A stretch of 64,000 nucleotides of DNA, taken from Acidobacteriota bacterium (GTDB lineage: Bacteria > Acidobacteriota > UBA6911 > RPQK01 > JAJDTT01). Made by a program: the position numbers and the translations under genes. Below the pieces are notes generated by a model, which did not search any database, had not been told where the DNA came from, and saw nothing but the letters and a program-made list of their open reading frames with translations. This document shows, piece by piece, positions 1 to 64,000 of the stretch. Positions within the stretch are counted from its first letter, which is position 1. Each line of letters opens with the position of its first letter. The stretch lies in contig CBDCJH010000002.1 of the NCBI GenBank assembly GCA_965217775.1, forward strand, positions 5,728,001-5,792,000. Direction: 5' to 3'.

Positions 1-1
1 G

Positions 2-343
2 TTGCTGAGCATTTTCAGCCCGGGCTGTCCACTCCACGACGGGGCCGTGATCATTCAGGCCGACCGCATCGCCGCGGCGGGTTGCTACCTTCGCCTGACC
101 ACCAGTCCGGACCTGGGTCGCCGCTGGGGAAGCCGTCATCGCGCCGGTCTCGGGATCTCGGAGGAAACCGACGCCATTTCCATTATCGTCTCCGAGGAGA
201 CCGGCAGGGTCTCGGTCGCGTTCCAAGGCAACCTGATCCAGGATCTGGAGGGCCCGAAGCTGCTGGCGCTGCTGCGGGAGTTGATGGGAACTCGCCGGAG
301 TCCAGCCGCCCAAGCGGCCCAGAGGAGTCCCAAGCCCGCATGA
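2..343 (+). CDS. cdaA: Diadenylate cyclase (DisA_N/DAC domain), 3' part only
   Basis: Motifs PLHDGA and GSRHRAGLGISEETDA; followed by a YbbR-like gene and glmM; runs off the left edge. Confidence 0.92.
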   Translation: MLSIFSPGCPLHDGAVIIQADRIAAAGCYLRLTTSPDLGRRWGSRHRAGLGISEETDAISIIVSEETGRVSVAFQGNLIQDLEGPKLLALLRELMGTRRSPAAQAAQRSPKPA

Positions 344-1287
344 TTCGTCCGCGCCAGTGGCTCCTGAACAATCCCGGCCTGAAGGTGGTCTCTCTGGGCC
401 TTTCCTTCTTGCTCTGGAATCTATTAGGTGTCAAGGACGAGGTCATTCGGGTCGTGACGATCCCGGTCCAGTTCGTCAACCTGGCGCCCGATCTAGCCAT
501 CTCCACCGATTACGAGCGTGAGGTGGAGGTGACCATCCGCGCGGGGCGAAGATTCGCAGTGGAGGAGGAGGCGGGCCGAATGTCGGCCGAAATCGATCTC
601 CAGACCATGGTAGCCGGCAACGTCCAGATTTCCCTGAACGAGCGCAACATCAGCAACCGTCCGCTCGGCGTGGAAGTTCTGAGTATTGCGCCCAATCCGC
701 TCCAGTTGGAGTTGGAACAGATCCACCACAAGATGGTGGAGGTTCGGCCGCGATGGGAGGGTGAGCCCGTGGAAGGCTACGAGCTGGTTGAAGTCCGGAG
801 CGCTCCCCAGCAGGTGCAGGTATCGGGACTGGAGGCCGTGCTGGGCAAGGTTTCCACCGTCCCGACCGAACCCGTGGACATATCCGGCCGCTCCTCAGGT
901 TTCGACTCGGAGGTCGACCTGGACCCTCAGAATCCCCTGCTCGGGATCGACGGCGATTCCTCCGTGGTCTTGCAGATCCTGATCGAGGAAGAGAGGCGGG
1001 AATTGAAGCTGGCGCGGGTCCAGGTGGAATTGGAATCCCCGAGCCCCGGGGTCAGCCTCATGACCCGCTCCTTGAATCTGGTCGTGTCGGTCCCCATATC
1101 CTTCGAAGGCGAGGTCTCCAGCAAGGATTTTCGAGCCCGGGTGGCAGTGAACGGCCTCGAGCCCCGGGGCCAGCCCCATGAGATTCCTCCCGAGATCGTG
1201 ACTATCTCCGACCTGGAGGATCTGGAGGACGTCTACCGGGTGGAATCGACCCAACCGGAGCAAGTCCGGGTCCGGGTCAGACGATAG
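340..1287 (+). CDS. cdaR: YbbR-like diadenylate cyclase regulator
   Basis: ATGA overlap with the cdaA stop; N-terminal NNPGLKVVSLGLSFLLW membrane anchor, then YbbR-type beta repeats; canonical position between cdaA and glmM. Confidence 0.85.
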   Translation: MIRPRQWLLNNPGLKVVSLGLSFLLWNLLGVKDEVIRVVTIPVQFVNLAPDLAISTDYEREVEVTIRAGRRFAVEEEAGRMSAEIDLQTMVAGNVQISLNERNISNRPLGVEVLSIAPNPLQLELEQIHHKMVEVRPRWEGEPVEGYELVEVRSAPQQVQVSGLEAVLGKVSTVPTEPVDISGRSSGFDSEVDLDPQNPLLGIDGDSSVVLQILIEEERRELKLARVQVELESPSPGVSLMTRSLNLVVSVPISFEGEVSSKDFRARVAVNGLEPRGQPHEIPPEIVTISDLEDLEDVYRVESTQPEQVRVRVRR

Positions 1288-1298
1288 CACTAGCCCGA

Positions 1299-2684
1299 AT
1301 GTCCACTCTCTTCGGGACCGACGGAATTCGGGGAGTGGCGGGGGAATACCCTCTCGACCCCGCAACTCTGTTTCGAATCGGCCGGTGCCTCGCCGGTGGT
1401 GGCCGCAGGTCCGTGGTGTTGGGACGGGATACTCGGGAGAGCGGGCCTTGGATCGAGCAGAACCTGGTCCACGGGCTTTCCGGTGCCGGCGCCCGAGTCA
1501 CCTCTGCCGGGGTGTTGCCGACTCCGGCCATCTCCCTGCTGTGCCGGGATTCTGAATTCGACGCCGGCGTCGTCGTCTCGGCTTCTCACAACGTCTACAG
1601 CGACAACGGACTGAAGTTCTTCACGGGACGGGGGCTGAAGCTCTCGCGGCATGAAGAACTGGCGCTCGAAACGCTCTTGGAGGCGGACGATGCCTCCTCT
1701 CCCATGCCGCGCTCCCCCTCTCCGAATCCGCCGGCCTTGATCCGGACCGATCCCGGCTGCTTCGAAAGGTACTCGCGGTTTCTGCGGTCGACGCTGGAAG
1801 TAGAAAGCCTGGAGCACTTGAAGCTGGTCCTGGATTGCGCTTCGGGAGCGGCGTCCCGGGTGGCGCCCCGGCTCTTCAGCGACCTTGGTGCCCGCGTTGC
1901 GGTGATCGACGGCGCACCCGACGGCCGAAACATCAATCGAGACTGTGGGGCGGTCCATCCCCATCGAATGGCCCGAGCCGTGATGGAAACGAAGGCCGAC
2001 TTCGGCGTCGCTTTCGACGGAGACGCCGACCGCGCCATCTTTGCCGATCATCGGGGGAGGCTCCTGACCGGAGATCACGTTCTCTACGTCCTGGCCGGAC
2101 ACTTGCTGGAGCGGGGCCGTCTACCCACCCGCCGGGTCGTCGCCACCGTGATGTCCAATCTGGGTCTGGAGATCGCCCTGGCCAACCTGGGCGTCCACCT
2201 GGTCCGTGCGCAGGTCGGAGACAGGAACGTCTTGGAGACCATGTTGGAGGGGGGAGACCATCTGGGGGGAGAGCCTTCGGGCCACACCATCCTCAGAGAG
2301 CATTCACCGGCGGGAGACGGTATCCTGACCGCCCTGAAGATGGCTCAGGTGCTGTATCTGGAAAGACGCTCGCTGGCCCGGTTGAGCGGTGGCTTGAGGC
2401 TCCGCCCGCAGGTCCTCCGAAACGTTCCGGTGGGAAGGCGGGAGCAGGGCCTGATGGAGGATCGGGAGGTCCGGAGGCGAACCGAGTCGGCTCGACAGTC
2501 CTTGAAGGGCAGGGGACGGATCCTGGTGCGCTGTTCCGGGACCGAACCGGTGGTGAGGATCATGGCGGAAGGTGAGGATCGGGAGCTTCTGGAAGCATGC
2601 GTGGAAGGAATTGCCGCGCAGATCCGGCGCTCCCGGGCACGTCTGGCGCCGCCGGACCACACCAGGCGGCAGGAGCGGTCGTGA
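1299..2684 (+). CDS. glmM: Phosphoglucosamine mutase
   Basis: LFGTDGIRG, VSASHN phosphoserine loop, DGDADR metal loop, GGEPSGH, RCSGTEP. Confidence 0.95.
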   Translation: MSTLFGTDGIRGVAGEYPLDPATLFRIGRCLAGGGRRSVVLGRDTRESGPWIEQNLVHGLSGAGARVTSAGVLPTPAISLLCRDSEFDAGVVVSASHNVYSDNGLKFFTGRGLKLSRHEELALETLLEADDASSPMPRSPSPNPPALIRTDPGCFERYSRFLRSTLEVESLEHLKLVLDCASGAASRVAPRLFSDLGARVAVIDGAPDGRNINRDCGAVHPHRMARAVMETKADFGVAFDGDADRAIFADHRGRLLTGDHVLYVLAGHLLERGRLPTRRVVATVMSNLGLEIALANLGVHLVRAQVGDRNVLETMLEGGDHLGGEPSGHTILREHSPAGDGILTALKMAQVLYLERRSLARLSGGLRLRPQVLRNVPVGRREQGLMEDREVRRRTESARQSLKGRGRILVRCSGTEPVVRIMAEGEDRELLEACVEGIAAQIRRSRARLAPPDHTRRQERS

Positions 2685-5600
2685 ATCCGGAATCTTTTCT
2701 GCAACCATCCCGGGCAACCTCGAGTCCAGGGTTTCCCACAGCTGCAAACCTGTTCGAGACCCTGGCTGAGAAAGCCCTCCGAAACCGGCGGCTCGAGGGC
2801 CTGCATGGAGCCGATTCGGCCTTGGTGCTGGCCTCGATCTATCGAGAGAATCCCGGCTTCTATCTCTGGTTGTGTCCGCGCAATCGGGATCTGGAGACCA
2901 TGGCGGAGAATCTTCGGCTGTTCCTGCCCCAAGAGTGCCGGAATCAGGTCCTGCTGCTTCCCGGTTCGGAAGCGGACCCCTACCGCGGGCTCTCTCCCCA
3001 CCCCGAGATCGCGGCGGCTCGAGCCGTCGCTCTCTGGAAGATTCTCCGTTGGAGCCGGGGCCTGATTCTGACGACCCTGACCGCTCTGACACCGCGGCTT
3101 CCCTCTCCCCGGAACTTCATGAGCCAGTGTCTCGATCTGGAGGTGGGGAGGTTCTTCCCCCCGGATCACCTGGCCCGAACCCTGGACGAAGTGGGTTACA
3201 TCCGGGAAGACCCGGTCAGTTCCGTGGGAGAGTACTCCGTACGCGGCGGCATCATCGACGTCTTTTCACCTTCCGGTTCGGCTCCCGTCCGCATCGAATT
3301 TTTCGGAGACGAGATCGAATCGATTCGCGAATTCGACCCCACTTCGCAACGCTCGGTGGCGCTGGTGCCCGGATGCCATGTGATTCCCATGAGAGAGCTG
3401 GCGGTCACCCCCCGGGACATCGCCAATTGGCACCGGGAAGCTCCGGACCAATGGTCGGAAGTTCGATTTGCTCGAGCCCTGGACGAACGACTCCAGTTCA
3501 CCGCCAACGGGGAGCTGTTCAACGGGTTCGAGGCGCTGTTCCCCCTGGTGGTCCCGGCCCGGCACCATCTGCTGGACTACGTCCAGGGAGAAGGAGGGTC
3601 TTCGCCGACGCTGGTCCTGCCCGACTGGGACGAACTCCGGAATGAGCACGGGAAGATCCGGGAACGGTGGGAACAGAGCTATCGAGAGCGCACGGACGAC
3701 GGCGATCTCACGCTACCGCCGGATCGGCTGGGCTTGTCCACGGAAGTGTTCGAGGGCTGGACCCGGCAACACCGCACCATCTACCTGAGCCGGCTGTTTC
3801 AGGACCCGGGCCAAGCGGAACCTTTCGATTTCCGGATCGAGCGGCAGTACTCGGGTCAATTTCGGGGTCTGTTGGCCGACCTTGAGGAGTGGACCAGGCG
3901 AGAACGGGTCGTCTTCGTGATGAAGACGCCGGGGATGGTCGACCGGCTGGTCGATATCTTTCGCGAGTACGATATTCACCTGCATCGTGCTTCCGGGTTC
4001 GGTAGCGCCCTGGCTCACCGGACCGCCGTGATCCAGGGACGACTGTCGCAAGGGTTCCACTCGCCCGGTCTGGGTCTGCACCTGTTGGGCGAGGAGAACC
4101 TTTTCGCCAAAAGCCTCCGGACACCCGCGCCTCCCCGGACCAAGACCGACCTGGCTGCCAGCTTTCTCTCCGACTTCCGGGATCTGAAGTCCGGCGACTA
4201 CGTGGTTCACATCGATCATGGAATCGGCCGTTTCCAGGGACTTCGGTCGCTGGGTGTCGGCGGCGACGCCCGGGAGTTCGTGGTGGTCAGCTTCCGGGGG
4301 GACGACAAGCTGTACGTCCCCGCGGACCGGCTGGATCAACTCCAGAAATTTCGCAGTTCCGGTGAGTCCGGACCGCGGCTGGATCGATTGGGGGGCGCCT
4401 CCTGGCACAAGACCAAGAAACGAATCAAGAAATCCATGCGGCGCATGGCCCAGGATCTACTCAAGCTGTACGCACAACGGGAGGTGGCCCGGGGGCATGT
4501 CTTCCCGGAGGACGACGCCTTGGTCAGGGAGTTCGAGGCGGCGTTCCCTTATGAGGCAACCCCCGACCAGGCTGCCGCCATCCAGGCCGTCAAGAAGGAC
4601 ATGATGGCGCCGCGTCCCATGGATCGCCTGATCTGTGGAGACGTGGGGTACGGAAAGACCGAAGTGGCTATGAGAGCCGCTTTCCGGGCCGTCAACGACA
4701 GCAAGCAGGTTGCCGTCCTGACCCCCACGACCGTCCTGGCGCTGCAGCACTACAACACCTTTCGCGAGCGCTTCAAGGCGTTTCCCGTCTCCATCGGGAT
4801 GATCAGCCGCCTTCGCAACCGCAGCCAGCAGCGAGAGATCCTCGAGCACACGGAATCGGGGAAGACCGACATTCTCATCGGAACCCACCGGCTCCTCTCC
4901 CGGGACGTCCGGTTCCGCGACCTGGGTCTCATCGTGGTGGACGAGGAACAACGGTTCGGAGTCGTCCAGAAAGAACGGCTCAAGCAGTTGAAGACCCGCG
5001 TGGACGTGCTCAATCTCTCGGCAACGCCGATTCCTCGCACCCTGAGCATGTCGCTGACCGGTGTCCGCGACCTCTCCATCATCGAAACGCCTCCCAAGGA
5101 CCGTCTGTCCATTCAGACCGCCGTGGTCAGGTTCAGCCGGTCGCTGATCCGCACCGCCATCGACCTGGAGCTGAAGCGCCAGGGACAGATCTTCATAGTC
5201 CACAACTCGGTGGAGACCATCTACACCATCGCGCGCATGGTCCAGGAGACGGTGCCCGAAGCTCGCGTCGCGGTCGGGCACGGCCAGATGAGGGAGAAAC
5301 AGCTGGAGAAGGTCATGCTGGATTTCCTCGACTATCGCTACGACGTGCTGGTCGCCACCACCATTATCGAAAACGGCCTGGACATCCCCCGGGCCAATAC
5401 CCTCCTGGTGAACCGGGCCCACCGGTTCGGACTCGCCCAGCTCTACCAGCTCAGGGGCCGGGTCGGCCGCTCCAATCGCCGCGCCTACGCCTATCTGCTC
5501 ATTCCCTCCGAGGAAACTCTGAGCACCGCCGCCGCCAAGCGCCTTGCGGCCATCCGGGAATTCAGCGACCTGGGTTCCGGATTTCGCATCGCCGCCATGG

Positions 5601-6205
5601 ATCTGGAGATCCGCGGCTCGGGCAATCTGCTGGGGCAGGAACAGCATGGGCACATCAATGCCGTCGGCTTCGAACTCTACCTGAAGCTGCTGCAGGAGGC
5701 AGTTCGGGAGTTGAAGGGAGGGGAGATCGAGGAGGAGATCCGAATCAGCATCGACCTGGGCCTGGACATCCACATTCCGCAACATTACATTCGCGACCCG
5801 AGTCAGCGCCTCTGGCTCTACAAGCGGTTGAGCATTCTGTCGAACCGGAGATCTTTGGAAAACCTGAAGGAGGAGGTCGAAGACCGGTTCGGCAAGTATC
5901 CACGTTCCGTCTCCAATCTCTTCGAGTACGGAGCATTGCGGCTGAGCGCGAATCGCTTGAGAATCAGTTCCATCGACCTCAGGGGCCCGAAGGTCTCGCT
6001 GAGGTTCAGGGATGACACGCCGGTATCTCCTCATGACATCGTCGCTCTGGTCCAGGGGAGGACCGATCTCACTCTGGCTCAAGGCGGGGTTCTCAACGTT
6101 CGAGTCCCCTCTTCCGATCGGGCGACCCTCTTCGACTGCGTCAGCGCCGTGCTCGAGAGCATCGGTGAAAGGGTGGAGAACGGGGGAATCAGGAGTCTGG
6201 AGTGA
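2681..6205 (+). CDS. mfd: Transcription-repair coupling factor
   Basis: GTG start overlapping the glmM stop; RGGIIDVF, VVHIDHGIG, GDVGYGKT Walker A, DEEQRFGV, QLRGRVGR, DLEIRGSGNLLG. Confidence 0.97.
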   Translation: MNPESFLQPSRATSSPGFPTAANLFETLAEKALRNRRLEGLHGADSALVLASIYRENPGFYLWLCPRNRDLETMAENLRLFLPQECRNQVLLLPGSEADPYRGLSPHPEIAAARAVALWKILRWSRGLILTTLTALTPRLPSPRNFMSQCLDLEVGRFFPPDHLARTLDEVGYIREDPVSSVGEYSVRGGIIDVFSPSGSAPVRIEFFGDEIESIREFDPTSQRSVALVPGCHVIPMRELAVTPRDIANWHREAPDQWSEVRFARALDERLQFTANGELFNGFEALFPLVVPARHHLLDYVQGEGGSSPTLVLPDWDELRNEHGKIRERWEQSYRERTDDGDLTLPPDRLGLSTEVFEGWTRQHRTIYLSRLFQDPGQAEPFDFRIERQYSGQFRGLLADLEEWTRRERVVFVMKTPGMVDRLVDIFREYDIHLHRASGFGSALAHRTAVIQGRLSQGFHSPGLGLHLLGEENLFAKSLRTPAPPRTKTDLAASFLSDFRDLKSGDYVVHIDHGIGRFQGLRSLGVGGDAREFVVVSFRGDDKLYVPADRLDQLQKFRSSGESGPRLDRLGGASWHKTKKRIKKSMRRMAQDLLKLYAQREVARGHVFPEDDALVREFEAAFPYEATPDQAAAIQAVKKDMMAPRPMDRLICGDVGYGKTEVAMRAAFRAVNDSKQVAVLTPTTVLALQHYNTFRERFKAFPVSIGMISRLRNRSQQREILEHTESGKTDILIGTHRLLSRDVRFRDLGLIVVDEEQRFGVVQKERLKQLKTRVDVLNLSATPIPRTLSMSLTGVRDLSIIETPPKDRLSIQTAVVRFSRSLIRTAIDLELKRQGQIFIVHNSVETIYTIARMVQETVPEARVAVGHGQMREKQLEKVMLDFLDYRYDVLVATTIIENGLDIPRANTLLVNRAHRFGLAQLYQLRGRVGRSNRRAYAYLLIPSEETLSTAAAKRLAAIREFSDLGSGFRIAAMDLEIRGSGNLLGQEQHGHINAVGFELYLKLLQEAVRELKGGEIEEEIRISIDLGLDIHIPQHYIRDPSQRLWLYKRLSILSNRRSLENLKEEVEDRFGKYPRSVSNLFEYGALRLSANRLRISSIDLRGPKVSLRFRDDTPVSPHDIVALVQGRTDLTLAQGGVLNVRVPSSDRATLFDCVSAVLESIGERVENGGIRSLE

Positions 6206-6341
6206 CGTCGGTGCCGGACTCTTAGTTTGTGAATTCGGTGCGGCCCGGGGGGTCGGCACGGCGATATCGGGTGAGGGCTGATAGAATGGAAGATTCTGAT
6301 AGACAGAGTTAGACGACAGTATCCTGTCTGAGTGCTGCCCT

Positions 6342-7317
6342 ATGATTCTTGCTGTGAAAACTCATGCAGTTTTCCAATGCCGGGCGAAGCTCTCCAAACC
6401 GGGATGGCGCCGATTGGATTGGATCCGGGGCGTCCTGAATCGGATCTACAATTCCGCACTGGAGGAGCGCAAGACTGCTTGGGAACACGACAAGCGTGGC
6501 ATCAGCATGTATGACCAGATGAAGCGTCTGACGCAAGCGCGCAAATCGGACCCGGATGAGATCGGGGCCATCTCCGTGGCTGCGGAACGCGGGATGCTGC
6601 GCCGTCTGGAAGGGGCGTTTCAAGCCTTCTTCCGACGGTGCAAGTCGGGAGAGAATCCTGGGTATCCCCGGTTCCGTCCTCTGGCCCGGATGGAGACGAT
6701 CGACATCGTTGACCCGAGGACGACCATGGTCAAGAAGCGGGCCCGTGGGTACGCCATCAAGCCCAAAGGGTTCCCGACGATCCGCATCTTTCCGTCCCGT
6801 GCCTTGCCGGGCGGCTGCCCGTTGAAGGCGCTGCGGATCGTCCGCAAGCCCAACCGGGTCTACGTGGACTTGGTCTACGAGATCGAGAAGGAACCGTTGC
6901 CCCGTTGTGACTCTGCGGTGGGGATCGACCTTGGAGTCCGCGAACGGGCCGTCTTGTCCAGCGGGGATCGGATCGAACGGAACCGTCGAGACTGGGCGGA
7001 GATTAAGCGTCAGCAGAGAAGGGTGGCCCGTTGCAAGCGGGGATCGAACCGCCGAAGGAAGCGGGTCCGGCAACCGGCATGGTTACACTACCGCGAGCGG
7101 GTCAAGAACCGGAATGCGTGCCACCGGGCCACGACTCGAATCGTCCGTTCTCACGGACTCATCGCCGTCGAGAAACTGAACGTCAAGAGGATGACCACGA
7201 AGGGCCTCAAGAAGAAGGGCCTGCCTGAACATTCTCAGGGCCGGGGTTGATGTCCTGGGTGCCGAAACGTGGGCCGATAGGCCGAGCGTGGCACCGGAAT
7301 TGTATGTCGTCAAGTAA
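6342..7317 (+). pseudogene. tnpB: RNA-guided nuclease TnpB with internal deletion and frameshift
   Basis: YNSALEERK, GYPRFR, VGIDLG (RuvC-I) and IAVEKLN (RuvC-II) present. After KKGL (~7223) the sequence jumps to the usual C-terminal LNILRAG in another frame (7225-7317); the zinc finger and RuvC-III Asp are missing. Confidence 0.88.
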
Positions 7318-7331
7318 TGTCTATAAGCCCC
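7240..7331 (+). ncRNA. Putative omegaRNA/reRNA scaffold (3' part) of the TnpB element
   Basis: Nested stem GGTGCC..ACG..GGCC-GATA-GGCC..CGT-GGCACC at 7258-7295, overlapping the tnpB 3' end where TnpB scaffolds normally lie; extent inferred. Confidence 0.5.
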
Positions 7332-7346
7332 ATAGAATGGACGGCG

Positions 7347-8303
7347 ATGCTCGCGAGTCTGAAACCGATTCGTGCCGGTGGGGCACTGGGCCGGAGTTGG
7401 ATCGGGACGGCGCTGCTGCTTCATCTGGGGTGGGTTGCCTGTGGGCTTCCGGCGGGAGACGCCCGTTCGCCCAAACCGGAGACACTGGTGGCGCAGTTGG
7501 ACGAGGAGCAAATTACGCTTCGAGAATTCGAAGCCTACTTGACGACGGAGCCGGACTCAGGGCAGGACCCGCCTCGAAGAAGCCGGTTTCGTGATTTCGT
7601 GGTGGAGAAAATGCTTCTGCGCCAAGCTCGGCTTGACGGCATCAGCGTGGCCGACGAGGAGTTGGAGGAACAGATGGGGAATCTTCAGATCGCAGCCGGA
7701 GACTCCGAATTCTCCGAACGGTTGCGCCGATTCCTCACCTTTCAAAAGCTGCTGAAGCTGAAGGTCCGGGATCAGGTGGAAGTGACCTCGTCCGACATTC
7801 GCGAATTTTATGGGAGCCACGACGAACAGTTTCGGGTCGGCGATTCAGGAAGGGTGTTGGAGATCCTGGTGGACGACCGGGATCGAGCCCAGGAAATTCG
7901 AGAAACGCTGGAGCCGGGAGACGTCCGGCAGTTCCAGGAGATGGCCCGATTGCACTCCAAGGGTCTGACCGCAGAATCCGGCGGAGCCCTGGGAACCTTC
8001 GAGCGGGGTCAACTGCCGAGCGAGTTCGAAAAGGTCATCTTGTCGCTGGAGCCGGGTGAGATCAGTAACGTGTTTCGATCCCGGCATGGGTACCACCTCT
8101 TCATGGTGGAGGAATGGATACCGCGGCACCACAAAAGTCTCTACCATGTTCAAGAGGGGATCTTCTCGACTTTGATTGCAAAGCAGGAGAGCGCCGCGGT
8201 GGATTCCTACATCGAGGCTCTGCTGGCCGGGGCCTCGCTCCGGATCTACGACAGGGAACTCGACTTCCGGGAGAGCGATGATCATGTTTCCGCGCCAAAT
8301 TAA
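7347..8303 (+). CDS. SurA/PpiC-type peptidyl-prolyl isomerase
   Basis: Signal-like N-terminus, SurA_N-like helices, parvulin motifs FQEMARLHS, GGALGTF, GYHLF; start uncertain. Confidence 0.82.
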   Translation: MLASLKPIRAGGALGRSWIGTALLLHLGWVACGLPAGDARSPKPETLVAQLDEEQITLREFEAYLTTEPDSGQDPPRRSRFRDFVVEKMLLRQARLDGISVADEELEEQMGNLQIAAGDSEFSERLRRFLTFQKLLKLKVRDQVEVTSSDIREFYGSHDEQFRVGDSGRVLEILVDDRDRAQEIRETLEPGDVRQFQEMARLHSKGLTAESGGALGTFERGQLPSEFEKVILSLEPGEISNVFRSRHGYHLFMVEEWIPRHHKSLYHVQEGIFSTLIAKQESAAVDSYIEALLAGASLRIYDRELDFRESDDHVSAPN

Positions 8304-9375
8304 GGTGATTACGATTGCTGGGGTCCTGCTGTTGTCCGGGCCGGTTCCGGGTCAGGACCAGGGAGTGGCCGGAGATCCACCCCGGCCGCCGCAGCGGAAG
8401 CAGCAGGCGCCGCCTCCGGAACCGGTTCTCCTGGACGAGATCGTGGCCCGCGTCAACGACCAGATCATCACCCGCAGGGAACTGGACCACGAGTTGTACA
8501 TCGTCCAATCAGATGTGCAGCGGCGGATACAGGATCGGGAACGCGCCATGCGGATGTGGCAGACTCAGAAGAAACACGTATTGCGCGAGATGATTGACAC
8601 CCGGCTTCTGCTGCAGAAGGCCGAGGAACTGGGTGTGGCTCCCAATGTTGACGATGAGGTCTCGACTCAGATCGAGAATATGCGCAAGGAGAGTGGAATT
8701 CCCAGCCTGGAGGCCATGGATCAGGCCATGCGCCGGCAAGGCTTGAGCCTGGGTCAAATGAGAGAGAGGCTGAGGAAAAAATACATACAGGAACGTCTGT
8801 TGGGCGCTATGGTCTATTCCCGGATCGCGCTGCTGACACCCGAGATCCAGGAGTTCTACGACCAGAACCGTGAACGGTTCACCGAGCCCGAGGAGGTGGA
8901 GTTGGCCGAGATTCTGTTCCTCACCGAGGGCAAGGAGAAGAACCAGGTACATCCCAAGGCTCAGGGAGTCCTGGACCGGCTCAAGGCGGGAGGCTCGTTC
9001 GAAGAGTTGGCCAAGGAGCATTCCGAGGGTCCCACCGCCAATCGGGGAGGGTCGATCGGGTCCTTCAAGCGGGGGTCCATGCAGCAGGTTCAGGAAGCGG
9101 CCGTGACCAAGTTGAAAGAGGGGGAGTTCAGCAACCTCATCGAGGCCGACTACGGTTTTCAGATTCTCAGGTTATTGAAGAGAAAACCTGCGCGGCAGTT
9201 GGATCTGGAAGAGGTGCGGCGCTACGTTCAGGAACAGCTCTACTTCAAGAAGGCGCAGCCTCAGCTCAAGAAGTACGTGGAAGGCCTGCGGGAGGAAAGC
9301 TACATCTACATCGATCCTGAATACCAGAAAGAGTACGAGGTGGAAGAACTCGGACTCACGTCCATCGAATTTTAG
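8278..9375 (+). CDS. SurA-like chaperone / PpiC peptidyl-prolyl isomerase
   Basis: IVARVNDQIIT (SurA_N), SFEELAKEHSEGPTANRGGSIG, YGFQIL. Confidence 0.88.
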   Translation: MIMFPRQIKVITIAGVLLLSGPVPGQDQGVAGDPPRPPQRKQQAPPPEPVLLDEIVARVNDQIITRRELDHELYIVQSDVQRRIQDRERAMRMWQTQKKHVLREMIDTRLLLQKAEELGVAPNVDDEVSTQIENMRKESGIPSLEAMDQAMRRQGLSLGQMRERLRKKYIQERLLGAMVYSRIALLTPEIQEFYDQNRERFTEPEEVELAEILFLTEGKEKNQVHPKAQGVLDRLKAGGSFEELAKEHSEGPTANRGGSIGSFKRGSMQQVQEAAVTKLKEGEFSNLIEADYGFQILRLLKRKPARQLDLEEVRRYVQEQLYFKKAQPQLKKYVEGLREESYIYIDPEYQKEYEVEELGLTSIEF

Positions 9376-9410
9376 TTTCTTGATCTCGAGTTCTTGTACA
9401 AATTGACGAA

Positions 9411-9501
9411 GTAGGGGCGCCCCTTGTGGGCGCCCTCTTCGGTCTCAAGCGAAGCAAGACGGGGCCAGACGAAGAGTCGGCGGCTGGAAAGCCGCCGCTA
9501 C
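9411..9501. repeat. Inverted pair of GTAG-type REP palindromes
   Basis: GTAG-GGGCGCCC-CTTGT-GGGCGCCC at 9411-9435 (+) and GTAG-CGGCGGC-TTTCCA-GCCGCCG at 9501-9478 (-), between convergent genes. Confidence 0.65.
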
Positions 9502-9599
9502 GGCGAAGAAATTTTGGTTCCGGCTATGCTGGGTTAGGTTTTAGGCGAATAGCCGTTCATCACACCTGCCGCCGGCGTCCGTCCGAGCCGCTCTCGAAT

Positions 9600-10514
9600 T
9601 TAGATTCCGGCCCGCTTCTCGGCTCTCCGTTTGAACACCCATGAGATGACGATGCTCACCAGGTAGAGCACTATCATGGGTCCGCTCCAGAAGAACAGGC
9701 TGATGGCGTCCACGGTGGGTGAAACGACCGCCGCGACTATCACCATAATGAGGAAGGCGTAGCGGAAGTTTCTCCAGAGAAAGCCGGGAGTGATGAGTCC
9801 GAACATGGACAGGAAGGCCACGATCACCGGAAGCTGAAAGATGGCGCCCATGCCCAGAATGATGATCACCTCGAAATTGAAGTACTCGAGGGCGGTGACC
9901 ATCGGCTGGAAGGCGCTGCCGAACTCGTTGATCAGAAAGTCCAGCGCCGTGGGGAGGATGATGTAATAGGCAAAAGTGCCGCCCAGCAGGACCAGCGCCG
10001 TCGACGAGACCAGGAAGGGGATGATGTAGCGCTTCTCTCGCTGGTACAGGCCCGGGGCGATGAAGAGCCAGACCTGCGAGAGGATCGCCGGAGCGGCCAG
10101 GAAAACGGCCGCGACGAAACAAACCTTCAGGTAGATCGTGAACGGCTCCGTGGGCTTGATGAACGTCAACTTCTCGATACCGCTGTCCTTGATGGGTACG
10201 GCCAGGAATTCGAAGATGGGCTCGCGGAAGATCCAGCAGCCGGTGAAAGCGACCGCGACGGCGATTGCGCTCCAGAGAATGCGCTTTCGAAGCTCGTCCA
10301 GGTGTTCCAGAAAGGTCATCTTGGCGCCCAATTCGCCCTCATCGGGAGAATCCGGGTCGTCTTCGACCTCCGCGGAGGCTACCGGTGTAGGAGGATCGGA
10401 AGGAGGCGGGGCGGAACTGGAAACCGGGACGATTTCCTCCCCCGCGTCTCCGGTGGGCTGAGTCTCGGACGCGCTTGGGTCTTGGGGAGGCGGGGAACCC
10501 GGGGAGTCATTCAT
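9600..10514 (-). CDS. tatC: Twin-arginine translocase subunit TatC
   Basis: MTFLEHLDELRKR, WLFIAPGLY, FQLP, SPTVD; acidic/Pro-rich N-terminal extension. Confidence 0.96.
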   Translation of the reverse strand: MNDSPGSPPPQDPSASETQPTGDAGEEIVPVSSSAPPPSDPPTPVASAEVEDDPDSPDEGELGAKMTFLEHLDELRKRILWSAIAVAVAFTGCWIFREPIFEFLAVPIKDSGIEKLTFIKPTEPFTIYLKVCFVAAVFLAAPAILSQVWLFIAPGLYQREKRYIIPFLVSSTALVLLGGTFAYYIILPTALDFLINEFGSAFQPMVTALEYFNFEVIIILGMGAIFQLPVIVAFLSMFGLITPGFLWRNFRYAFLIMVIVAAVVSPTVDAISLFFWSGPMIVLYLVSIVISWVFKRRAEKRAGI

Positions 10515-10556
10515 GAAAGACGGTCGATTGGCTGAGCGGGAGCCACCGGGAGTCGA

Positions 10557-10772
10557 TCATGACGCATCGATATCTCTCTGGAGCTTCTTCAACTCGTCTG
10601 TCTCGGCCCGAACCTCCTCTTCCCAGGTTCGTTTCAACTCGTTGGAAGCCCGCTTGAATTCGGCCAGGCTCTTGCCCAGAGACTTGCCCAGGTCAGGGAG
10701 CTTCCGAGGGCCGAAGATCACAAGAGCGATGATGAAGATGATCACCACTTCCTGAAAACCCAAATTCCACAT
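10557..10772 (-). CDS. tatA: Twin-arginine translocase subunit TatA
   Basis: LGFQEVVIIFIIALVIFGPRKLPDLGKSLGKSLAEFK; directly upstream of tatC. Confidence 0.9.
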   Translation of the reverse strand: MWNLGFQEVVIIFIIALVIFGPRKLPDLGKSLGKSLAEFKRASNELKRTWEEEVRAETDELKKLQRDIDAS

Positions 10773-10895
10773 GATTGCCTCGTCTCGCTGGAGGGAAATA
10801 GTAAGTCACGGCGTTGAATCAAGTCAACCGGCAACGCCCCGCGCGGGCGGAGGGATCGCCGTCATGACGCCTTCCGGGGATACATTTCCGGGATA

Positions 10896-10952
10896 GCAGT
10901 CCGCCGGAATGCAGACCCGGTCGAATGCCGCGACGACTTTTGCCACGGGCGG
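10896..10952. repeat. Degenerate right-half remnant of the 158-bp MITE
   Basis: GCAGTCCGCCGG..GGTCGAATGCCGCGACGACTTTTGCCACGGGC matches the right halves of the copies ending at 33892 and 40413. Confidence 0.8.
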
Positions 10953-10956
10953 TTGA

Positions 10957-10965
10957 TGTTATACT
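10957..10965 (+). promoter_or_regulatory. Extended -10 promoter element (TGnTATACT) upstream of the S41 protease gene
   Basis: TG-T-TATACT about 60 bp upstream of the likely TTG start at 11027. Confidence 0.5.
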
Positions 10966-11026
10966 GCCCGGCAACCAACGCCATTCGGCGATCTTGGGGA
11001 GACCTGGACGGAAAGGGCTCGGAAGC

Positions 11027-12688
11027 TTGGATTACTCTGGAGACCGGTCGAACAAGGGACTCGGAGTGTTTCTGGTGCTGGCGATCCTGGTCGTCACCCT
11101 GCTCGGCGGATGGCTGGGCGAGAAGGTCAGCGCCGGCGCTCCGCTCGAAGAGGACACCCAGAGTCTGCTGAAGGCCTTCACGGCCACCCTGGATCGAATC
11201 CACTCGGACTACGCCCGGAAGGTAGACGGGAACCACCTGATCGAGAGTGGCATTCGCGGTCTTCTGAGATCCCTCGATCCCCACAGTTCTTTTTTCTCCC
11301 GGGCCGACTACAGCAAGCTCCAGGAAGAGCAGAAGGGCAAGTATTACGGGCTGGGAATCAGCATCAAGGCAGAATCCCCGGGGAGCGGGCGCGTGGTGGT
11401 GGAAAAACCTCCCTCCGTCGGGACCCCGGCCTACAAGGCGGGCATCCAGGTCGGCGACGTGATCTCCAAGATCAGGGGCGAATCGATCGAGGATTGGGAC
11501 CTTATGGAAGAGGTGATCCCCAACCTGAAAGGTCCCAAGGGGACCACGGTTCAGATCACCATCGAGCGCCCGGGTGTTCCCGAACCCATCGAAATGACGG
11601 TGGAACGGGACGAGATCCCCATGTACACGATCGAGTTCGCTTTCTACCTCCCGAACGAGATCGGCTACGTGAAGATCAAGAAATTCTCCGAGACCACGGG
11701 TGAGGAATTGAATGACGCGTTGAAGCGGCTGGACGAATCCAAGCTTCGAGCCTTGATATTGGATCTGCGAAACAATCCCGGCGGCGCCCTCAACCAGGCG
11801 ATCCAGGTCGCCGACCGGTTTCTCTCCAAGGGACAACTGGTGGTTCGGACTCGAATGCGCAAGGGTCGAGGCCACGAGTATGTGGCGCCCAAGGGGCGAG
11901 ATCATGTTTATCCCATGGTCGTCCTCATCGATCGCAACAGCGCCAGCGCCAGCGAAATCGTGGCCGGCGCGCTGCAGGACCACGACCGTGCCCTGATCGT
12001 GGGCGAGACCAGCTTCGGCAAGGCACTGGTCCAGACCATCTACCCATTGGAAAAGAACCGAGGTCTGGCCCTGACCACCGGCAGGTATTACACGCCGAGC
12101 GACCGGCTCATCCAGCGCAGCTACACCAAAAGTTTTTACGAGTACTTTTCGGGAAGGCGTGAGAATTCTTCGCCGGAACGGACCGAGCACAAGACCGACA
12201 GCGGGAGGCCCGTCTTCGGTGGAGGCGGCATCACTCCGGATGAGGAGGTCTCCTGGCCGACGCGTCCCAAGTTTGTGCGTCACCTGAATCTCAAGGGCAC
12301 TTTTCGTCAATTCGTGGAGAAGCTGGCCAAGGGGGATATCGATCCCAAGTTCCGTTTCCCCAGCCAGTTGGAACGCTGGAACAATCTTTCGGAGGTGGAG
12401 AAGGACCGGCTTCGCCACCAGCACCAGGTGACCGGGAAGATCCTAGCCCGGTTCCGGCAATATCTCGACGACAAGAAGATCGTCTACAATCACGCCGATT
12501 TCGACGAAAACAAGCACCTGATCAAGACCTATCTGGAACGGCAGCTCATGACCCGGGTCCTGGGTGAGGAAGCAGGCCAGAGGGTCGCCTTGAGCATCGA
12601 CGTACAACTCCGAAAGGCCATCGAGCTCCTTCCCCGGGCGAAAGCTCTCTTTGATAACGTCGTTCCTGTCAAACAGGGCGACACCTAG
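11027..12688 (+). CDS. S41 family C-terminal processing peptidase (CtpA-like, with PDZ domain)
   Basis: LDPHSSF, YGLGI PDZ loop, LDLRNNPGG, SASASEIVAGALQD, SFGKALVQ; start chosen at TTG before the hydrophobic segment. Confidence 0.92.
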   Translation: MDYSGDRSNKGLGVFLVLAILVVTLLGGWLGEKVSAGAPLEEDTQSLLKAFTATLDRIHSDYARKVDGNHLIESGIRGLLRSLDPHSSFFSRADYSKLQEEQKGKYYGLGISIKAESPGSGRVVVEKPPSVGTPAYKAGIQVGDVISKIRGESIEDWDLMEEVIPNLKGPKGTTVQITIERPGVPEPIEMTVERDEIPMYTIEFAFYLPNEIGYVKIKKFSETTGEELNDALKRLDESKLRALILDLRNNPGGALNQAIQVADRFLSKGQLVVRTRMRKGRGHEYVAPKGRDHVYPMVVLIDRNSASASEIVAGALQDHDRALIVGETSFGKALVQTIYPLEKNRGLALTTGRYYTPSDRLIQRSYTKSFYEYFSGRRENSSPERTEHKTDSGRPVFGGGGITPDEEVSWPTRPKFVRHLNLKGTFRQFVEKLAKGDIDPKFRFPSQLERWNNLSEVEKDRLRHQHQVTGKILARFRQYLDDKKIVYNHADFDENKHLIKTYLERQLMTRVLGEEAGQRVALSIDVQLRKAIELLPRAKALFDNVVPVKQGDT

Positions 12689-12694
12689 ACCGAA

Positions 12695-14443
12695 ATGGCT
12701 CGGCCGGCAGCTGGAACAGACCGGGAATGGGTTTCTGTGTGGAAGCTGGAGCCTTCCAGCCGCTGGGCGGTCGCGTTCCGCGGACGCTTTGTCAGGAACG
12801 TGGTGGCCCTGGCCGGCTTGGCCTTGCTTGCCGGCTGTAGTTCTCAGCGTCGAGTCGCCGTACCGGTTCCCGCCGGCAGTTCACCCGTGGCCACTGCACA
12901 CCCGTCGGCAACTGCCGACGACCAGGCCCCGGATCAGGACCTGGAGCTCAGGCGAGAAATGGCCGAGAACCGGGTTAGGGAACGCATACGGTCTTCGTTG
13001 CAGCTCTACCTGGAGGGCGAGTCGCTGTTCAAGCAGGGACAGCGTGACGAAGGCGGGGGCTACTTCCTGAGAGCGTTGGGTCAACTGGTGGAACCCGGGG
13101 AGGAGCCCGTTCTGAACCGGCAGCTGGAACGCGCCTACTTCTCTCTGTTGGGCAAGATCGAGGATCTGAGGCTGGAAGACCTGGACAGCGCCCGAGAGGA
13201 GGACAGTCCCATCGAATGGCTGGCCAACCGCAATGTCTTCACCATTCGGGTGGACCCGAAGTTGAAGCATCTGGCCAGCGAGGGTCTACTGACGTCTCAG
13301 TTTGACGTCCCCGTGGTCCTCAATGAACGGGTGCTCCGATTCCTGACCTATTACCGGACGCGTGGCCGGGTCTTCATGGAAAGGGGCCTAAGGCGGTCGG
13401 GGCGCTACCTCAAAATGTTTCGAGAGGTGTTCCGCAGGGAGGGAGTGCCCCTGGATCTGGTCTACGTGGCCCATATCGAAAGCCTCTTTCGGCCGGATGC
13501 CCTTTCCAGGGCCAGGGCCAAGGGCATCTGGCAATTCATTCCGGGAACGGGGCGCCTCTATGGCCTCAGACAGAACTGGTGGATCGACGAGCGCTCCGAC
13601 ATCCTGAAGTCCACCGTGGCTGCCGCTCGGTTCCTGAAACACCTCTACGGCGAATTCGGAGACTGGTACCTGGCCTTGGCCGGGTACAACTGTGGCCCCC
13701 GGAGAATCGAGCGTATTTGGCGGCGCTACGGGCGCATCGACTATTGGGAGATGGCCCGCCGCAGGCTCCTGCCCCGGGAGACCAGGAACTACGTGCCCTC
13801 CTATCTGGCGGCTACCATCATCTTCAAGAACCCGATTCGCTACGGCTTCCAGGTCGAACCGGATCCGGAGCTGAGGTTCGAGCAGATACCCCTGCCGGAG
13901 CAGGTGGACCTGGAAACCATGGCCGAGCTCATCGAAGTTCCGGCCCGACTCCTTGACGATCTCAATCCCGAACTGAGGAGGCGGGTGACCCCGTTCAAGC
14001 TTCCCGGGTACCGGATGAAGGTACCGTTGGGCACCGGAGAACTGGCACGGAAGAAGGTCGCCCAACTTCCCCCCGAGAAACGGATCAAGCTCCGCCATCA
14101 CCGGGTCCGTAGGGGAGAGACGCTGTCACTGATTGCCCGCCGCTACGCCACCTCGATTCAGGCCATCGCGCAGGCCAATCGGCTCCGGAGCATCCATCGG
14201 CTCCGGATCGGACAGGAACTGGCTATTCCTCTATTCCCTTCCGGGAAGACCGGTGTGGCGCGCCGCGGGGCCTCGACGATCCGTCCTTCCAACTCGTCGG
14301 GACCGCACGTCGTCAGCCGGGGAGACACGCTCTACGCCATTGCCCGGGCCTACGGGGTGAAACTCAAGGACCTGCTCCGCTGGAACAACCTGAGTCCAAG
14401 GCAGCGGATCTTCCCGGGTCAGAAGATCCTGGTGGCACCGTAG
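12695..14443 (+). CDS. MltD-like lytic transglycosylase with two LysM domains
   Basis: LALLAGC lipobox, IESLF catalytic Glu, GIWQFI, AGYNCG, ETRNYV, LysM motifs VRRGETL and VSRGDTL. Confidence 0.9.
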   Translation: MARPAAGTDREWVSVWKLEPSSRWAVAFRGRFVRNVVALAGLALLAGCSSQRRVAVPVPAGSSPVATAHPSATADDQAPDQDLELRREMAENRVRERIRSSLQLYLEGESLFKQGQRDEGGGYFLRALGQLVEPGEEPVLNRQLERAYFSLLGKIEDLRLEDLDSAREEDSPIEWLANRNVFTIRVDPKLKHLASEGLLTSQFDVPVVLNERVLRFLTYYRTRGRVFMERGLRRSGRYLKMFREVFRREGVPLDLVYVAHIESLFRPDALSRARAKGIWQFIPGTGRLYGLRQNWWIDERSDILKSTVAAARFLKHLYGEFGDWYLALAGYNCGPRRIERIWRRYGRIDYWEMARRRLLPRETRNYVPSYLAATIIFKNPIRYGFQVEPDPELRFEQIPLPEQVDLETMAELIEVPARLLDDLNPELRRRVTPFKLPGYRMKVPLGTGELARKKVAQLPPEKRIKLRHHRVRRGETLSLIARRYATSIQAIAQANRLRSIHRLRIGQELAIPLFPSGKTGVARRGASTIRPSNSSGPHVVSRGDTLYAIARAYGVKLKDLLRWNNLSPRQRIFPGQKILVAP

Positions 14444-14482
14444 GAAAGAGTAAAGAGAAAACAGTAAAGGCGCGCGCGCGGT

Positions 14483-15694
14483 TTACGCGCAACCGCCGCT
14501 CCCGGACCCGACCAGCTTCGCGGTCTCGCGGGCAATGACCAGTTCCTCGTTGGCCAGGATCACCAGGACCTGGACCGGTGACCCGGAGGCGGAGATGCAG
14601 CCCTCCCGGCCCCGAGAGTCGTTGGCGCCGGCGTCCAGGTGGATCCCCAGGAACTCCAGCCCCTGACAGATCTTGTGCCGGATCGCGATGCCGTTTTCTC
14701 CGATGCCTCCGGTGAACACGAGGGCGTCGAGCCCACCCAGGACCGCCGCATAGGCCCCCACGTACTTGCGAGTCTCGTGCACCAGCACGTCCAGGGCCAG
14801 AGCGGCTCTCGAGTTCCCCCGGCCTGCCGCTTCCTCCAGATCCCGCACGTCGCCGCTGACCCCGGAGATGCCCTTCAAGCCGGAGTCCTTCACCAGCCGC
14901 TCCCGGAGCTGTCCCGGGCTGAGGTCCTCATTCTCCAGCAGGTAGAGAAGGACGAACGGGTCCAGATCGCCGTTTCTGGTGGCGTTGGGCAGACCGGACT
15001 GGGGAGAGAAGCCCATGCTGGTCTCCACCGAGACGCCCCCTTTGAGAGCGCAGACACTGGAGCTGCCTCCCAGATGGCAGGAGATGATTCGCAACTCGCG
15101 ATCCGGGTTTTCCAACAGTTGCGGCGCTCGCAGGGAGACGTACCGGTGGGAGGCGCCATGGAACCCGTAGCGGCGAATGGCGTGCTTCCGGGACCATTCG
15201 AAGGGAATGCCGTAGGTGCGGGCGGCCTCGGGGATGGTCTTGTGGAAAGCGGGCTCGAAGACCCCCACCAGCGGCTTCTGCGGAAGTATCTCACGAAAGA
15301 TACGGAACGCCTGGATGTAGGGGGGATTGTGAGCGGGAGCCAGGGACGTGTACTCCTCCATGGCGGCGATGACCTGGTCCGTGATCAATACCGAATCGGC
15401 GATCCCCTTGGCGTGCACCGGCTTGAATCCCACGGCGTCCAGTTCTTCCAGGCTGTTCAGGACGCCGGACGCCGGTTCGGTCAGCAGCTTGAGTGCGTGG
15501 TCTACGGCCGCTCGCTGGTCGGGACACTGCAGATCTCCCGTCAATTCCGGTTCCTGGCCGCGCCGATAGTTGAAGGGAGACGATGGGCTGCCCACCCGTT
15601 CCACCCGGCCGGCGGCCAGAATCTCTTCGTCCTCCATCCGGAAGAGACGGAACTTGAGTGAGGTGGATCCGACGTTGACGACCAGAACCTGCAT
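14483..15694 (-). CDS. ackA: Acetate/propionate kinase
   Basis: VLVVNVGSTSLK, APAHNP, RRYGFHGASH, HLGGSSS, FTGGIGEN, NEELVIA. Confidence 0.92.
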   Translation of the reverse strand: MQVLVVNVGSTSLKFRLFRMEDEEILAAGRVERVGSPSSPFNYRRGQEPELTGDLQCPDQRAAVDHALKLLTEPASGVLNSLEELDAVGFKPVHAKGIADSVLITDQVIAAMEEYTSLAPAHNPPYIQAFRIFREILPQKPLVGVFEPAFHKTIPEAARTYGIPFEWSRKHAIRRYGFHGASHRYVSLRAPQLLENPDRELRIISCHLGGSSSVCALKGGVSVETSMGFSPQSGLPNATRNGDLDPFVLLYLLENEDLSPGQLRERLVKDSGLKGISGVSGDVRDLEEAAGRGNSRAALALDVLVHETRKYVGAYAAVLGGLDALVFTGGIGENGIAIRHKICQGLEFLGIHLDAGANDSRGREGCISASGSPVQVLVILANEELVIARETAKLVGSGSGGCA

Positions 15695-15713
15695 GGCGGG
15701 AGTCCGATCCCGG

Positions 15714-16625
15714 TCAGCCGGCGGCGTGTTGGGCAACCAGCCGACCGATGGCGATGGAACGTATCTTGGTTTCCGGGGTTTCGGCCCGGGAGAGGAGTAT
15801 CAGGGGGACCTTGGCCCCGACCACGATTCCACCCGACTCGCCGTGAGCCATATAAAGAATCGCCCGGTAGAGGATGTTGGCGGCTTCGATGTCGGGAGCG
15901 ATAAAGACGTCCGTGCTCTCGACCAGGGGAGTCTCCATCCCCTTGCGGTCGGCCGCAAACCGGCTCATGGGGACGTCCAGGGCAATGGGACCCTCTATGT
16001 AGGCGCCCTTCAACTGGCCCCGCCGGTTCATCATGGTCAGAGCCGCAGCGTCCACTGTGGCCGGCATGGCGGGATTGACGAACTCCAGGGCGCAGAGAAG
16101 CGCTACCTTCGGTTCCTCGATTCCCAGGGCGTGTGCCACCTGGATGGCGTTGCGGCAGATCTCCGCTTTTTGAGCCAGCTCGGGAGCCAGGTTGATGGCG
16201 GCGTCGGTCATGATCATGAGACGGTCGATGCCGGGCACCTGAAAAACGATGACCTGGCTCAGTTGGCGGCCGGTACGGAGTCCCTTCTCCCGATTCAGGA
16301 CCGCTCGAATCAACACGGAAGTGTTGATCTTTCCCTTCATCAGGAGATCCGCGGCGCCCTCTCGAACCAGCTCGATGGCCTGAAGGGCCGCCGCGCTGTC
16401 ATCCGGCTGGTGGATCAACTGTCCCGGGCCGAGCTGGAGTCCGGCGGCCGCCGCAATAGGCTCGATTTTCTCCCGGTCTCCCACCAGGATTCCCTTGGCC
16501 AGACCCATCTCACGAGCCAACTGGAGAGACTCGATGACGTCCGGGTCGTGGCCCGCGGCCACGGCGATCCGGGCCGGACCCAATCCGATGGCAGTCTCGA
16601 CCAGATCATCCAGATTGTGAAACAT
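15714..16625 (-). CDS. Phosphate butyryl/acetyltransferase (Ptb-type)
   Basis: ADLLMKG, TDAAINLAP, EGPIALD, PDIEAANIL, LLSRA. Confidence 0.88.
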   Translation of the reverse strand: MFHNLDDLVETAIGLGPARIAVAAGHDPDVIESLQLAREMGLAKGILVGDREKIEPIAAAAGLQLGPGQLIHQPDDSAAALQAIELVREGAADLLMKGKINTSVLIRAVLNREKGLRTGRQLSQVIVFQVPGIDRLMIMTDAAINLAPELAQKAEICRNAIQVAHALGIEEPKVALLCALEFVNPAMPATVDAAALTMMNRRGQLKGAYIEGPIALDVPMSRFAADRKGMETPLVESTDVFIAPDIEAANILYRAILYMAHGESGGIVVGAKVPLILLSRAETPETKIRSIAIGRLVAQHAAG

Positions 16626-16679
16626 TTATCCTCACTCCCTTGGCCCACCCGGGAATCGGGACAGTGCTCGATCAGCGGC

Positions 16680-17900
16680 TCAGGAGCCGATGACCTCAGC
16701 GGCGATGGATTCGAACTCCTCGTCCGTCAGCAACGCCTTGTTCCGGATCGAAACCTGCTTCACGCGATCCACGATCTCCTTGGTCTGATCGGCGGTCGCG
16801 CTCATTCCACGCTCCTCCAGCGCTTCCTCCACGTTGGCCAATCCGGCACCCTTGCCGAGGGCGATCGAGACGCCGGGACGGCCGACCACCCGGGGAAGGA
16901 AGGGGATGTATTCCAAGGGCTCCACGTTCTTGCAGCGCCGGTGGAACATGGCCACGATTCCCGATTCGATCTTGTACAGGGAATCGCCCACGATGGGCCG
17001 GTTGGGCGGCAGCTCGACATTGGACAGCTTCTGCACCAGCTTGGAGAGTTCGTAGAATTCCTCCGTCCTGACGCCGACGTCGACTCCGTAGAGCACCTTC
17101 AGGGCCATGACGGTGTCCTCCAGGGGCACGTTTCCGGCCCGTTCTCCAAGGGCCGAAACGGTGACGTGTGCCACCGAAGCACCGTTGGCGAGGGCGGCGA
17201 TGGTGTTGGCGACACCGAGGCCGAAATCTTCATGGCAATGAATCTCGATGGGCTGCTTGAAACGGGCCCTGAGCTTTTTGAGCACCATGGTGATCCCCTC
17301 GGGAGAGCAGGCGCCGAAGGAGTCCGCCAGCGTCAGAGCGTCCATGTGCCCTTGGGTGGAGACTTGCTCGATCAGATCCAGGTAACGGTCCAGGTCCGAA
17401 CGAGTGCTGTCGATGGTGAAGAAGACGGTGTAGAGTCCCGCCTCCTTGGCGGCCAGAGTGGTTTCGATGGAAGCCTTGACGGCCCAGTCCATATCCTTCC
17501 CGTAGGCGTTGGCGATGATGTGGTCACTGGAGGGAATCTCGGTGATGATCCCATGGACGCCGCAGTCCTTGGCCTGCTTGACGTCCGCAGGCATGCAGCG
17601 GGCGAAAGAGAAGATCTCCGAATCCAGGTCCAGAGCGACGATGTCCTTGATGGCCGCCTCGTCTTCGTCAGAGACGGCGGGCATGCCGGCCTCGATCCGA
17701 TGAACGCCGGCGGCCGCCAGCTTCTTGGCGATGGCCACCTTCTCGTCCCGCCGGAACACGATTCCCGTCTGCTGCTCGCCATCGCGGAGGGTCACGTCGT
17801 GAATTCGGATCTGGTCGGGAAAGTTGAGCTGCTGGCGGGCTTCCGGCGAAAAATTCCAGGGGCTGGCAAACCAGCTGTCCGTTTTCCACTCTTGACTCAT
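16680..17900 (-). CDS. DRE-TIM metallolyase (LeuA/homocitrate synthase/HMGL-like)
   Basis: HDVTLRDGEQ, HCHEDFG, GERAGN; lacks a LeuA C-terminal regulatory domain. Confidence 0.85.
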   Translation of the reverse strand: MSQEWKTDSWFASPWNFSPEARQQLNFPDQIRIHDVTLRDGEQQTGIVFRRDEKVAIAKKLAAAGVHRIEAGMPAVSDEDEAAIKDIVALDLDSEIFSFARCMPADVKQAKDCGVHGIITEIPSSDHIIANAYGKDMDWAVKASIETTLAAKEAGLYTVFFTIDSTRSDLDRYLDLIEQVSTQGHMDALTLADSFGACSPEGITMVLKKLRARFKQPIEIHCHEDFGLGVANTIAALANGASVAHVTVSALGERAGNVPLEDTVMALKVLYGVDVGVRTEEFYELSKLVQKLSNVELPPNRPIVGDSLYKIESGIVAMFHRRCKNVEPLEYIPFLPRVVGRPGVSIALGKGAGLANVEEALEERGMSATADQTKEIVDRVKQVSIRNKALLTDEEFESIAAEVIGS

Positions 17901-18124
17901 GCGAAATTCCTCCTGGACAAGACACAGGGAACGAACCCTGAAACGTTACTGTTCGGTTGCTCGAGGGACGGAACAGCGTGCCGAATGCGGGGTCCGGACC
18001 ATCCTCCCTCTCGAAAGAGCATGTATCATAGCACGGACGAGGAGGGAGGGAACCCGAGGGGAGAAGTCGCAGGACCGGATCCAAAGTTGTGTAGTCGTCG
18101 ACGATCTCCCATGGTGGAAACGGT

Positions 18125-19474
18125 ATGAGCAGGCAGGGCCCGGATTGGCTCCTGGGCGAACTTCCCGATCTGGTGTCCCGCGGGATCGTGAGCCAAAATG
18201 CAGCCGATCGATTATGTGCCCACTACGGAGTTGGCGGTAGAGACGCAGGACGCCAACTTGGTCTGACCGTCACTGCGGTTTTCGGCTCCGCCCTGATCGG
18301 TCTCGGGATCATTCTGGTCCTGGCATACAATTGGCAGGAACTTTCGAGGACGCTCCGCGCTGGAATCTCCTTCTCGATCCTGCTGGGCGCCCAGGCAGCG
18401 GCCGGCTGGGTGCTGTTGCGATCCGTTCCGTCCCGACCCTGGCGCGAAGGGACGGCTTGCCTGCTGTTTCTGGCCGTCGGGGCGGCTATGGCCCTGATCG
18501 CGCAGACCTATCATCTCCCGGGCGACGTCAGCCGGTTTCTCCTGACCTGGATGTTGCTGGCCGTCCCCGTCGTCTATCTCATGAGGTCCAGTGCGGCCGC
18601 GGCCCTCTACCTGGTCGGGGTGACGGCTCTGGGCGGTTCCGAGGCGGCCGGTGAGGAAGGCTCCCTCCTCTACTGGGGGATGCTGGCGCTGCTTGCACCT
18701 TATCTCTGGTCTCTGCTGCGGCATGACCGGCAGAGTACCGGCCCTGTCTGCCTGCTCTGGCTCGGAGCCGTCTCTCTTGGTTTTGGTTTCGGTTTTTCCA
18801 TCGCGGAGTTTGGGGAAAGGCTTTATCTGGCCGCGTACGCCGGCCTGTTCTCCGTCCTGTACCTTACGGGCCGGATCTGGTTCGGACAGGCTCCCCGCGT
18901 CTGGCGGCGTCCTCTGCAAAGCATCGGGGGCCTGGGAGCATTCGGTTTGGCCTTGCGGTTCTCCTATCACGACTCCTGGCAACATCTGGGACGCTTCGGC
19001 TCGAGGGAATGGGATTGGGCGGATGGCCTACCGGGAGTCGTTCTGATCGGGACCTGCCTCGCTCTGTCCGTCATCCTGGGTTGGCTCAGCCTGGTCCATG
19101 GTCGTCCTCAGAGACTGCTCTGGGGTTCGTTCGGCGCGGTGGCGTTTCTGGCACATGTTCTCCTGGTGTCAATGGAGTCGACCCTGGTTCCCGTGTTCCT
19201 CATGAATCTCTATTTGTTGGCCGCCGGGGTCTCGGTCCTGATTCGAGGCCTCCGCCGGGAGAGGATCGGGACTGTCAATCTCGGCATGCTCATCTTGGCG
19301 GCCCTCATCGCGGCCAGGTTCTTCGATAGCGACTTGGGGCTGGTGGTCCGCGGGATCGGCTTTATCCTTGTGGGCGCTGCTTTCCTGTCGGCAAATGCAT
19401 ATCTTGGACGCCGCTTCCGTGGCCTCCAACCGCCGAAAGACGGTTCAGGGCATTCGTCCGGGGAGGAGCCATGA
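18125..19474 (+). CDS. DUF2157-family membrane protein
   Basis: GIILVLAYNWQEL, LIAQTYHL, many TM helices; paired with a GDYXXLXY-type gene. Confidence 0.8.
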   Translation: MSRQGPDWLLGELPDLVSRGIVSQNAADRLCAHYGVGGRDAGRQLGLTVTAVFGSALIGLGIILVLAYNWQELSRTLRAGISFSILLGAQAAAGWVLLRSVPSRPWREGTACLLFLAVGAAMALIAQTYHLPGDVSRFLLTWMLLAVPVVYLMRSSAAAALYLVGVTALGGSEAAGEEGSLLYWGMLALLAPYLWSLLRHDRQSTGPVCLLWLGAVSLGFGFGFSIAEFGERLYLAAYAGLFSVLYLTGRIWFGQAPRVWRRPLQSIGGLGAFGLALRFSYHDSWQHLGRFGSREWDWADGLPGVVLIGTCLALSVILGWLSLVHGRPQRLLWGSFGAVAFLAHVLLVSMESTLVPVFLMNLYLLAAGVSVLIRGLRRERIGTVNLGMLILAALIAARFFDSDLGLVVRGIGFILVGAAFLSANAYLGRRFRGLQPPKDGSGHSSGEEP

Positions 19475-20049
19475 TCCAGCTCAGGACATTGGTGTTCGCC
19501 TTGGTGGTCCTCTGTCAGCTCGGCGTTCCCGCTTGGATGATCCTGCACCGCGAGTGGACTCTCCGCGACGGGGTAAGAGTCAAGTTCAAGGTGGAGCCCA
19601 TGAATCCCAAGGACGCGGTTCTGGGGCGCTCCGTTCGTTTCCGGATACCCTCTTCGGAGGTCACTCTCGACGAGCCGGTCCAACGGCCGTCGGAGGTGTG
19701 GGCCTACGCCCTCCTGGAGGTGGACCCGGAGGGATTCGGCCGTTTTGCCGCCGTTCGGGACGACCCGCCCGAAGCCGGCGTCTACCTCAGGGTCCGGGTC
19801 CGGCGGAACGGAGAGAAGGGCGCCATTCAATTGCCTTTCGACCGTTTCTACCTGCCTGAAGACTTGGCGGCAGGAATTCAAAAGGCGGCCGGAAGCACTC
19901 TTGGCTCCGGGATGAAGGAGGCTCATGTCCTGCTCCGTGTCCGCGAGGGTTTCGGAGTGGTGGAGGACCTTTACGTCCAGGACACCCCGATTCTGGACTA
20001 TCTCAAGGCTCCTCCGGAGCCGCAGATGAAAGAAGGAGATACGCCATGA
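19471..20049 (+). CDS. GDYXXLXY-domain-like membrane-anchored protein
   Basis: N-terminal TM, degenerate EPMNPKDAVLG motif, FDRFYLPE; ATGA overlap with the DUF2157 gene. Confidence 0.7.
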   Translation: MIQLRTLVFALVVLCQLGVPAWMILHREWTLRDGVRVKFKVEPMNPKDAVLGRSVRFRIPSSEVTLDEPVQRPSEVWAYALLEVDPEGFGRFAAVRDDPPEAGVYLRVRVRRNGEKGAIQLPFDRFYLPEDLAAGIQKAAGSTLGSGMKEAHVLLRVREGFGVVEDLYVQDTPILDYLKAPPEPQMKEGDTP

Positions 20050-21389
20050 AGAAACAGAACCGGCGAGGTTTTCTGACGCGCTCGGCGGCGCTTACGGGTG
20101 GGGCGGCTCTGGCCGCGGGGCGCCCTGCGTCCGCCCTTTCCTCGGCCCGGACGGCGGGGGCCAACGACCGGATACGGCTTGGAGTGATCGGCTGTGGCGG
20201 CCGGGGGCGAGGCGATCTCCGGCGGTTTCTCGAAATCGACGGGATCCAGTGCGCGGCCATCTGCGACGTGGATCATTCGCAGATGGACCGGACCCAGTCC
20301 GAGATTCTGGACCCCGCCGGCCAGAAGGCCGAGTTCCGGACCCAGGACTTCCGGCGCCTTCTGGATCGGCAGGACCTGGACGCCGTCCTGGTGGCCACTC
20401 CCGATCACTGGCACGCCATTCCCACCGTCATGGCCTGCGAAGCGGGGATGGACGTCTACGTGGAAAAGCCTCTGTCTCTGACCATCCACGAGGGCCGGGT
20501 CATGGTGGACGCGGCGCGCAGGCACGGCCGGGTCGTCCAGATGGGGACCCAGCAGCGGAGTGCTCCCCACTACACCGACGCGGTGGATTACGTGAAGAGC
20601 GGGAAACTGGGGAAGATCCGGCTGGTCCGGGCCTGGGCCTACCTGGACTGGAAAGGGGAGATGCCGGCTCAGCCGGACGGGCCTCCTCCCCCGGGGGTGG
20701 ATTACGACATGTGGTTGGGACCGGCTTCCGAACGTCCGTTCAACCTGAATCGCTTTCATTTTTCGTTCCGCTGGTACTGGGCCTACTCCGGCGGCCTCAT
20801 GACCGACTGGGGCGCGCACATGATCGACATCGCCAACTGGGCCATGGACGTGAAGGCGCCCCGGGCGGCGGTCTCGGTGGGAGGAAAGTTCGGCTATCCC
20901 CGGGACGCCATGGAGACGCCCGATACCCAACAGGTGATCTGGGAATTCGACGATTTCAGCATGGTCTGGGAACATGCGCTGGGCGTGGGGCGCGGCCCGG
21001 AGGCGCGGGAGCACGGTGTCCAGTTCCATGGGAACGATGGTGTGCTGGTGGTCGACCGCAACGGATGGGAGGTTCATTCTGAAACCGACAGGATCGACAA
21101 GTCCGTGCGCGAGTTCCGGTCCCGCGGCAAGCCGCGGCACAACATTCGAGGCCGGGGCGCCTACCACCTGGGACACGTCCAGGACTTCGTCGACTGCATG
21201 CGCTCCAGGGAACGCCCCCGATCGGACGTGGAGATCGGTCACGATTCCATGATCGCCTGCCACCTCGGCAACATCGCCTACCGGCTCGGCCGCGGGGTTC
21301 AATGGGACCCGGAACGGGAGCGGGTCGTCGACGATCCGGAGGCCGAGCGCATGGTCCGGACCAGCTACCGGAAGCCCTGGAAACTGTAG
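20046..21389 (+). CDS. Gfo/Idh/MocA oxidoreductase with Tat signal
   Basis: NRRGFL signal, GVIGCGGRG, ATPDHWH, VYVEKP, DWGAHMID. Confidence 0.92.
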   Translation: MKKQNRRGFLTRSAALTGGAALAAGRPASALSSARTAGANDRIRLGVIGCGGRGRGDLRRFLEIDGIQCAAICDVDHSQMDRTQSEILDPAGQKAEFRTQDFRRLLDRQDLDAVLVATPDHWHAIPTVMACEAGMDVYVEKPLSLTIHEGRVMVDAARRHGRVVQMGTQQRSAPHYTDAVDYVKSGKLGKIRLVRAWAYLDWKGEMPAQPDGPPPPGVDYDMWLGPASERPFNLNRFHFSFRWYWAYSGGLMTDWGAHMIDIANWAMDVKAPRAAVSVGGKFGYPRDAMETPDTQQVIWEFDDFSMVWEHALGVGRGPEAREHGVQFHGNDGVLVVDRNGWEVHSETDRIDKSVREFRSRGKPRHNIRGRGAYHLGHVQDFVDCMRSRERPRSDVEIGHDSMIACHLGNIAYRLGRGVQWDPERERVVDDPEAERMVRTSYRKPWKL

Positions 21390-21441
21390 AAAGACGAGAA
21401 TTAAGGAGTGAGGAACGAGGAGTGAGAGATAAGGAAGTCGA

Positions 21442-22905
21442 GTGCCGGTGACAAAGCCCGGTGATCAGGAACCCGTCCGGTATCCGGAGCTCTCGCCTCA
21501 GCTCCGCGATCGTTCCCTGATGGGAATGCTCAAGCTTTTCGGCCCGGGCGCCATCATCGCCTCGGTCACGATCGGAAGCGGGGAGACCGTATTCGCTTCC
21601 CGGGGCGGCGCCGTCTTCGGTTATTCCCTGTTCTGGTGTTTTCTGGTCGGCTCCGCGTTGAAGGGCCTCCAGGTCTATACCGGCGCCCGGTTCATCACCT
21701 TGACCGGACGCCATCCCCTGCAGAGTTGGATGGAGCTGCCGGGTCCCCGCGGCTGGTTCGTCCTCTTCGTCTCCGTCATGACCATCGTCTGGATGCCCTT
21801 TTGGGTGGGCGGGGGACTCCCCAAGATGCTGGGAGAGTTCACCAACTGGGTGGTCGGTTTCCCGGACCCGGAAAACACGTCCGACTACGTCTTCTTCGGT
21901 CGACTGTGGGGGACCTTCTTCATCCTGGTGGCGGTGACCCTCACCTGGGTTCAGAGCTACGGTTTCCTGGAGCGGGTGCAGACGGTCCTGGTGGGTCTGC
22001 TGCTGCTGTGCATGGTCCTGGCGGCCGCCGTCTCCAGCCCCGATCTCCTGGCCCTGTTGGGGGGCACCCTGATCCCCACCCCGCCCAGATACGACGGCTG
22101 GGTCCTGGAACGGTTTGCCGAATTCCGGGGGCGCAATCCCTGGGTGGAGATGGTCACCTACCTGGGGGCGGTGGGGGGCGGGACCCAGGACTATCTGGGA
22201 TACGTGGGGATGCTTCGTGAGAAGGCCTGGGGGCTTCTGGGCAGTCGGCGTGAGGGTCCCATCGAATCGAGCCGGGAAAACTTGAAACGGGGCTTGGCCT
22301 GGCTTCGGGCCCCGCGCACCGACGTAGCGGTATCGTTTATCTGCATCTTCATCTTCACTCTCTGTTTCGCCGTCCTGGGCGCCACCATCCTCTATCCCCG
22401 GCAGCAGATCCCAAGCGGGTTCGACCTGTTGACCCTCCAGTTGGGTTACCTGGTCCGTCCGGACCAGTCTCCCCTGGTTCAGACGCTGCTCGCCTGGCTC
22501 TACAAGACCGGAATCTTTTTCGCGTTCTTCGGCACCATCTACGGCGCCTACGAACTCTACAGCCGGACCACCCGGGAATGCCTGGTCGCGCTCTTCCCGT
22601 CGCTACGGAAGGTTCCCCTGAAGAAGTTCCGGCTCTGGACGATTCTCTGGTGCGCGCTGCCCGGCCTGGGCCTGCTCTGGTTTCTGGAGCGGGACCCCGT
22701 CTACATCGTGACTCCTGCGGCCCTGGTGGGTTCGGGTCTCATCTGTGGCCTCTGGTGCTTCGCCATGCTCTGGTCGGACCGAAACCACCTCCCGAAGGAA
22801 CTGCGGATGAGATGGCCGCTATGGCTGGGCACACTCGCCGCCGGGATCGGACTGACGGTGATCCCCCTGATCGGGATCGTGAAGTACGTGCAGAGCTTTC
22901 TCTGA
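21442..22905 (+). CDS. Nramp-like (APC superfamily) transporter
   Basis: GPGAIIASVTIGSGE in TM1; about 11 TM segments. Confidence 0.75.
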   Translation: MPVTKPGDQEPVRYPELSPQLRDRSLMGMLKLFGPGAIIASVTIGSGETVFASRGGAVFGYSLFWCFLVGSALKGLQVYTGARFITLTGRHPLQSWMELPGPRGWFVLFVSVMTIVWMPFWVGGGLPKMLGEFTNWVVGFPDPENTSDYVFFGRLWGTFFILVAVTLTWVQSYGFLERVQTVLVGLLLLCMVLAAAVSSPDLLALLGGTLIPTPPRYDGWVLERFAEFRGRNPWVEMVTYLGAVGGGTQDYLGYVGMLREKAWGLLGSRREGPIESSRENLKRGLAWLRAPRTDVAVSFICIFIFTLCFAVLGATILYPRQQIPSGFDLLTLQLGYLVRPDQSPLVQTLLAWLYKTGIFFAFFGTIYGAYELYSRTTRECLVALFPSLRKVPLKKFRLWTILWCALPGLGLLWFLERDPVYIVTPAALVGSGLICGLWCFAMLWSDRNHLPKELRMRWPLWLGTLAAGIGLTVIPLIGIVKYVQSFL

Positions 22906-22921
22906 GTTCTCAGATCACGCG

Positions 22922-23968
22922 CTACCGCGGGGGCAACTGGTAGCCCTCCCGCTTGACGTGGATCCGGTAGACACTCTTTCCCGCCGTAATGTAGAGCGTC
23001 CTGTTCTCGGTTCCGCGTCCGAAGCCCACGTTGGTGGGAAGTTCGGTGGGAACGAACGCCAGCTCCTCGCCTTCGGGGGAGTAGACGGCGACCCCGGGAC
23101 GCGTCACGTCGCGCACGGTCACATAGAGATTGCCGTCCACGTCCACCACCAGACCGTCAGGGCCATCCTGGGGCGAGTAGTCCACCAGGACCTCCCGAAA
23201 GCTGGCCGAGCCGTCGGGAGCCAGGTCGTAAGCCAGCAACGCCATTCGGTTCTTGAGGGTCGGCCGACCCTCTCCCAGGCGGAACATGCCAGTGGCGCCA
23301 TTGTCGTTGCTGACCACGTAAAGGGTCTTCTGGTCGGGGGAGACGGCGACGCCGTTGGGCTTGCCCGCATCGCTGACGATCCGGTGCACCGACCCGTCGG
23401 TGTCGATCCGATACACGCCCATGACGGGTTGGTCCACGCTTTCGTGACCCAGATAGCGGGGGTCGCTGAAGTAGATGCGCCCCTTTTCGTCGATGGTGAT
23501 GTCGTTGGGGGCATTGAAGCGTCGGCCGTCGTACATTCCCGCGATGATGGTGCTCTTTCCGGTCTTCATGTCGGTGCGGATCACCCGCCGCCCGCCGAAA
23601 TCGGCGCCTTCGGCAATGACCATGTCGCCTCTGGCATCGAATTTGATGCCGTTGGACATGCCGCTGGGGGAGCGGAAGATGCTGGTCTCTCCGGTCCTGG
23701 GATCGTACTTCCAGATGTGTCCGGCTTCGGGTTGACCCTGTTCATTCTGACATTTGGCCGTGAAGGTGATGTCGCTGAAGTAGATGGTGCCGTCGGGAGC
23801 CCCCGCGACGCCCTCGGTGAGAATGCACCCCCCTTCGAAGATCTTCTCCAGGGTGACTCCGGCCGCAATGATGCTGGGATCGCCGGAGGGGAACTGGGCC
23901 AGGCCCGGCTGGCTCAAGACCAGGCAGGCCAGGGACCCGAGGATCAGATTTCGGATTTTTAGAACCAT
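22922..23968 (-). CDS. SMP-30/gluconolactonase family protein, exported
   Basis: Signal peptide; TEG, SNG, PND, PNG, PDG blade motifs. Confidence 0.9.
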   Translation of the reverse strand: MVLKIRNLILGSLACLVLSQPGLAQFPSGDPSIIAAGVTLEKIFEGGCILTEGVAGAPDGTIYFSDITFTAKCQNEQGQPEAGHIWKYDPRTGETSIFRSPSGMSNGIKFDARGDMVIAEGADFGGRRVIRTDMKTGKSTIIAGMYDGRRFNAPNDITIDEKGRIYFSDPRYLGHESVDQPVMGVYRIDTDGSVHRIVSDAGKPNGVAVSPDQKTLYVVSNDNGATGMFRLGEGRPTLKNRMALLAYDLAPDGSASFREVLVDYSPQDGPDGLVVDVDGNLYVTVRDVTRPGVAVYSPEGEELAFVPTELPTNVGFGRGTENRTLYITAGKSVYRIHVKREGYQLPPR

Positions 23969-24086
23969 CGAACTCTCCTTTCATTTGGTGTCGTGAAGGA
24001 CACCGCCTGCTCTCCGCAGGTTAGCACCTGAGAACCTTCGGCAAAAGTCATTGCCGGATTCGGCCGGCGCAGGGTAGGCGTGCCCA

Positions 24087-24109
24087 GGAGGGGCGATTTC
24101 CAGTCGCCC
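24087..24109 (+). repeat. REP-like palindrome
   Basis: GGAG-GGGCGA-TTTCCAG-TCGCCC; loop resembles the TTTCCA loop of the REP at 9478-9501. Confidence 0.4.
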
Positions 24110-24191
24110 GTTCCTCCGGTTTGCCCGTTGTCGGGACGAAAGATACAATCCTCCGAAAGATCGAAGCGGGTGATAATGGGAGGAGCCGCAG

Positions 24192-25115
24192 ATGAGACAG
24201 CCCAACATCGGGACCAGGATTCTATTGCCGCTTGCCGCTGTTGCGCTGTGCTCGGGGATGGTCGCGGCGCTGATTTCTTCCGAGTCGGGATCGCTGGCGG
24301 AGCTGGCGCCCGGAGTCTATTTTCGCGAGGGGGATCTGGAACACCAGGGCCATTGCAACAACGGGATCGTGGTCTTCAGGGAATTTGTCGTGGTCATCGA
24401 CGCCAACTTCCCCAATGGCGCCGAGGCCTGTCTGGCAGACATCCGCAAGGTCACCGGGAAGCCGGTCCGCCTGGTCTTCGACACCCATCATCATGGTGAC
24501 CACGCCTATGGGAATCCGGTCTGGGTCGCCAACGGAGCCTTGACGGTCGCACACGAGAACGTGGTCCAGGAGATGGATCGTTACGAGCCGCTCCGCTGGG
24601 AGGAGGAAGCCGCCAAACGAAAGGACGTCGCCGCGTTGGGGCTCAGGAGTGCTCAGCCCCCCATCGTGACCTATCCGGACCGGTTGGTCATCGACGACGG
24701 GACTCAGCGCCTGGAACTGCTCCACTTCGGAACGGCTCACACCCGAGGCGACGGTTTTGCCTATCTGCCCCGGCATCGGATCCTCTTTACCGGAGACGCC
24801 GTGGTCAACGGTCCCTACAATTACATGGGGGACGGGGACACCCACTCCTGGATCGGCGTCATCGAAGCGCTCGAAAAGCTTCGGGTCGAGACCGTCGCTC
24901 CGGGACACGGACCCGCCACGGACCGTTCGCTTCTGGGCAAGCAGAAGGCCTTCATCCGCGCGCTGCACCGCGAGGTGGCGCTGGGACTGTCGGCTGGGAA
25001 GAGCCTCCAGGACCTGCAGGACTCCATCCGGCTCCCGGATTCGGTTCGCCTCCACGTGGGAAGTTGGTTCGAGTCCCAGATCGCCAAGGTCTACAGCGAG
25101 AAGACGGCGCCCTGA
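24192..25115 (+). CDS. MBL-fold metallo-hydrolase (cyclase-like), exported
   Basis: THHHGDH, AHTRGD, FTGD, PGHG; N-terminal signal. Confidence 0.9.
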   Translation: MRQPNIGTRILLPLAAVALCSGMVAALISSESGSLAELAPGVYFREGDLEHQGHCNNGIVVFREFVVVIDANFPNGAEACLADIRKVTGKPVRLVFDTHHHGDHAYGNPVWVANGALTVAHENVVQEMDRYEPLRWEEEAAKRKDVAALGLRSAQPPIVTYPDRLVIDDGTQRLELLHFGTAHTRGDGFAYLPRHRILFTGDAVVNGPYNYMGDGDTHSWIGVIEALEKLRVETVAPGHGPATDRSLLGKQKAFIRALHREVALGLSAGKSLQDLQDSIRLPDSVRLHVGSWFESQIAKVYSEKTAP

Positions 25116-25154
25116 CCGGTCTTCCCCGTTGGGCGGAATGTGTTCCTCCCCGGA

Positions 25155-26456
25155 TCACCCGCCCAACACCTTGACGGCCGAGAAGTATCCGCTGACCGCC
25201 GCCACGGCGAACAGGAACCCCACCAGTACGTTCTCCCACCAGCGGTTGCAGTGCTCGGCCCCGATGTGGACTCGGCGAGCCGTCAGGATCCAGACCCCGA
25301 TCACCAGGAAGGGAAGGACCACCACCTGCGCCGCGTTGACCGTCACCGTCAGACCCACGAAGTCCGAGTACCCCAGGAACACCCAGATCAGGGGTGAGAG
25401 AACCACCCAGTAGGTGGCCCAACGGAAGCTGGGATGCCGCTTGTAGTCGCCGGCGCAGGCCTCTCGGGCCGAGGGCCGAAGCTGAATATAGGCGTCCGCG
25501 ATGAGCAGGGCATACGCGGTGCCGTTCCCCACCATGGAACTGAACAGGGCCGCGAACACGCCGAAATAGAAGAGAACGGAGCCCAGGTCGCCCATGGTTT
25601 CGCCCAGGAGTCGCGAGAGGCTCTCCAGGTCCACCACCTGGATGTTTCTGGGGTGGAGAATCTCGGCTCCCACGACCCAGATGGAGAGGTCCAGGACGAT
25701 GAGAACGATGATGCCCAATATCAGGTCGTATCGCTGAACCCGGCGGTGGTCCGGAGTCGTCCATCCCTTTTCCCGCATGAAGTAGGGATACAGGAGGTTT
25801 CCCAGGCTGCCGGCGATGGCCCCCACCATGGCCACCATGAGGAATACGGCGTCGAATCGCCCCAGAGTCTCGGGAACCTGTAGTCCCAGAATTCCCCTGG
25901 CGATACCTCCAGCCGACGGACCGGACCAGCCGGCCAGTCCGATCAGGGAAACCGACAGGGCCCCGGCCAGAACGAAAAAGATCGCTTCGATTCTCCGGTA
26001 GTCGGGCCGGAACACCAGCAGCAGAACGGTCAGGGCCAGAGCCGCGCCCCAGGCTGGAATGCTGCCGATTCCCGTGACCTTGATGCAGATCTCGGCCGTT
26101 CCCACCAGTAGAAAAACGCCGATGCCGTGGGTGAGCAACAACGTCCCCGTCAGGACCATCAATGCGAAGAGGGGATGCAGCCGCCCCAGGCCCGCCATTA
26201 CCGTCTCACCCCGGCGGTTGCAGAGCTGGTATTTGGCGATGATGGAGACGAACAGATAGCGGAGGATCAGACAGAGGGCGAAGGCCCACATGAGGGAGTA
26301 GCCGTAGTTGCCTCCCGCCATGGCCGACTCGACGATGTCCCCGGCTCCCAGCCAGGTCAGGACGACCACGATCCCGGGTCCCATGGACCGGACGTATTCC
26401 AGAAAGGAGCGGGGAATGGGAGCCGGCGTATAGGCCGGGCTATCTTCTCCTCTCAC
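25155..26456 (-). CDS. Nramp-like (APC superfamily) transporter
   Basis: MGPGIVVVLTWLGAGD, GGNYGYSLMW; multi-TM. Confidence 0.78.
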   Translation of the reverse strand: MRGEDSPAYTPAPIPRSFLEYVRSMGPGIVVVLTWLGAGDIVESAMAGGNYGYSLMWAFALCLILRYLFVSIIAKYQLCNRRGETVMAGLGRLHPLFALMVLTGTLLLTHGIGVFLLVGTAEICIKVTGIGSIPAWGAALALTVLLLVFRPDYRRIEAIFFVLAGALSVSLIGLAGWSGPSAGGIARGILGLQVPETLGRFDAVFLMVAMVGAIAGSLGNLLYPYFMREKGWTTPDHRRVQRYDLILGIIVLIVLDLSIWVVGAEILHPRNIQVVDLESLSRLLGETMGDLGSVLFYFGVFAALFSSMVGNGTAYALLIADAYIQLRPSAREACAGDYKRHPSFRWATYWVVLSPLIWVFLGYSDFVGLTVTVNAAQVVVLPFLVIGVWILTARRVHIGAEHCNRWWENVLVGFLFAVAAVSGYFSAVKVLGG

Positions 26457-26497
26457 TATTCACCTCTCTTTTCATTCTCTTTTCCTTCTGCGCGGAT

Positions 26498-27403
26498 CTA
26501 CCCACGCAGCAGCAGGACCAGTATGCCCGTCACGACCAGCAGGACTCCCAGCACCTCCCGTCCTGTGACTCGCTCCCGAAAGAAAGCGGCGGTCACCACG
26601 AAGGCGAAGAGCAGCTCCACTTGTCCCAGAGCCTTCACATGGGCGGCGTTTCGAATCGTCATGGCCGTGAACCAGCAGGCGGACGCAGACATTCCGGCCA
26701 GACCGACGGCGCTGGAAATCCTCCAGGACCTGAAGACCAGGGTCAACTGTCCCGGCTCCCTCACCCGCAGGTAGAGGCCCATGGTCACGGTCTGCAACAA
26801 GAGGGCGACTGCGAGGGTGCACGCTGCGGAAGCGACGAAGCAGCCGCCCAGGGAGAGGCTGGCGGCCCGATAGGAGACGGCGGCCAGACCGAATCCGGCG
26901 CCACTGGCCAATCCGATTCCGGCCGTTCTTCGGAACAGTGAAGAGATGAGCTCCCGGACGCCCAACTCCCGTTTGGCGAGGGCCAACAGCATGACGCCTG
27001 CCAAGCTCACGACGATGGCCAGCAGCGCCCATGGAGTCATCGTGTCCGAAAGGATGAGCATTCCGGCGGCGGCCGCCTGGATCGTCTCCGTCTTCGAGTA
27101 AGCCGTGGCGACGACGAAGTTTCGGAATGAAAAAAGGTGGATCAGGAGCGCCGTCGCGGCGATCTGGGCCGCGGAGCCCAGGATGGCGAAGAACAGGAAC
27201 CGGCGGTTGAGCTCGGGGAAATCATACCCGGCGCCGTAACGGAGGATCGCCAGATAGATGAGGACGAAGGGCAGGGCATAGACAAAACGCACATAGGCTG
27301 CCGCCGAAGTGCTCAACGATCCCTTGAGGTGTTTCTGGAGCGACGACCGGACGTTCTGAAGAAACGCCGCCGCGATGGTGATGGGGACCCATATCTCGAA
27401 CAA
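26498..27403 (-). CDS. EamA/DMT family transporter
   Basis: TTG start after AAGGAG; WVPITIAAAFLQNVR, YSKTE, KALGQVEL; about 10 TM. Confidence 0.85.
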   Translation of the reverse strand: MFEIWVPITIAAAFLQNVRSSLQKHLKGSLSTSAAAYVRFVYALPFVLIYLAILRYGAGYDFPELNRRFLFFAILGSAAQIAATALLIHLFSFRNFVVATAYSKTETIQAAAAGMLILSDTMTPWALLAIVVSLAGVMLLALAKRELGVRELISSLFRRTAGIGLASGAGFGLAAVSYRAASLSLGGCFVASAACTLAVALLLQTVTMGLYLRVREPGQLTLVFRSWRISSAVGLAGMSASACWFTAMTIRNAAHVKALGQVELLFAFVVTAAFFRERVTGREVLGVLLVVTGILVLLLRG

Positions 27404-27620
27404 CGACTCAGGTTCTCCTTTCCGGCAACGCGCCCAGGTCGCGCGATCATTGGATATTGGGCGAAAGCTCGCCAACTCTCAAACCTCGGGAGCACTCGGG
27501 ACGTTTCCTCGGGTTTCACATGGCCGGGGTGTCTGAGAGACACGTACTGAAGCTGCCCGGAGTGCGGAGGATCGGGAGGTACATATATATTTGTCGAAAA
27601 GAAGACGCGGAGGAAGTCCG

Positions 27621-28370
27621 ATGCCGAGATTCACGGATCGTGTAGCCATCGTCACCGGTGGGGCAGAGGGCCTCGGGTTTGGGATTGCCCGACGGCTCGG
27701 AGGCGAAGGGGCAAGGATCACCATCGTCGACGTGAACGCCGACCTGGCCGATCGGGCGTCAACGGCGCTCGTCCAGGAGGGGATCGCGACTGAGGTGGTG
27801 ATCGGCGATGTGGGAGACGAGGAAACGGCTCGGCAGGCGGTGCGGCAGTCCACCGGCCGCTGGGAACGCATCGACATTCTGGTCAACAATGCAGGTGTCG
27901 GGAGCCCTGTTGCCAGGACGTGGGAAATGCCGGTCGAGGAGATGGACCGCATCTACCGGACCAACCTCCGCGGCGTGTTCTCGTTCTGTCATCACGTGAT
28001 TCCGTACATGATGAAACGGGACTACGGCCGCATCGTCAACATCTCCTCCGCTTCCGGCAAGGAAGGGGTCGCCGGGGCCGTGCCCTATGCCGCGACCAAG
28101 GCCGGCGTGATCAGCCTGACCAAGTCGATCGGCCTGGAACTGGCGAAAACGGGCATTCGCGTGAACTGCGTCACTCCCGGCGCGGTCATGACCCGTTTGC
28201 TGGAAAGGCTGACGAAGGAGCGGATTGCCGGCATGATCACGCGGATTCCCATGGGGCGTACCGGGACGGTGTCCGAGGTCGCGGCACTCGTCGCCTGGCT
28301 GGCATCGGAGGAGTGCTCCTACAGCACCGGAGCGGTCTTCGACGTCAGCGGCGGCCGGACCACCTATTGA
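27621..28370 (+). CDS. Short-chain dehydrogenase/reductase
   Basis: TGGAEGLG, NNAG, YAATK, VNCVTPG. Confidence 0.93.
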   Translation: MPRFTDRVAIVTGGAEGLGFGIARRLGGEGARITIVDVNADLADRASTALVQEGIATEVVIGDVGDEETARQAVRQSTGRWERIDILVNNAGVGSPVARTWEMPVEEMDRIYRTNLRGVFSFCHHVIPYMMKRDYGRIVNISSASGKEGVAGAVPYAATKAGVISLTKSIGLELAKTGIRVNCVTPGAVMTRLLERLTKERIAGMITRIPMGRTGTVSEVAALVAWLASEECSYSTGAVFDVSGGRTTY

Positions 28371-28393
28371 GCAGGAGTGTTGACGGGCAGGGG

Positions 28394-29515
28394 ATGCCGA
28401 GACGCGGCCGAAAGAGCGGGATCTCGTCACAGACGGCCAGGCTGCACGACCTCGACGCGTTGCGCGCCGCAGCCATGCTGCTCGTCGTCGTGTTGCACGC
28501 GTTGTGTTTCCTGATGCCCTTTTCCGACCTCTGGCCGGCGAAACATCCGTACGCCGAGGACACGGAACCTCTCTACAACCCCTACGCGTACCTGGGAAGC
28601 GCTCTGTTGGGGTTTCTGATGCCGCTGTTCTTCATCCTGAGCGGATATTTCTCGGCCCTGCAGTGGCGGCGGCGAGGGCTGGCACAGATGGTTCTGGTTC
28701 GCCTCCAGCAGATCGGCCTACCCTTGCTGGCCGGGCTGTTCACAGTCATCCCGATCACTTACTGGGCTTTCTCGGAAAGTGGCGTCGAGTCGGTCGCCTG
28801 GCCGGGGCGCTTCTACCATCTCTGGTTTCTCTGGTACCTGTTGCTGATCGTGGGAACTTTCGCCATCGCCGCCAAGCTGGGCCTGCGGTTTCGTCGTCCC
28901 CTGTGGTGGCTGCTCGTCGCGGTGCCTGTCGTACCTCAGTATTTCATGCGCCAGATCCTGGGTGCCGACCTTTCCACCGTCATCGTGCCCGTACCCGCCA
29001 TACTCGGCTACTACCTGGTGTTTTTCGCGTTTGGAGTCTTGCTTTACCAACGGCGTGTCGTGGTGCGCCGGTGGTGGGCCACGACGCTCCTCCCGGCCCT
29101 CCTCGTCATGCCATTGGCGCTGGTGTTCCTGTATCCCGAGAGGATTGAATTCGTTGACCCGGAAGGGGCCTGGGTGCCGGTAGTCGCAGCAGTCTTACAG
29201 GTTGCGTATACCTGGCTGGCGTGCTTCGGAATGATGGGACTCTTCCGATGGTTGGCTTCGCGAGAGCGGACCTGGGCACGGTATGTCTCGGACGCATCCT
29301 ACTGGATCTACCTGGCTCATCTCCCTCTGGTGATCTGGGCGCAGATGCTGGCCGTGGACAGGTTGGTCAATCCTCACTTGGCATTCGTGTTGATCTGTGT
29401 GACCGTGCCGGGTCTCCTCTTGGCGGTGTATGAATGGGGGGTACGCTATACCTGGATCGGGACGATGTTGAACGGTAAGCGAGTCCGCGTTCGCCCCGTG
29501 CTTTCAGACGGGTGA
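28394..29515 (+). CDS. Acyltransferase-3 family membrane protein (OpgC/MdoC-like)
   Basis: DLDALRAAAMLLVVVLH, MPLFFILSG, HLWFLWYL, ASYWIYLAH. Confidence 0.88.
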   Translation: MPRRGRKSGISSQTARLHDLDALRAAAMLLVVVLHALCFLMPFSDLWPAKHPYAEDTEPLYNPYAYLGSALLGFLMPLFFILSGYFSALQWRRRGLAQMVLVRLQQIGLPLLAGLFTVIPITYWAFSESGVESVAWPGRFYHLWFLWYLLLIVGTFAIAAKLGLRFRRPLWWLLVAVPVVPQYFMRQILGADLSTVIVPVPAILGYYLVFFAFGVLLYQRRVVVRRWWATTLLPALLVMPLALVFLYPERIEFVDPEGAWVPVVAAVLQVAYTWLACFGMMGLFRWLASRERTWARYVSDASYWIYLAHLPLVIWAQMLAVDRLVNPHLAFVLICVTVPGLLLAVYEWGVRYTWIGTMLNGKRVRVRPVLSDG

Positions 29516-31120
29516 CCTTCTCAGAAAGAGGGTAGTGGCTACGGCGACCGCCATCACCACGGAGCTGACCGCAAACACGTCTCCCACCGCTCCGGACAAA
29601 GCGGAATTCAGGTCGGCGAGAAGAGTGTCCGCCATCCGTACGGCGTCGACGCCGGCATCGGAGAATTCGGATCTAAGCTCGCCGATGGAGGACGGATCGA
29701 TCAGCGCCCTTGGGTTGTCTGTTATGGCGTCGAGCCGCCCGGGAGTGAGGGCAGCCTTTGCCGTGTCCGAGACCGTTTCTTCCACCCGCAACGAGAACCT
29801 GTGCCTCATCACCGCACCGAGCAGGGCGAGGCCCGTCGTCCCGCCGATCAACCTGAAGAAGTGAAGTGCCGAGGTGGCGGTTCCCATGAACCGGTCCGGC
29901 ACCGAATTCTGAACGGCCACCGCAAAGGTGGACAGTGTCCCTCCCACCCCGAGCCCCATGAGCACGATGTATCCCACTGTCCAGGCGAAGCTCGTACTCT
30001 CGTTCATGGTGGAGATGAAAACCATGCCCGCGGCCATGCAGCCGGTGCTGGCCAGACCCTGCCGGCGGTATTGTCCGCCGGATCGGGAGAGCCGTCCGCC
30101 GGCCACAATGGAGCCGATGACGATTCCCAGCATCATGGGGGTCAAGAAGCCGCCGCTTCCGGTCGCGGAACCGCCCAGGACGGCCTGGAAGAACAGCGGC
30201 AGGAAGATGACGCTTCCGAACAGCCCAAACCCGGTCAAAAACGCGACGATCGCCGAGATGGAAACCATCCGGTTTCGATATATTTCCAGGGGCATGATGG
30301 GGGAATCGGACCTGGATTCCACGACCAGGAATACCGCAGCCATTACCAACCCGAATCCCAGGAGGCCCATGACCTGCGGTGAAGTCCAATCGTACTGAAC
30401 GCCTGCCCACGACAGGGCCAGCATCGCGGTCACTACGGAAAGCACCAGAGCCATCATGCCTGGGTAGTCCAGCTTTCGATCTCCGGCCTCGGGCCTGATG
30501 TTGGGGAAGGTCCGAATGATCAACAGGAGCACAGGAATCCCGACTGGAAGGTTGATCAGAAAGATCCAGTTCCAGGAGAGTTGGTCCGTGATGAATCCCC
30601 CCAGACTCGGCCCGATGACCGAGGCCATTCCAAACACGAGGGCGATCAGTCCTTGAAACCTGCCTCGTTGCCGGGGTGGAAACAGGTCCGGAATGGAACG
30701 GAGGCTCATGGTTATGAGGATTCCTCCGCCGATACCCTGCAGGGCTCGGGAAGCGATAAGCTGATTCATCGACTCGCTGAAGCTGGCCGGTACGGAGGCC
30801 ACGATGAAGACGACGATTCCCAGAACGAGGAATCCCTTGTGCCCGTAAATGTCGGTGAGTCTCCCGGTGATGGGGATGGCCACGGTGGACGCGACGAGAT
30901 ATGCGGCCGCCACCCACGTATAACGGTCGAATCCGGCCAGATCGGCGACGATGCGCGGCATGGCGGCGGCCACGACCATCTGGCCAAGTACGGCCAGAAA
31001 GGCCGCAGACATCACGCAGATCATCGTCAGTACGATCTGTCTTCTTGGAGGTTGCACGAAATCGCTTTCCGGCGATTGACGGGTGGTGCTCTGCTCTTCT
31101 GAACCGATGCCGTCGTTCAT
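29504..31120 (-). CDS. MFS drug:H+ antiporter (DHA2, EmrB/QacA-like)
   Basis: 14-TM pattern; GRLTDIYG, RALQGIGGG, GPSLGG, WIFLINLP. Confidence 0.9.
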   Translation of the reverse strand: MNDGIGSEEQSTTRQSPESDFVQPPRRQIVLTMICVMSAAFLAVLGQMVVAAAMPRIVADLAGFDRYTWVAAAYLVASTVAIPITGRLTDIYGHKGFLVLGIVVFIVASVPASFSESMNQLIASRALQGIGGGILITMSLRSIPDLFPPRQRGRFQGLIALVFGMASVIGPSLGGFITDQLSWNWIFLINLPVGIPVLLLIIRTFPNIRPEAGDRKLDYPGMMALVLSVVTAMLALSWAGVQYDWTSPQVMGLLGFGLVMAAVFLVVESRSDSPIMPLEIYRNRMVSISAIVAFLTGFGLFGSVIFLPLFFQAVLGGSATGSGGFLTPMMLGIVIGSIVAGGRLSRSGGQYRRQGLASTGCMAAGMVFISTMNESTSFAWTVGYIVLMGLGVGGTLSTFAVAVQNSVPDRFMGTATSALHFFRLIGGTTGLALLGAVMRHRFSLRVEETVSDTAKAALTPGRLDAITDNPRALIDPSSIGELRSEFSDAGVDAVRMADTLLADLNSALSGAVGDVFAVSSVVMAVAVATTLFLRRSPV

Positions 31121-31274
31121 TTTGGCCGATCGCTTTCCGTCCCGCGGAACTCCGTTGCGGGCTATCACCATATCTTTGAAGATCCGGTTCTCACACGGGT
31201 ACAGGGGAGAGAATGTGTCTGCAAGACTCAGGATCGGACTGCGCGGCAGTTGGCGACAGGGTCCGACGATGGCG

Positions 31275-32102
31275 CTATATCTTCTCGGCGACGATACCGA
31301 TCACGGGTGGGGCAAACAGGAAGGTGCCCGGATCCCGCTCCCGATCCCGCCACTCGGCTTCAAACGCAAGACGTTCCGACTCCGTCAAGAAGCCGGTTGC
31401 GACCAACTGTGGGACGTAGTTGGAGAAAAACTGCGTCGGCCATTTCCAGAAACTTGTGCCGGGCCTGATGAACCGCACGAGCGGGACCAAGTCGACCAAA
31501 CGGCAACCCGAAGCCGCGACCAGTCCCGGCAGCCGGTCGCCGATGTTGAGATCACCGCCGCTGCTCGCAAAGCTCTCGTAGACCGCCGCGCGGACGCGTT
31601 CGAATGCCGGGCTCCGTGGCAGCAGCGTCATCGCGTCGTAGTTCAGGAAGTCCCAGGCCAACAGGCGGCCACCGGGCCGCAAACCGTTTACGATCCGGTC
31701 GATGACGGTAGCCGGATCGGACAGAAAGCAGAAGAGCCAGCGCGCGAAGGCGCCGTCCAGTGAGGCCGGTTCCAGCCGCAGCATCTCGGCCCGCTCCACC
31801 CGCGCGGTGATTTGCTCGAATCCGAGCCGTTTCGCTTCGCGGGTCACCCTGCCGATGAAACGAACCGACTCGTCGACGGCGAGCACCCGGCCTCCTTCGC
31901 CGACCCGCTCCGCGAGCTCGAGGGTGGCGAATCCCGGTCCGCAGCCGAGATCGAGCAGCCGCGCACCCGGTCCGAATCCGGCACGGTCCCAGAGATCGCG
32001 CGCCGCCCCTGCCCACAATCGGTGTTGAGTCTCCAGGCGCCTTTCCTCCGCCGCATCGGTGCCAAGCAGATACGGTTCGTCCGACTCGAGGTGCTTGTCC
32101 AT
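31275..32102 (-). CDS. Class I SAM-dependent methyltransferase
   Basis: YLLG..E..RL..QH N-terminus, LLDLGCGPG, LRPGG; the longer ORF in the track extends into the MITE and IS. Confidence 0.88.
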   Translation of the reverse strand: MDKHLESDEPYLLGTDAAEERRLETQHRLWAGAARDLWDRAGFGPGARLLDLGCGPGFATLELAERVGEGGRVLAVDESVRFIGRVTREAKRLGFEQITARVERAEMLRLEPASLDGAFARWLFCFLSDPATVIDRIVNGLRPGGRLLAWDFLNYDAMTLLPRSPAFERVRAAVYESFASSGGDLNIGDRLPGLVAASGCRLVDLVPLVRFIRPGTSFWKWPTQFFSNYVPQLVATGFLTESERLAFEAEWRDRERDPGTFLFAPPVIGIVAEKI

Positions 32103-32272
32103 CGTTTCCTTCGCGGCGCTTTCATTGTTCTCGGACAGGCTCCTAGCAGTCCGTGGTGAAAGTCCCGCGAGCACCGAGACCGTTCCTGCGCCCGCCGGAC
32201 AAGGCGCGATGAGGGAGTATCCATGTTGCAAATCTTCCGATTTTCCAGGGATTGTTTCCTCCCTGGTTAGAC

Positions 32273-33226
32273 TCATCCGACCGCCCTGACTGGCCGCGGT
32301 GTCCACACCCGATCCTGGCTCAGCAGGACGTTGGCCAAAATCACCATCTTGCGCATGATCGCCGTGAGCGCCACCTTCGGCGCCTTGCCCCGCTCACGCA
32401 GCTGGCGATACTTCTGGATGTAGTCCGGATTGTGTCGAATGGCGGTGAGGGCGGCCATATACAGCATCCGCCGCACCCGATGCCGGCCCCCGCGGATGAA
32501 GCGACGTCCCTTCCAGGTCCCCGACTCCCGAGCCACCGGCGCCAGACCGGCCAAGCTGGCCACCGCCTTGGAGTCGATCTGTCCCAGTTCCGGCATCAGA
32601 GAGAGCAGGCCCGCGACCGTGACCGGACCCATTCCCGGAATCGAAGTCAGCACTTCGGCTTTGCGCGCCAGCGCCGGATCGGCTTTCAGCAACTTGCGGA
32701 ACTCGCCGTCCAGGGCCCGGATCTGGCGCTCAATCTGAGCCAGCCGCTGTCGCAAATGCCGCTTCACCATCGGGTGGCGCGCGTGGTGGCTCCGGTTGCG
32801 AGCCGCCGTCCGATCCTTCACCAGCCCGTCCCGCGCCGAGATCAGTTCCTCCAACTGGCGCTGCGTGGGCGAGGACACGTCCACACGCCGCAACGGGAGC
32901 GCCTCCCCCATCCGGGCCAGGATCCGGGCATCCACCGCGTCGGTCTTGGCCTCCTGGCCCAGCGCCTGCGCGAACCGCCGCGCCCGCATCGCGTTGACCC
33001 GAGCCAGCGGCAACCGAGCGGCCAGAGCTTCCTCCATCGCCCGGTGCCAGGGGCCCGTGGACTCATACACCACGCACCGGACCTCCGGTCCGATCCAGCG
33101 GGCCAGGGCCTGGAACCCTGCCGTGTCGTTGGGGAACCGCTTCGACCGTCCCGAAGGCCACTCGTGCACGTCCAAATGCGCCTTCGAGATGTCCACACCC
33201 ACCGTCTTTGAGGTATCTTGAGTCAT
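32273..33226 (-). CDS. IS110 family transposase / bridge recombinase
   Basis: DEDD motifs VGVDISK, YESTG, KTDAVDA; SIPGMG, ARESG (catalytic Ser), MRK; AGGAGG upstream. Confidence 0.96.
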   Translation of the reverse strand: MTQDTSKTVGVDISKAHLDVHEWPSGRSKRFPNDTAGFQALARWIGPEVRCVVYESTGPWHRAMEEALAARLPLARVNAMRARRFAQALGQEAKTDAVDARILARMGEALPLRRVDVSSPTQRQLEELISARDGLVKDRTAARNRSHHARHPMVKRHLRQRLAQIERQIRALDGEFRKLLKADPALARKAEVLTSIPGMGPVTVAGLLSLMPELGQIDSKAVASLAGLAPVARESGTWKGRRFIRGGRHRVRRMLYMAALTAIRHNPDYIQKYRQLRERGKAPKVALTAIMRKMVILANVLLSQDRVWTPRPVRAVG

Positions 33227-33234
33227 CTTTCCTT

Positions 33235-33410
33235 CCTCCTGTGCTTGTCGTGCGAGCCTTGACGCTCACGTATCCATTCAGGACGTTGGGAAAGACGGTG
33301 GCGGCCCCACTCCCTCCCGGCCCTTGACGGCCGGCATACATAACGGCCCGACCACCGCCGCCGAGGCGCCTCTGGCCAGAGGCGCCTCGGATGGATCCTC
33401 CCAAAAGATC
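33235..33410 (-). ncRNA. Bridge RNA of the IS110 element
   Basis: Palindrome 33361-33390, then a target loop (GTATGC / GAGGGAG around a CCGGCC-GTCAAG-GGCCGG hairpin) and a donor loop (ATGGATAC / GACAAG around a GAGC-GTCAAG-GCTC hairpin); guides match the target and end junctions; 5' end uncertain. Confidence 0.85.
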
Positions 33411-33660
33411 CCAACCCGTATCGGAATAACCCACCAGAAATCATGCCGGCGCCACCGAGCCAAGCCTGGACGATGGCTGGGTCACGGCCCTGCGCCTGCT
33501 GTCGCCACTGGCGGCGTTGACGGGGGCAGGGGGGGCCGGCCCCCCCTGAGACCCCCCGGATGCAAAGAGACACATACCCACTTGAAATCCCTGAAACGAG
33601 AGCCCCGAGGCCCCCTCGTCACCCGGAACCCGCCTGTGGAAAATCAAAGATTTCCCACAG

Positions 33661-33805
33661 GGTGCTCCCTTTTTGCTGACACCACAATCTGTACCCCCCC
33701 AAGAAGAAAGACAGACAAGAAATAACAGACAAGGGTGCTCCCTTTTTGCTGACACCACAATCTGTACCCCCCAAGAAGAAAGACAGACAAGAAATAACAG
33801 ACAAG
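33661..33805. repeat. Tandem duplication (73 + 72 bp) of the IS110 left terminus
   Basis: 33661-33733 and 33734-33805 are identical except for C7 vs C6; each unit ends in ACAGACA-AG. Confidence 0.92.
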
Positions 33806-33892
33806 CATACCGGGAGTATGCGACCGAGTCGCAACGCAGTCCGCCGGGATGCAGGGACGGTCGAATGCCGTGGCGACTTTTGCCACGGGCTG

Positions 33893-34312
33893 CTAGGTAA
33901 ACGTCGGAATCGCGAGCCCTTCGGATCGTCCGGCGGCGCTGAGCCGACGGTCCAGGGTTGCAAGAGGCAAATGCAAGCGGACCGCCAGTTCGAGATACGT
34001 GGCGTCGTAGACGGAGAGTCGGTGCTCCGTCGCCAGTTCAAGCGCAACATTCCAGACGCGGGACGTGGAAATCGGATCGATTTCGATCGGTAGTGCATCG
34101 AGAATTGCGTGAATTTGGCGCCAATCGCCCCTGGTGATCCGGCCCCGACGAGTCGCGATGAGGAGCACGTTTCCAACTTCGACGGGCCAGAGGGACGGAA
34201 CGAACGCCCTCCCCTCGATCAGCGATTCCCTTAGCTGATTCGTCGATTCCGTGGCCTCGTCGGGAAAGACCCACGCCATGGTCACCGAGCAATCGAGTAC
34301 GAACGCCATCAA
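33893..34312 (-). CDS. vapC: VapC/PIN-domain toxin
   Basis: FVLDCS, WPVEVGN, LSVYDATYLELA, LATLD. Confidence 0.92.
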   Translation of the reverse strand: MMAFVLDCSVTMAWVFPDEATESTNQLRESLIEGRAFVPSLWPVEVGNVLLIATRRGRITRGDWRQIHAILDALPIEIDPISTSRVWNVALELATEHRLSVYDATYLELAVRLHLPLATLDRRLSAAGRSEGLAIPTFT

Positions 34313-34551
34313 TACTTGCGTCCCTCCTCGATCATCTGACGGACAGAGAGGCCAGCCAAGCTATGGGTCTCCTGAAACGCCTTCATACTATCGATCGCAT
34401 CCCGGATTTTTCCGGCGTCACGTGGTCTGAACGGAATCAACTCCGCCACCGGTCGATTGTGCTTCGTGATGACGAATCGTTCCCCCTCCTGCACGCGTTT
34501 CAGCAACCGCGACAGGTTCGTTTTGGCTTCGAATGCGCCCACTTCAGACAT
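34309..34551 (-). CDS. Phd/YefM family antitoxin
   Basis: VGAFEAKTNLSRLL..V..GE..VITKH..PVAELIP; overlaps the toxin start. Confidence 0.92.
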   Translation of the reverse strand: MSEVGAFEAKTNLSRLLKRVQEGERFVITKHNRPVAELIPFRPRDAGKIRDAIDSMKAFQETHSLAGLSVRQMIEEGRKY

Positions 34552-34584
34552 TCGACGATCCTCCATTATTCGCCCGGCAAGGAA

Positions 34585-34609
34585 ATAAACTATACTCAGA
34601 CTAGTTTAT
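34585..34609. promoter_or_regulatory. Putative toxin-antitoxin autoregulatory operator
   Basis: Perfect inverted repeat ATAAACTA-N9-TAGTTTAT overlapping a -10-like TATAGT on the - strand just upstream of the antitoxin. Confidence 0.6.
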
Positions 34610-34647
34610 ATGCGTGCTGTTTTCAATCCGCCGTCCGGAAAGGTCGG

Positions 34648-35631
34648 CTATTTCCTCTGCGGACCCGTCACGTCCCACCACATTCCTCCGTTCGTCGTTT
34701 TGAGCACGCCCCCCTCACCCCCGTAGTAGAGGGTCGGTGGAGTGGTCTTCGTATCGAAGACCAGCGTCCAGGTCCGGTTGGACCATTGCAGTCCGGCCGG
34801 CCGGAAGCGGGAACCCCCGTCGGTGCTTCGGAAGACGCCCTTCGTCGTTCCCGCGTAGACGTGACTCGGGGCGGCAGGGTCTACCGTCAGTGCCAGGATG
34901 TGCCGAGTCAGAGGCTCTTGCCCCGATATCCAGATCTGGCCCCCGTCCGTGGATTTGGAGACACCGCCAGAGTCGGTCGCTGCGTAGAGGACGCTGGGAT
35001 TCGACGGATCGATGGCGATGGCTCGAACGTCGATGTCGTACAAGCCGTTCCGATTCGCCGACCAGATCTCTCCGCCATCCGTCGATTTGTAGACTCCGTG
35101 CCAGGTGCCGGCATAGAGGATCCCCCTGTTGCCAGGATCACCGACGAGACAGCGTAGCGTCTTGTCGATCAGTCCCCGGTTCGCCTCTCGCCAGCTCTTC
35201 CCGCCGTCGACGGTCTTGAAGACGCCACCACCATCCGTCCCCGCATACACGATTTGCCCGTTCTGCGGATCGATGACCAGGCCGCGGATTCTCCCGTTGG
35301 TGATTCCGGAACTGGTGCGGGTCCATGACCGGGCCCCGTCTGTGGACTTGTACACGCCCATCTCGTAGGTGCCCACGTAGAGCACTTGCGGCTGCGACCT
35401 GTCCAGGATGATGGCGCGCGGAGAGAGCGCCTCGAGGCCGCTTGAGGGCCAGTTGTCCTTGCCGCCCGAGGTGGTTTTGCAGAGACCCTTGGCGGCGCCC
35501 GCGTACAGGGTTCCGGGATCCGTCGGGTGCAGCGCGATCGCCTGCGTCTCGCCGCCTCCTGGCGAACCCATCTGCGCCAGGCCCGGAACCTGGGACGACA
35601 CCGCTGCAAACATGAGCAGAAGAACTCTCAT
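34648..35631 (-). CDS. Exported BNR/Asp-box repeat beta-propeller protein
   Basis: Signal peptide; repeated GV(Y/F)KSTDGG.W and DP..P..LYAG blades; ATGA overlap with the upstream gene. Confidence 0.85.
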   Translation of the reverse strand: MRVLLLMFAAVSSQVPGLAQMGSPGGGETQAIALHPTDPGTLYAGAAKGLCKTTSGGKDNWPSSGLEALSPRAIILDRSQPQVLYVGTYEMGVYKSTDGARSWTRTSSGITNGRIRGLVIDPQNGQIVYAGTDGGGVFKTVDGGKSWREANRGLIDKTLRCLVGDPGNRGILYAGTWHGVYKSTDGGEIWSANRNGLYDIDVRAIAIDPSNPSVLYAATDSGGVSKSTDGGQIWISGQEPLTRHILALTVDPAAPSHVYAGTTKGVFRSTDGGSRFRPAGLQWSNRTWTLVFDTKTTPPTLYYGGEGGVLKTTNGGMWWDVTGPQRK

Positions 35632-37583
35632 TGGAGTCCGTCCGGCCCGTCCCACGGAAAGGCATATCGAGGCGTCGAAACGAATCGATCGAGTCCGATC
35701 TTGAGAGTGATGCCCGTTCCAGGTTCGAGGTCGACTCGGAAATACGTTCCATTGGCCTGAGTCGTTCGGCTTTCGGCCTCGTCGGCATCAGGCGGACTGG
35801 AGCCCGGCACCCATGCCGATGCCGCCGCTTGGTACGCGACGTCCCTGATTCGATGCTCGCCGTAGGCCCCGCCCTGGACGATCAGCCTCCGCTTCTCGAA
35901 CAGGTTCGTGTTGACGAGTTCGACGGTCACCGAATCCGACGCAATCCCGGTGACCAGCGCCGCGACGCCTTGCGGCAGTCCGGCCTGGCGCTTGTCGAGG
36001 TCGAAGTAGCGGACGTACGAATGCAGCATCTCTCCGCGCTTGTGTACCGGCAGTCCTCCAATCGTGAGCCGCACCAGGTTGTCCGTCGGCATGGGCTCGA
36101 GTGAGAGCCAGTGCGCGTCGTACCAGGTTTCGGGATCTCCGTGCTCATTGAGGATCCGCGCGAGCCGGCGCTGGACGAACTCCAGATCCCGGCGGAACGC
36201 GTCAACGGGAAACTGCGAATTTTTCCCTTGTACGAAGTAGGCCCACGCCAAATCGGGGTCGCGAAGTTCTCCTCGCGCCTTTTCGAGCTCGGCGAGGCGT
36301 TCGACCTGACCCCAGTCCTGCCCGGCCTGCGACATGTGCCAGAGCTGGACGTACGGGGAGGACGGCTCCTTGGTGAAGTGGTGCCACTTGCGGCGGCCGT
36401 CGAAACGGATGGGCACCATGGCGACGCCGTCCCGGACCTCCCCGCGTGTCCTCATCACCCGTGTCTGGCTCCGGGGCAGGTCCAGCCAGTGCGTCTCGCC
36501 TGTCATCAGCAGAACCGCCTTGGATGCGGTCAGGGTCGCCAGCACGATGTCCGTGCCGCCCCGCGGCCATTTCCAGCCGTAGTACCCGCCCCACCAGTGG
36601 CCTCCGGTGTACTCCCCGATCTTCCCGCTGAGGCCGACGTTGTCAGGGGTGATCCCGCCGTTCAATTCTGTGAGCTCGATCCATTTGCTCACGTAGTCGA
36701 CGATCCACCGGCGGTACTTCTCGTCCCCCGTATAAAGGAATGCGTTGGCGACCAAAGGCACTGCTGTGAGATTGATGGGAAAGTCTCCCCGTGCCATGCG
36801 GTCGCTCATGGTCTCGACGATCCGCCCGAACTGGTCGTCCTCGGGACCATCGTTGATCCATCCCGTCGGGGAGTTCACGCCCGGGATGTCGTCGAAGGGC
36901 AAGTGGTAATAGGCGAGGTTCGCGTTCGTCGGTATCCAGTCGCGCTTCGTCCATTGCAGCTTCGGACCGCGGCTGCCCGTCATCGAGGCACGCATCAGCC
37001 TCTGCTCAGTGTTGTAGTTGGGCGCTTCGGGATCCTCGCCGGTGTACATGGCCGCAAAGCGGATCGACCGGTTCCGGAAGACTTTGTCATGCGGATCCGC
37101 CATCCCCAAGGGGTAGAAGGACACGTAGCCCTCCCCGTGGTGCATCCAGTCCCAGTTGCTGTCGAATTCGCGGTAGATCTGACCATACCGTGTGAACTGC
37201 CGGGTGATGCCTTCCCAGACCCGGCGGTGGAGGATATCCAGCTCCTTGGAGCCTCCGAGCACGTGGTGCAGAGAGAGGCCGCGGAACCCCTCGTATGCAT
37301 CGTCCGAGGAGTTCATTCCACCCTCGTACCGTTCCTTCCATCGCAAACTGCCGTCGGGGAGTGTGTAGGCCTTGACGAACTCGGCGCCGGCGCGATCCAG
37401 CGTTTCGATGAGGTGACGCTGCAAGACAGCCCAGGTGGGGGCCGGACGTGGAACGTCAGCGCGGATGACGGGAATTCCAGAAAGAGGCTCGCCCCGTCCG
37501 GCGGCGGCGACCGCACCCGATGCAAGCACAGCAAACTGCACCGCCGCGGCAGCCTGTAGCAGGAAGCGTTGCCGACTCGTCAT
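35628..37583 (-). CDS. Conserved exported protein of unknown function (probable alpha/alpha barrel); paralog of 55318-57191
   Basis: Signal peptide; DDAYE, DWMHHGE, EDPEAPNY, WGGYYGW, VQGGAYGEH motifs have counterparts in the paralog. Confidence 0.75.
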   Translation of the reverse strand: MTSRQRFLLQAAAAVQFAVLASGAVAAAGRGEPLSGIPVIRADVPRPAPTWAVLQRHLIETLDRAGAEFVKAYTLPDGSLRWKERYEGGMNSSDDAYEGFRGLSLHHVLGGSKELDILHRRVWEGITRQFTRYGQIYREFDSNWDWMHHGEGYVSFYPLGMADPHDKVFRNRSIRFAAMYTGEDPEAPNYNTEQRLMRASMTGSRGPKLQWTKRDWIPTNANLAYYHLPFDDIPGVNSPTGWINDGPEDDQFGRIVETMSDRMARGDFPINLTAVPLVANAFLYTGDEKYRRWIVDYVSKWIELTELNGGITPDNVGLSGKIGEYTGGHWWGGYYGWKWPRGGTDIVLATLTASKAVLLMTGETHWLDLPRSQTRVMRTRGEVRDGVAMVPIRFDGRRKWHHFTKEPSSPYVQLWHMSQAGQDWGQVERLAELEKARGELRDPDLAWAYFVQGKNSQFPVDAFRRDLEFVQRRLARILNEHGDPETWYDAHWLSLEPMPTDNLVRLTIGGLPVHKRGEMLHSYVRYFDLDKRQAGLPQGVAALVTGIASDSVTVELVNTNLFEKRRLIVQGGAYGEHRIRDVAYQAAASAWVPGSSPPDADEAESRTTQANGTYFRVDLEPGTGITLKIGLDRFVSTPRYAFPWDGPDGLQ

Positions 37584-37821
37584 AGAAGGAATCGACAATC
37601 AAACTACCACTATTGCCATTCCTTTTCCGGGTGCAGGCCAGTGGCACGCCCAGCATCGCTCCGCTTCGCGACCATCCGGATGCCGTGTGTGGCACCGTCC
37701 ATTCCATACCCGGCAATCCAGAATAGATTGACTTTGATTTCGGTAGGGCGAGGGCGCCGTGCTCTCGCTTCGTAGCCAATTCTTGCGGACTGGGCAGCGC
37801 CCTTGGCCAGTCCGGTTTGTC

Positions 37822-39084
37822 TCAGCTTCGCCAGAATTGCGACTCCCGGGGGGCTTGGTAGCTCACCGACAAGTGGGGCGTCTCGAGAGTTTTTCCGTCT
37901 TGGGCGAGTGACCGAACCCCGGCCTCGACCAGGCCGGAGGTGAGCAGCGTCCGTTCCGCCGGATAGGGGGCACTTCCCGTCAGCACCATCTCCTCCACCT
38001 TGGACATCAGGGCCGCTGAATAAACGACGTTGGGACTCGGGGGAAGGTAGAACAGGGTAGAGAGAGGCTCCGCGCGATCCGAGAGCCGGGCGGCGAAGGT
38101 GAAGTCTCCGACCAGGCCGTTCAGGAGCAGCATGGTGGCCTTCAATCCATCGTTGTACTGGAAACGGTAAACGACCGGTTCCTCCACCCATTGCCGGATC
38201 TGCTCAGAGCTGGGATACCGGTGGTTCACGTCTTCCGCCTGTGTGAGCGTGTGGCTGCGGGAGAGGCACGAGTGGAACAGTTGCGGGTCCCAGCCTCCGC
38301 CGTCAAAGGAGCCTTTTCCCATGGCGTCCCAGACCGGATCGCCCCGCAGTCCCTGGAGCCAGGCGACTCCGGTTTCACCGCCGCGGCGGCGTTCGGCCAT
38401 GCACTGGATCGTTTCCAGGGCATGGAAGTCATAGCTGTCCACGCCGCCCATGGCCACGCACATCACTTCCTCGACCTCGGCTCCATGGGGCATGTCGATG
38501 TCCGGCATTCTCCAGGTGACGGGCAAAGATGAGCCCGCCAGAAACGGAAACCCCATGGTTCGGGCCGTGTCGACCATCTCCTTGGCCCAGGCCCATTTCC
38601 AGGAAAGATGTTTGTCATTGAAGACGGGTACCGTAAGACCGTCCTGCTTGAAGACTTCTACGATTTCCTTGAAGAATTCGTAGCGGGGATAGAGCGTTTG
38701 GCCCAGGTCGTTGACCGGGTATTTTCCGTGTTCGCCGATCAAGAGAACGACGTCGACGGCCAGTTTGTCACCGCCGCAGCGTAGAGCCTCGGCGATGGTG
38801 GGATAGATGTGGAACCCGAACTCCCGCGCCCGGTGACGGCTCAGGTCGTTCTTCGGTTCCTGGTCCACATAGGCCGAAGCCAGTTCGATCGGAGACCGGT
38901 GCCACCGTCCCTCCATGGGGTATCCCGCCAGGAATCGCTCCCCCATGTGCCAGGCATGGGACCGGAATCGCCATTCGGTGGTCACGAGAGCCAGACGCTT
39001 GGCTTGCCTCGGCTTGGTCCAAAGTAGAGGCGCGGCCGCCAGGCTGCTCCCCAGGGCTCCGATGAAGGTGCGTCGCTGGATCAT
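37822..39084 (-). CDS. Tat-exported conserved hypothetical protein (Gfo/Idh/MocA-like fold inferred), paralog B
   Basis: QRRTFIG signal; IGEHG.YP, VFNDKHL, AGSSLP, YDFHALE; 420 aa, collinear with 40556-41818. Confidence 0.75.
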   Translation of the reverse strand: MIQRRTFIGALGSSLAAAPLLWTKPRQAKRLALVTTEWRFRSHAWHMGERFLAGYPMEGRWHRSPIELASAYVDQEPKNDLSRHRAREFGFHIYPTIAEALRCGGDKLAVDVVLLIGEHGKYPVNDLGQTLYPRYEFFKEIVEVFKQDGLTVPVFNDKHLSWKWAWAKEMVDTARTMGFPFLAGSSLPVTWRMPDIDMPHGAEVEEVMCVAMGGVDSYDFHALETIQCMAERRRGGETGVAWLQGLRGDPVWDAMGKGSFDGGGWDPQLFHSCLSRSHTLTQAEDVNHRYPSSEQIRQWVEEPVVYRFQYNDGLKATMLLLNGLVGDFTFAARLSDRAEPLSTLFYLPPSPNVVYSAALMSKVEEMVLTGSAPYPAERTLLTSGLVEAGVRSLAQDGKTLETPHLSVSYQAPRESQFWRS

Positions 39085-39195
39085 CGTCGGATCTCCGTCA
39101 GGTCAATTGTGAATTCATTTCTCGCACGGCGGCTGCGGGCCGGCTGAACTTCCATCCCGCTCTCAGGGGAACGGCGGCAACCCCAGGATCCGCTC

Positions 39196-39987
39196 GGCGG
39201 AGACTCGCTACAGGGAAGATATCACCTGCTGCGCCTGCACCCATTGTCAGTCGCCGAACTGGGCCTCGAGTCTGCGGATGACTTCGCACAATTGTTGAAG
39301 CTGGGCGGATTTCCCGAACCGTTCTTTTCGGGTTCCGAGGTTCAGGCGCGGCGCTGGTCGAGGGGATATCGGAATCTGCTAATTCGCGAAGAGATCAGGG
39401 AACTGGAACGGATCCAGGATCTGGGAAACCTCGAGTTGCTTGTCATGCGCCTGCCGGAACTGGTCGGATCATTGCTCTCACTCAACGCGCTCCGGGAAGA
39501 TCTGCAAGTGAGCCACAAGGCGATCCGCAATTGGGTGGCCGCGTTGGAACGGCTCTACGCCCTGTTTCGGATCTCCCCGTTCGGCAGCCCCAAGATCAGG
39601 GCGATCAAGAAGGCGCAGAAGCACTACCATTTCGATTGGTCACTGGTTCCCCGGCGCGGTCCGCGGCTCGAAAACCTGATCGCCGCGCATTTGTTGAAGT
39701 GGGTCCACTACCGGCAGGACGCCGAGGGGCTTGATCTCGACCTCCAGTTCTTTCGCGATACCGATGGGCGCGAGGTGGACTTCATTGTCACCGACAGGAG
39801 GCAGCCCGTACTGGCGGTCGAATGCAAGTGGTTCCAGTCGAGTCCGGACCGGAGCCTTCGCTACTGGAAAAAACGGTTCCCGGAATGCGAGAGCTGGATG
39901 GTGACAGCCCGCGAGGGGCGGGAATTCGTAACGGCGGACGGGATTCGAGTGTGCCATGCACTCAGGTTTCTCAGTCGTCTCATCTGA
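39196..39987 (+). pseudogene. 5'-truncated AAA_14/DUF4143 ATPase
   Basis: Homology starts at GGDSLQGRYHLLRLHPLS; GGFPE, K.Y.FD, LENL, FFRD.DGREVDF, ECK present; no Walker A/B region or proper start. Confidence 0.8.
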
Positions 39988-40037
39988 TCGGCGAGTTTGG
40001 GGAGGGGGATTGAAAGGCGCCGGCCAAGTGCCGGGAT

Positions 40038-40202
40038 TCAGAGGAATTCGCAGGCAAGATAGATGATGGCCAAGACCGCGCCCTGAATCCATATGGCCCG
40101 GACAAAATCGCGCCTGAACTTGACTATGTCTGCGCGGAGCGCCTGAAATCCAGTGGATTCAAGGTTCTGCTTGACGGTGTCCGAATCGAATGCAGGACTC
40201 AT
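40038..40202 (-). CDS. Short DUF1640/CCDC90-like protein (54 aa, possibly a remnant)
   Basis: MSPAFDS..LESTG head and RAIWIQGA TM tail similar to 41894-42310, without the repeat stalk. Confidence 0.55.
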   Translation of the reverse strand: MSPAFDSDTVKQNLESTGFQALRADIVKFRRDFVRAIWIQGAVLAIIYLACEFL

Positions 40203-40255
40203 CGGCGCCTCTCTGGGATCTTCGCTGAACTGTCCTCCGACTTCAACACCCTCAA

Positions 40256-40413
40256 CAGTCCGTGGTGAAAGTCGCGCGAGCACCGAGACCGTTCCTGCGC
40301 CCGCCGGACAAGGCGCGATGAGGGAGCATACCGGGAGTATGTGACCGAATCGCAACGCAGTCCGCCGGGATGCAGGGACGGTCGAATGCCGCGACGACTT
40401 TTGCCACGGGCTG
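40256..40413. mobile_element. Intact 158-bp MITE
   Basis: 18-bp imperfect TIRs; 4-bp direct repeat TCAA at 40252-40255 and 40414-40417; contains the empty IS110 target GAGGGAGCATACC. Confidence 0.9.
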
Positions 40414-40555
40414 TCAACCGGAGTTCGCCCGAAAGGTGAGGCGGATTCTCCTCAGGGGGTCGACAATGGGAGGTTGACAGTCCGTGGTAAGAGTCCCACG
40501 TAGCACCGAAAGGGGCGGTGCCCGCAGCGTCGGCCACTACGATTTTCGTCGCATC

Positions 40556-41818
40556 TCAACTCCGACAGAATTGAGACTTTCTCGGTGCCTGGTAGCTCAC
40601 CGACAAGTGGGGTGTCTCAAGGGTCTTCCCGCCTTGGGCGAGTGACCGTACCCCGGCCTCGACCAAACCGGTGGTCAGCAGGGTCCGTTCCGCCGGATAG
40701 GGGGCTGCCCCGGTCAGAACCATCTCCTCCACCTTGGACATCAGGGCTGCGAAATGAACCACGTTGGGCACCGGCGACAGGTAGAACAGTGTGGAGAGAG
40801 GCTCTGAGCGATCCTCGAGGCGCGCGGCAAATGTGAAGTCTTCAACCAGGCCGTTCAGTAGGAGCATCGTCCCCTTCAATCCATCGTTGTATTGGAACCG
40901 GTATGCGACCGGTTCTTTCACCCACTGCCGAATCTGCTCCGGAGTGGGGTATCGGTGATTCATGTTTTCCGGCTGAGTGAGCTTGTGGCTTCGGCAGAGG
41001 CACGACCGGAACAGTTGCGGGTCCCAGCCCCCGCGGTCGAAGGAACCTTTTCCCATGGCATTCCAGACCGGATCGCCCCGTAACGCCTGGAGCCAGACGA
41101 CTCCGGTTTCCCCTCCCCGGCGGCGCTCGGCCATGCACTGAATCGTCTCCAGGGCGTGGATGTCGTAGCTGTCCACGCCGCCCGAGGCCACGCACATCAC
41201 TTCCTCGACCTCGGCGCCATAGGGCATGTCGATGTCCGGCATTCTCCAGGTGACGGGCAAAGATGAGCCGGCCAGAAACGGAAACCCCATCGATCGGGCC
41301 GTGTCGACCATCTCCTTGGCCCAATCCCATCTCCAGGAAAGATGTTTGTCATTGAAGACGGGCACCGTACGCCCATCCTGCTTGAAGACTTCGACCACCT
41401 CCTTGAAGAACTCGTAGCGGGGGTAGAGCTTCTGGCCCAGATCGTTGACCGGGTATCGACCGTGTTCGCCGATCACGAGGACCACGTCGACGGCCAATTT
41501 GTCCCCGCCGCAGCGAAGCGTCTCGGCGATTGTGGGATAGATGGGAAACCCGAACTCTCGTGCGCGGTCGCGGCTCAGGTCATTCTCCGGTTTCTGGTCG
41601 ACGTAGGCTGATACGAGCCTGATGGGGGACTGGTGCCAACGCCCCTCCACGGGATAACCTGCAAGAAACCGTTGACCCGTGTGCCAGGCATGAGAATAGA
41701 GACGCCATTCGGTGGCCACCACGGCCAGCCGCTTCGGTTTTGCGTGGCCTTTTCCAAGGAGAGGAGCGGTCGCCAAGCTGCCCCCGAGGGCGCCGATGAA
41801 GGTGCGTCGGTGGATCAT
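40556..41818 (-). CDS. Tat-exported conserved hypothetical protein, paralog A
   Basis: HRRTFIG signal; same length and motifs as 37822-39084. Confidence 0.75.
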   Translation of the reverse strand: MIHRRTFIGALGGSLATAPLLGKGHAKPKRLAVVATEWRLYSHAWHTGQRFLAGYPVEGRWHQSPIRLVSAYVDQKPENDLSRDRAREFGFPIYPTIAETLRCGGDKLAVDVVLVIGEHGRYPVNDLGQKLYPRYEFFKEVVEVFKQDGRTVPVFNDKHLSWRWDWAKEMVDTARSMGFPFLAGSSLPVTWRMPDIDMPYGAEVEEVMCVASGGVDSYDIHALETIQCMAERRRGGETGVVWLQALRGDPVWNAMGKGSFDRGGWDPQLFRSCLCRSHKLTQPENMNHRYPTPEQIRQWVKEPVAYRFQYNDGLKGTMLLLNGLVEDFTFAARLEDRSEPLSTLFYLSPVPNVVHFAALMSKVEEMVLTGAAPYPAERTLLTTGLVEAGVRSLAQGGKTLETPHLSVSYQAPRKSQFCRS

Positions 41819-41893
41819 CAGAGATCTCCTTCAGTTCAATCCTGATTCGTTCCTCGAGCGGCACTACCCAAGGGCCGACCGAACGCCGGTCTG

Positions 41894-42310
41894 TCAGAAG
41901 ATTTTGGAGGCGAGGACAATGCCGGCCAGTCCGGCGCCTTGTATCCACAGGGCCCGGAAAAGTTCGCCCCTGTGTTTGCCCATCTCGGCGCGCAATTCCG
42001 CTGCCATGGCCGCGATCTCGGAACGCAACGCGGCCGTATTGGCCGCGATCTCGGAACGCAACGCGGCCGTATTGGCCTCCAGGTCGGAACGCAACGCGGC
42101 CGTATTGGCCGCGATCTCGGAACGCAACGCCGCCGTACTGGCCTCCAGGTCGGAACGCAACGCCGCCACATTCGAGTCCAGATCCCGTTTCGTGGCGGCG
42201 GTATCCCGACTCTCCTGAATGGCGAAAACGATCGCCTCGGCCTGTTTGGTTGCAATTCCGGCGGCTTCAAGTCTGCGGGCGGTGGACAAGGTATCGTATG
42301 GGGTGCTCAT
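41894..42310 (-). CDS. DUF1640/CCDC90-like coiled-coil membrane-anchored protein (138 aa)
   Basis: YDTL..ARRLEAAG...QAEAIV head, ATKRDL neck, 11-residue repeats, C-terminal TM; GGAG RBS. Confidence 0.8.
   Translation of the reverse strand: MSTPYDTLSTARRLEAAGIATKQAEAIVFAIQESRDTAATKRDLDSNVAALRSDLEASTAALRSEIAANTAALRSDLEANTAALRSEIAANTAALRSEIAAMAAELRAEMGKHRGELFRALWIQGAGLAGIVLASKIF
42007..42171. repeat. Coding tandem repeat, 5 x 33 bp
   Basis: Units of two types (TGGCCGCGATCTCGGAACGCAACGC.. and TGGCCTCCAGGTCGGAACGCAACGC..) encoding AALRSEIAANT / AALRSDLEA(N/S)T. Confidence 0.93.
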
Positions 42311-42634
42311 CTGCGTATCTCCCAAATCATGGCTGAATGGATGACTGACTTCAATGCACATAACGAGTCCCAGGGTGTTTCCATGAATGGCAAGCTATGG
42401 CCTCGTGCAGGAAAGCAGGACTGCGCATTGCCCGGGAGGAACCCGCTCGCCTGCAACCGCGGCGCCGAGTGGGTGTGATTCCGGCGTCCTTCCCCGCCGG
42501 CAGCGGACGATTCCCGGACTGTGGACTCGATAACTTCGACCCTCTACCATTACTGCCCGTGTCAGGAGTCCCCGTGGCATCCCCATCGATGGACTCTGAC
42601 CATGGACCGAGATCGCCGACAAGGAGTACTTCAT

Positions 42635-45600
42635 ATGCCAGGAATTTCATGGACGGAGGAGTCGTTTTCGGGCCTCAGGTGGCGTCTGGCGGGGCCGTTT
42701 CGCGGTGGGCGGGTGGTGGCGGTGGCCGGCCACCCCACCAAGCCCATGGTCTTCTACTTCGGCGCCGTGGCCGGCGGGGTCTGGAAGACGGAAGACGGCG
42801 GCACCTATTGGGAGAACATCTCGGACGGCTTCTTCAACACCTCGTCCATCGGCGCCCTGGCCGTTTCTCCGTCCGACCCCAACGTGATCTATGCCGGGAC
42901 CGGAGAGACGACCATCCGCACCGACGTCTCCTACGGCGACGGAGTGTACCGCTCCACCGACGGGGGAAAGACCTGGGTCCATCTGGGACTCGAGGAGACC
43001 CGTCACATCGGAGAGATCAGAATCCATCCCCAGGACCCGGATCTGGTCTATGTCGCCGCCTTGGGCCATGCCTTCGGTCCCAACCGGGAGCGAGGGGTCT
43101 ATCGCAGCCGGGACGGGGGCGCCAACTGGGAGCATGTGTTGTTTCACAGTCCCCGTGCGGGGGCGGTGGATCTGGCCATGGATGCGACCAATCCCAGGAT
43201 CCTTTTCGCCACTGTCTGGCAGACTCACCGGCACTTCTGGGAACTCTCCAGCGGCGGTCCCGACAGCACCCTCTACCGCTCCAACGACGGAGGAGACACC
43301 TGGACCGACATCGGCGGGAACAAGGGCCTGCCGAAGGGTATTCTGGGAAAGATTGGGATCACCGTCAGCCCGGCCCGGCCCCAACGGGTCTGGGCCATCA
43401 TCGAGGCCGAAAAGGCCGGCGTCTACTGCTCTGACGACGGCGGGGACACCTGGGAGCGGCTCAACAGCTCCCGGGATCTGCTGAACCGTCCCTGGTACTA
43501 CCTTCACATCTTCGCGGATCCGCAGGATCCGGAGACGGTCTGGGTCACGAATCTCAGCACCTGGAAGTCGACCGACGGAGGACGCAACTTCTCCCGGATC
43601 TCCGCCCCCCACGGGGACGACCACGACATGTGGTTCGATCCCGCCAATCCCCAGCGCATGATCCAGGGAAACGACGGGGGCGCCTGCGTCAGCTTCAATG
43701 GCGGGGAGACCTGGTCCACCATCTACAACCAGCCCACGGCCCAGATCTACCGCATCGATCTGGACAACCGGTTCCCCTACCGGATCTACGGAACCCAGCA
43801 GGACAATTCCAGCATCGCGGTTCCCAGCGCCACTGAGCACGGCGCCATTCCATGGGGAATGTGTTATGCCGCCGGCACCGGCGAGAGTGGATACATCGCG
43901 GTGCATCCGGAGAATCCCGATATCGTCTATGTGGGCGCCGTGGGCAGTTCCCCCGGCGGGGGAGCTCCGTTGCAGCGCTACGATCGGAAGACCCGCCAGA
44001 TCCGCCTGGTGACGGTCTGGCCCGATGTGGCTTCCGGCCGGGCTCCGGCCGATCTGAAATACCGGTTCAACTGGACCTACCCCATCCTGTTCTCTCCTCA
44101 CGACCCCGGCCTGTTGTATGCCGCCGGCAATCGGGTCTTCTACACCCGGGACGAGGGGAGCAGTTGGCAGCTCATGAGCCCCGATTTGAGCCGCCGGGAC
44201 CGCTCCAAGCTGGTGGCTTCGGGTGGTCCCCTCACCAAGGACGTCAGCGGCGCCGAGGTCTACGCCACCGTCTCCACCCTGGTCGAGTCGCCACTCACCC
44301 CGGGACTGCTCTGGGCCGGGACCGACGACGGCCTGGTCCATATCACCCGGGACGGCGGCGAAAACTGGAGGGAGATCACGCCCCCCGGGGTGCCCGAGTG
44401 GTCCCTCATCTCCAGAGTGACCGCATCACCTTATGATCCGGCCACCGCCTACGTCGCCGCGACCCGCTACAAACTGGACGACTACGATCCCTACCTCTAC
44501 GTGACCCGGGACTACGGCGAGACTTGGCAGGATCTGGGCCGAGCCTTGCCCAGGGGAGAGATCACGCGGGTGATTCGGGAGGACCCGGTTCGGCGGGGTC
44601 TGCTCTACGTCGGAACCGAGACCGGCATTTTCGTCTCCCTGGATGAGGGGAAGTCCTGGTTCCGCCTTCGGAACAACCTGCCGGTGGCACCCATCTATGA
44701 CCTGGCGGTCAAGGACGGAGATCTGGTAGCAGCCACTCACGGGCGATCCATCTGGATCCTGGATGACGTGACGCCCCTGCGGCAGGCGGCCGCCGGTGAG
44801 ACGGAAGGTCGGGCGGTTCTCTTTCCACCGCGGCCGACGATGCGGATGTGGCTCCAGTGGGGGGCCGCCGGGGGCGACTGGCCGGGCAAGAATTACATGT
44901 TGGGACTGGGTATGGAAGGCACCTATCGCCAGGATCCCACCGAGGAGAACGAACCCCGTCTTCAAGGTCTGGACGTGGGAGAGAACCCGCCCCGGGGCGT
45001 CATCGTCTACTACTACCTGAGCGAGGTGCCTTCCGAGGACCTGCGCCTGACCTTCCTGGACCGGAAGGGAAACAAGATCAAGAGCGTCGCCAGAAAGGAC
45101 GATGGAGACGAGGCGCCGGCCGATGACGACAGTGGCGACTCTTCCAAGAAAGAGCGGTACCTGACGGCCCACGCCGGGATCAACCGCTTCGTTTGGGACC
45201 TGTGCTATCCCGAGGCGGAGAAGTTCGACGGCGACGTCACCACCAAGGGGGCGGACACGTCCTTGATGGCCGCCCCGGGAACCTATCGAGTGGTGCTGGA
45301 GTTGGGGGACCGGAGTTGGACGCACGACTTCCGGCTCACCAAGGATCCCCGGTCGTCCGCCACCCAGGAGGACCTGGAGGCCCAGTTCCAGACCTTGGTC
45401 CGGATCCGGGACAAGGTATCCGAAACCCATGGGATGCTTGGGCAGATCGCTCGAATTCGGGACCAGGTGAAACGATGGATCGAGCGGCTTCAGGAGTCCG
45501 GGCGGAAAGAAGCGGCCCGGGAGGCGGCGAACCAGGCGGATGAACTGAGCCGAAAACTGGATGGGATCGAGTCCCGCCTGGTGACCTTCGGCGCCGAGGG

Positions 45601-45829
45601 AGACTTCGACTGGATCCGGATTCCTGCGGGCCTCAACTACCGGCTCATCTCCTTGATGAGCGTCGTCTCCTCCGCCGATGCGGCGCCGACCCGGCAAGTG
45701 CTTGACGTGTTCGAGCATCTCTCCGCCGAAGCGGATGCAGCCTCGCGAGAATTGGACGCGCTGGTGAATCGCGAGGTGGCCGCCTTCAATCGTCTGGTGG
45801 CGGAAACCGGAATCCCTCCCGTGGGGTGA
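42635..45829 (+). CDS. VPS10/sortilin-like BNR-repeat protein (putative glycosyl hydrolase) with C-terminal coiled coil
   Basis: AAGGAG RBS; GPFRGGR, many S.DGG..W Asp-boxes, HGDDH, GTQQDN, ATHGRS; no evident signal peptide. Confidence 0.85.
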   Translation: MPGISWTEESFSGLRWRLAGPFRGGRVVAVAGHPTKPMVFYFGAVAGGVWKTEDGGTYWENISDGFFNTSSIGALAVSPSDPNVIYAGTGETTIRTDVSYGDGVYRSTDGGKTWVHLGLEETRHIGEIRIHPQDPDLVYVAALGHAFGPNRERGVYRSRDGGANWEHVLFHSPRAGAVDLAMDATNPRILFATVWQTHRHFWELSSGGPDSTLYRSNDGGDTWTDIGGNKGLPKGILGKIGITVSPARPQRVWAIIEAEKAGVYCSDDGGDTWERLNSSRDLLNRPWYYLHIFADPQDPETVWVTNLSTWKSTDGGRNFSRISAPHGDDHDMWFDPANPQRMIQGNDGGACVSFNGGETWSTIYNQPTAQIYRIDLDNRFPYRIYGTQQDNSSIAVPSATEHGAIPWGMCYAAGTGESGYIAVHPENPDIVYVGAVGSSPGGGAPLQRYDRKTRQIRLVTVWPDVASGRAPADLKYRFNWTYPILFSPHDPGLLYAAGNRVFYTRDEGSSWQLMSPDLSRRDRSKLVASGGPLTKDVSGAEVYATVSTLVESPLTPGLLWAGTDDGLVHITRDGGENWREITPPGVPEWSLISRVTASPYDPATAYVAATRYKLDDYDPYLYVTRDYGETWQDLGRALPRGEITRVIREDPVRRGLLYVGTETGIFVSLDEGKSWFRLRNNLPVAPIYDLAVKDGDLVAATHGRSIWILDDVTPLRQAAAGETEGRAVLFPPRPTMRMWLQWGAAGGDWPGKNYMLGLGMEGTYRQDPTEENEPRLQGLDVGENPPRGVIVYYYLSEVPSEDLRLTFLDRKGNKIKSVARKDDGDEAPADDDSGDSSKKERYLTAHAGINRFVWDLCYPEAEKFDGDVTTKGADTSLMAAPGTYRVVLELGDRSWTHDFRLTKDPRSSATQEDLEAQFQTLVRIRDKVSETHGMLGQIARIRDQVKRWIERLQESGRKEAAREAANQADELSRKLDGIESRLVTFGAEGDFDWIRIPAGLNYRLISLMSVVSSADAAPTRQVLDVFEHLSAEADAASRELDALVNREVAAFNRLVAETGIPPVG

Positions 45830-45856
45830 CTTCCGGGCTGCCGTGACTGCCAGCCG

Positions 45857-48160
45857 TCAGTTTCTCTTTTCCGGCCAGTTCAGGTGTTTGTGCAGGAAGG
45901 AGAAGGTGCCCTTGCCGTTGATGGTGTGGGGTCCCACGAACCACTCGATCTCGACCCGGTCGGACAGCCCCAGGCGCGCTTGGTACAGGTGGCGCACCTT
46001 GGCGAATTCATACCCCACCATCTCGTCGGGCGCCACCCCGTCGAAATGCCCCCGCTCCACCATGAAGGGCCGGGGCGCGATCAGGGCCGCCATCTCGGCG
46101 TAGTTGAAGGTGCTGCCCAGGTCGAACTCGAAGATTTCGTACTCGCCGTGGAAGACGTAGCTGTACTTGGCTCGGGACGAGGCGTTCTTCCAGACCCACT
46201 CGTTGAAGTCGGCCGAGCAGATGGAGAGGGCGTAGTCGGTCAACAGGGCGGGGACCCGCATGGCCGTCTTCCCTCCATAACTGAGGCCGTAGAAGCCGAT
46301 CCGGCCGGGGTCCACCCAGGGGAGGGTCTTGAGCCAGTCCAGGATCTGCTGATGTTGGACCGCGATGATGGAGAAGAGGGACTTCTTTAGCGGATTCGCT
46401 TTCCTTTGCAGGGTGCGGAAGCGGTCCCGGAAGATGTAGAGATTCTGGGGCGCGAAGGTGATGAAGCCCCGCTCGGCCAGCTTGGCCGTGAAGTCGTGAT
46501 AGGCCCTGTGGTCGCCGCGGATGGTTTCCTGAGGCCGGCCTTCCAGGCCATGTTGGCAGACCACCACGGGCCGCCGCTCACCGGAGACCAGGTCCTTGGG
46601 AAGCAGCAGGATCCCGTAGGCGATGACGTCGGGATAGACCTCCAGCACCACCTCGTGTCCGGTCCATTCGGGTGCGTCGTAGATCTGGCGGCTGCGGGGA
46701 TTGGGCGGCAGGCGTTCCTCGTGGAACCAGCCGATGACCTCGTCCCGGAAGATCCGGCGGTAGTCCCGGGTGCTCTTCCGATAGGCTTCCAGCGACGTCG
46801 TGTCCAGCTTCTCCATGAAGGTTTGACGGACGTAAGGGCTCTCCGAGAGCAGCCACTGGTTATGCCGGTCCATTTCGCCGACCTGGCGCTCCATTCGAAC
46901 CCCGGGATCGAAGGAGTCCGGCACGAAGGAAGGCGAGGGACCGGAGGGAGCGAGTTCACATGAAAGGGCCCCGAGCAGAGCCGTCAGGGCCGGGTCGCTG
47001 CCCGGGGGACCGGTGCCCTGAGAGCCACTGGTCACCAGTTGGATCCGGGTCGCCGTATTCAGGCTGGCCACGAGTGCCTGCGCCCGTTCGACCTCTTGGC
47101 GGACCGTTTCGAGTGGGGGCGTGACCAGACGCGCCGGAGCTCCCCCTTTTCCGGGAAGCTCCAACTCGGGCCCCCGGGCCGCTTCGAGAATCAAGGAGCG
47201 GGGTGCGATCATCGAGGCCAGTTCCGCATCGCCGAACTGCTCCAGCAGCCCGAATACGTTGCGGTCGATGGGCTGTTTCCAGATGTTCCGCCGGTCGCTG
47301 AAATACCCGCTGACCAGGGCGGCGTCGATTCGAGTGTCCAGAGCGGCCGCGTAGAGAGCCAGCCCTGCTCCCTCGCCGTGACCGGCGATTCCGATGCGCG
47401 GGTCTCCATTTGCGGCGTCCTGCGAGAGCCAATCCACCAGGGCCAGAATCTTCTGGATCTCGTAACCCAGCAGGTGGCGCCCCAGTTCGAAGGCGGACCG
47501 GTAGATGAACTCCCGATGGGTCAAGATGGGACGTCCGATCCGCTTCTTCATTTCCCGGCTGATGAGGGTCGGCACCACCACCCGGCAGCCGCTCTCGGCC
47601 AAGCGGCGCGCGAACTGCGATGCGGGGGGAACTCCCGGGACCAGGCCGGCGACCTGCTCCGGGGTCTGGTCCGCATCGGGGACGGCGATGACGTCGGCGG
47701 CCGGCCGGCCCTTACGGGGAACCAGGAGCAGCCCTTCTCCGTGCATCTGACGGATGGAGGGCCAGCGGATGGAGAACACGTCGTAGGAGTCGGTCCCGCC
47801 GATGCGCGCCGATTGCCGGATCGTGGCCAGCAGCTCCGGACTCGAAAAGGGGACTCGAGGATCCCGGACTCCCAGGATATGGGCCAGCCGCTTCCGGTTC
47901 GGTTCCAGGGATCGGCTGTAGTCCTCGGCGGATGAGAAGTCGCGTTTCCAGTGGCGCGCCCGGTCCCGGCGGGATTGCTCCAACTTGTCCAGAAGGAAAC
48001 GGTCGGCGCCGGCCACCAGGTGGGAAGCGATGTCTCCCGTCATCTCCAAGGGGAGAGTCCGGCGCGAAAGCTCTGAAGCAGGCTGTCCAAAGGCCGTCCG
48101 GCCGTCCGCCCAAGCCGCCAGCAGGACTCCTGCCAGAATCAGAAGGGGAGAAAATCTCAC
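45857..48160 (-). CDS. Exported tandem alpha/beta-hydrolase (dienelactone hydrolase-like)
   Basis: Signal after GTG 48160; first domain GHGEG (no Ser), second GLSYGG nucleophile elbow; LIAPR in both halves. Confidence 0.8.
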   Translation of the reverse strand: MRFSPLLILAGVLLAAWADGRTAFGQPASELSRRTLPLEMTGDIASHLVAGADRFLLDKLEQSRRDRARHWKRDFSSAEDYSRSLEPNRKRLAHILGVRDPRVPFSSPELLATIRQSARIGGTDSYDVFSIRWPSIRQMHGEGLLLVPRKGRPAADVIAVPDADQTPEQVAGLVPGVPPASQFARRLAESGCRVVVPTLISREMKKRIGRPILTHREFIYRSAFELGRHLLGYEIQKILALVDWLSQDAANGDPRIGIAGHGEGAGLALYAAALDTRIDAALVSGYFSDRRNIWKQPIDRNVFGLLEQFGDAELASMIAPRSLILEAARGPELELPGKGGAPARLVTPPLETVRQEVERAQALVASLNTATRIQLVTSGSQGTGPPGSDPALTALLGALSCELAPSGPSPSFVPDSFDPGVRMERQVGEMDRHNQWLLSESPYVRQTFMEKLDTTSLEAYRKSTRDYRRIFRDEVIGWFHEERLPPNPRSRQIYDAPEWTGHEVVLEVYPDVIAYGILLLPKDLVSGERRPVVVCQHGLEGRPQETIRGDHRAYHDFTAKLAERGFITFAPQNLYIFRDRFRTLQRKANPLKKSLFSIIAVQHQQILDWLKTLPWVDPGRIGFYGLSYGGKTAMRVPALLTDYALSICSADFNEWVWKNASSRAKYSYVFHGEYEIFEFDLGSTFNYAEMAALIAPRPFMVERGHFDGVAPDEMVGYEFAKVRHLYQARLGLSDRVEIEWFVGPHTINGKGTFSFLHKHLNWPEKRN

Positions 48161-48213
48161 TTTCAGGACCCTACTGAAGTGGCCGCCGGTTTGCAATTCC
48201 TGGTGGCTGTCGG

Positions 48214-48570
48214 TCACGGCCAGAGGGGATAGCCTTGCATTCGGGCCGAGACCCAAGCCGCCACGGCGCCTGCCGACAGGTAACCCGCCACTCCCGCCAG
48301 CAGTCCGGCCCAGAGGCGGGACCGGAGCCTGAGACCCCACCAGGCGCCGGCAATCGCTCCGGCGGTCATCCCTGCAAAGGGGACGTAGAATCCGAGCTTC
48401 CCCTGGCTGCACCAGGGGCACCAGGGTCCCTGGAGGTTGTGCACGTTGCAGTAGGCCATTCCATCCAGGAAGGTGCACCCGCACCCGAAGAGCAGCCCGC
48501 AGTAGGCGGTGACGGTGGCCGCCTCCAGGACCAGCAGAAGCCCAACGCAGATCCATAGCCGTGCCTGCAT
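48214..48570 (-). CDS. Small Cys-rich membrane protein of unknown function
   Basis: About 3 TM with C-x5-CGC, CNVH and CPWC motifs. Confidence 0.6.
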   Translation of the reverse strand: MQARLWICVGLLLVLEAATVTAYCGLLFGCGCTFLDGMAYCNVHNLQGPWCPWCSQGKLGFYVPFAGMTAGAIAGAWWGLRLRSRLWAGLLAGVAGYLSAGAVAAWVSARMQGYPLWP

Positions 48571-48772
48571 ATTTGTAAACCAGTCTACACCGCCACCCTC
48601 ATCCCGGCTGTTGAGTAAATGCCGCAACGGGTCGCGCCAGGGTGATCGGCGACAATGATCCCGCTGGGCGGGGTGTGTCGTCGCCGGCGGGAGTTACGGT
48701 CATTTGAACTGTCTCCAGCCCAGCGCATAGTATGGAAGCGTTTTTCACTTGCGGAACGAGAGGAACAGGTCC

Positions 48773-49972
48773 ATGAGCACCACCGGGAAGACGTTGGCTC
48801 GCGGTGATCGGATCGGGGGATACAGCTTGGAGGACATCGAGGCGCGTCTGGAGTCCGGCAAAGGGATCTCCGGCGTGTTCAAGACCGATCTCCCCACTCC
48901 TTCCCTGCTGCTGGATCTGGATCTCTTCGAGGCCAACATCGAGACCTTGGCCCGGCACGCCGCGAGCCGCTCCATCGGCTTGCGGCCCCATTCCAAGACC
49001 CACAAGTGTCCGGAGGTTGCCCGGCGCCAATTGGATGCCGGCGCTCTGGGAATCTCCACGGCCACCGTCGCCGAAGCCGAGACCATGGCTCAAGCCGGCA
49101 TTTCCGGCCTCTTGATCACCTCCGAGATAGCGGACCCCAACAAATTCCAGAGACTGGTCCGCTTGACCCGGCACCACCCCGATACCATGGCTGTGGTGGA
49201 CCATCCGTGGCAGGCGGAGCAGATGAACGAAGCGGCCGAGGCCGGCGGCGTACGGCTCAACATCATGGTGGACATCGACCCGGCCAACCGCCGCACCGGG
49301 GTCGAAGCCGGAGAGCCGGCGCTCCGTCTGGCCCGCAAGGTGGACCTTCTCCCGCACCTGAACCTGAGGGGGGTGCACTGCTACTGCGGAAAGTCGTCCC
49401 ACGTCCACGGCTTCGAAGAGCGGCGAAGGCATTCGATGGAATCCCTGGCGGCTCCGCTGGAGACCTTCTTCAGGATGAAGCAGGAAGGGCTTCCGGTGGA
49501 GATTTTCTCCGGTTGCAGCACCGGGACCTACAATATCGATCCCGAGATCGAGGGCATCACCGAGATGCAGGCGGGATCCTACGTCTTCATGGACCTGGAC
49601 TACAGGTTGATCGGGGGCCGGGGGGGGGAAGTCTACGACGACTTCAAGTCCGCATTGACGGTTCTCTCCACGGTCACCAGCAGGAATCTCCCCGGCCAGG
49701 CCACATTGGATGCCGGGCTCAAGGCCTTCTCCACCGACCGGGCCTTCGGACCACAGCCGGTGGGAATCGAGGGTGCGAGCTTCCGTTGGGGTGGGGATGA
49801 ACATGGCATTCTCGTCCTGGACGGGGCGGTCGGCGACGTTCGTCTGGGCGAGAAGCTGGAATTTCACCCTCCCCATTGTGACCCGACCGTCAACCTCTAC
49901 GATCGCATCTACTGCACCCGGGGAGACCAGGTCGTAGACGTCTGGCCGATCCTCGCCCGCGGCCATCGCTGA
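48773..49972 (+). CDS. DSD1-family PLP-dependent enzyme (D-threonine aldolase / D-serine dehydratase-like)
   Basis: LPTP, RPHSKTHK PLP-Lys, RTG, QAGSYVFMD, DEHG, HCDPTVN. Confidence 0.9.
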   Translation: MSTTGKTLARGDRIGGYSLEDIEARLESGKGISGVFKTDLPTPSLLLDLDLFEANIETLARHAASRSIGLRPHSKTHKCPEVARRQLDAGALGISTATVAEAETMAQAGISGLLITSEIADPNKFQRLVRLTRHHPDTMAVVDHPWQAEQMNEAAEAGGVRLNIMVDIDPANRRTGVEAGEPALRLARKVDLLPHLNLRGVHCYCGKSSHVHGFEERRRHSMESLAAPLETFFRMKQEGLPVEIFSGCSTGTYNIDPEIEGITEMQAGSYVFMDLDYRLIGGRGGEVYDDFKSALTVLSTVTSRNLPGQATLDAGLKAFSTDRAFGPQPVGIEGASFRWGGDEHGILVLDGAVGDVRLGEKLEFHPPHCDPTVNLYDRIYCTRGDQVVDVWPILARGHR

Positions 49973-50031
49973 AGATTCCACAGAGCTTCGAATCCGGTAC
50001 TCAGGGCGGGTGGCACCGAAGGAGGCATGCT

Positions 50032-51657
50032 ATGCAGGTGTCCGAGTTGATCGTCCGGGAAGCCAGGGAGCGGGGCCTGAACCACTACTTCGGCATACCA
50101 GGTGGTGGGCTGCCCTTGGACATCATGGATTGGGGACGGCGTCTGGGCCTCAATTTCGTCGCCGTGGCCCATGAGTCTTCGGCGGCCATCATGGCCGCCT
50201 ATTACGGACTCACGAGAGAGACGGCGGGACTGGCTTTGGCCGTCAGGGGCGTCGGTGCCGGCAACTTGGCTGGAGGCGCCGTCAACGCCCATTTCGAACG
50301 CGTTCCCGTCATCTGTTGCTGTGAGAGCAGCCCGGTTTCCACCGGCCACCTGGAGTTGGTCTGCCAGTGCTCCCACGGCAAGCTCTTCGAAGCCGTCGTC
50401 AAGTCGCAGCATACTTTGTCCGTCGACACGGCTCGCGAGAGTCTTCGAAGCGCCTTCTTCCAGGCCTTCGACGGCCGGCCGGGTCCGGTTCTATTGGATG
50501 TGCCGACCGAGCTGGCGACCGCTCCGGTCCCGGGTCCCGTACTCGATCCGCTGGAGGCACCTCCTCCCGCCCTCCCCGATGAATCCCAACTCAGGGTCCT
50601 GAGGGAGCTTCTGTCGAAATCCCGAAGACCGGTGATCCTCGCCGGACAGGACGTGATCCGAGCCGGCGCCTGCAACGCCTTGCGCGCGTTGGTGGAGGCG
50701 GTGGGGGCCGCCGTTCTGGTCCAGATGGACGCCCATGGCGTCTTTCCCGAGTCCCATCCCCTCTGGGCCGGCACCTTCGTCGGACACCAGATCCCCAACA
50801 CCGTGGAAGGCGAGCTGGCCCCGCAAGCGGACCTGGCGCTCCTGGTCGGCTGCGACTCCCTGACCTCGGACAAGAAGTGGGACTCGGCGGCACCCGCCTG
50901 CGAGTTGGCGCAGCGCGCGGAGTACGAATCGCTGGCCGCCCGGCCCCTCCATCGCATCGACGGCGACCTGACCGTCTCCCTGAACCGGCTGCTCCCCTCG
51001 TCTCCCCGGGCCGGATTCCCGCCCGCCGATGTCCGGAAGACACGGGAAAGCGTGTTGAGGCACTTTCGCCGTCCGGGGGCCGCCCGGCTGGCGGCGCAGG
51101 ACATCATCGAGATCACGCGGACCCAGATGCCGAGTGACGGTCTGCTCGTTTCCGAAACCGGGATCTTCATCCTCATGCTGCACCATCTTTGGCCCGTGGA
51201 CCGTCCCGGAAGCCACCTCTGCACTGCCGGCGGGCGGACCATGGGCCTCATGCTTCCGGCCATCCTCGGCGCCAAGCTGGCTCGGCCCGAACGGCCCATG
51301 ATCGGAATCGGAGCCGACGGCAGCACTTTGATGCGGCTGGGAGAGCTGGAGGTATTCGCCCGCACCGGGGTCCGGGTTCCTCTCGTGATCCTGAACGACC
51401 ATGCCCTGGGCACCATGAAGTCAAGGCAACAGAGCCGGGGAATGGAGGACTACGGCCTGGATCTGCACCCCATCGATCTGGCGGCCGTGGCCCGGGCTTC
51501 GGGTCTGGCCGGAGTCGTGGTCCGGACGCCGGAGGAGTACGAGAGAGAGCTCAAGAAGGCGCTGGTTGCGGACACCACCACGCTGATCGACGCCCGGGTC
51601 GATCCTCAGGCCTACCAGGACAGTTTCGCCGCCACTATCGGGATCGTGGGAACCTGA
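50032..51657 (+). CDS. Thiamine pyrophosphate-dependent enzyme (acetolactate synthase-like fold)
   Basis: FGIPGG, HESSA, RPGPV, ADGS...ND ThDP-binding motif. Confidence 0.88.
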   Translation: MQVSELIVREARERGLNHYFGIPGGGLPLDIMDWGRRLGLNFVAVAHESSAAIMAAYYGLTRETAGLALAVRGVGAGNLAGGAVNAHFERVPVICCCESSPVSTGHLELVCQCSHGKLFEAVVKSQHTLSVDTARESLRSAFFQAFDGRPGPVLLDVPTELATAPVPGPVLDPLEAPPPALPDESQLRVLRELLSKSRRPVILAGQDVIRAGACNALRALVEAVGAAVLVQMDAHGVFPESHPLWAGTFVGHQIPNTVEGELAPQADLALLVGCDSLTSDKKWDSAAPACELAQRAEYESLAARPLHRIDGDLTVSLNRLLPSSPRAGFPPADVRKTRESVLRHFRRPGAARLAAQDIIEITRTQMPSDGLLVSETGIFILMLHHLWPVDRPGSHLCTAGGRTMGLMLPAILGAKLARPERPMIGIGADGSTLMRLGELEVFARTGVRVPLVILNDHALGTMKSRQQSRGMEDYGLDLHPIDLAAVARASGLAGVVVRTPEEYERELKKALVADTTTLIDARVDPQAYQDSFAATIGIVGT

Positions 51658-52934
51658 AACCGGGTGTCCGATCTCGCCTCTGGAAGAGGCAGCCAGCGGG
51701 GGTGGTCGGCTCCCTGGCCCTTCCAGCCGTCAGTGACGTGTCTGGCGTCAGCTCCTTCCGAATCCATGCGCCAGATGGCGGGCATCTGGCCCGTCTTCGC
51801 ACGGCAGAAAAGGATGATGCGTCCGTCGGGGGATGGCTGTGGCCGGAAGTCCCAGAGGGGCGGACGGCTCTCGGTCAGGCGCTGCATCTCGCCGTTCTTG
51901 GGGTCGATTCGGCAGATCTCCGTGCCGCCCCGTGCCAACTTGGGCTTGAAGTCACGGTTGAAATGGTCCGTGTCCGGGCGCTGCCGCTGATACTCCCACG
52001 GCACCTTGCTGCCAGGGAGCTTTCGAGAAAAGAGGATGGATTCGTCTCGAGTCCACGAAAGCATGTTGGAACCGCTGCCGCGGTTGGCCGGACTGCCGTA
52101 GCTGGCGCCGAACCAGTGGGATTGACCTTCAGTCAGGACTCGCCGCTCGGATCCATCGGGCCGGGCGACGCAGACATCGGCCCAGTCGTGACCCGGATCT
52201 TCCCGGAAATGACAGTCCAGGTAGGCGAGCCAATCCCCACCCGGAGACCATACGGGTCCGAAATAGAGATGGTCGGGATGGGCTGCAATGAGCGTGCGGC
52301 GACCTCCGTCGAAGTCGCTGGTCCAGATCTGATAGCCCGAAGGGCTGGCCAGATGGAAGGCGACGCGCTTCGCCCGCGGGTTGAGGCTGAAACCATACGG
52401 CAGGCCTTCTCCGGCTCCCGTGAATTCCCGCGCGTCAGTGCCGTCCAGATTCATGCTGAAGACTTGGCCGGCCCGGTGGCGGATGACTTGGACCAACATG
52501 CGTTCGTTGTCCAGCAACAGTTGGGGAGTGCAAAAAACGGCGATCCGCTCTTTGGTGGCGATCTCGGTCAGGCTCTTCTCTTCGAGATCATAGATCCAGA
52601 TATGCGTGGGTGTCTGGGTGTAGTACTCGGCGAACGGCCGACCCGGACCGTCTCGGCGTGCTTCCATGCTCAGCAGCAGGATTCTGCGGCCCCCGGAGAA
52701 GAACCCTGCCGGTTGCCAGGTCACTTGATTCGGCTCCCGGAGATCCAACACTTGCAGATTGCCGCCACAGGCAACCATCATGGCCGTCCTGCCCGCCGTC
52801 GAGAAGAGGAAACGCTTCGGGGAGGCGGACGGGGCACCGGACTTCGGTGCCGAGCCGTGACGGGGAGTCAAGGCCAGCGTGGAGCCGAAGAGAAGGGTAG
52901 CCAGAAGTTCGCGGCGGGACAGTTTGAAGTCCAT
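51612..52934 (-). CDS. TolB-like beta-propeller protein with Tat-like signal
   Basis: SRRELL N-terminus; PVWSPGG, PSPDG, HPRW blades. Confidence 0.75.
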   Translation of the reverse strand: MDFKLSRRELLATLLFGSTLALTPRHGSAPKSGAPSASPKRFLFSTAGRTAMMVACGGNLQVLDLREPNQVTWQPAGFFSGGRRILLLSMEARRDGPGRPFAEYYTQTPTHIWIYDLEEKSLTEIATKERIAVFCTPQLLLDNERMLVQVIRHRAGQVFSMNLDGTDAREFTGAGEGLPYGFSLNPRAKRVAFHLASPSGYQIWTSDFDGGRRTLIAAHPDHLYFGPVWSPGGDWLAYLDCHFREDPGHDWADVCVARPDGSERRVLTEGQSHWFGASYGSPANRGSGSNMLSWTRDESILFSRKLPGSKVPWEYQRQRPDTDHFNRDFKPKLARGGTEICRIDPKNGEMQRLTESRPPLWDFRPQPSPDGRIILFCRAKTGQMPAIWRMDSEGADARHVTDGWKGQGADHPRWLPLPEARSDTRFQVPTIPIVAAKLSW

Positions 52935-53064
52935 GATCTCAGAGCCGGAGTTGATGCCTCCAAATGGTGACGCCTCAACTCGAATCTGTAAATGTCGTTC
53001 CGAATGGTTGCCGCGTGCGAAAGGGGAACGATTGACGGTGGAGGGTCCTGCTTGAGGAACTGCG

Positions 53065-54135
53065 GTGAAGGATAGAGTTACTCCGTCGGCATCGGTCGTT
53101 GCCCTGTGGCTGGCATCCGTTCTGCTCGTGGGCTGCGCCTCATCTCCGCGTGAGCAGGAAAAAAGAATTCAAGTGTCCGCGGATCTGGACTTTCACCGTC
53201 TCCAAGTGACCCCCCTGGTGCATTCCACCTATCCGACATACCGGCGCTACCATGATGCTCTGGCCCCCCAGGTCGTGGTCGTTACGGCTCAGGGACTGGA
53301 CCGGATCGGTTGGGAAGATCGCCCTGAGAAGGCTTCCTGGATCCTGAGGTTGCCGGAGCAGATCCACGTCAATGGAAGGAAGCTCCACTACCAGGTGGGG
53401 ATGAAATGGGTGAGAGAAGGAGAGAGATGGACCTACTCCGACAGTCCGGTGAGAGATCTGAACGGCCTCTGGAAGCAGGATCCGAAGTCCGACTTCTACC
53501 GGTTCCAACTCGACCCGGCTGCGGAGCGGAAACCCGTGCTGGGCCAGCAGGATGTCAGCATCCACGCGGACTCCACCGGCGCCCACTATTTCTTGTCGGT
53601 CACCAACGATTCCGATGAACCTTGGAAAGACGTCCATACCTGGGTCTGCCTGGACCACTACCACACGCCGGTCACCGGATATCGGCCCTATCTCAAGGTC
53701 GGGTCTTCCTGGACCGATTACCAGAAGCTTCCAGGGGTCGGGCCTTCCACGTTTCTACCGGTGATGGAAAGAAGAGACGAGTTTCTCAGAGTCCGGCCGA
53801 GGTCGAAGGCGCCTGCCTCAGTGAGCTTTCCCGGAGTGGTCTGCTGGAACATTACCGACAAAGGACACCTCCTGACCGCGCACCTGTCGCGGGACGCTCT
53901 GGCCGTACTCGCGAATCAGAATGCTCCCTGCACCGATCTGCTCCTCTGGTTCGGCGATCTGCAGCCGGGCCAGCGAGTCACCCGTAGCGGGCACGTTCTC
54001 GTCGCCCGTGCCAGCCTGGAGGAATTCAAGCGGCAGGAGAGCGGCATGATGCGGCTCTTGGACGGCATCGGGAAGGGAAGCTCGCCCGAACCACCGATAT
54101 CCTCTTTGTCCTCGGCGTCTGCGCAGGGATCGTGA
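53065..54135 (+). CDS. Putative lipoprotein of unknown function
   Basis: LLVGC lipobox; GAGG upstream; first gene of a + strand cluster. Confidence 0.65.
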   Translation: MKDRVTPSASVVALWLASVLLVGCASSPREQEKRIQVSADLDFHRLQVTPLVHSTYPTYRRYHDALAPQVVVVTAQGLDRIGWEDRPEKASWILRLPEQIHVNGRKLHYQVGMKWVREGERWTYSDSPVRDLNGLWKQDPKSDFYRFQLDPAAERKPVLGQQDVSIHADSTGAHYFLSVTNDSDEPWKDVHTWVCLDHYHTPVTGYRPYLKVGSSWTDYQKLPGVGPSTFLPVMERRDEFLRVRPRSKAPASVSFPGVVCWNITDKGHLLTAHLSRDALAVLANQNAPCTDLLLWFGDLQPGQRVTRSGHVLVARASLEEFKRQESGMMRLLDGIGKGSSPEPPISSLSSASAQGS

Positions 54136-55292
54136 CCGTAACGCAGATCGATCGCCGGGATTTCTTCAAGGGCATGGGTACGGCCGCCGCCAAAGGGGCG
54201 CTGGTGTCGGGAACCTTTGGCTTGACCTCTTCGCGTTGCCCGAGACGCGGCGGCCCCTCGAATCCTCCCGACACCGACCCAAATACTGGAGACAGAGAAA
54301 TGACGGTACCAAACACCGCCGGCGGGGACAGACGTTTCAGAGACGCGAGGGACCGCGGCTGCGCATTCCTCCTGGATCGTTTGCGACCTGACGGAGGCTT
54401 CGGCGACGTCGAACCAGGGTTGTCTCAGTACTACAAGGTTCCTGCAGCGCTCGCCGCTTGCGGCGAGACGGGGGCGGCCAACCGCCTCTGCAGCTGGATT
54501 CGGGAAAATGGAATGCTCCCGAACGGGGACTTCGGACCGAGACCCGTGTCGATTCGAGGGTACGGCTATACCTACTACAACTCGTGGGTGATCAAGGGGG
54601 CCCACCGGCTGGGGCATTTCGATCTCTCCCAGCGAGGCATGGATTTTCTGATGACTTTCCGGGACAGCGAGACCGGCGGGTTCCTGTCCAGTCCTGCGGA
54701 ACAGGATCCTCTGCTGCAACAGGACCTCTGGGTGGTTGCCGGCTGCGGTTGGTCGGCCCTCTACACCGGCAGGATCGAAATCGCCCGGGGGGTCGGGCAC
54801 TGGATGAAGACCCTCATGGAGGCGCAACCCAACTACCCCAGGAAGCTGTACGGGGTCTACAGCAGGGAAAAGGGACTGCATGTCGAGCACGAGCCGGGCG
54901 AGGCATTCCGATACGTCCTGAATCAGGACGCCGAGCGGGACGAACCCTTCTACAACCCGGGCATTGCAGGAGGATTCCTGGCACAACTCCATCAGGCGAC
55001 CGGCGAAAAGGAGTGGTTGGAGTTGGCCCGGGAGTACCTGCGCCTGGCGGAAGACGCCAGCGGTTTTCTCTACGGTCTGGTCCGCGCCGGCAAGTTGGGA
55101 TGGGCCGCATCCTTGCTCTACACGCTCACTTCCGAGGAGAAGTACCGGGACATGGCCGTTCGTGTGGGCGACAGCCTGATCGCGTCCCAGTCGGGCGCGG
55201 GTTGGTGGGGAAACGTCGGCGAGACCTCGCCCAACAACGACATCACCGCCGAAATGGTCTATTGGCTCGACCAGATTTACCAATCCGTGTGA
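54132..55292 (+). CDS. Alpha/alpha-barrel hypothetical protein (possibly Tat-exported)
   Basis: DRRDFF signal (alternative start 54300); PDGGF, ETGGF, ATGEKEWL, LIASQ..GWW barrel-type repeats. Confidence 0.65.
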   Translation: MTVTQIDRRDFFKGMGTAAAKGALVSGTFGLTSSRCPRRGGPSNPPDTDPNTGDREMTVPNTAGGDRRFRDARDRGCAFLLDRLRPDGGFGDVEPGLSQYYKVPAALAACGETGAANRLCSWIRENGMLPNGDFGPRPVSIRGYGYTYYNSWVIKGAHRLGHFDLSQRGMDFLMTFRDSETGGFLSSPAEQDPLLQQDLWVVAGCGWSALYTGRIEIARGVGHWMKTLMEAQPNYPRKLYGVYSREKGLHVEHEPGEAFRYVLNQDAERDEPFYNPGIAGGFLAQLHQATGEKEWLELAREYLRLAEDASGFLYGLVRAGKLGWAASLLYTLTSEEKYRDMAVRVGDSLIASQSGAGWWGNVGETSPNNDITAEMVYWLDQIYQSV

Positions 55293-55317
55293 GGAAAGAG
55301 GTGGGGTCCGGGTTCCG

Positions 55318-57191
55318 GTGAGTAGGACGTTCGTTCGATACCATCTGTTGCCTGTGTTTGGGCATAGGGTTCGAAACTTGGCGGAACTCCTCGCCTGGCT
55401 CCTGACGGGGGTCGGCAGCGCGGCCCCAAACCCGGTTGCGATTCACATCGAAACGCCCATGCCGCCGCCCGCGTGGGCCCTGCAGCAGCGGGAGCTGATC
55501 CGCGCCAATACCAGAGCCTGCCGGGAGTTCTTCCGGAAATACTTCGATGACCGGGGCTATCTGCTCTGCGTCGAGCGTTGGGGCGCCGCCGACGGTCCGG
55601 ACGACGCCATCGAAAACGTGGCCGACTGGCCGATCCTTCATGCCCTCGGGGCCCCCGACGATGTGCTCCACATGTACAAGAAGGCCTGGGAAGGACATCT
55701 TCGGCAATACACGGAAGCCAGAACGGTGCAGGTTCCCCTGGCGCGCCAGGGGATGTACTACCAGGAATTCCCGGTGATGTTCGACTGGTATCACATCGGC
55801 GAGATCCTTCGCGTCTTCAACCTGCAAGGACTTTCCGATCCCGGTGACGAGGCCTTCGGCAGGCGCGTGAGACGTTATGCGGGCTTCTACCTGAACGAGG
55901 ATCCCGGGGCCCCCAACTACGACCCGGAACACAGGATCATTCGGAGCTACTTCAACGGCAGCCGCGGGCCGCTCCTGCGCAACACGACGGCAGTGGACTG
56001 GGCGGGGGATCCCTTCGAACCTTTCGAGGGTGTTCCCGCTACCTACTACCAGAGGTTGCTCGCCACCTACGCGCACTACAGCGAGACCCTGGGGGACCAT
56101 CCCATGAACCTGGGCGCCACGACGCTCGCTGCCAACGCCTACGTGCTGACGGGCGAGGAAAAAACAAGAAGTGGCTGTTGGAGTACGTCGACGCCTGGGT
56201 GGCCCGGACCCGGGAAAATCAAGGGATCATCCCCAGCAACATCGGCACGGACGGCCGTATCGGCGGAGCAGCCGGCGGCCGATGGTACGGTGGGACCTAC
56301 GGCTGGGCCTTCACCTTCAAGAACCCGGAGACCGGCGCGTTCAGCCATTACAATCGCGTCGGGCGCGGCCTGATCGGATTCGGGAACGCCTACCTGCTCA
56401 CCGGGGACCGCCGCTACATCGAAGTCTGGACCTCAATGATGGACAAGATCAACTCCCACCGGGGCGGCATGTACGGAGCGCCCGGGGCTCAACTGGGAGC
56501 CACGGCGGGAGCTTTCCCCAGGATGCATGGGGACCAGGGATGGTACGCCTTCACGCCGGGCCGGTGGTCGGAGGGAGCGCTGGATTGCTACTTCTGGACC
56601 TGCGACGCCAGGGATCGAGAGCGGGTTCCCGCCGACGAATGGATACGCTATCTCCAAGGGGAATCTCCCGAGTACCCGGAACGCGCACTGCGAGCCGACT
56701 TTCGGAATATCCGCAGCAAGATTTCCGCCATGCGAAAGGACCGTTCCACACCGCGCACGCGACTGTCCAACGGTCCGACGCAGTACAACCCCGTATCCAT
56801 CTCCTCGCTGCGCCAGCAGATGCTGGCCGGTATCGACCCCGGCCGGGGCGGCGCCCTTCTGCACTGCCGCTTGAGGTACTTCGACCCTGAACGCCGCCGG
56901 GCGGGCATCCCCGAGGACGTGGCGGCCCTGGTCGACGAGATGACCGACACCCGGGTGTCAGTGACGCTGGTCAACGTCAACCAGGTCGAGGCTCGGGAAC
57001 TGCTGGTACAAACCGGCGCCTATGGGGAACACCAGTGCCGGAGCGTTGAGTTGGACGGCCGGGAGTTCCAAGTCTCCCGGTCCTGGTTCCGGCTCCGCTT
57101 GGAACCGGGATGCGGAGCCCGAATCGTCGTCAACAACACCCGATATGCCAATGATCCCACGCTCCTCTTCCCTTGGGATCGAGAGCTTTGA
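55318..57191 (+). pseudogene. Frameshifted paralog of 35628-37583
   Basis: Homology switches frame at 56159-56165 (TGEEK / KKWLLEYVDAW; the paralog has TGDEKYRRW); a single-base loss, real or a sequencing error; start uncertain. Confidence 0.8.
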
Positions 57192-57213
57192 TCCACCGGA
57201 AAGAGAGTCCAGG

Positions 57214-58203
57214 ATGAGCATCAGTATGACCCGCCGCGAATGGTTGACTGCCGGCGCCCTGACCCTCTCGGCGCCCAGGATGGTGCTGGGAAGGAGCCCG
57301 AAGTCCATGCACGGAGCCTTCATCATCCTCGCGACTCCCTATACCGAGTCCAAGGAGGTCGATTTCGAGGATCTGGCCGCGGAAGTCGAATTCCTGGACC
57401 GCTCCGGTGTCCAGGGCATGGTCTGGCCCCAGAACGCCAGCGAGCTTCGCTACCTGAGCCGTGAAGAGCGAATGAAGGGCATGGAAGTGCTGGCTCGAGC
57501 GGCTCGCGGCCGATCGCCGGCGTTGGTCCTGGGGGTCCAGGGGCGGAACACGGAGGCCATGCTGGAATACGCTCGCCATGCCGAATCTCTGAATCCGGAC
57601 GCCCTCATTGCCATTCCACCCACCGAAGCGAAGTCGCTGGACGATTACCGGGAGTACTTCGCGGAGTTGGGACGCCTCACCCGGCGGCCGGTCTTCATCC
57701 AGACGGGAGGAGGCGCACCCGAAATCGGTGTCACCGCCGAGTTCGTTCTGGAGACGGCCCGCAAGTTTCCCAACGTGGGCTATGTCAAGGACGAACACGA
57801 ATTGGGATTCGAGCATTTCGAAAGAAAGCGAAAGCTTGCCCAACACAGCCCGGACCCGATGAAGAGCGTCCTCACCGCGGGGCGGGCCCGGGCCTGGACC
57901 TACGAGATGCGCCTCGGGGCCCACGGCATCATGACGGGCGGTCCCATGTATGCGGAAGTCTACGCACTCATCTGGCGGCTGTATCAGGAAGGCGAACGGG
58001 ACCGGCTGCGGGAGGTCTTTGGCAAGCTCCTGATGATGACGATCCTGGAGCAGCACATCCCGGGAGTGAAGCCCTACATGATGAAGCGGCGCGGACTCTT
58101 CAAGACTTCGGTCTCCCGGGTCTGGGACAAGGTCCTGACGCCGGCCCAGGTCGACGAGATCGAGTACAAGTTCAAGGGGCTCCAACCCTATCTGAATGGA
58201 TAA
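57214..58203 (+). CDS. Dihydrodipicolinate synthase (DHDPS/NAL) family protein with Tat-like signal
   Basis: TRREWL signal; ATPY, VDFEDL, GYVKDE Schiff-base Lys; QNASE in place of GTTGE. Confidence 0.85.
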   Translation: MSISMTRREWLTAGALTLSAPRMVLGRSPKSMHGAFIILATPYTESKEVDFEDLAAEVEFLDRSGVQGMVWPQNASELRYLSREERMKGMEVLARAARGRSPALVLGVQGRNTEAMLEYARHAESLNPDALIAIPPTEAKSLDDYREYFAELGRLTRRPVFIQTGGGAPEIGVTAEFVLETARKFPNVGYVKDEHELGFEHFERKRKLAQHSPDPMKSVLTAGRARAWTYEMRLGAHGIMTGGPMYAEVYALIWRLYQEGERDRLREVFGKLLMMTILEQHIPGVKPYMMKRRGLFKTSVSRVWDKVLTPAQVDEIEYKFKGLQPYLNG

Positions 58204-58270
58204 TCTCGATTTGCCTCCGGGGCGGCGGGGAAATCAGGCTCCGGATATGTGACGTGAAGCCCGCTGACGG

Positions 58271-59593
58271 TCAGGGTCGAACCGTGATCCGGCGTGCTTC
58301 GTACAGCGTCTTCATGTCCCGCAAGAAATGCTCGCTGTCGTTTTCCCAGATCCGTAGCGTTTCGCCCAGCGATTTCCCCGGCAACACGAATCGATACGAA
58401 AGCACCACGCATGAAGCGGGCCCGGTGGCTGCGATCTGGGTGTACCCTTGCGTCAGCGGCTCGGCGATCTTGCGGGGCCGGCTCCAGGTATATCCCTTGT
58501 CGGGACTGAACATGACGTAGTCTCCGGCCGCTGCCGAAGGATCTTCTATCCCGACTTGGCTCTTGTAGCGCTTCTGATAGTCGGCGAGACCCGCGGGATA
58601 ATACCCGCCGTTGGGATCCTCCCAGTAGATGTACCGCATCGGGCGCCAGCCGAAGCTGCAGACCAGAATCCCGTTGCCCAGCAGAGTGATTTTCGGCTGT
58701 AGGCCCAGTGTCTCCAGAGAGACCGGCTCGCTCCAGGTCTGTCCTCCGTCCAGGGAACGGCACTGAAATAGCGGCGCGTAGCGGCCGGTTCGCATGATCA
58801 CCAGCAACTCGCCGCCGCCGAAATCCGCGATGGCCGGCTCGCAGAAACTCTCCTGCCCGGTCTTGCCGTCGTAGGCGATGGTCGAGAGATACTCCCAATT
58901 CTTGCCGTCATCGTTGGAGGACAACATGTAGGTGCGGTACATGGGCGCCACGCCCAGTTTGGTCTCGAATCCGCTGATGGGCACATCGTCGCCGACGAAG
59001 TTGCCGTAGGAGAGCGCCAGCAGTGTTCCGTCCGACAGCTCATGGGCGAGATCGACGATGGGAGCTTGGAACACGGTCTTGTAGTCGTCACCGATTACAG
59101 GCTTGAACCGGGGCACTGAGATGACGGTTTCCCGCCAGGATTCGTCGTTTATGTCCTCGAAGTCGCCGAGTCCGTTCAATGTCAGATGCCCGGCGAGGAA
59201 GATCCCTGGCCGTTCTGACGGTTTCGCGCCGCGCTTCAGAAGATAGAAGGAGCCGTCCCGCCGCTGCAGCGTCTGAAATCGGGAGATCGGAACCTGCTGC
59301 TTCTGCCAAGTGAGACCGCCGTCGGTGGAACGCAGAATCTTGTCCGTCGTCCCACTGAGGATGATGGAGTCGTCGAGCAGTTTGAGCAGCAGCGTGTGGC
59401 GAAAGTAGTAGGGGGGCGCCGCCCCTTCTTCATGCACGATGGAGGGCTCGGAGACGGTCGCCGAAGTGACTGCGGCCCGGGAATGAAGCAGCATCGGTTT
59501 CTCTTCTGGCGGGGCTGCCGACCCGTGAGCGCCGGCAAAGCCAATTCCGAGCAGGCAAGTCAGCAACAGAGTCCCGGTCACTGGAACAGACAT
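58271..59593 (-). CDS. Exported sialidase-like BNR-repeat protein
   Basis: Signal peptide; Asp-boxes STDGGLTW, SNDDGKNW, SLDGGQTW, SPDKGYTW. Confidence 0.8.
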   Translation of the reverse strand: MSVPVTGTLLLTCLLGIGFAGAHGSAAPPEEKPMLLHSRAAVTSATVSEPSIVHEEGAAPPYYFRHTLLLKLLDDSIILSGTTDKILRSTDGGLTWQKQQVPISRFQTLQRRDGSFYLLKRGAKPSERPGIFLAGHLTLNGLGDFEDINDESWRETVISVPRFKPVIGDDYKTVFQAPIVDLAHELSDGTLLALSYGNFVGDDVPISGFETKLGVAPMYRTYMLSSNDDGKNWEYLSTIAYDGKTGQESFCEPAIADFGGGELLVIMRTGRYAPLFQCRSLDGGQTWSEPVSLETLGLQPKITLLGNGILVCSFGWRPMRYIYWEDPNGGYYPAGLADYQKRYKSQVGIEDPSAAAGDYVMFSPDKGYTWSRPRKIAEPLTQGYTQIAATGPASCVVLSYRFVLPGKSLGETLRIWENDSEHFLRDMKTLYEARRITVRP

Positions 59594-59638
59594 GGTTTCC
59601 TTCCTCGCTGTCCGATTGAGAGGGAACGCACCGTGAGT

Positions 59639-62440
59639 CTATCTGAAGGTGAAACCGTAGAGCCGGGCTTGACCGGCGAGCCGGAAGCGGAGCCGCAGCG
59701 TTCCCGGCAGCGGACGCTGAATCCCTTGGCTGGAGGTCCACCGTACCGGGACCGCCACTCCATCCTGGTTCAGGACTTCACCCGTGGCCAGCACCTTCCG
59801 GGCACCGATCAACTCGACGGCGATTCGGCCCGCGTCACCGGATAGCCCTTCGGCGTTCACCTCAAGATCCGGAGGATGAGAGTCCCCGGTCAGAGGAATC
59901 GTGGTGAACCAGCCCGAGTCCTTCCCTTCAGCCACTTCCAGGCTCACCCACCCGTCTTGCCGAATTGTGGCCAGCCCGGTCTCCATGGGAAGATCGATCC
60001 AGTCGTGGAGCGGCCCGATGCTCACCGGGCTGCCCGAATAGTAGAGCCACAACTCGTCATCCACCCGTATCGGAAGATCTGCAGGGGAGATCCAGCCGGC
60101 ATCCCAGGTCCCGGGTGGCCCCAATGCGACGGCGGGGACACCGTCGAAGACATGGACGAAATGGCGGCCGTCCCGGCTCATCGCCAGTTGTTGGGGACTC
60201 AACTGCAGAGCATCCCAGGCATCGAACAGGCCGACGTAGAACTGGCCCTCGATCCAGACCGACATGGCGTGCTGCTCCACCTCGGATCCGGCCCGCGGCT
60301 GCAGAATTGGATTTTGCGGATCCGGCGTCCATCGGATCAGGTCGGGGCTCCAATACCGGCAGGTCCGGCGAGTGTAGCGCGGAGACAGCAGTCCGGTGCC
60401 GAAACAGTGACGGCCGAAGACCTTCCAGCGGCGTGCCGGATCCGTTTCCAGTTCGTCATGGAAAAGGTTTCTCCGATCACCGAAACGGCCCGGATTTGTC
60501 CCGCCTTCAGGGAGCCGGTCCGGGTTGACCAGCACCCCTTCGGTCCACCGATAGCCGTCCGCCGAGTAGTGGAGGCGGTTGCCACCCGTGTGGTCCACCA
60601 GCGCCTTGTAGCGCTGCTCCGAATCAGGTTCCCGCTCGTCCTTCACCACCATGGCCCAATGGCCGCTCGGCCGGTAAGCGAAGTCCACAATATTGTTCTC
60701 GTTGGACCCCCGGTACTCAACTTGGTTCAGGACGGGCTTGGCCCAGCGGATCCCGTCCTCGCTCTCGGCGTAACCGACTCGATAGCCTCCGGAAATCCTG
60801 CCTTTGAGGGACGCCCTGTCGGTGCCCGAGTACCACATTCGAAACCGGCCGTCATCGAGTAGAACTTCTCCGTAGGCGATGGCCCTGCCGTCGTCCCAGC
60901 TTCCAGCCGGACTGGTGCGCAGAACCGGGTTGGCCGGGTGCTTCCGCATGGGGTGGAAAGAGCGCTTCAGGCCGTCGAGACCGCTCACCTCCTGCATATC
61001 CAGGAACAATACCCTTCGACCGGGCGCCGGTTTCAGGTCGGGAACCTTCAAGCCGTCGAAGTAGACACCTCCGTCGGGGCCTCGGGTGGAGAGGGCCATC
61101 CCCAGAGTTCCGGCGTGCCGGCCCCGGCCTCTCCCCACGGTGTGGAAATGACTCAGGGAAGGGGCTCGCGTCGCCTCTTCGTGGGATACCGGATCTCCGC
61201 CGACCGTCCGGCCCGCATACGGCGCGCCGAACCGGGAGCCAAGCCAACGGGAGTAGAACGTATGACTCCGGGTCGTATTGGTCCAGAACACCCACCCCAC
61301 GTCATGTTGGTCTCGAACCAGGATGGGATGATGGGTGTGCTCCTGTCCCGTGTGCAGTCCCTGGACCGACCAGGTTTCGCCGTCGAAGAAGGCATAGAGG
61401 ATCTGATGCTCCACCTTTTCCCAGGCCACCAGCGCTTGCCGGCCCCAACCGATGACGCTGTGGCTGACGAAACCGGTTCCGTTCCAGGGGACCCAGAGGG
61501 CGGAGGCGGCAAAATCGAGTTGACGTCCGAAATCCTCCACGAAGTTGGGAAATTGGAGGTAAAAGAGATGGTTGAAGCCCTCTCTTGACGACGTCAGATG
61601 CAACGTGCCGAAGCGGTCCAGATCGGCGGCCGGGGCGCCGAAGTCGCCAGGTCGGGTCAGCCGCCGGCGGATCCACTCTCCATCCCTTGGTGAGGTGGCC
61701 CAGAGTTGCCGGGCGGGCCGGCGGGCTCGTCTCGAATAGTGTTGTCCCTGGTCCTGGACCGCATAGATGGTCTCGGAAGACGTTTGGACGACCTGACTGT
61801 AGAGAACCCAGGGCCGTCCCCCGGCGTCGGACACAAGATCTCCCAGTTGGACCCCTTCGCCCTGGTCGAGCCTTTCCGGGCCCGGGGTCCTGCCGTCGGC
61901 CCGGGTCCACTCTTTCTTCTGGGACAGATTGGCGGAAGGGTCCTCGTCTCCGACGGGGCAGCGGGCATACCAGATCCCTTCAGGCTCGGAACTCTGAAAG
62001 ACCAGATGCAGAACGTCGTCCCGGTCGATCACGAGGCTTGCTGTCCGGGCCCCCCGAAACGGGCCGGTCAGGACGGACTGGCTCGATCCTCCGGCAACCA
62101 CTACGGAGGAGTGAAAATCACCGGCAAATTCCGGTTCGGCGCCTTTGGACACCGACAGGTGGATTGCGGGGGCTCCTCCGGCGGCGCCGTCGTGGGCCAG
62201 GAACCAGATTCCCTTGGAGTTGCTGGCGATCTGTCGTCCGTTGGTTCGAGGGAAAGGAGGAACTCCGTTGTGGCTACCCGTACGCAAGGTCAGGACCGCG
62301 CTCGCGTCGGCCATGGACCAGAACATGCAAACGGAGAGAATCATTCCACGTGCACAAGCGCGGGTCCGGGCCTTGACCGAAGCAAGAGCCCCTCTCGCGG
62401 GAATGAATTCTTCGGCGCAATCGGCGCGACGTGGAATCAT
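59639..62440 (-). CDS. Large exported protein: N-terminal propeller plus GH32/GH43/GH130-like five-bladed propeller
   Basis: KHPANPVL, WDDG, FRMWYSG, YAESEDGIRW.KP, WLYYSG, GLA..R.DG; start uncertain. Confidence 0.7.
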   Translation of the reverse strand: MIPRRADCAEEFIPARGALASVKARTRACARGMILSVCMFWSMADASAVLTLRTGSHNGVPPFPRTNGRQIASNSKGIWFLAHDGAAGGAPAIHLSVSKGAEPEFAGDFHSSVVVAGGSSQSVLTGPFRGARTASLVIDRDDVLHLVFQSSEPEGIWYARCPVGDEDPSANLSQKKEWTRADGRTPGPERLDQGEGVQLGDLVSDAGGRPWVLYSQVVQTSSETIYAVQDQGQHYSRRARRPARQLWATSPRDGEWIRRRLTRPGDFGAPAADLDRFGTLHLTSSREGFNHLFYLQFPNFVEDFGRQLDFAASALWVPWNGTGFVSHSVIGWGRQALVAWEKVEHQILYAFFDGETWSVQGLHTGQEHTHHPILVRDQHDVGWVFWTNTTRSHTFYSRWLGSRFGAPYAGRTVGGDPVSHEEATRAPSLSHFHTVGRGRGRHAGTLGMALSTRGPDGGVYFDGLKVPDLKPAPGRRVLFLDMQEVSGLDGLKRSFHPMRKHPANPVLRTSPAGSWDDGRAIAYGEVLLDDGRFRMWYSGTDRASLKGRISGGYRVGYAESEDGIRWAKPVLNQVEYRGSNENNIVDFAYRPSGHWAMVVKDEREPDSEQRYKALVDHTGGNRLHYSADGYRWTEGVLVNPDRLPEGGTNPGRFGDRRNLFHDELETDPARRWKVFGRHCFGTGLLSPRYTRRTCRYWSPDLIRWTPDPQNPILQPRAGSEVEQHAMSVWIEGQFYVGLFDAWDALQLSPQQLAMSRDGRHFVHVFDGVPAVALGPPGTWDAGWISPADLPIRVDDELWLYYSGSPVSIGPLHDWIDLPMETGLATIRQDGWVSLEVAEGKDSGWFTTIPLTGDSHPPDLEVNAEGLSGDAGRIAVELIGARKVLATGEVLNQDGVAVPVRWTSSQGIQRPLPGTLRLRFRLAGQARLYGFTFR

Positions 62441-62447
62441 CGAGCCG

Positions 62448-63998
62448 TCAACGATAGGTGATCCAGATGGGGGAGGACCAGGCCACATGCCCGTCGTCCT
62501 GTTGGAGACGGACGTAATAGAAGTGGGTTCCGGGCTCCGGGTCCGTTTCCAGAAAGGAGAAGTCGACCCGGCTCCGGCCCGGCTTTCGGGTGTAGACGAC
62601 CCGGTTGTCCCGGATCAGGACGACGTCGGCAACCGGCCCGGTTCCCTCGGCGTGAACCCGGAGCGTGGGACCCGAATCGGCGTCGAAGGCATCCCCCATG
62701 ATGTGGGTGCGGCCACCCTCTTCCGCCCTGAAATCGAGGACGATGTTGTCGGTGGCGGCGTAGGCGTGGCGCCGGCGCATGGCGTCCATCAACCCTTCGG
62801 CGTCGAAGCGCTCGACCAGCAGGCAGGCGTAGGAGTAGTGGGTGGACCAGTGATCGGAGCTGGCCTGCACTCCCAGCCGGTACCCCTTCTCCCAGGCCTT
62901 CCAGACAAAGCCTTCCTCCAGGTAGCCGCCCCGATGGGTGGAGGCATCTTCCCGAACCGCCGCGAGAGGAGCTCCCGGACGTTCGTAGGAGGTCCGGTCC
63001 CCCTGGAAGATCTCCACCAGCGGCTCCACGTCCCCGGCATGGTCCCGCCAGTCGGTCCCCATGGTGGGGGTTCCGGAAGTGTGGGGCATGGAGAGCCCCT
63101 GGTACTTCCTGAGGTAGTCGTAGAGTACGTCGCCCGTATCGACGGCTCCCGAACGCTCCCGGGGTCCGGCCTGGAGTACGGGCGCTCCTCTACCGGCAAA
63201 GACCACGTTCCGGTGTCCGTTGGGGTAACCCATGTTCCGCTCGTATCCCAACAGCGGAACGAACCTGCCGGGGAGGTGGAAACGCTGGATCGATTTCTGG
63301 GTCTCCCACCAGACATACTCTCCCGGGTAGTGGTCGGTGACGGCCAGAAAGTCCAGTGAGGCGGCGTCCAGGGCGTAGCGGTAGGTCTCATGGAGTGAAC
63401 CGTCCAGTGTGCCGTCACCGGAGTAATCGGTGTGCCGGTGCATGTCTCCCCGGACGATCCGGTAGGTCCTCTCGTCCAACTCGATGCGGTAGGAGCGGAT
63501 CCGGTCGAGGTCGCCCGGCTCGTCCCGGTGGTAGGGTTCGACGGGTTCTTCTCGAGGCTGGTGATTTCTCAGTTCAGACACCTCGCCGGCGCGGGGTAGT
63601 TCCAGCCGCCCCACCACCACGTCTTCCTGCAAGGTTCTGGAGTCGGGAGAGGCGCGGTGGATCGATCGGTGGTCCGTAAGCCACGCCATCCATAGAGTTC
63701 CATCCGCAGAGGCATCCAGTGCCAGGGGCATGTCCAACCGCCCCATGCTCCGGGGAAGGACGAAGGGAGTGGACCAGGAGGAACCCTGGTAGAAGACGGC
63801 GTAGGCCTCCCAGCCCGGCCGGTTCATGGATCCATCCCCGGCAGTCGTTTCCTGGTGGCGAAAGAAGAGCCACATACGTCCTCGGCGGTCCCAGAACAGC
63901 CGGGGCAGATCATTGTCGTTTCGAAATCGGATCTGGTGGGATTCTGGCGGACGGCGAAGCCGCAATCCGCTCCGCGAAAGATCGGAGAAATGGTTTTC
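62448..63998 (-). CDS. PHP-fold metallohydrolase (DUF3604/CehA-McbA-like), 5' end outside the window
   Basis: GDMHRHT..S.DG, AVTDH, GHRN, ASSDH, FYYVR..Q.DG..AWSSPIW; frame open to the right edge. Confidence 0.8.
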   Translation of the reverse strand, partial: ENHFSDLSRSGLRLRRPPESHQIRFRNDNDLPRLFWDRRGRMWLFFRHQETTAGDGSMNRPGWEAYAVFYQGSSWSTPFVLPRSMGRLDMPLALDASADGTLWMAWLTDHRSIHRASPDSRTLQEDVVVGRLELPRAGEVSELRNHQPREEPVEPYHRDEPGDLDRIRSYRIELDERTYRIVRGDMHRHTDYSGDGTLDGSLHETYRYALDAASLDFLAVTDHYPGEYVWWETQKSIQRFHLPGRFVPLLGYERNMGYPNGHRNVVFAGRGAPVLQAGPRERSGAVDTGDVLYDYLRKYQGLSMPHTSGTPTMGTDWRDHAGDVEPLVEIFQGDRTSYERPGAPLAAVREDASTHRGGYLEEGFVWKAWEKGYRLGVQASSDHWSTHYSYACLLVERFDAEGLMDAMRRRHAYAATDNIVLDFRAEEGGRTHIMGDAFDADSGPTLRVHAEGTGPVADVVLIRDNRVVYTRKPGRSRVDFSFLETDPEPGTHFYYVRLQQDDGHVAWSSPIWITYR

Positions 63999-64000
63999 CA

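What the first reader, a model, noticed from the sequence alone, without database searches (positions are those of the whole stretch)
32147..33892. IS110 bridge recombinase programmed against a MITE, with all four RNA guides readable in this window
Seen: comparing the split MITE with the empty copy (40256-40413) gives, on the element strand, target CGGTATG-CT-CCCTC and circular donor junction ATGGATA-CT-TGTC. Upstream of the intact recombinase are two loops. The target loop has GTATGC (33339-33334; 6 of 8 positions of the left target) and GAGGGAG (33316-33310; exact complement of core plus right target). The donor loop has ATGGATAC (33277-33270; 8/8) and GACAAG (33249-33244; 6/6). Both internal hairpins share the loop GTCAAG, and the outer stems GGCGGTGG/CCACCGTC and TCCTG/CAGGA close. 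Known: IS621-type bridge RNAs use this architecture, a CT core, and target REP repeats. Inferred: this element targets another mobile element, a TIR/TSD-bearing MITE, which gives it a self-multiplying safe site. The MITE's TIRs remain intact, so the composite might be moved by the MITE's own transposase. It is also a candidate new programmable recombinase with a 7-nt right-target match.
Basis: partly seen in the sequence, partly recalled or inferred. Interest (0 to 1): 0.88.

Follow-up and report, generated by a model that had tools for sequence, protein, structure and literature searches.

The report
RNA-guided IS110 element aimed at a MITE
This is an IS110-family insertion sequence whose own guide RNA is matched to a 14-base site found only inside a small, abundant transposon remnant (a MITE), so it is a clear natural case of guide retargeting but a member of an already known system.

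Summary
Window 33805-32218 (- strand) is a 1588-bp IS110-group element. It has a 317-aa DEDD/Transposase_20 recombinase and a two-loop RNA upstream of it, and it splits a 158-bp MITE.

- The genome holds 4 near-identical IS copies. All 4 sit at the same site and in the same orientation in four different MITE copies.
- The 14-mer CGGTATG-CT-CCCTC occurs 83 times in the genome, and all 83 lie in MITEs (213 full-length copies).
- A second genome carries an 88%-identical IS at the same MITE site.
- Relatives in the genus keep the donor ends and donor guides but sit in REP-like hairpin arrays. Their left and right target guides change with their flanks.
- More distant relatives change the left donor guide together with the right end.
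- RNA-library contigs cover the guide region.

Nothing supports spread of the composite by the MITE's transposase: the host MITEs differ more from each other than the IS copies do. A 7-nt right target guide is not new. This is a new member of a known kind, with a new class of target. IS1111-group elements that target Tn21 inverted repeats are a precedent.

The parts
33806..33892 (-). 5' half of the split MITE (87 bp): terminal inverted repeat CAGCCCGTGGCAAAAGTC, an internal hairpin GCATAC-TCCCG-GTATGC, and the left target CGGTATG at 33812-33806
33804..33805 (-). core dinucleotide CT at the left junction
33662..33805 (-). two tandem 72-bp units of the left-end terminus; present in 2 of the 4 copies, and each unit starts with CTTGTCTG
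   Evidence: a contig of DNA run X1 shows the form lacking 72 bp
33227..33803 (-). long non-coding left end upstream of the recombinase gene (IS110-type layout)
33517..33711 (-). interior of the left end; 75-82% identical to a multi-copy repeat of related genomes that lies just 3' of an IS3-family (rve) transposase gene
33361..33390 (-). 13-bp GC-rich hairpin directly before the bridge RNA; a comparable hairpin stands there in relatives
33294..33359 (-). target-binding loop: outer stem GGCGGTGG/CCACCGTC, left target guide GTATGC(C) at 33339-33333, inner hairpin CGGCC-GTCAAG-GGCCG, right target guide GAGGGAG at 33316-33310
33237..33283 (-). donor-binding loop: outer stem TCCTG/CAGGA, left donor guide ATGGATAC at 33277-33270, inner hairpin GTGAGC-GTCAAG-GCTCGC, right donor guide GACAAG at 33249-33244
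32273..33226 (-). recombinase gene, 317 aa: DEDD_Tnp_IS110 plus Transposase_20; D12, E55, D96, D99 and S235 align with the IS621 catalytic residues
32218..32272 (-). short right end (55 bp) ending in ATGGATA; it holds TTGCAA (32231-32226), a possible -35 box of a promoter formed only in the circular form
   Evidence: the promoter reading is an inference by analogy with IS621 (PMC11208160)
32147..32217 (-). 3' half of the split MITE (71 bp), starting with core CT (32217-32216) and right target CCCTC (32215-32211)
40256..40413 (-). uninterrupted MITE copy with target-site duplication TTGA; intact target CGGTATG-CT-CCCTC at 40333-40320

Best explanation
The element is an IS110-group insertion sequence that moves by bridge-RNA (seekRNA)-guided recombination.

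Inferred steps, by homology with IS621:
- It excises as a circle that joins ...ATGGATA-CT-TGTC...
- A roughly 150-nt RNA encoded just upstream of the recombinase gene folds into two loops.
- The donor loop (ATGGATAC / GACAAG) pairs with the two strands of the circle junction.
- The target loop (GTATGC / GAGGGAG) pairs with the two strands of GTATG-CT-CCCTC.
- The DEDD/Ser recombinase exchanges strands at the CT core.

Shown by sequence:
- That target occurs in this genome only inside one subfamily of a 158-bp IS5/IS1182-derived MITE, next to a 6-bp hairpin. The element therefore lands only in MITE copies, always in one orientation.
- Its closest relatives use the same donor ends but sit at REP-like hairpin repeats (GGCGGC-aagaaa-GCCGCCG-CT-CCCAT).
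- The MITE specificity therefore arose by natural rewriting of about five bases of the left target guide. The G-CT-CCC context and the position 3' of a hairpin were kept.
For: **Recombinase**
- Both Pfam domains of the family are present.
- IS621 is hit at E = 8e-28 (PDB 8wt6), and D12, E55, D96, D99 and S235-G236 align with D11, E60, D102, D105 and S241-G242 (residue numbers from PMC11208158).

**Layout**
- The non-coding left end is 577 bp here (505 bp in the copies without the duplication) and the right end is 55 bp. There are no terminal inverted repeats, and CT stands at both junctions.

**RNA structure**
- The single-sequence fold has z = -5.05.
- The consensus fold of 12 relatives keeps both outer stems and the donor hairpin: 29 pairs, 6 of them with compensatory changes.

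**Site use**
- 4 of 4 copies in the genome are at the same MITE position and orientation, with different flanks and target-site duplications.
- In the MAG, two copies are at the same site, and a third is too on the one side visible.
- 83 of 83 exact 14-mers and 89 of 89 copies of the 12-mer GTATGCTCCCTC lie inside MITE hits.

**Target-guide covariation**
- Over 13 insertion rows and 9 guide sets, cognate guides match 10.1 of 12 non-core positions on average, against 6.4 of 12 for non-cognate guides.
- Single-base examples: ACCGACG against ACCGCCG within genome G260, and GACGCCG (G200) against CACGCCG (G088). Each is matched by its own flank.

**Donor-guide covariation**
- Relatives at 44% identity have the left donor guide ACGGATGC and right ends ACGGATG-CT, in place of ATGGATAC and ATGGATA-CT.

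**RNA evidence**
- Contigs from two sponge metatranscriptome runs of one study cover the gene and the guide region. One 156-nt contig spans 33397-33242.
Against: - There is no experiment.
- No joint of the circular form was seen in the four runs laid. These were contigs, which drop rare forms.
- No sigma-70 consensus promoter is found in the linear element.
- The left target guide leaves left-target positions 1-2 and the second core base unpaired. In IS621 screens mismatches were poorly tolerated (PMC11208160).
- Only 4 of 87 perfect sites (83 empty plus 4 occupied) are occupied.
- Some relatives sit at sites that match their right target guide poorly, at 2-3 of 5 positions.
- The relatives are kin and their REP-like targets resemble each other, so non-cognate scores reach 11 of 12.
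- RNA libraries can carry DNA, and both RNA runs come from one study.
Confidence: 0.85

Rival explanations
1. The IS-in-MITE composite multiplied as one unit, moved by the MITE's own IS5/IS1182-type transposase acting on the intact inverted repeats. On this reading the shared position reflects a single original insertion, not repeated targeting.
For: - The MITE inverted repeats and 4-bp duplications are intact around all four composites.
- Two identical 1475-bp elements with the same inverted repeats and a DUF772/DDE transposase exist in the genome.
Against: - The host MITEs differ from each other at 3-4 of 158 bases, while the IS bodies differ at 1-4 of 1516-1588.
- Each host has at least 18 empty MITE copies closer to it than any other host. 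Host D is identical to two empty copies.
- In the MAG the IS sits in MITE subtypes with other sequence after CCCTC.
- The parent transposase gene appears frameshifted.
Confidence: 0.03
2. Site choice is made by the protein recognising DNA shape (the hairpin plus the CT core). The RNA matches are then a by-product of the element having copied flanking sequence, or chance.
For: - The left target is the 3' arm of a hairpin both in the MITE (GCATAC-TCCCG-GTATGC) and in the REP-like targets of relatives.
- A preprint reports a target stem-loop as a second specificity determinant for ISPpu10 (10.64898/2026.03.19.712850, abstract only).
Against: - The guides lie about 450 nt inside the element, not at its ends.
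- They change base for base with the flanks in several lineages.
- 0 of 200,000 shuffles reproduce the four matches.
- The family mechanism is established for IS621 (PMC11208160, PMC11208158).
- A structural gate would add to RNA guidance, not replace it.
Confidence: 0.05
3. The guides are genuine but the element is no longer mobile in this strain. The four copies are then relics of a past burst.
For: - Only 4 of 87 perfect sites are filled.
- No circle joint was seen.
- There is no consensus promoter.
- About 430 nt of extra sequence, including an IS3-end fragment and in two copies a 72-bp duplication, separates the left terminus from the RNA.
Against: - The copies are 99.7-99.9% identical.
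- All four encode the identical intact 317-aa protein.
- The catalytic residues are intact.
- Contigs from RNA libraries cover the gene and guide region but not 33588-33773, which the DNA runs do cover.
Confidence: 0.15

Closest known systems
IS621 (E. coli), the reference bridge-RNA recombinase of the IS110 group
   Same: - Same two protein domains and same catalytic D-E-D-D plus Ser.
- The guide RNA is encoded upstream of the gene.
- The target loop comes first and the donor loop second.
- The left guides have the sense of the top strand; the right guides are complementary to it.
- CT core.
- Inserts next to a hairpin in a dispersed repeat (PMC11208160, passages).
   Different: - The protein match is distant (phmmer E = 8e-28; identity not computed).
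- The right target guide is 7 nt here, against 4 in IS621.
- The second core base of the left target guide is unpaired.
- The left end is 505-577 bp and carries foreign sequence ahead of the RNA.
- The target is the body of a MITE with inverted repeats and target-site duplications, not a REP.
[quoted passage not shown]
   Same: A DEDD-recombinase insertion sequence whose fixed target lies inside another transposable element (title of Partridge and Hall 2003 as cited in PMC11187229; the IS4321 target logo is mentioned there).
   Different: - They belong to the IS1111 group: the guide RNA is downstream of the gene and there are subterminal inverted repeats.
- Their target is the terminal repeat itself, so insertion would affect the host transposon's end.
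- Here the site is in the middle of the MITE and both inverted repeats stay intact.
ISEc11 / ISXne4, a described case of natural reprogramming
   Same: Close relatives keep the stems of the guide RNA but have different target-matching bases and sit at different sites (PMC11187229, passages). The genus series found here shows the same thing.
   Different: That pair is in the IS1111 group and comprises two elements. Here at least eight guide variants were found across five genomes of one genus and one of the same order, and two more distant ones at 44% identity. One of the variants is aimed at a MITE.
ISPpu10 / ISPpu9 (Pseudomonas putida)
   Same: IS110-family elements that insert into REP or intergenic stem-loop repeats. 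For ISPpu10 a stem-loop 5' of the paired bases is reported to add specificity (preprint abstract). ISPpu9 forms circles and has a non-autonomous derivative (PMC12288879, passages).
   Different: Their targets are REP-type repeats of the host. In the passages I read, no MITE with inverted repeats and target-site duplications is involved as a target.

Membership tests
IS110 family, IS110 group (bridge-RNA / seekRNA guided insertion sequences) | Recombinase with an N-terminal DEDD RuvC-like domain and a C-terminal Transposase_20 (Tnp) domain | tested here: met
   PF01548 at E = 1.5e-19 (residues 9-147) and PF02371 at E = 8.1e-21 (residues 191-273). IS621 and ISCro4 structures are hit at E about 1e-27.
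IS110 family, IS110 group (bridge-RNA / seekRNA guided insertion sequences) | Catalytic D, E, D, D and the serine nucleophile followed by glycine | tested here: met
   D12, E55, D96, D99 and S235-G236 align with IS621 D11, E60, D102, D105 and S241-G242 (numbering from PMC11208158; the PDB chain carries 2 extra N-terminal residues).
IS110 family, IS110 group (bridge-RNA / seekRNA guided insertion sequences) | Long non-coding region upstream of the gene (downstream in the IS1111 group), with no subterminal inverted repeats | tested here: met
   The left end is 577 bp (505 bp without the duplication) and the right end 55 bp. The criterion is from PMC11187229. I did not run a formal inverted-repeat search on the ends; none is visible.
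IS110 family, IS110 group (bridge-RNA / seekRNA guided insertion sequences) | A 2-bp core (CT) present at both junctions and once in the empty site | tested here: met
   CT at 33805-33804 and 32217-32216, and a single CT in the empty MITE at 40326-40325. The same holds in all 4 copies.
IS110 family, IS110 group (bridge-RNA / seekRNA guided insertion sequences) | RNA with two internal loops, target-binding loop first and donor-binding loop second | tested here: met
   Single-sequence fold. Consensus fold of 12 sequences. The inner hairpin of the target loop was not recovered in the consensus because its length varies. No Rfam family matched.
IS110 family, IS110 group (bridge-RNA / seekRNA guided insertion sequences) | Left guides identical to the top strand and right guides complementary to it, each reaching into the core, for both target and donor | tested here: met
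   Left target guide: 5 of 7 non-core bases plus the first core base. Right target guide 7 of 7. Left donor guide 8 of 8. Right donor guide 6 of 6. The rule is from PMC11208160.
IS110 family, IS110 group (bridge-RNA / seekRNA guided insertion sequences) | Guides covary with target and donor among relatives | tested here: met
   Target guides: (10.1 against 6.4 of 12). Left donor guide: (ACGGATGC with right end ACGGATG). The right donor guide is nearly invariant, so it is only weakly tested.
IS110 family, IS110 group (bridge-RNA / seekRNA guided insertion sequences) | Handshake bases next to the right guides that pair with position 7 of the other DNA | tested here: inconclusive
   U follows the right target guide in 10 of the 12 aligned sequences, including all nine that carry the ATGGATA donor (donor position 7 is A there). 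C follows the right donor guide in those same nine (target position 7 is G). I placed these positions by analogy with the description in PMC11208158, not by a structural alignment.
IS110 family, IS110 group (bridge-RNA / seekRNA guided insertion sequences) | Circular intermediate whose right-end/left-end junction forms the promoter for the RNA | tested here: inconclusive
   No circle joint was seen in the contigs of 4 runs. By eye the junction would read TTGCAA-17 nt-TATTTC, a weak -10 box. No consensus promoter is found in the linear form.
IS110 family, IS110 group (bridge-RNA / seekRNA guided insertion sequences) | Recombination depends on the RNA and can be reprogrammed | not testable with these tools
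   This needs a plasmid or in vitro recombination assay.
MITE (non-autonomous derivative of a DDE insertion sequence) | Short, non-coding, terminal inverted repeats, target-site duplication, many copies | tested here: met
   The element is 158 bp with inverted repeats CAGCCCGTGGCAAAAGTC / CAGTCCGTGGTGAAAGTC. Its 4-bp duplications are CTAG, TTAA, TTAC and TTGA; one copy has the imperfect pair TCGG/CCGG. There are 213 full-length copies among 274 blast hits. It is present in 8 of 8 other genomes of the genus.
MITE (non-autonomous derivative of a DDE insertion sequence) | An autonomous partner with the same ends | tested here: met
   Two identical 1475-bp elements (C2 310455-311929 and 316892-318366) share the inverted repeats. 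Their gene carries DUF772 (E = 1.5e-17) and weak DDE_Tnp_1 / DDE_Tnp_1_6 matches that are split between two frames. Whether this transposase is active is unknown.

The most novel reading that the evidence does not exclude
A two-level parasitism with consequences for both elements.

The bridge recombinase has tied its fate to one MITE subfamily, whose multiplication creates new landing sites. The largest MITE subfamily (87 of 213 copies) reads CA-CCCGA instead of CT-CCCTC and cannot be hit. That could reflect escape from, or selection by, the insertion sequence.

The intact inverted repeats would also give the insertion sequence a second, RNA-independent way to move, through the MITE's IS5/IS1182-type transposase.

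In addition, the conserved placement of the left target on the 3' arm of a hairpin, in both REP-like and MITE targets, would mean that natural retargeting is confined to sites that pass a structural gate.
Probability: 0.12. Interest if true: 0.6.

Novelty: new member of a known kind. Interest (0 to 1): 0.4.

Why it matters
The finding adds no new mechanism. It does offer a compact natural series. Within one genus, one conserved donor module is combined with at least eight different target loops, and each loop is matched to its own insertion sites. One of them has been redirected from REP-like hairpins to the interior of a MITE.

That is useful as ground truth for three questions: which guide positions matter in nature, how long right target guides are used, and whether a hairpin next to the target is required.

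It also shows that RNA-guided insertion sequences can use another transposon's offspring as harmless landing pads, in a little-studied, apparently sponge-associated Acidobacteriota lineage.

As a candidate tool it is one more orthologue, with no evident advantage.

Tried and rejected
**Searches and scans that gave nothing**
- Rfam 15 at E up to 1 on 31500-34500 gave only three chance-level hits and no bridge-RNA family.
- The promoter scan found 0 sigma-70-like sites in 32100-33950.
- The search for related loci with the single protein returned only 8 loci. Of these, 3 were close (the MAG), 1 was cut at the contig end before the RNA, and 4 were too distant to align.

**Reads**
- No circle joint was seen in the contigs.
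- The contigs of the RNA libraries leave 33588-33773 and 32720-32781 uncovered. These gaps, and the absence of a circle joint, are not evidence of absence.
- The joints that skip about 1600-1750 bases, with other letters between, are simply other MITE copies and subtypes, not precise excision.

**Rows that fit less well**
- In the register of alignment A1, G136 scores 2 of 7 for the left guide. Sliding it one column, by eye, gives 5 of 7.
- Copy E of the second IS110 family in this genome matches its right guide at only 2 of 5 positions.
- The third IS110 gene of the genome (C2 4367322-4368206, 47% identity) has an RNA-like upstream region but no recognisable right end, so it was left out of the guide table.
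- L017 and L018 were also left out of that table and treated separately.

**Literature**
- Three searches: 'IS110' + 'miniature inverted-repeat' + 'target' + 'inserted' (7 papers); 'IS110 family' + 'MITE' (18 papers); 'bridge RNA' + 'MITE' (3 papers).
- I opened passages of four of these papers. None describes an IS110-family element aimed at a MITE.
- The library lacks most subscription journals and ISfinder.
Supplementary Data 2 of PMC11208160 (target motifs per guide pair) could hold such cases.
- The half-match recombination preprint (10.64898/2026.08.31.748434) was seen only in the search listing.

**Rejected reading**
- That the MITE halves are the true ends of the IS. This fails because 213 empty copies exist and relatives with the same ends sit elsewhere.
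Full report
**What is there**

On the - strand of the window, a 158-bp MITE (33892-32147) is split by a 1588-bp element (33805-32218, counting one copy of the CT core). The left junction reads CGGTATG-CT-TGTC and the right junction ATGGATA-CT-CCCTC. An uninterrupted MITE copy at 40413-40256 reads CGGTATG-CT-CCCTC at the corresponding place.

The element encodes a 317-aa protein (33226-32273) with the two Pfam domains of IS110-family recombinases. Its closest solved relatives are the ISCro4 and IS621 recombinases (E about 1e-27). In the alignment with IS621, D12, E55, D96, D99 and S235-G236 stand opposite D11, E60, D102, D105 and S241-G242. Those are the residues Hiraizumi et al. give as the composite active site (PMC11208158, passages).

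The long non-coding part lies upstream of the gene and the right end is only 55 bp. This is the IS110-type layout rather than the IS1111-type layout (criterion from PMC11187229, passages).

Every string is at the stated coordinates. The minimum-free-energy fold of 33400-33227 gives a 13-bp hairpin followed by two stem-loops with large internal loops and inner hairpins. No shuffle of 200 folded as well, and z = -5.05.

In the first loop, the 5' side carries GTATGC(C), in the sense of the target's top strand. The 3' side carries GAGGGAG, the complement of CT-CCCTC. In the second loop, the 5' side carries ATGGATAC (right end plus the first core base) and the 3' side GACAAG (the complement of CT-TGTC). 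This is the arrangement Durrant et al. describe for IS621: the left guides pair with the bottom strand, the right guides with the top strand, and the core is included in each (PMC11208160, passages).

None of 200,000 shuffles of the left end holds the four strings in order.

**Does every copy sit at the same place?**

The genome (6.43 Mb, 2 contigs) has four copies encoding identical proteins. All four lie at the same position and in the same orientation of four different MITE copies, with different flanks and 4-bp duplications.

The MITE family has 213 full-length copies among 274 blast hits. The exact 14-mer occurs 83 times in the genome, and all 83 lie inside MITE hits. The 12-mer that the RNA can actually pair with, GTATGCTCCCTC, occurs 89 times, again all inside MITEs.

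Only part of the family carries the site. The largest subtype (87 copies) reads CA-CCCGA there, and about 20 copies read CT-CCCGA.

A named Acidobacteriota MAG carries an element with 88% protein identity at the same MITE site. Two of its loci show both junctions, with other flanks. A third shows the right junction at a contig end. I did not examine whether these two data sets overlap, so I count them as one extra genome at most.

**Covariation**

A search of 401 genomes of the phylum found relatives in 18, this genome included.

The present genome has a second IS110 family (four copies, 56% identity). Three genomes of the genus (G260, G200, G088) and one of the same order (G136) also carry relatives. 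All of these have the same ends (ATGGATA-CT-TGTC) and the same donor guides, but they sit in arrays of a REP-like hairpin, GGCGGC-aagaaa-GCCGCCG-CT-CCCAT.

Their target loops differ, and the differences track the flanks:

| Genome | Left target guide | Flank (left target, core, right target) | Right target guide |
|---|---|---|---|
| G260 (one copy) | ACCGACGC | ACCGACG-CT | not given |
| G260 (other copies) | ACCGCCGC | (A/G)CCGCCG-CT | not given |
| G200 | GACGCCGCT | GACGCCG-CT-CCAGA | TCTGGAG |
| G088 | CACGCCGCT | CACGCCG-CT | not given |
| G136 | GGTCGCT | GGTCG-CT-CCCGT | ACGGGAG |

Over 13 insertion rows and 9 guide sets, cognate guides match 10.1 of 12 non-core positions on average and non-cognate guides 6.4.

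The fit is not perfect. Several right guides match only 2-4 of 5 positions, and one left guide needs a one-column shift of the alignment. The lineages are also related to each other, which inflates the non-cognate scores.

Two relatives at 44% identity change the donor side as well. Their left donor guide is ACGGATGC and their right ends are ACGGATG-CT. Their right target guide GAGCGAG matches CT-CGCTC at 5 of 5 non-core bases in one and CT-CTCTC at 4 of 5 in the other. Their left guide CACTCCG matches the flank at 7 of 7.

The consensus fold of the 12 aligned RNA regions keeps both outer stems and the donor hairpin. It has 29 pairs, 6 of them with compensatory changes.

**How the retargeting probably happened (inference)**

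In both kinds of target, the left target is the 3' arm of a hairpin and is followed by G-CT-CCC. In the MITE the hairpin is GCATAC-TCCCG-GTATGC. Moving from the REP-like repeat to the MITE therefore needed changes in about five bases of the left guide, while the right guide stayed close to the family's usual form.

A preprint reports that a stem-loop next to the paired bases is a second specificity determinant for ISPpu10 (abstract only). The pattern here would fit that, but I did not test it.

The MITE is present in 8 of 8 other genomes of the genus and barely present in the sister genus (one weak hit in 6). The MITE-directed IS was found only in this genome, in G407 and in the named MAG. The MITE is therefore the older and wider element.

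**The composite-mobilisation idea**

An autonomous partner exists. Two identical 1475-bp elements share the MITE's inverted repeats. Their gene has a DUF772 domain and weak DDE matches, and its C-terminal part lies in another frame.

But the four host MITEs differ from one another at 3-4 of 158 bases, whereas the IS bodies differ at 1-4 of 1516-1588. Each host also has at least 18 empty MITEs closer to it than any other host. The four copies are therefore four separate insertions into pre-existing MITEs. Mobilisation of a composite remains untested and is not needed to explain what is seen.

**Expression**

Eleven public runs hold at least half of the sampled words of this stretch. Four runs labelled as sponge metatranscriptomes, all from one study, hold 46-65% of them.

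I laid two RNA-library and two DNA runs; all are kept as contigs. The RNA-library contigs cover most of the gene and the guide region. One contig spans 33397-33242 at a higher depth than the gene contigs of the same run, and another spans 33544-33058.

Contigs cannot give RNA ends or strand, and RNA libraries can hold DNA. This is therefore only a hint that the region is transcribed. No joint of the circular form appeared.

**Comparison with what is known, and novelty**

The element passes every membership feature of the IS110 group that sequence can test. The circle, the junction promoter and RNA dependence remain untested.

Several aspects are already described:
- natural reprogramming (ISEc11 and ISXne4, PMC11187229)
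- right target guides longer than the 4 nt of IS621 (PMC11208160)
- insertion into dispersed repeats
- an IS1111-group precedent for targeting another transposon (IS4321/IS5075 at Tn21 inverted repeats, cited in PMC11187229)

I found no paper describing an IS110-family element aimed at the body of a MITE. This rests on three searches and four papers opened, in a library without most subscription journals and with supplements closed.

I therefore class it as a new member of a known kind, with a new class of target. It is of moderate interest, mainly as a clean natural series of guide and target pairs.

**Verdict**

- Observation: confirmed.
- Interpretation: supported in its core.
- Not supported: the composite-mobilisation suggestion and the claimed novelty of the 7-nt guide.
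- Confidence in the mechanism: 0.85.
- Interest: 0.4.

Noticed in passing
window 33805-33662 (-); also genome copy C2 6039621-6041203: Two of the four IS copies carry a 72-bp tandem duplication of the left-end terminus. The second unit starts at a CT, and the undupli­cated sequence at that point reads CACC-CT-GTGG. The duplication could therefore be a product of recombination at a half-matching CT site, as recent preprints describe for IS110 elements (listing and abstract only).
   Followed up: partly
window about 33711-33517 (-); loci L043, L048, L049, L053, L044, L046: The interior of the IS left end is 75-82% identical to a repeat present in many copies in related genomes. In L043 this repeat lies about 80-270 nt 3' of an IS3-family (rve, HTH_21) transposase gene, in the opposite orientation. 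The long left end thus seems to have captured a fragment of another insertion sequence.
   Followed up: partly
genome C2 1161534-1162493, 2744706-2745662, 2679024-2679983, 4662332-4663291: A second IS110 family (56% identity, four copies) has the same donor ends, a short 168-nt left end and REP-like hairpin arrays as target. Two of the copies diverge together about 45 nt before the right end, so they are probably truncated or interrupted.
   Followed up: partly
genome C2 4367322-4368206 (locus L003): A third, single-copy IS110 gene (47% identity) has a bridge-RNA-like upstream region but no recognisable right end. It is followed by a fragment of the hairpin that precedes the RNA of the second family, and then by an intact MITE.
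   Followed up: no
genome C2 310455-311929 and 316892-318366 (locus L001): These are two 100% identical copies of the MITE's 1475-bp parent, lying 6.4 kb apart in direct orientation. The transposase reading frame appears split, with DUF772/DDE_Tnp_1 in one frame and the DDE_Tnp_1_6 tail in another. This could be a composite transposon or a recent duplication.
   Followed up: partly
genome-wide MITE copies: The MITE family has subtypes at the IS target. 87 of 213 copies read CA-CCCGA, about 20 read CT-CCCGA, and the rest read CT-CCCTC with four different continuations. A short variant of about 98 bp (query positions 1-52 plus 107-158) lacks the target region altogether.
   Followed up: no
loci L013 (G200), L015 and L032 (G088): Here the relatives have left ends of 773-843 nt. 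Each holds a left-end start like that of the MITE-directed IS, a second copy of the donor-loop sequence and a degenerate right-end-like stretch (TTTGCAA...CTGGAGA-CT) about 100 nt before the functional-looking RNA. These look like fused or expanded loci.
   Followed up: partly
window 33893-33896 and ORF 33893..34312 (-): The MITE's duplication CTAG contains the stop codon of the 139-aa upstream open reading frame, so the MITE abuts that gene's end exactly. I did not annotate the gene.
   Followed up: no
window 40500-40470 (-): A solitary MITE right-end-like stretch (...GGGACTCTTACCACGGACTG) lies about 60 bp from the intact MITE.
   Followed up: no
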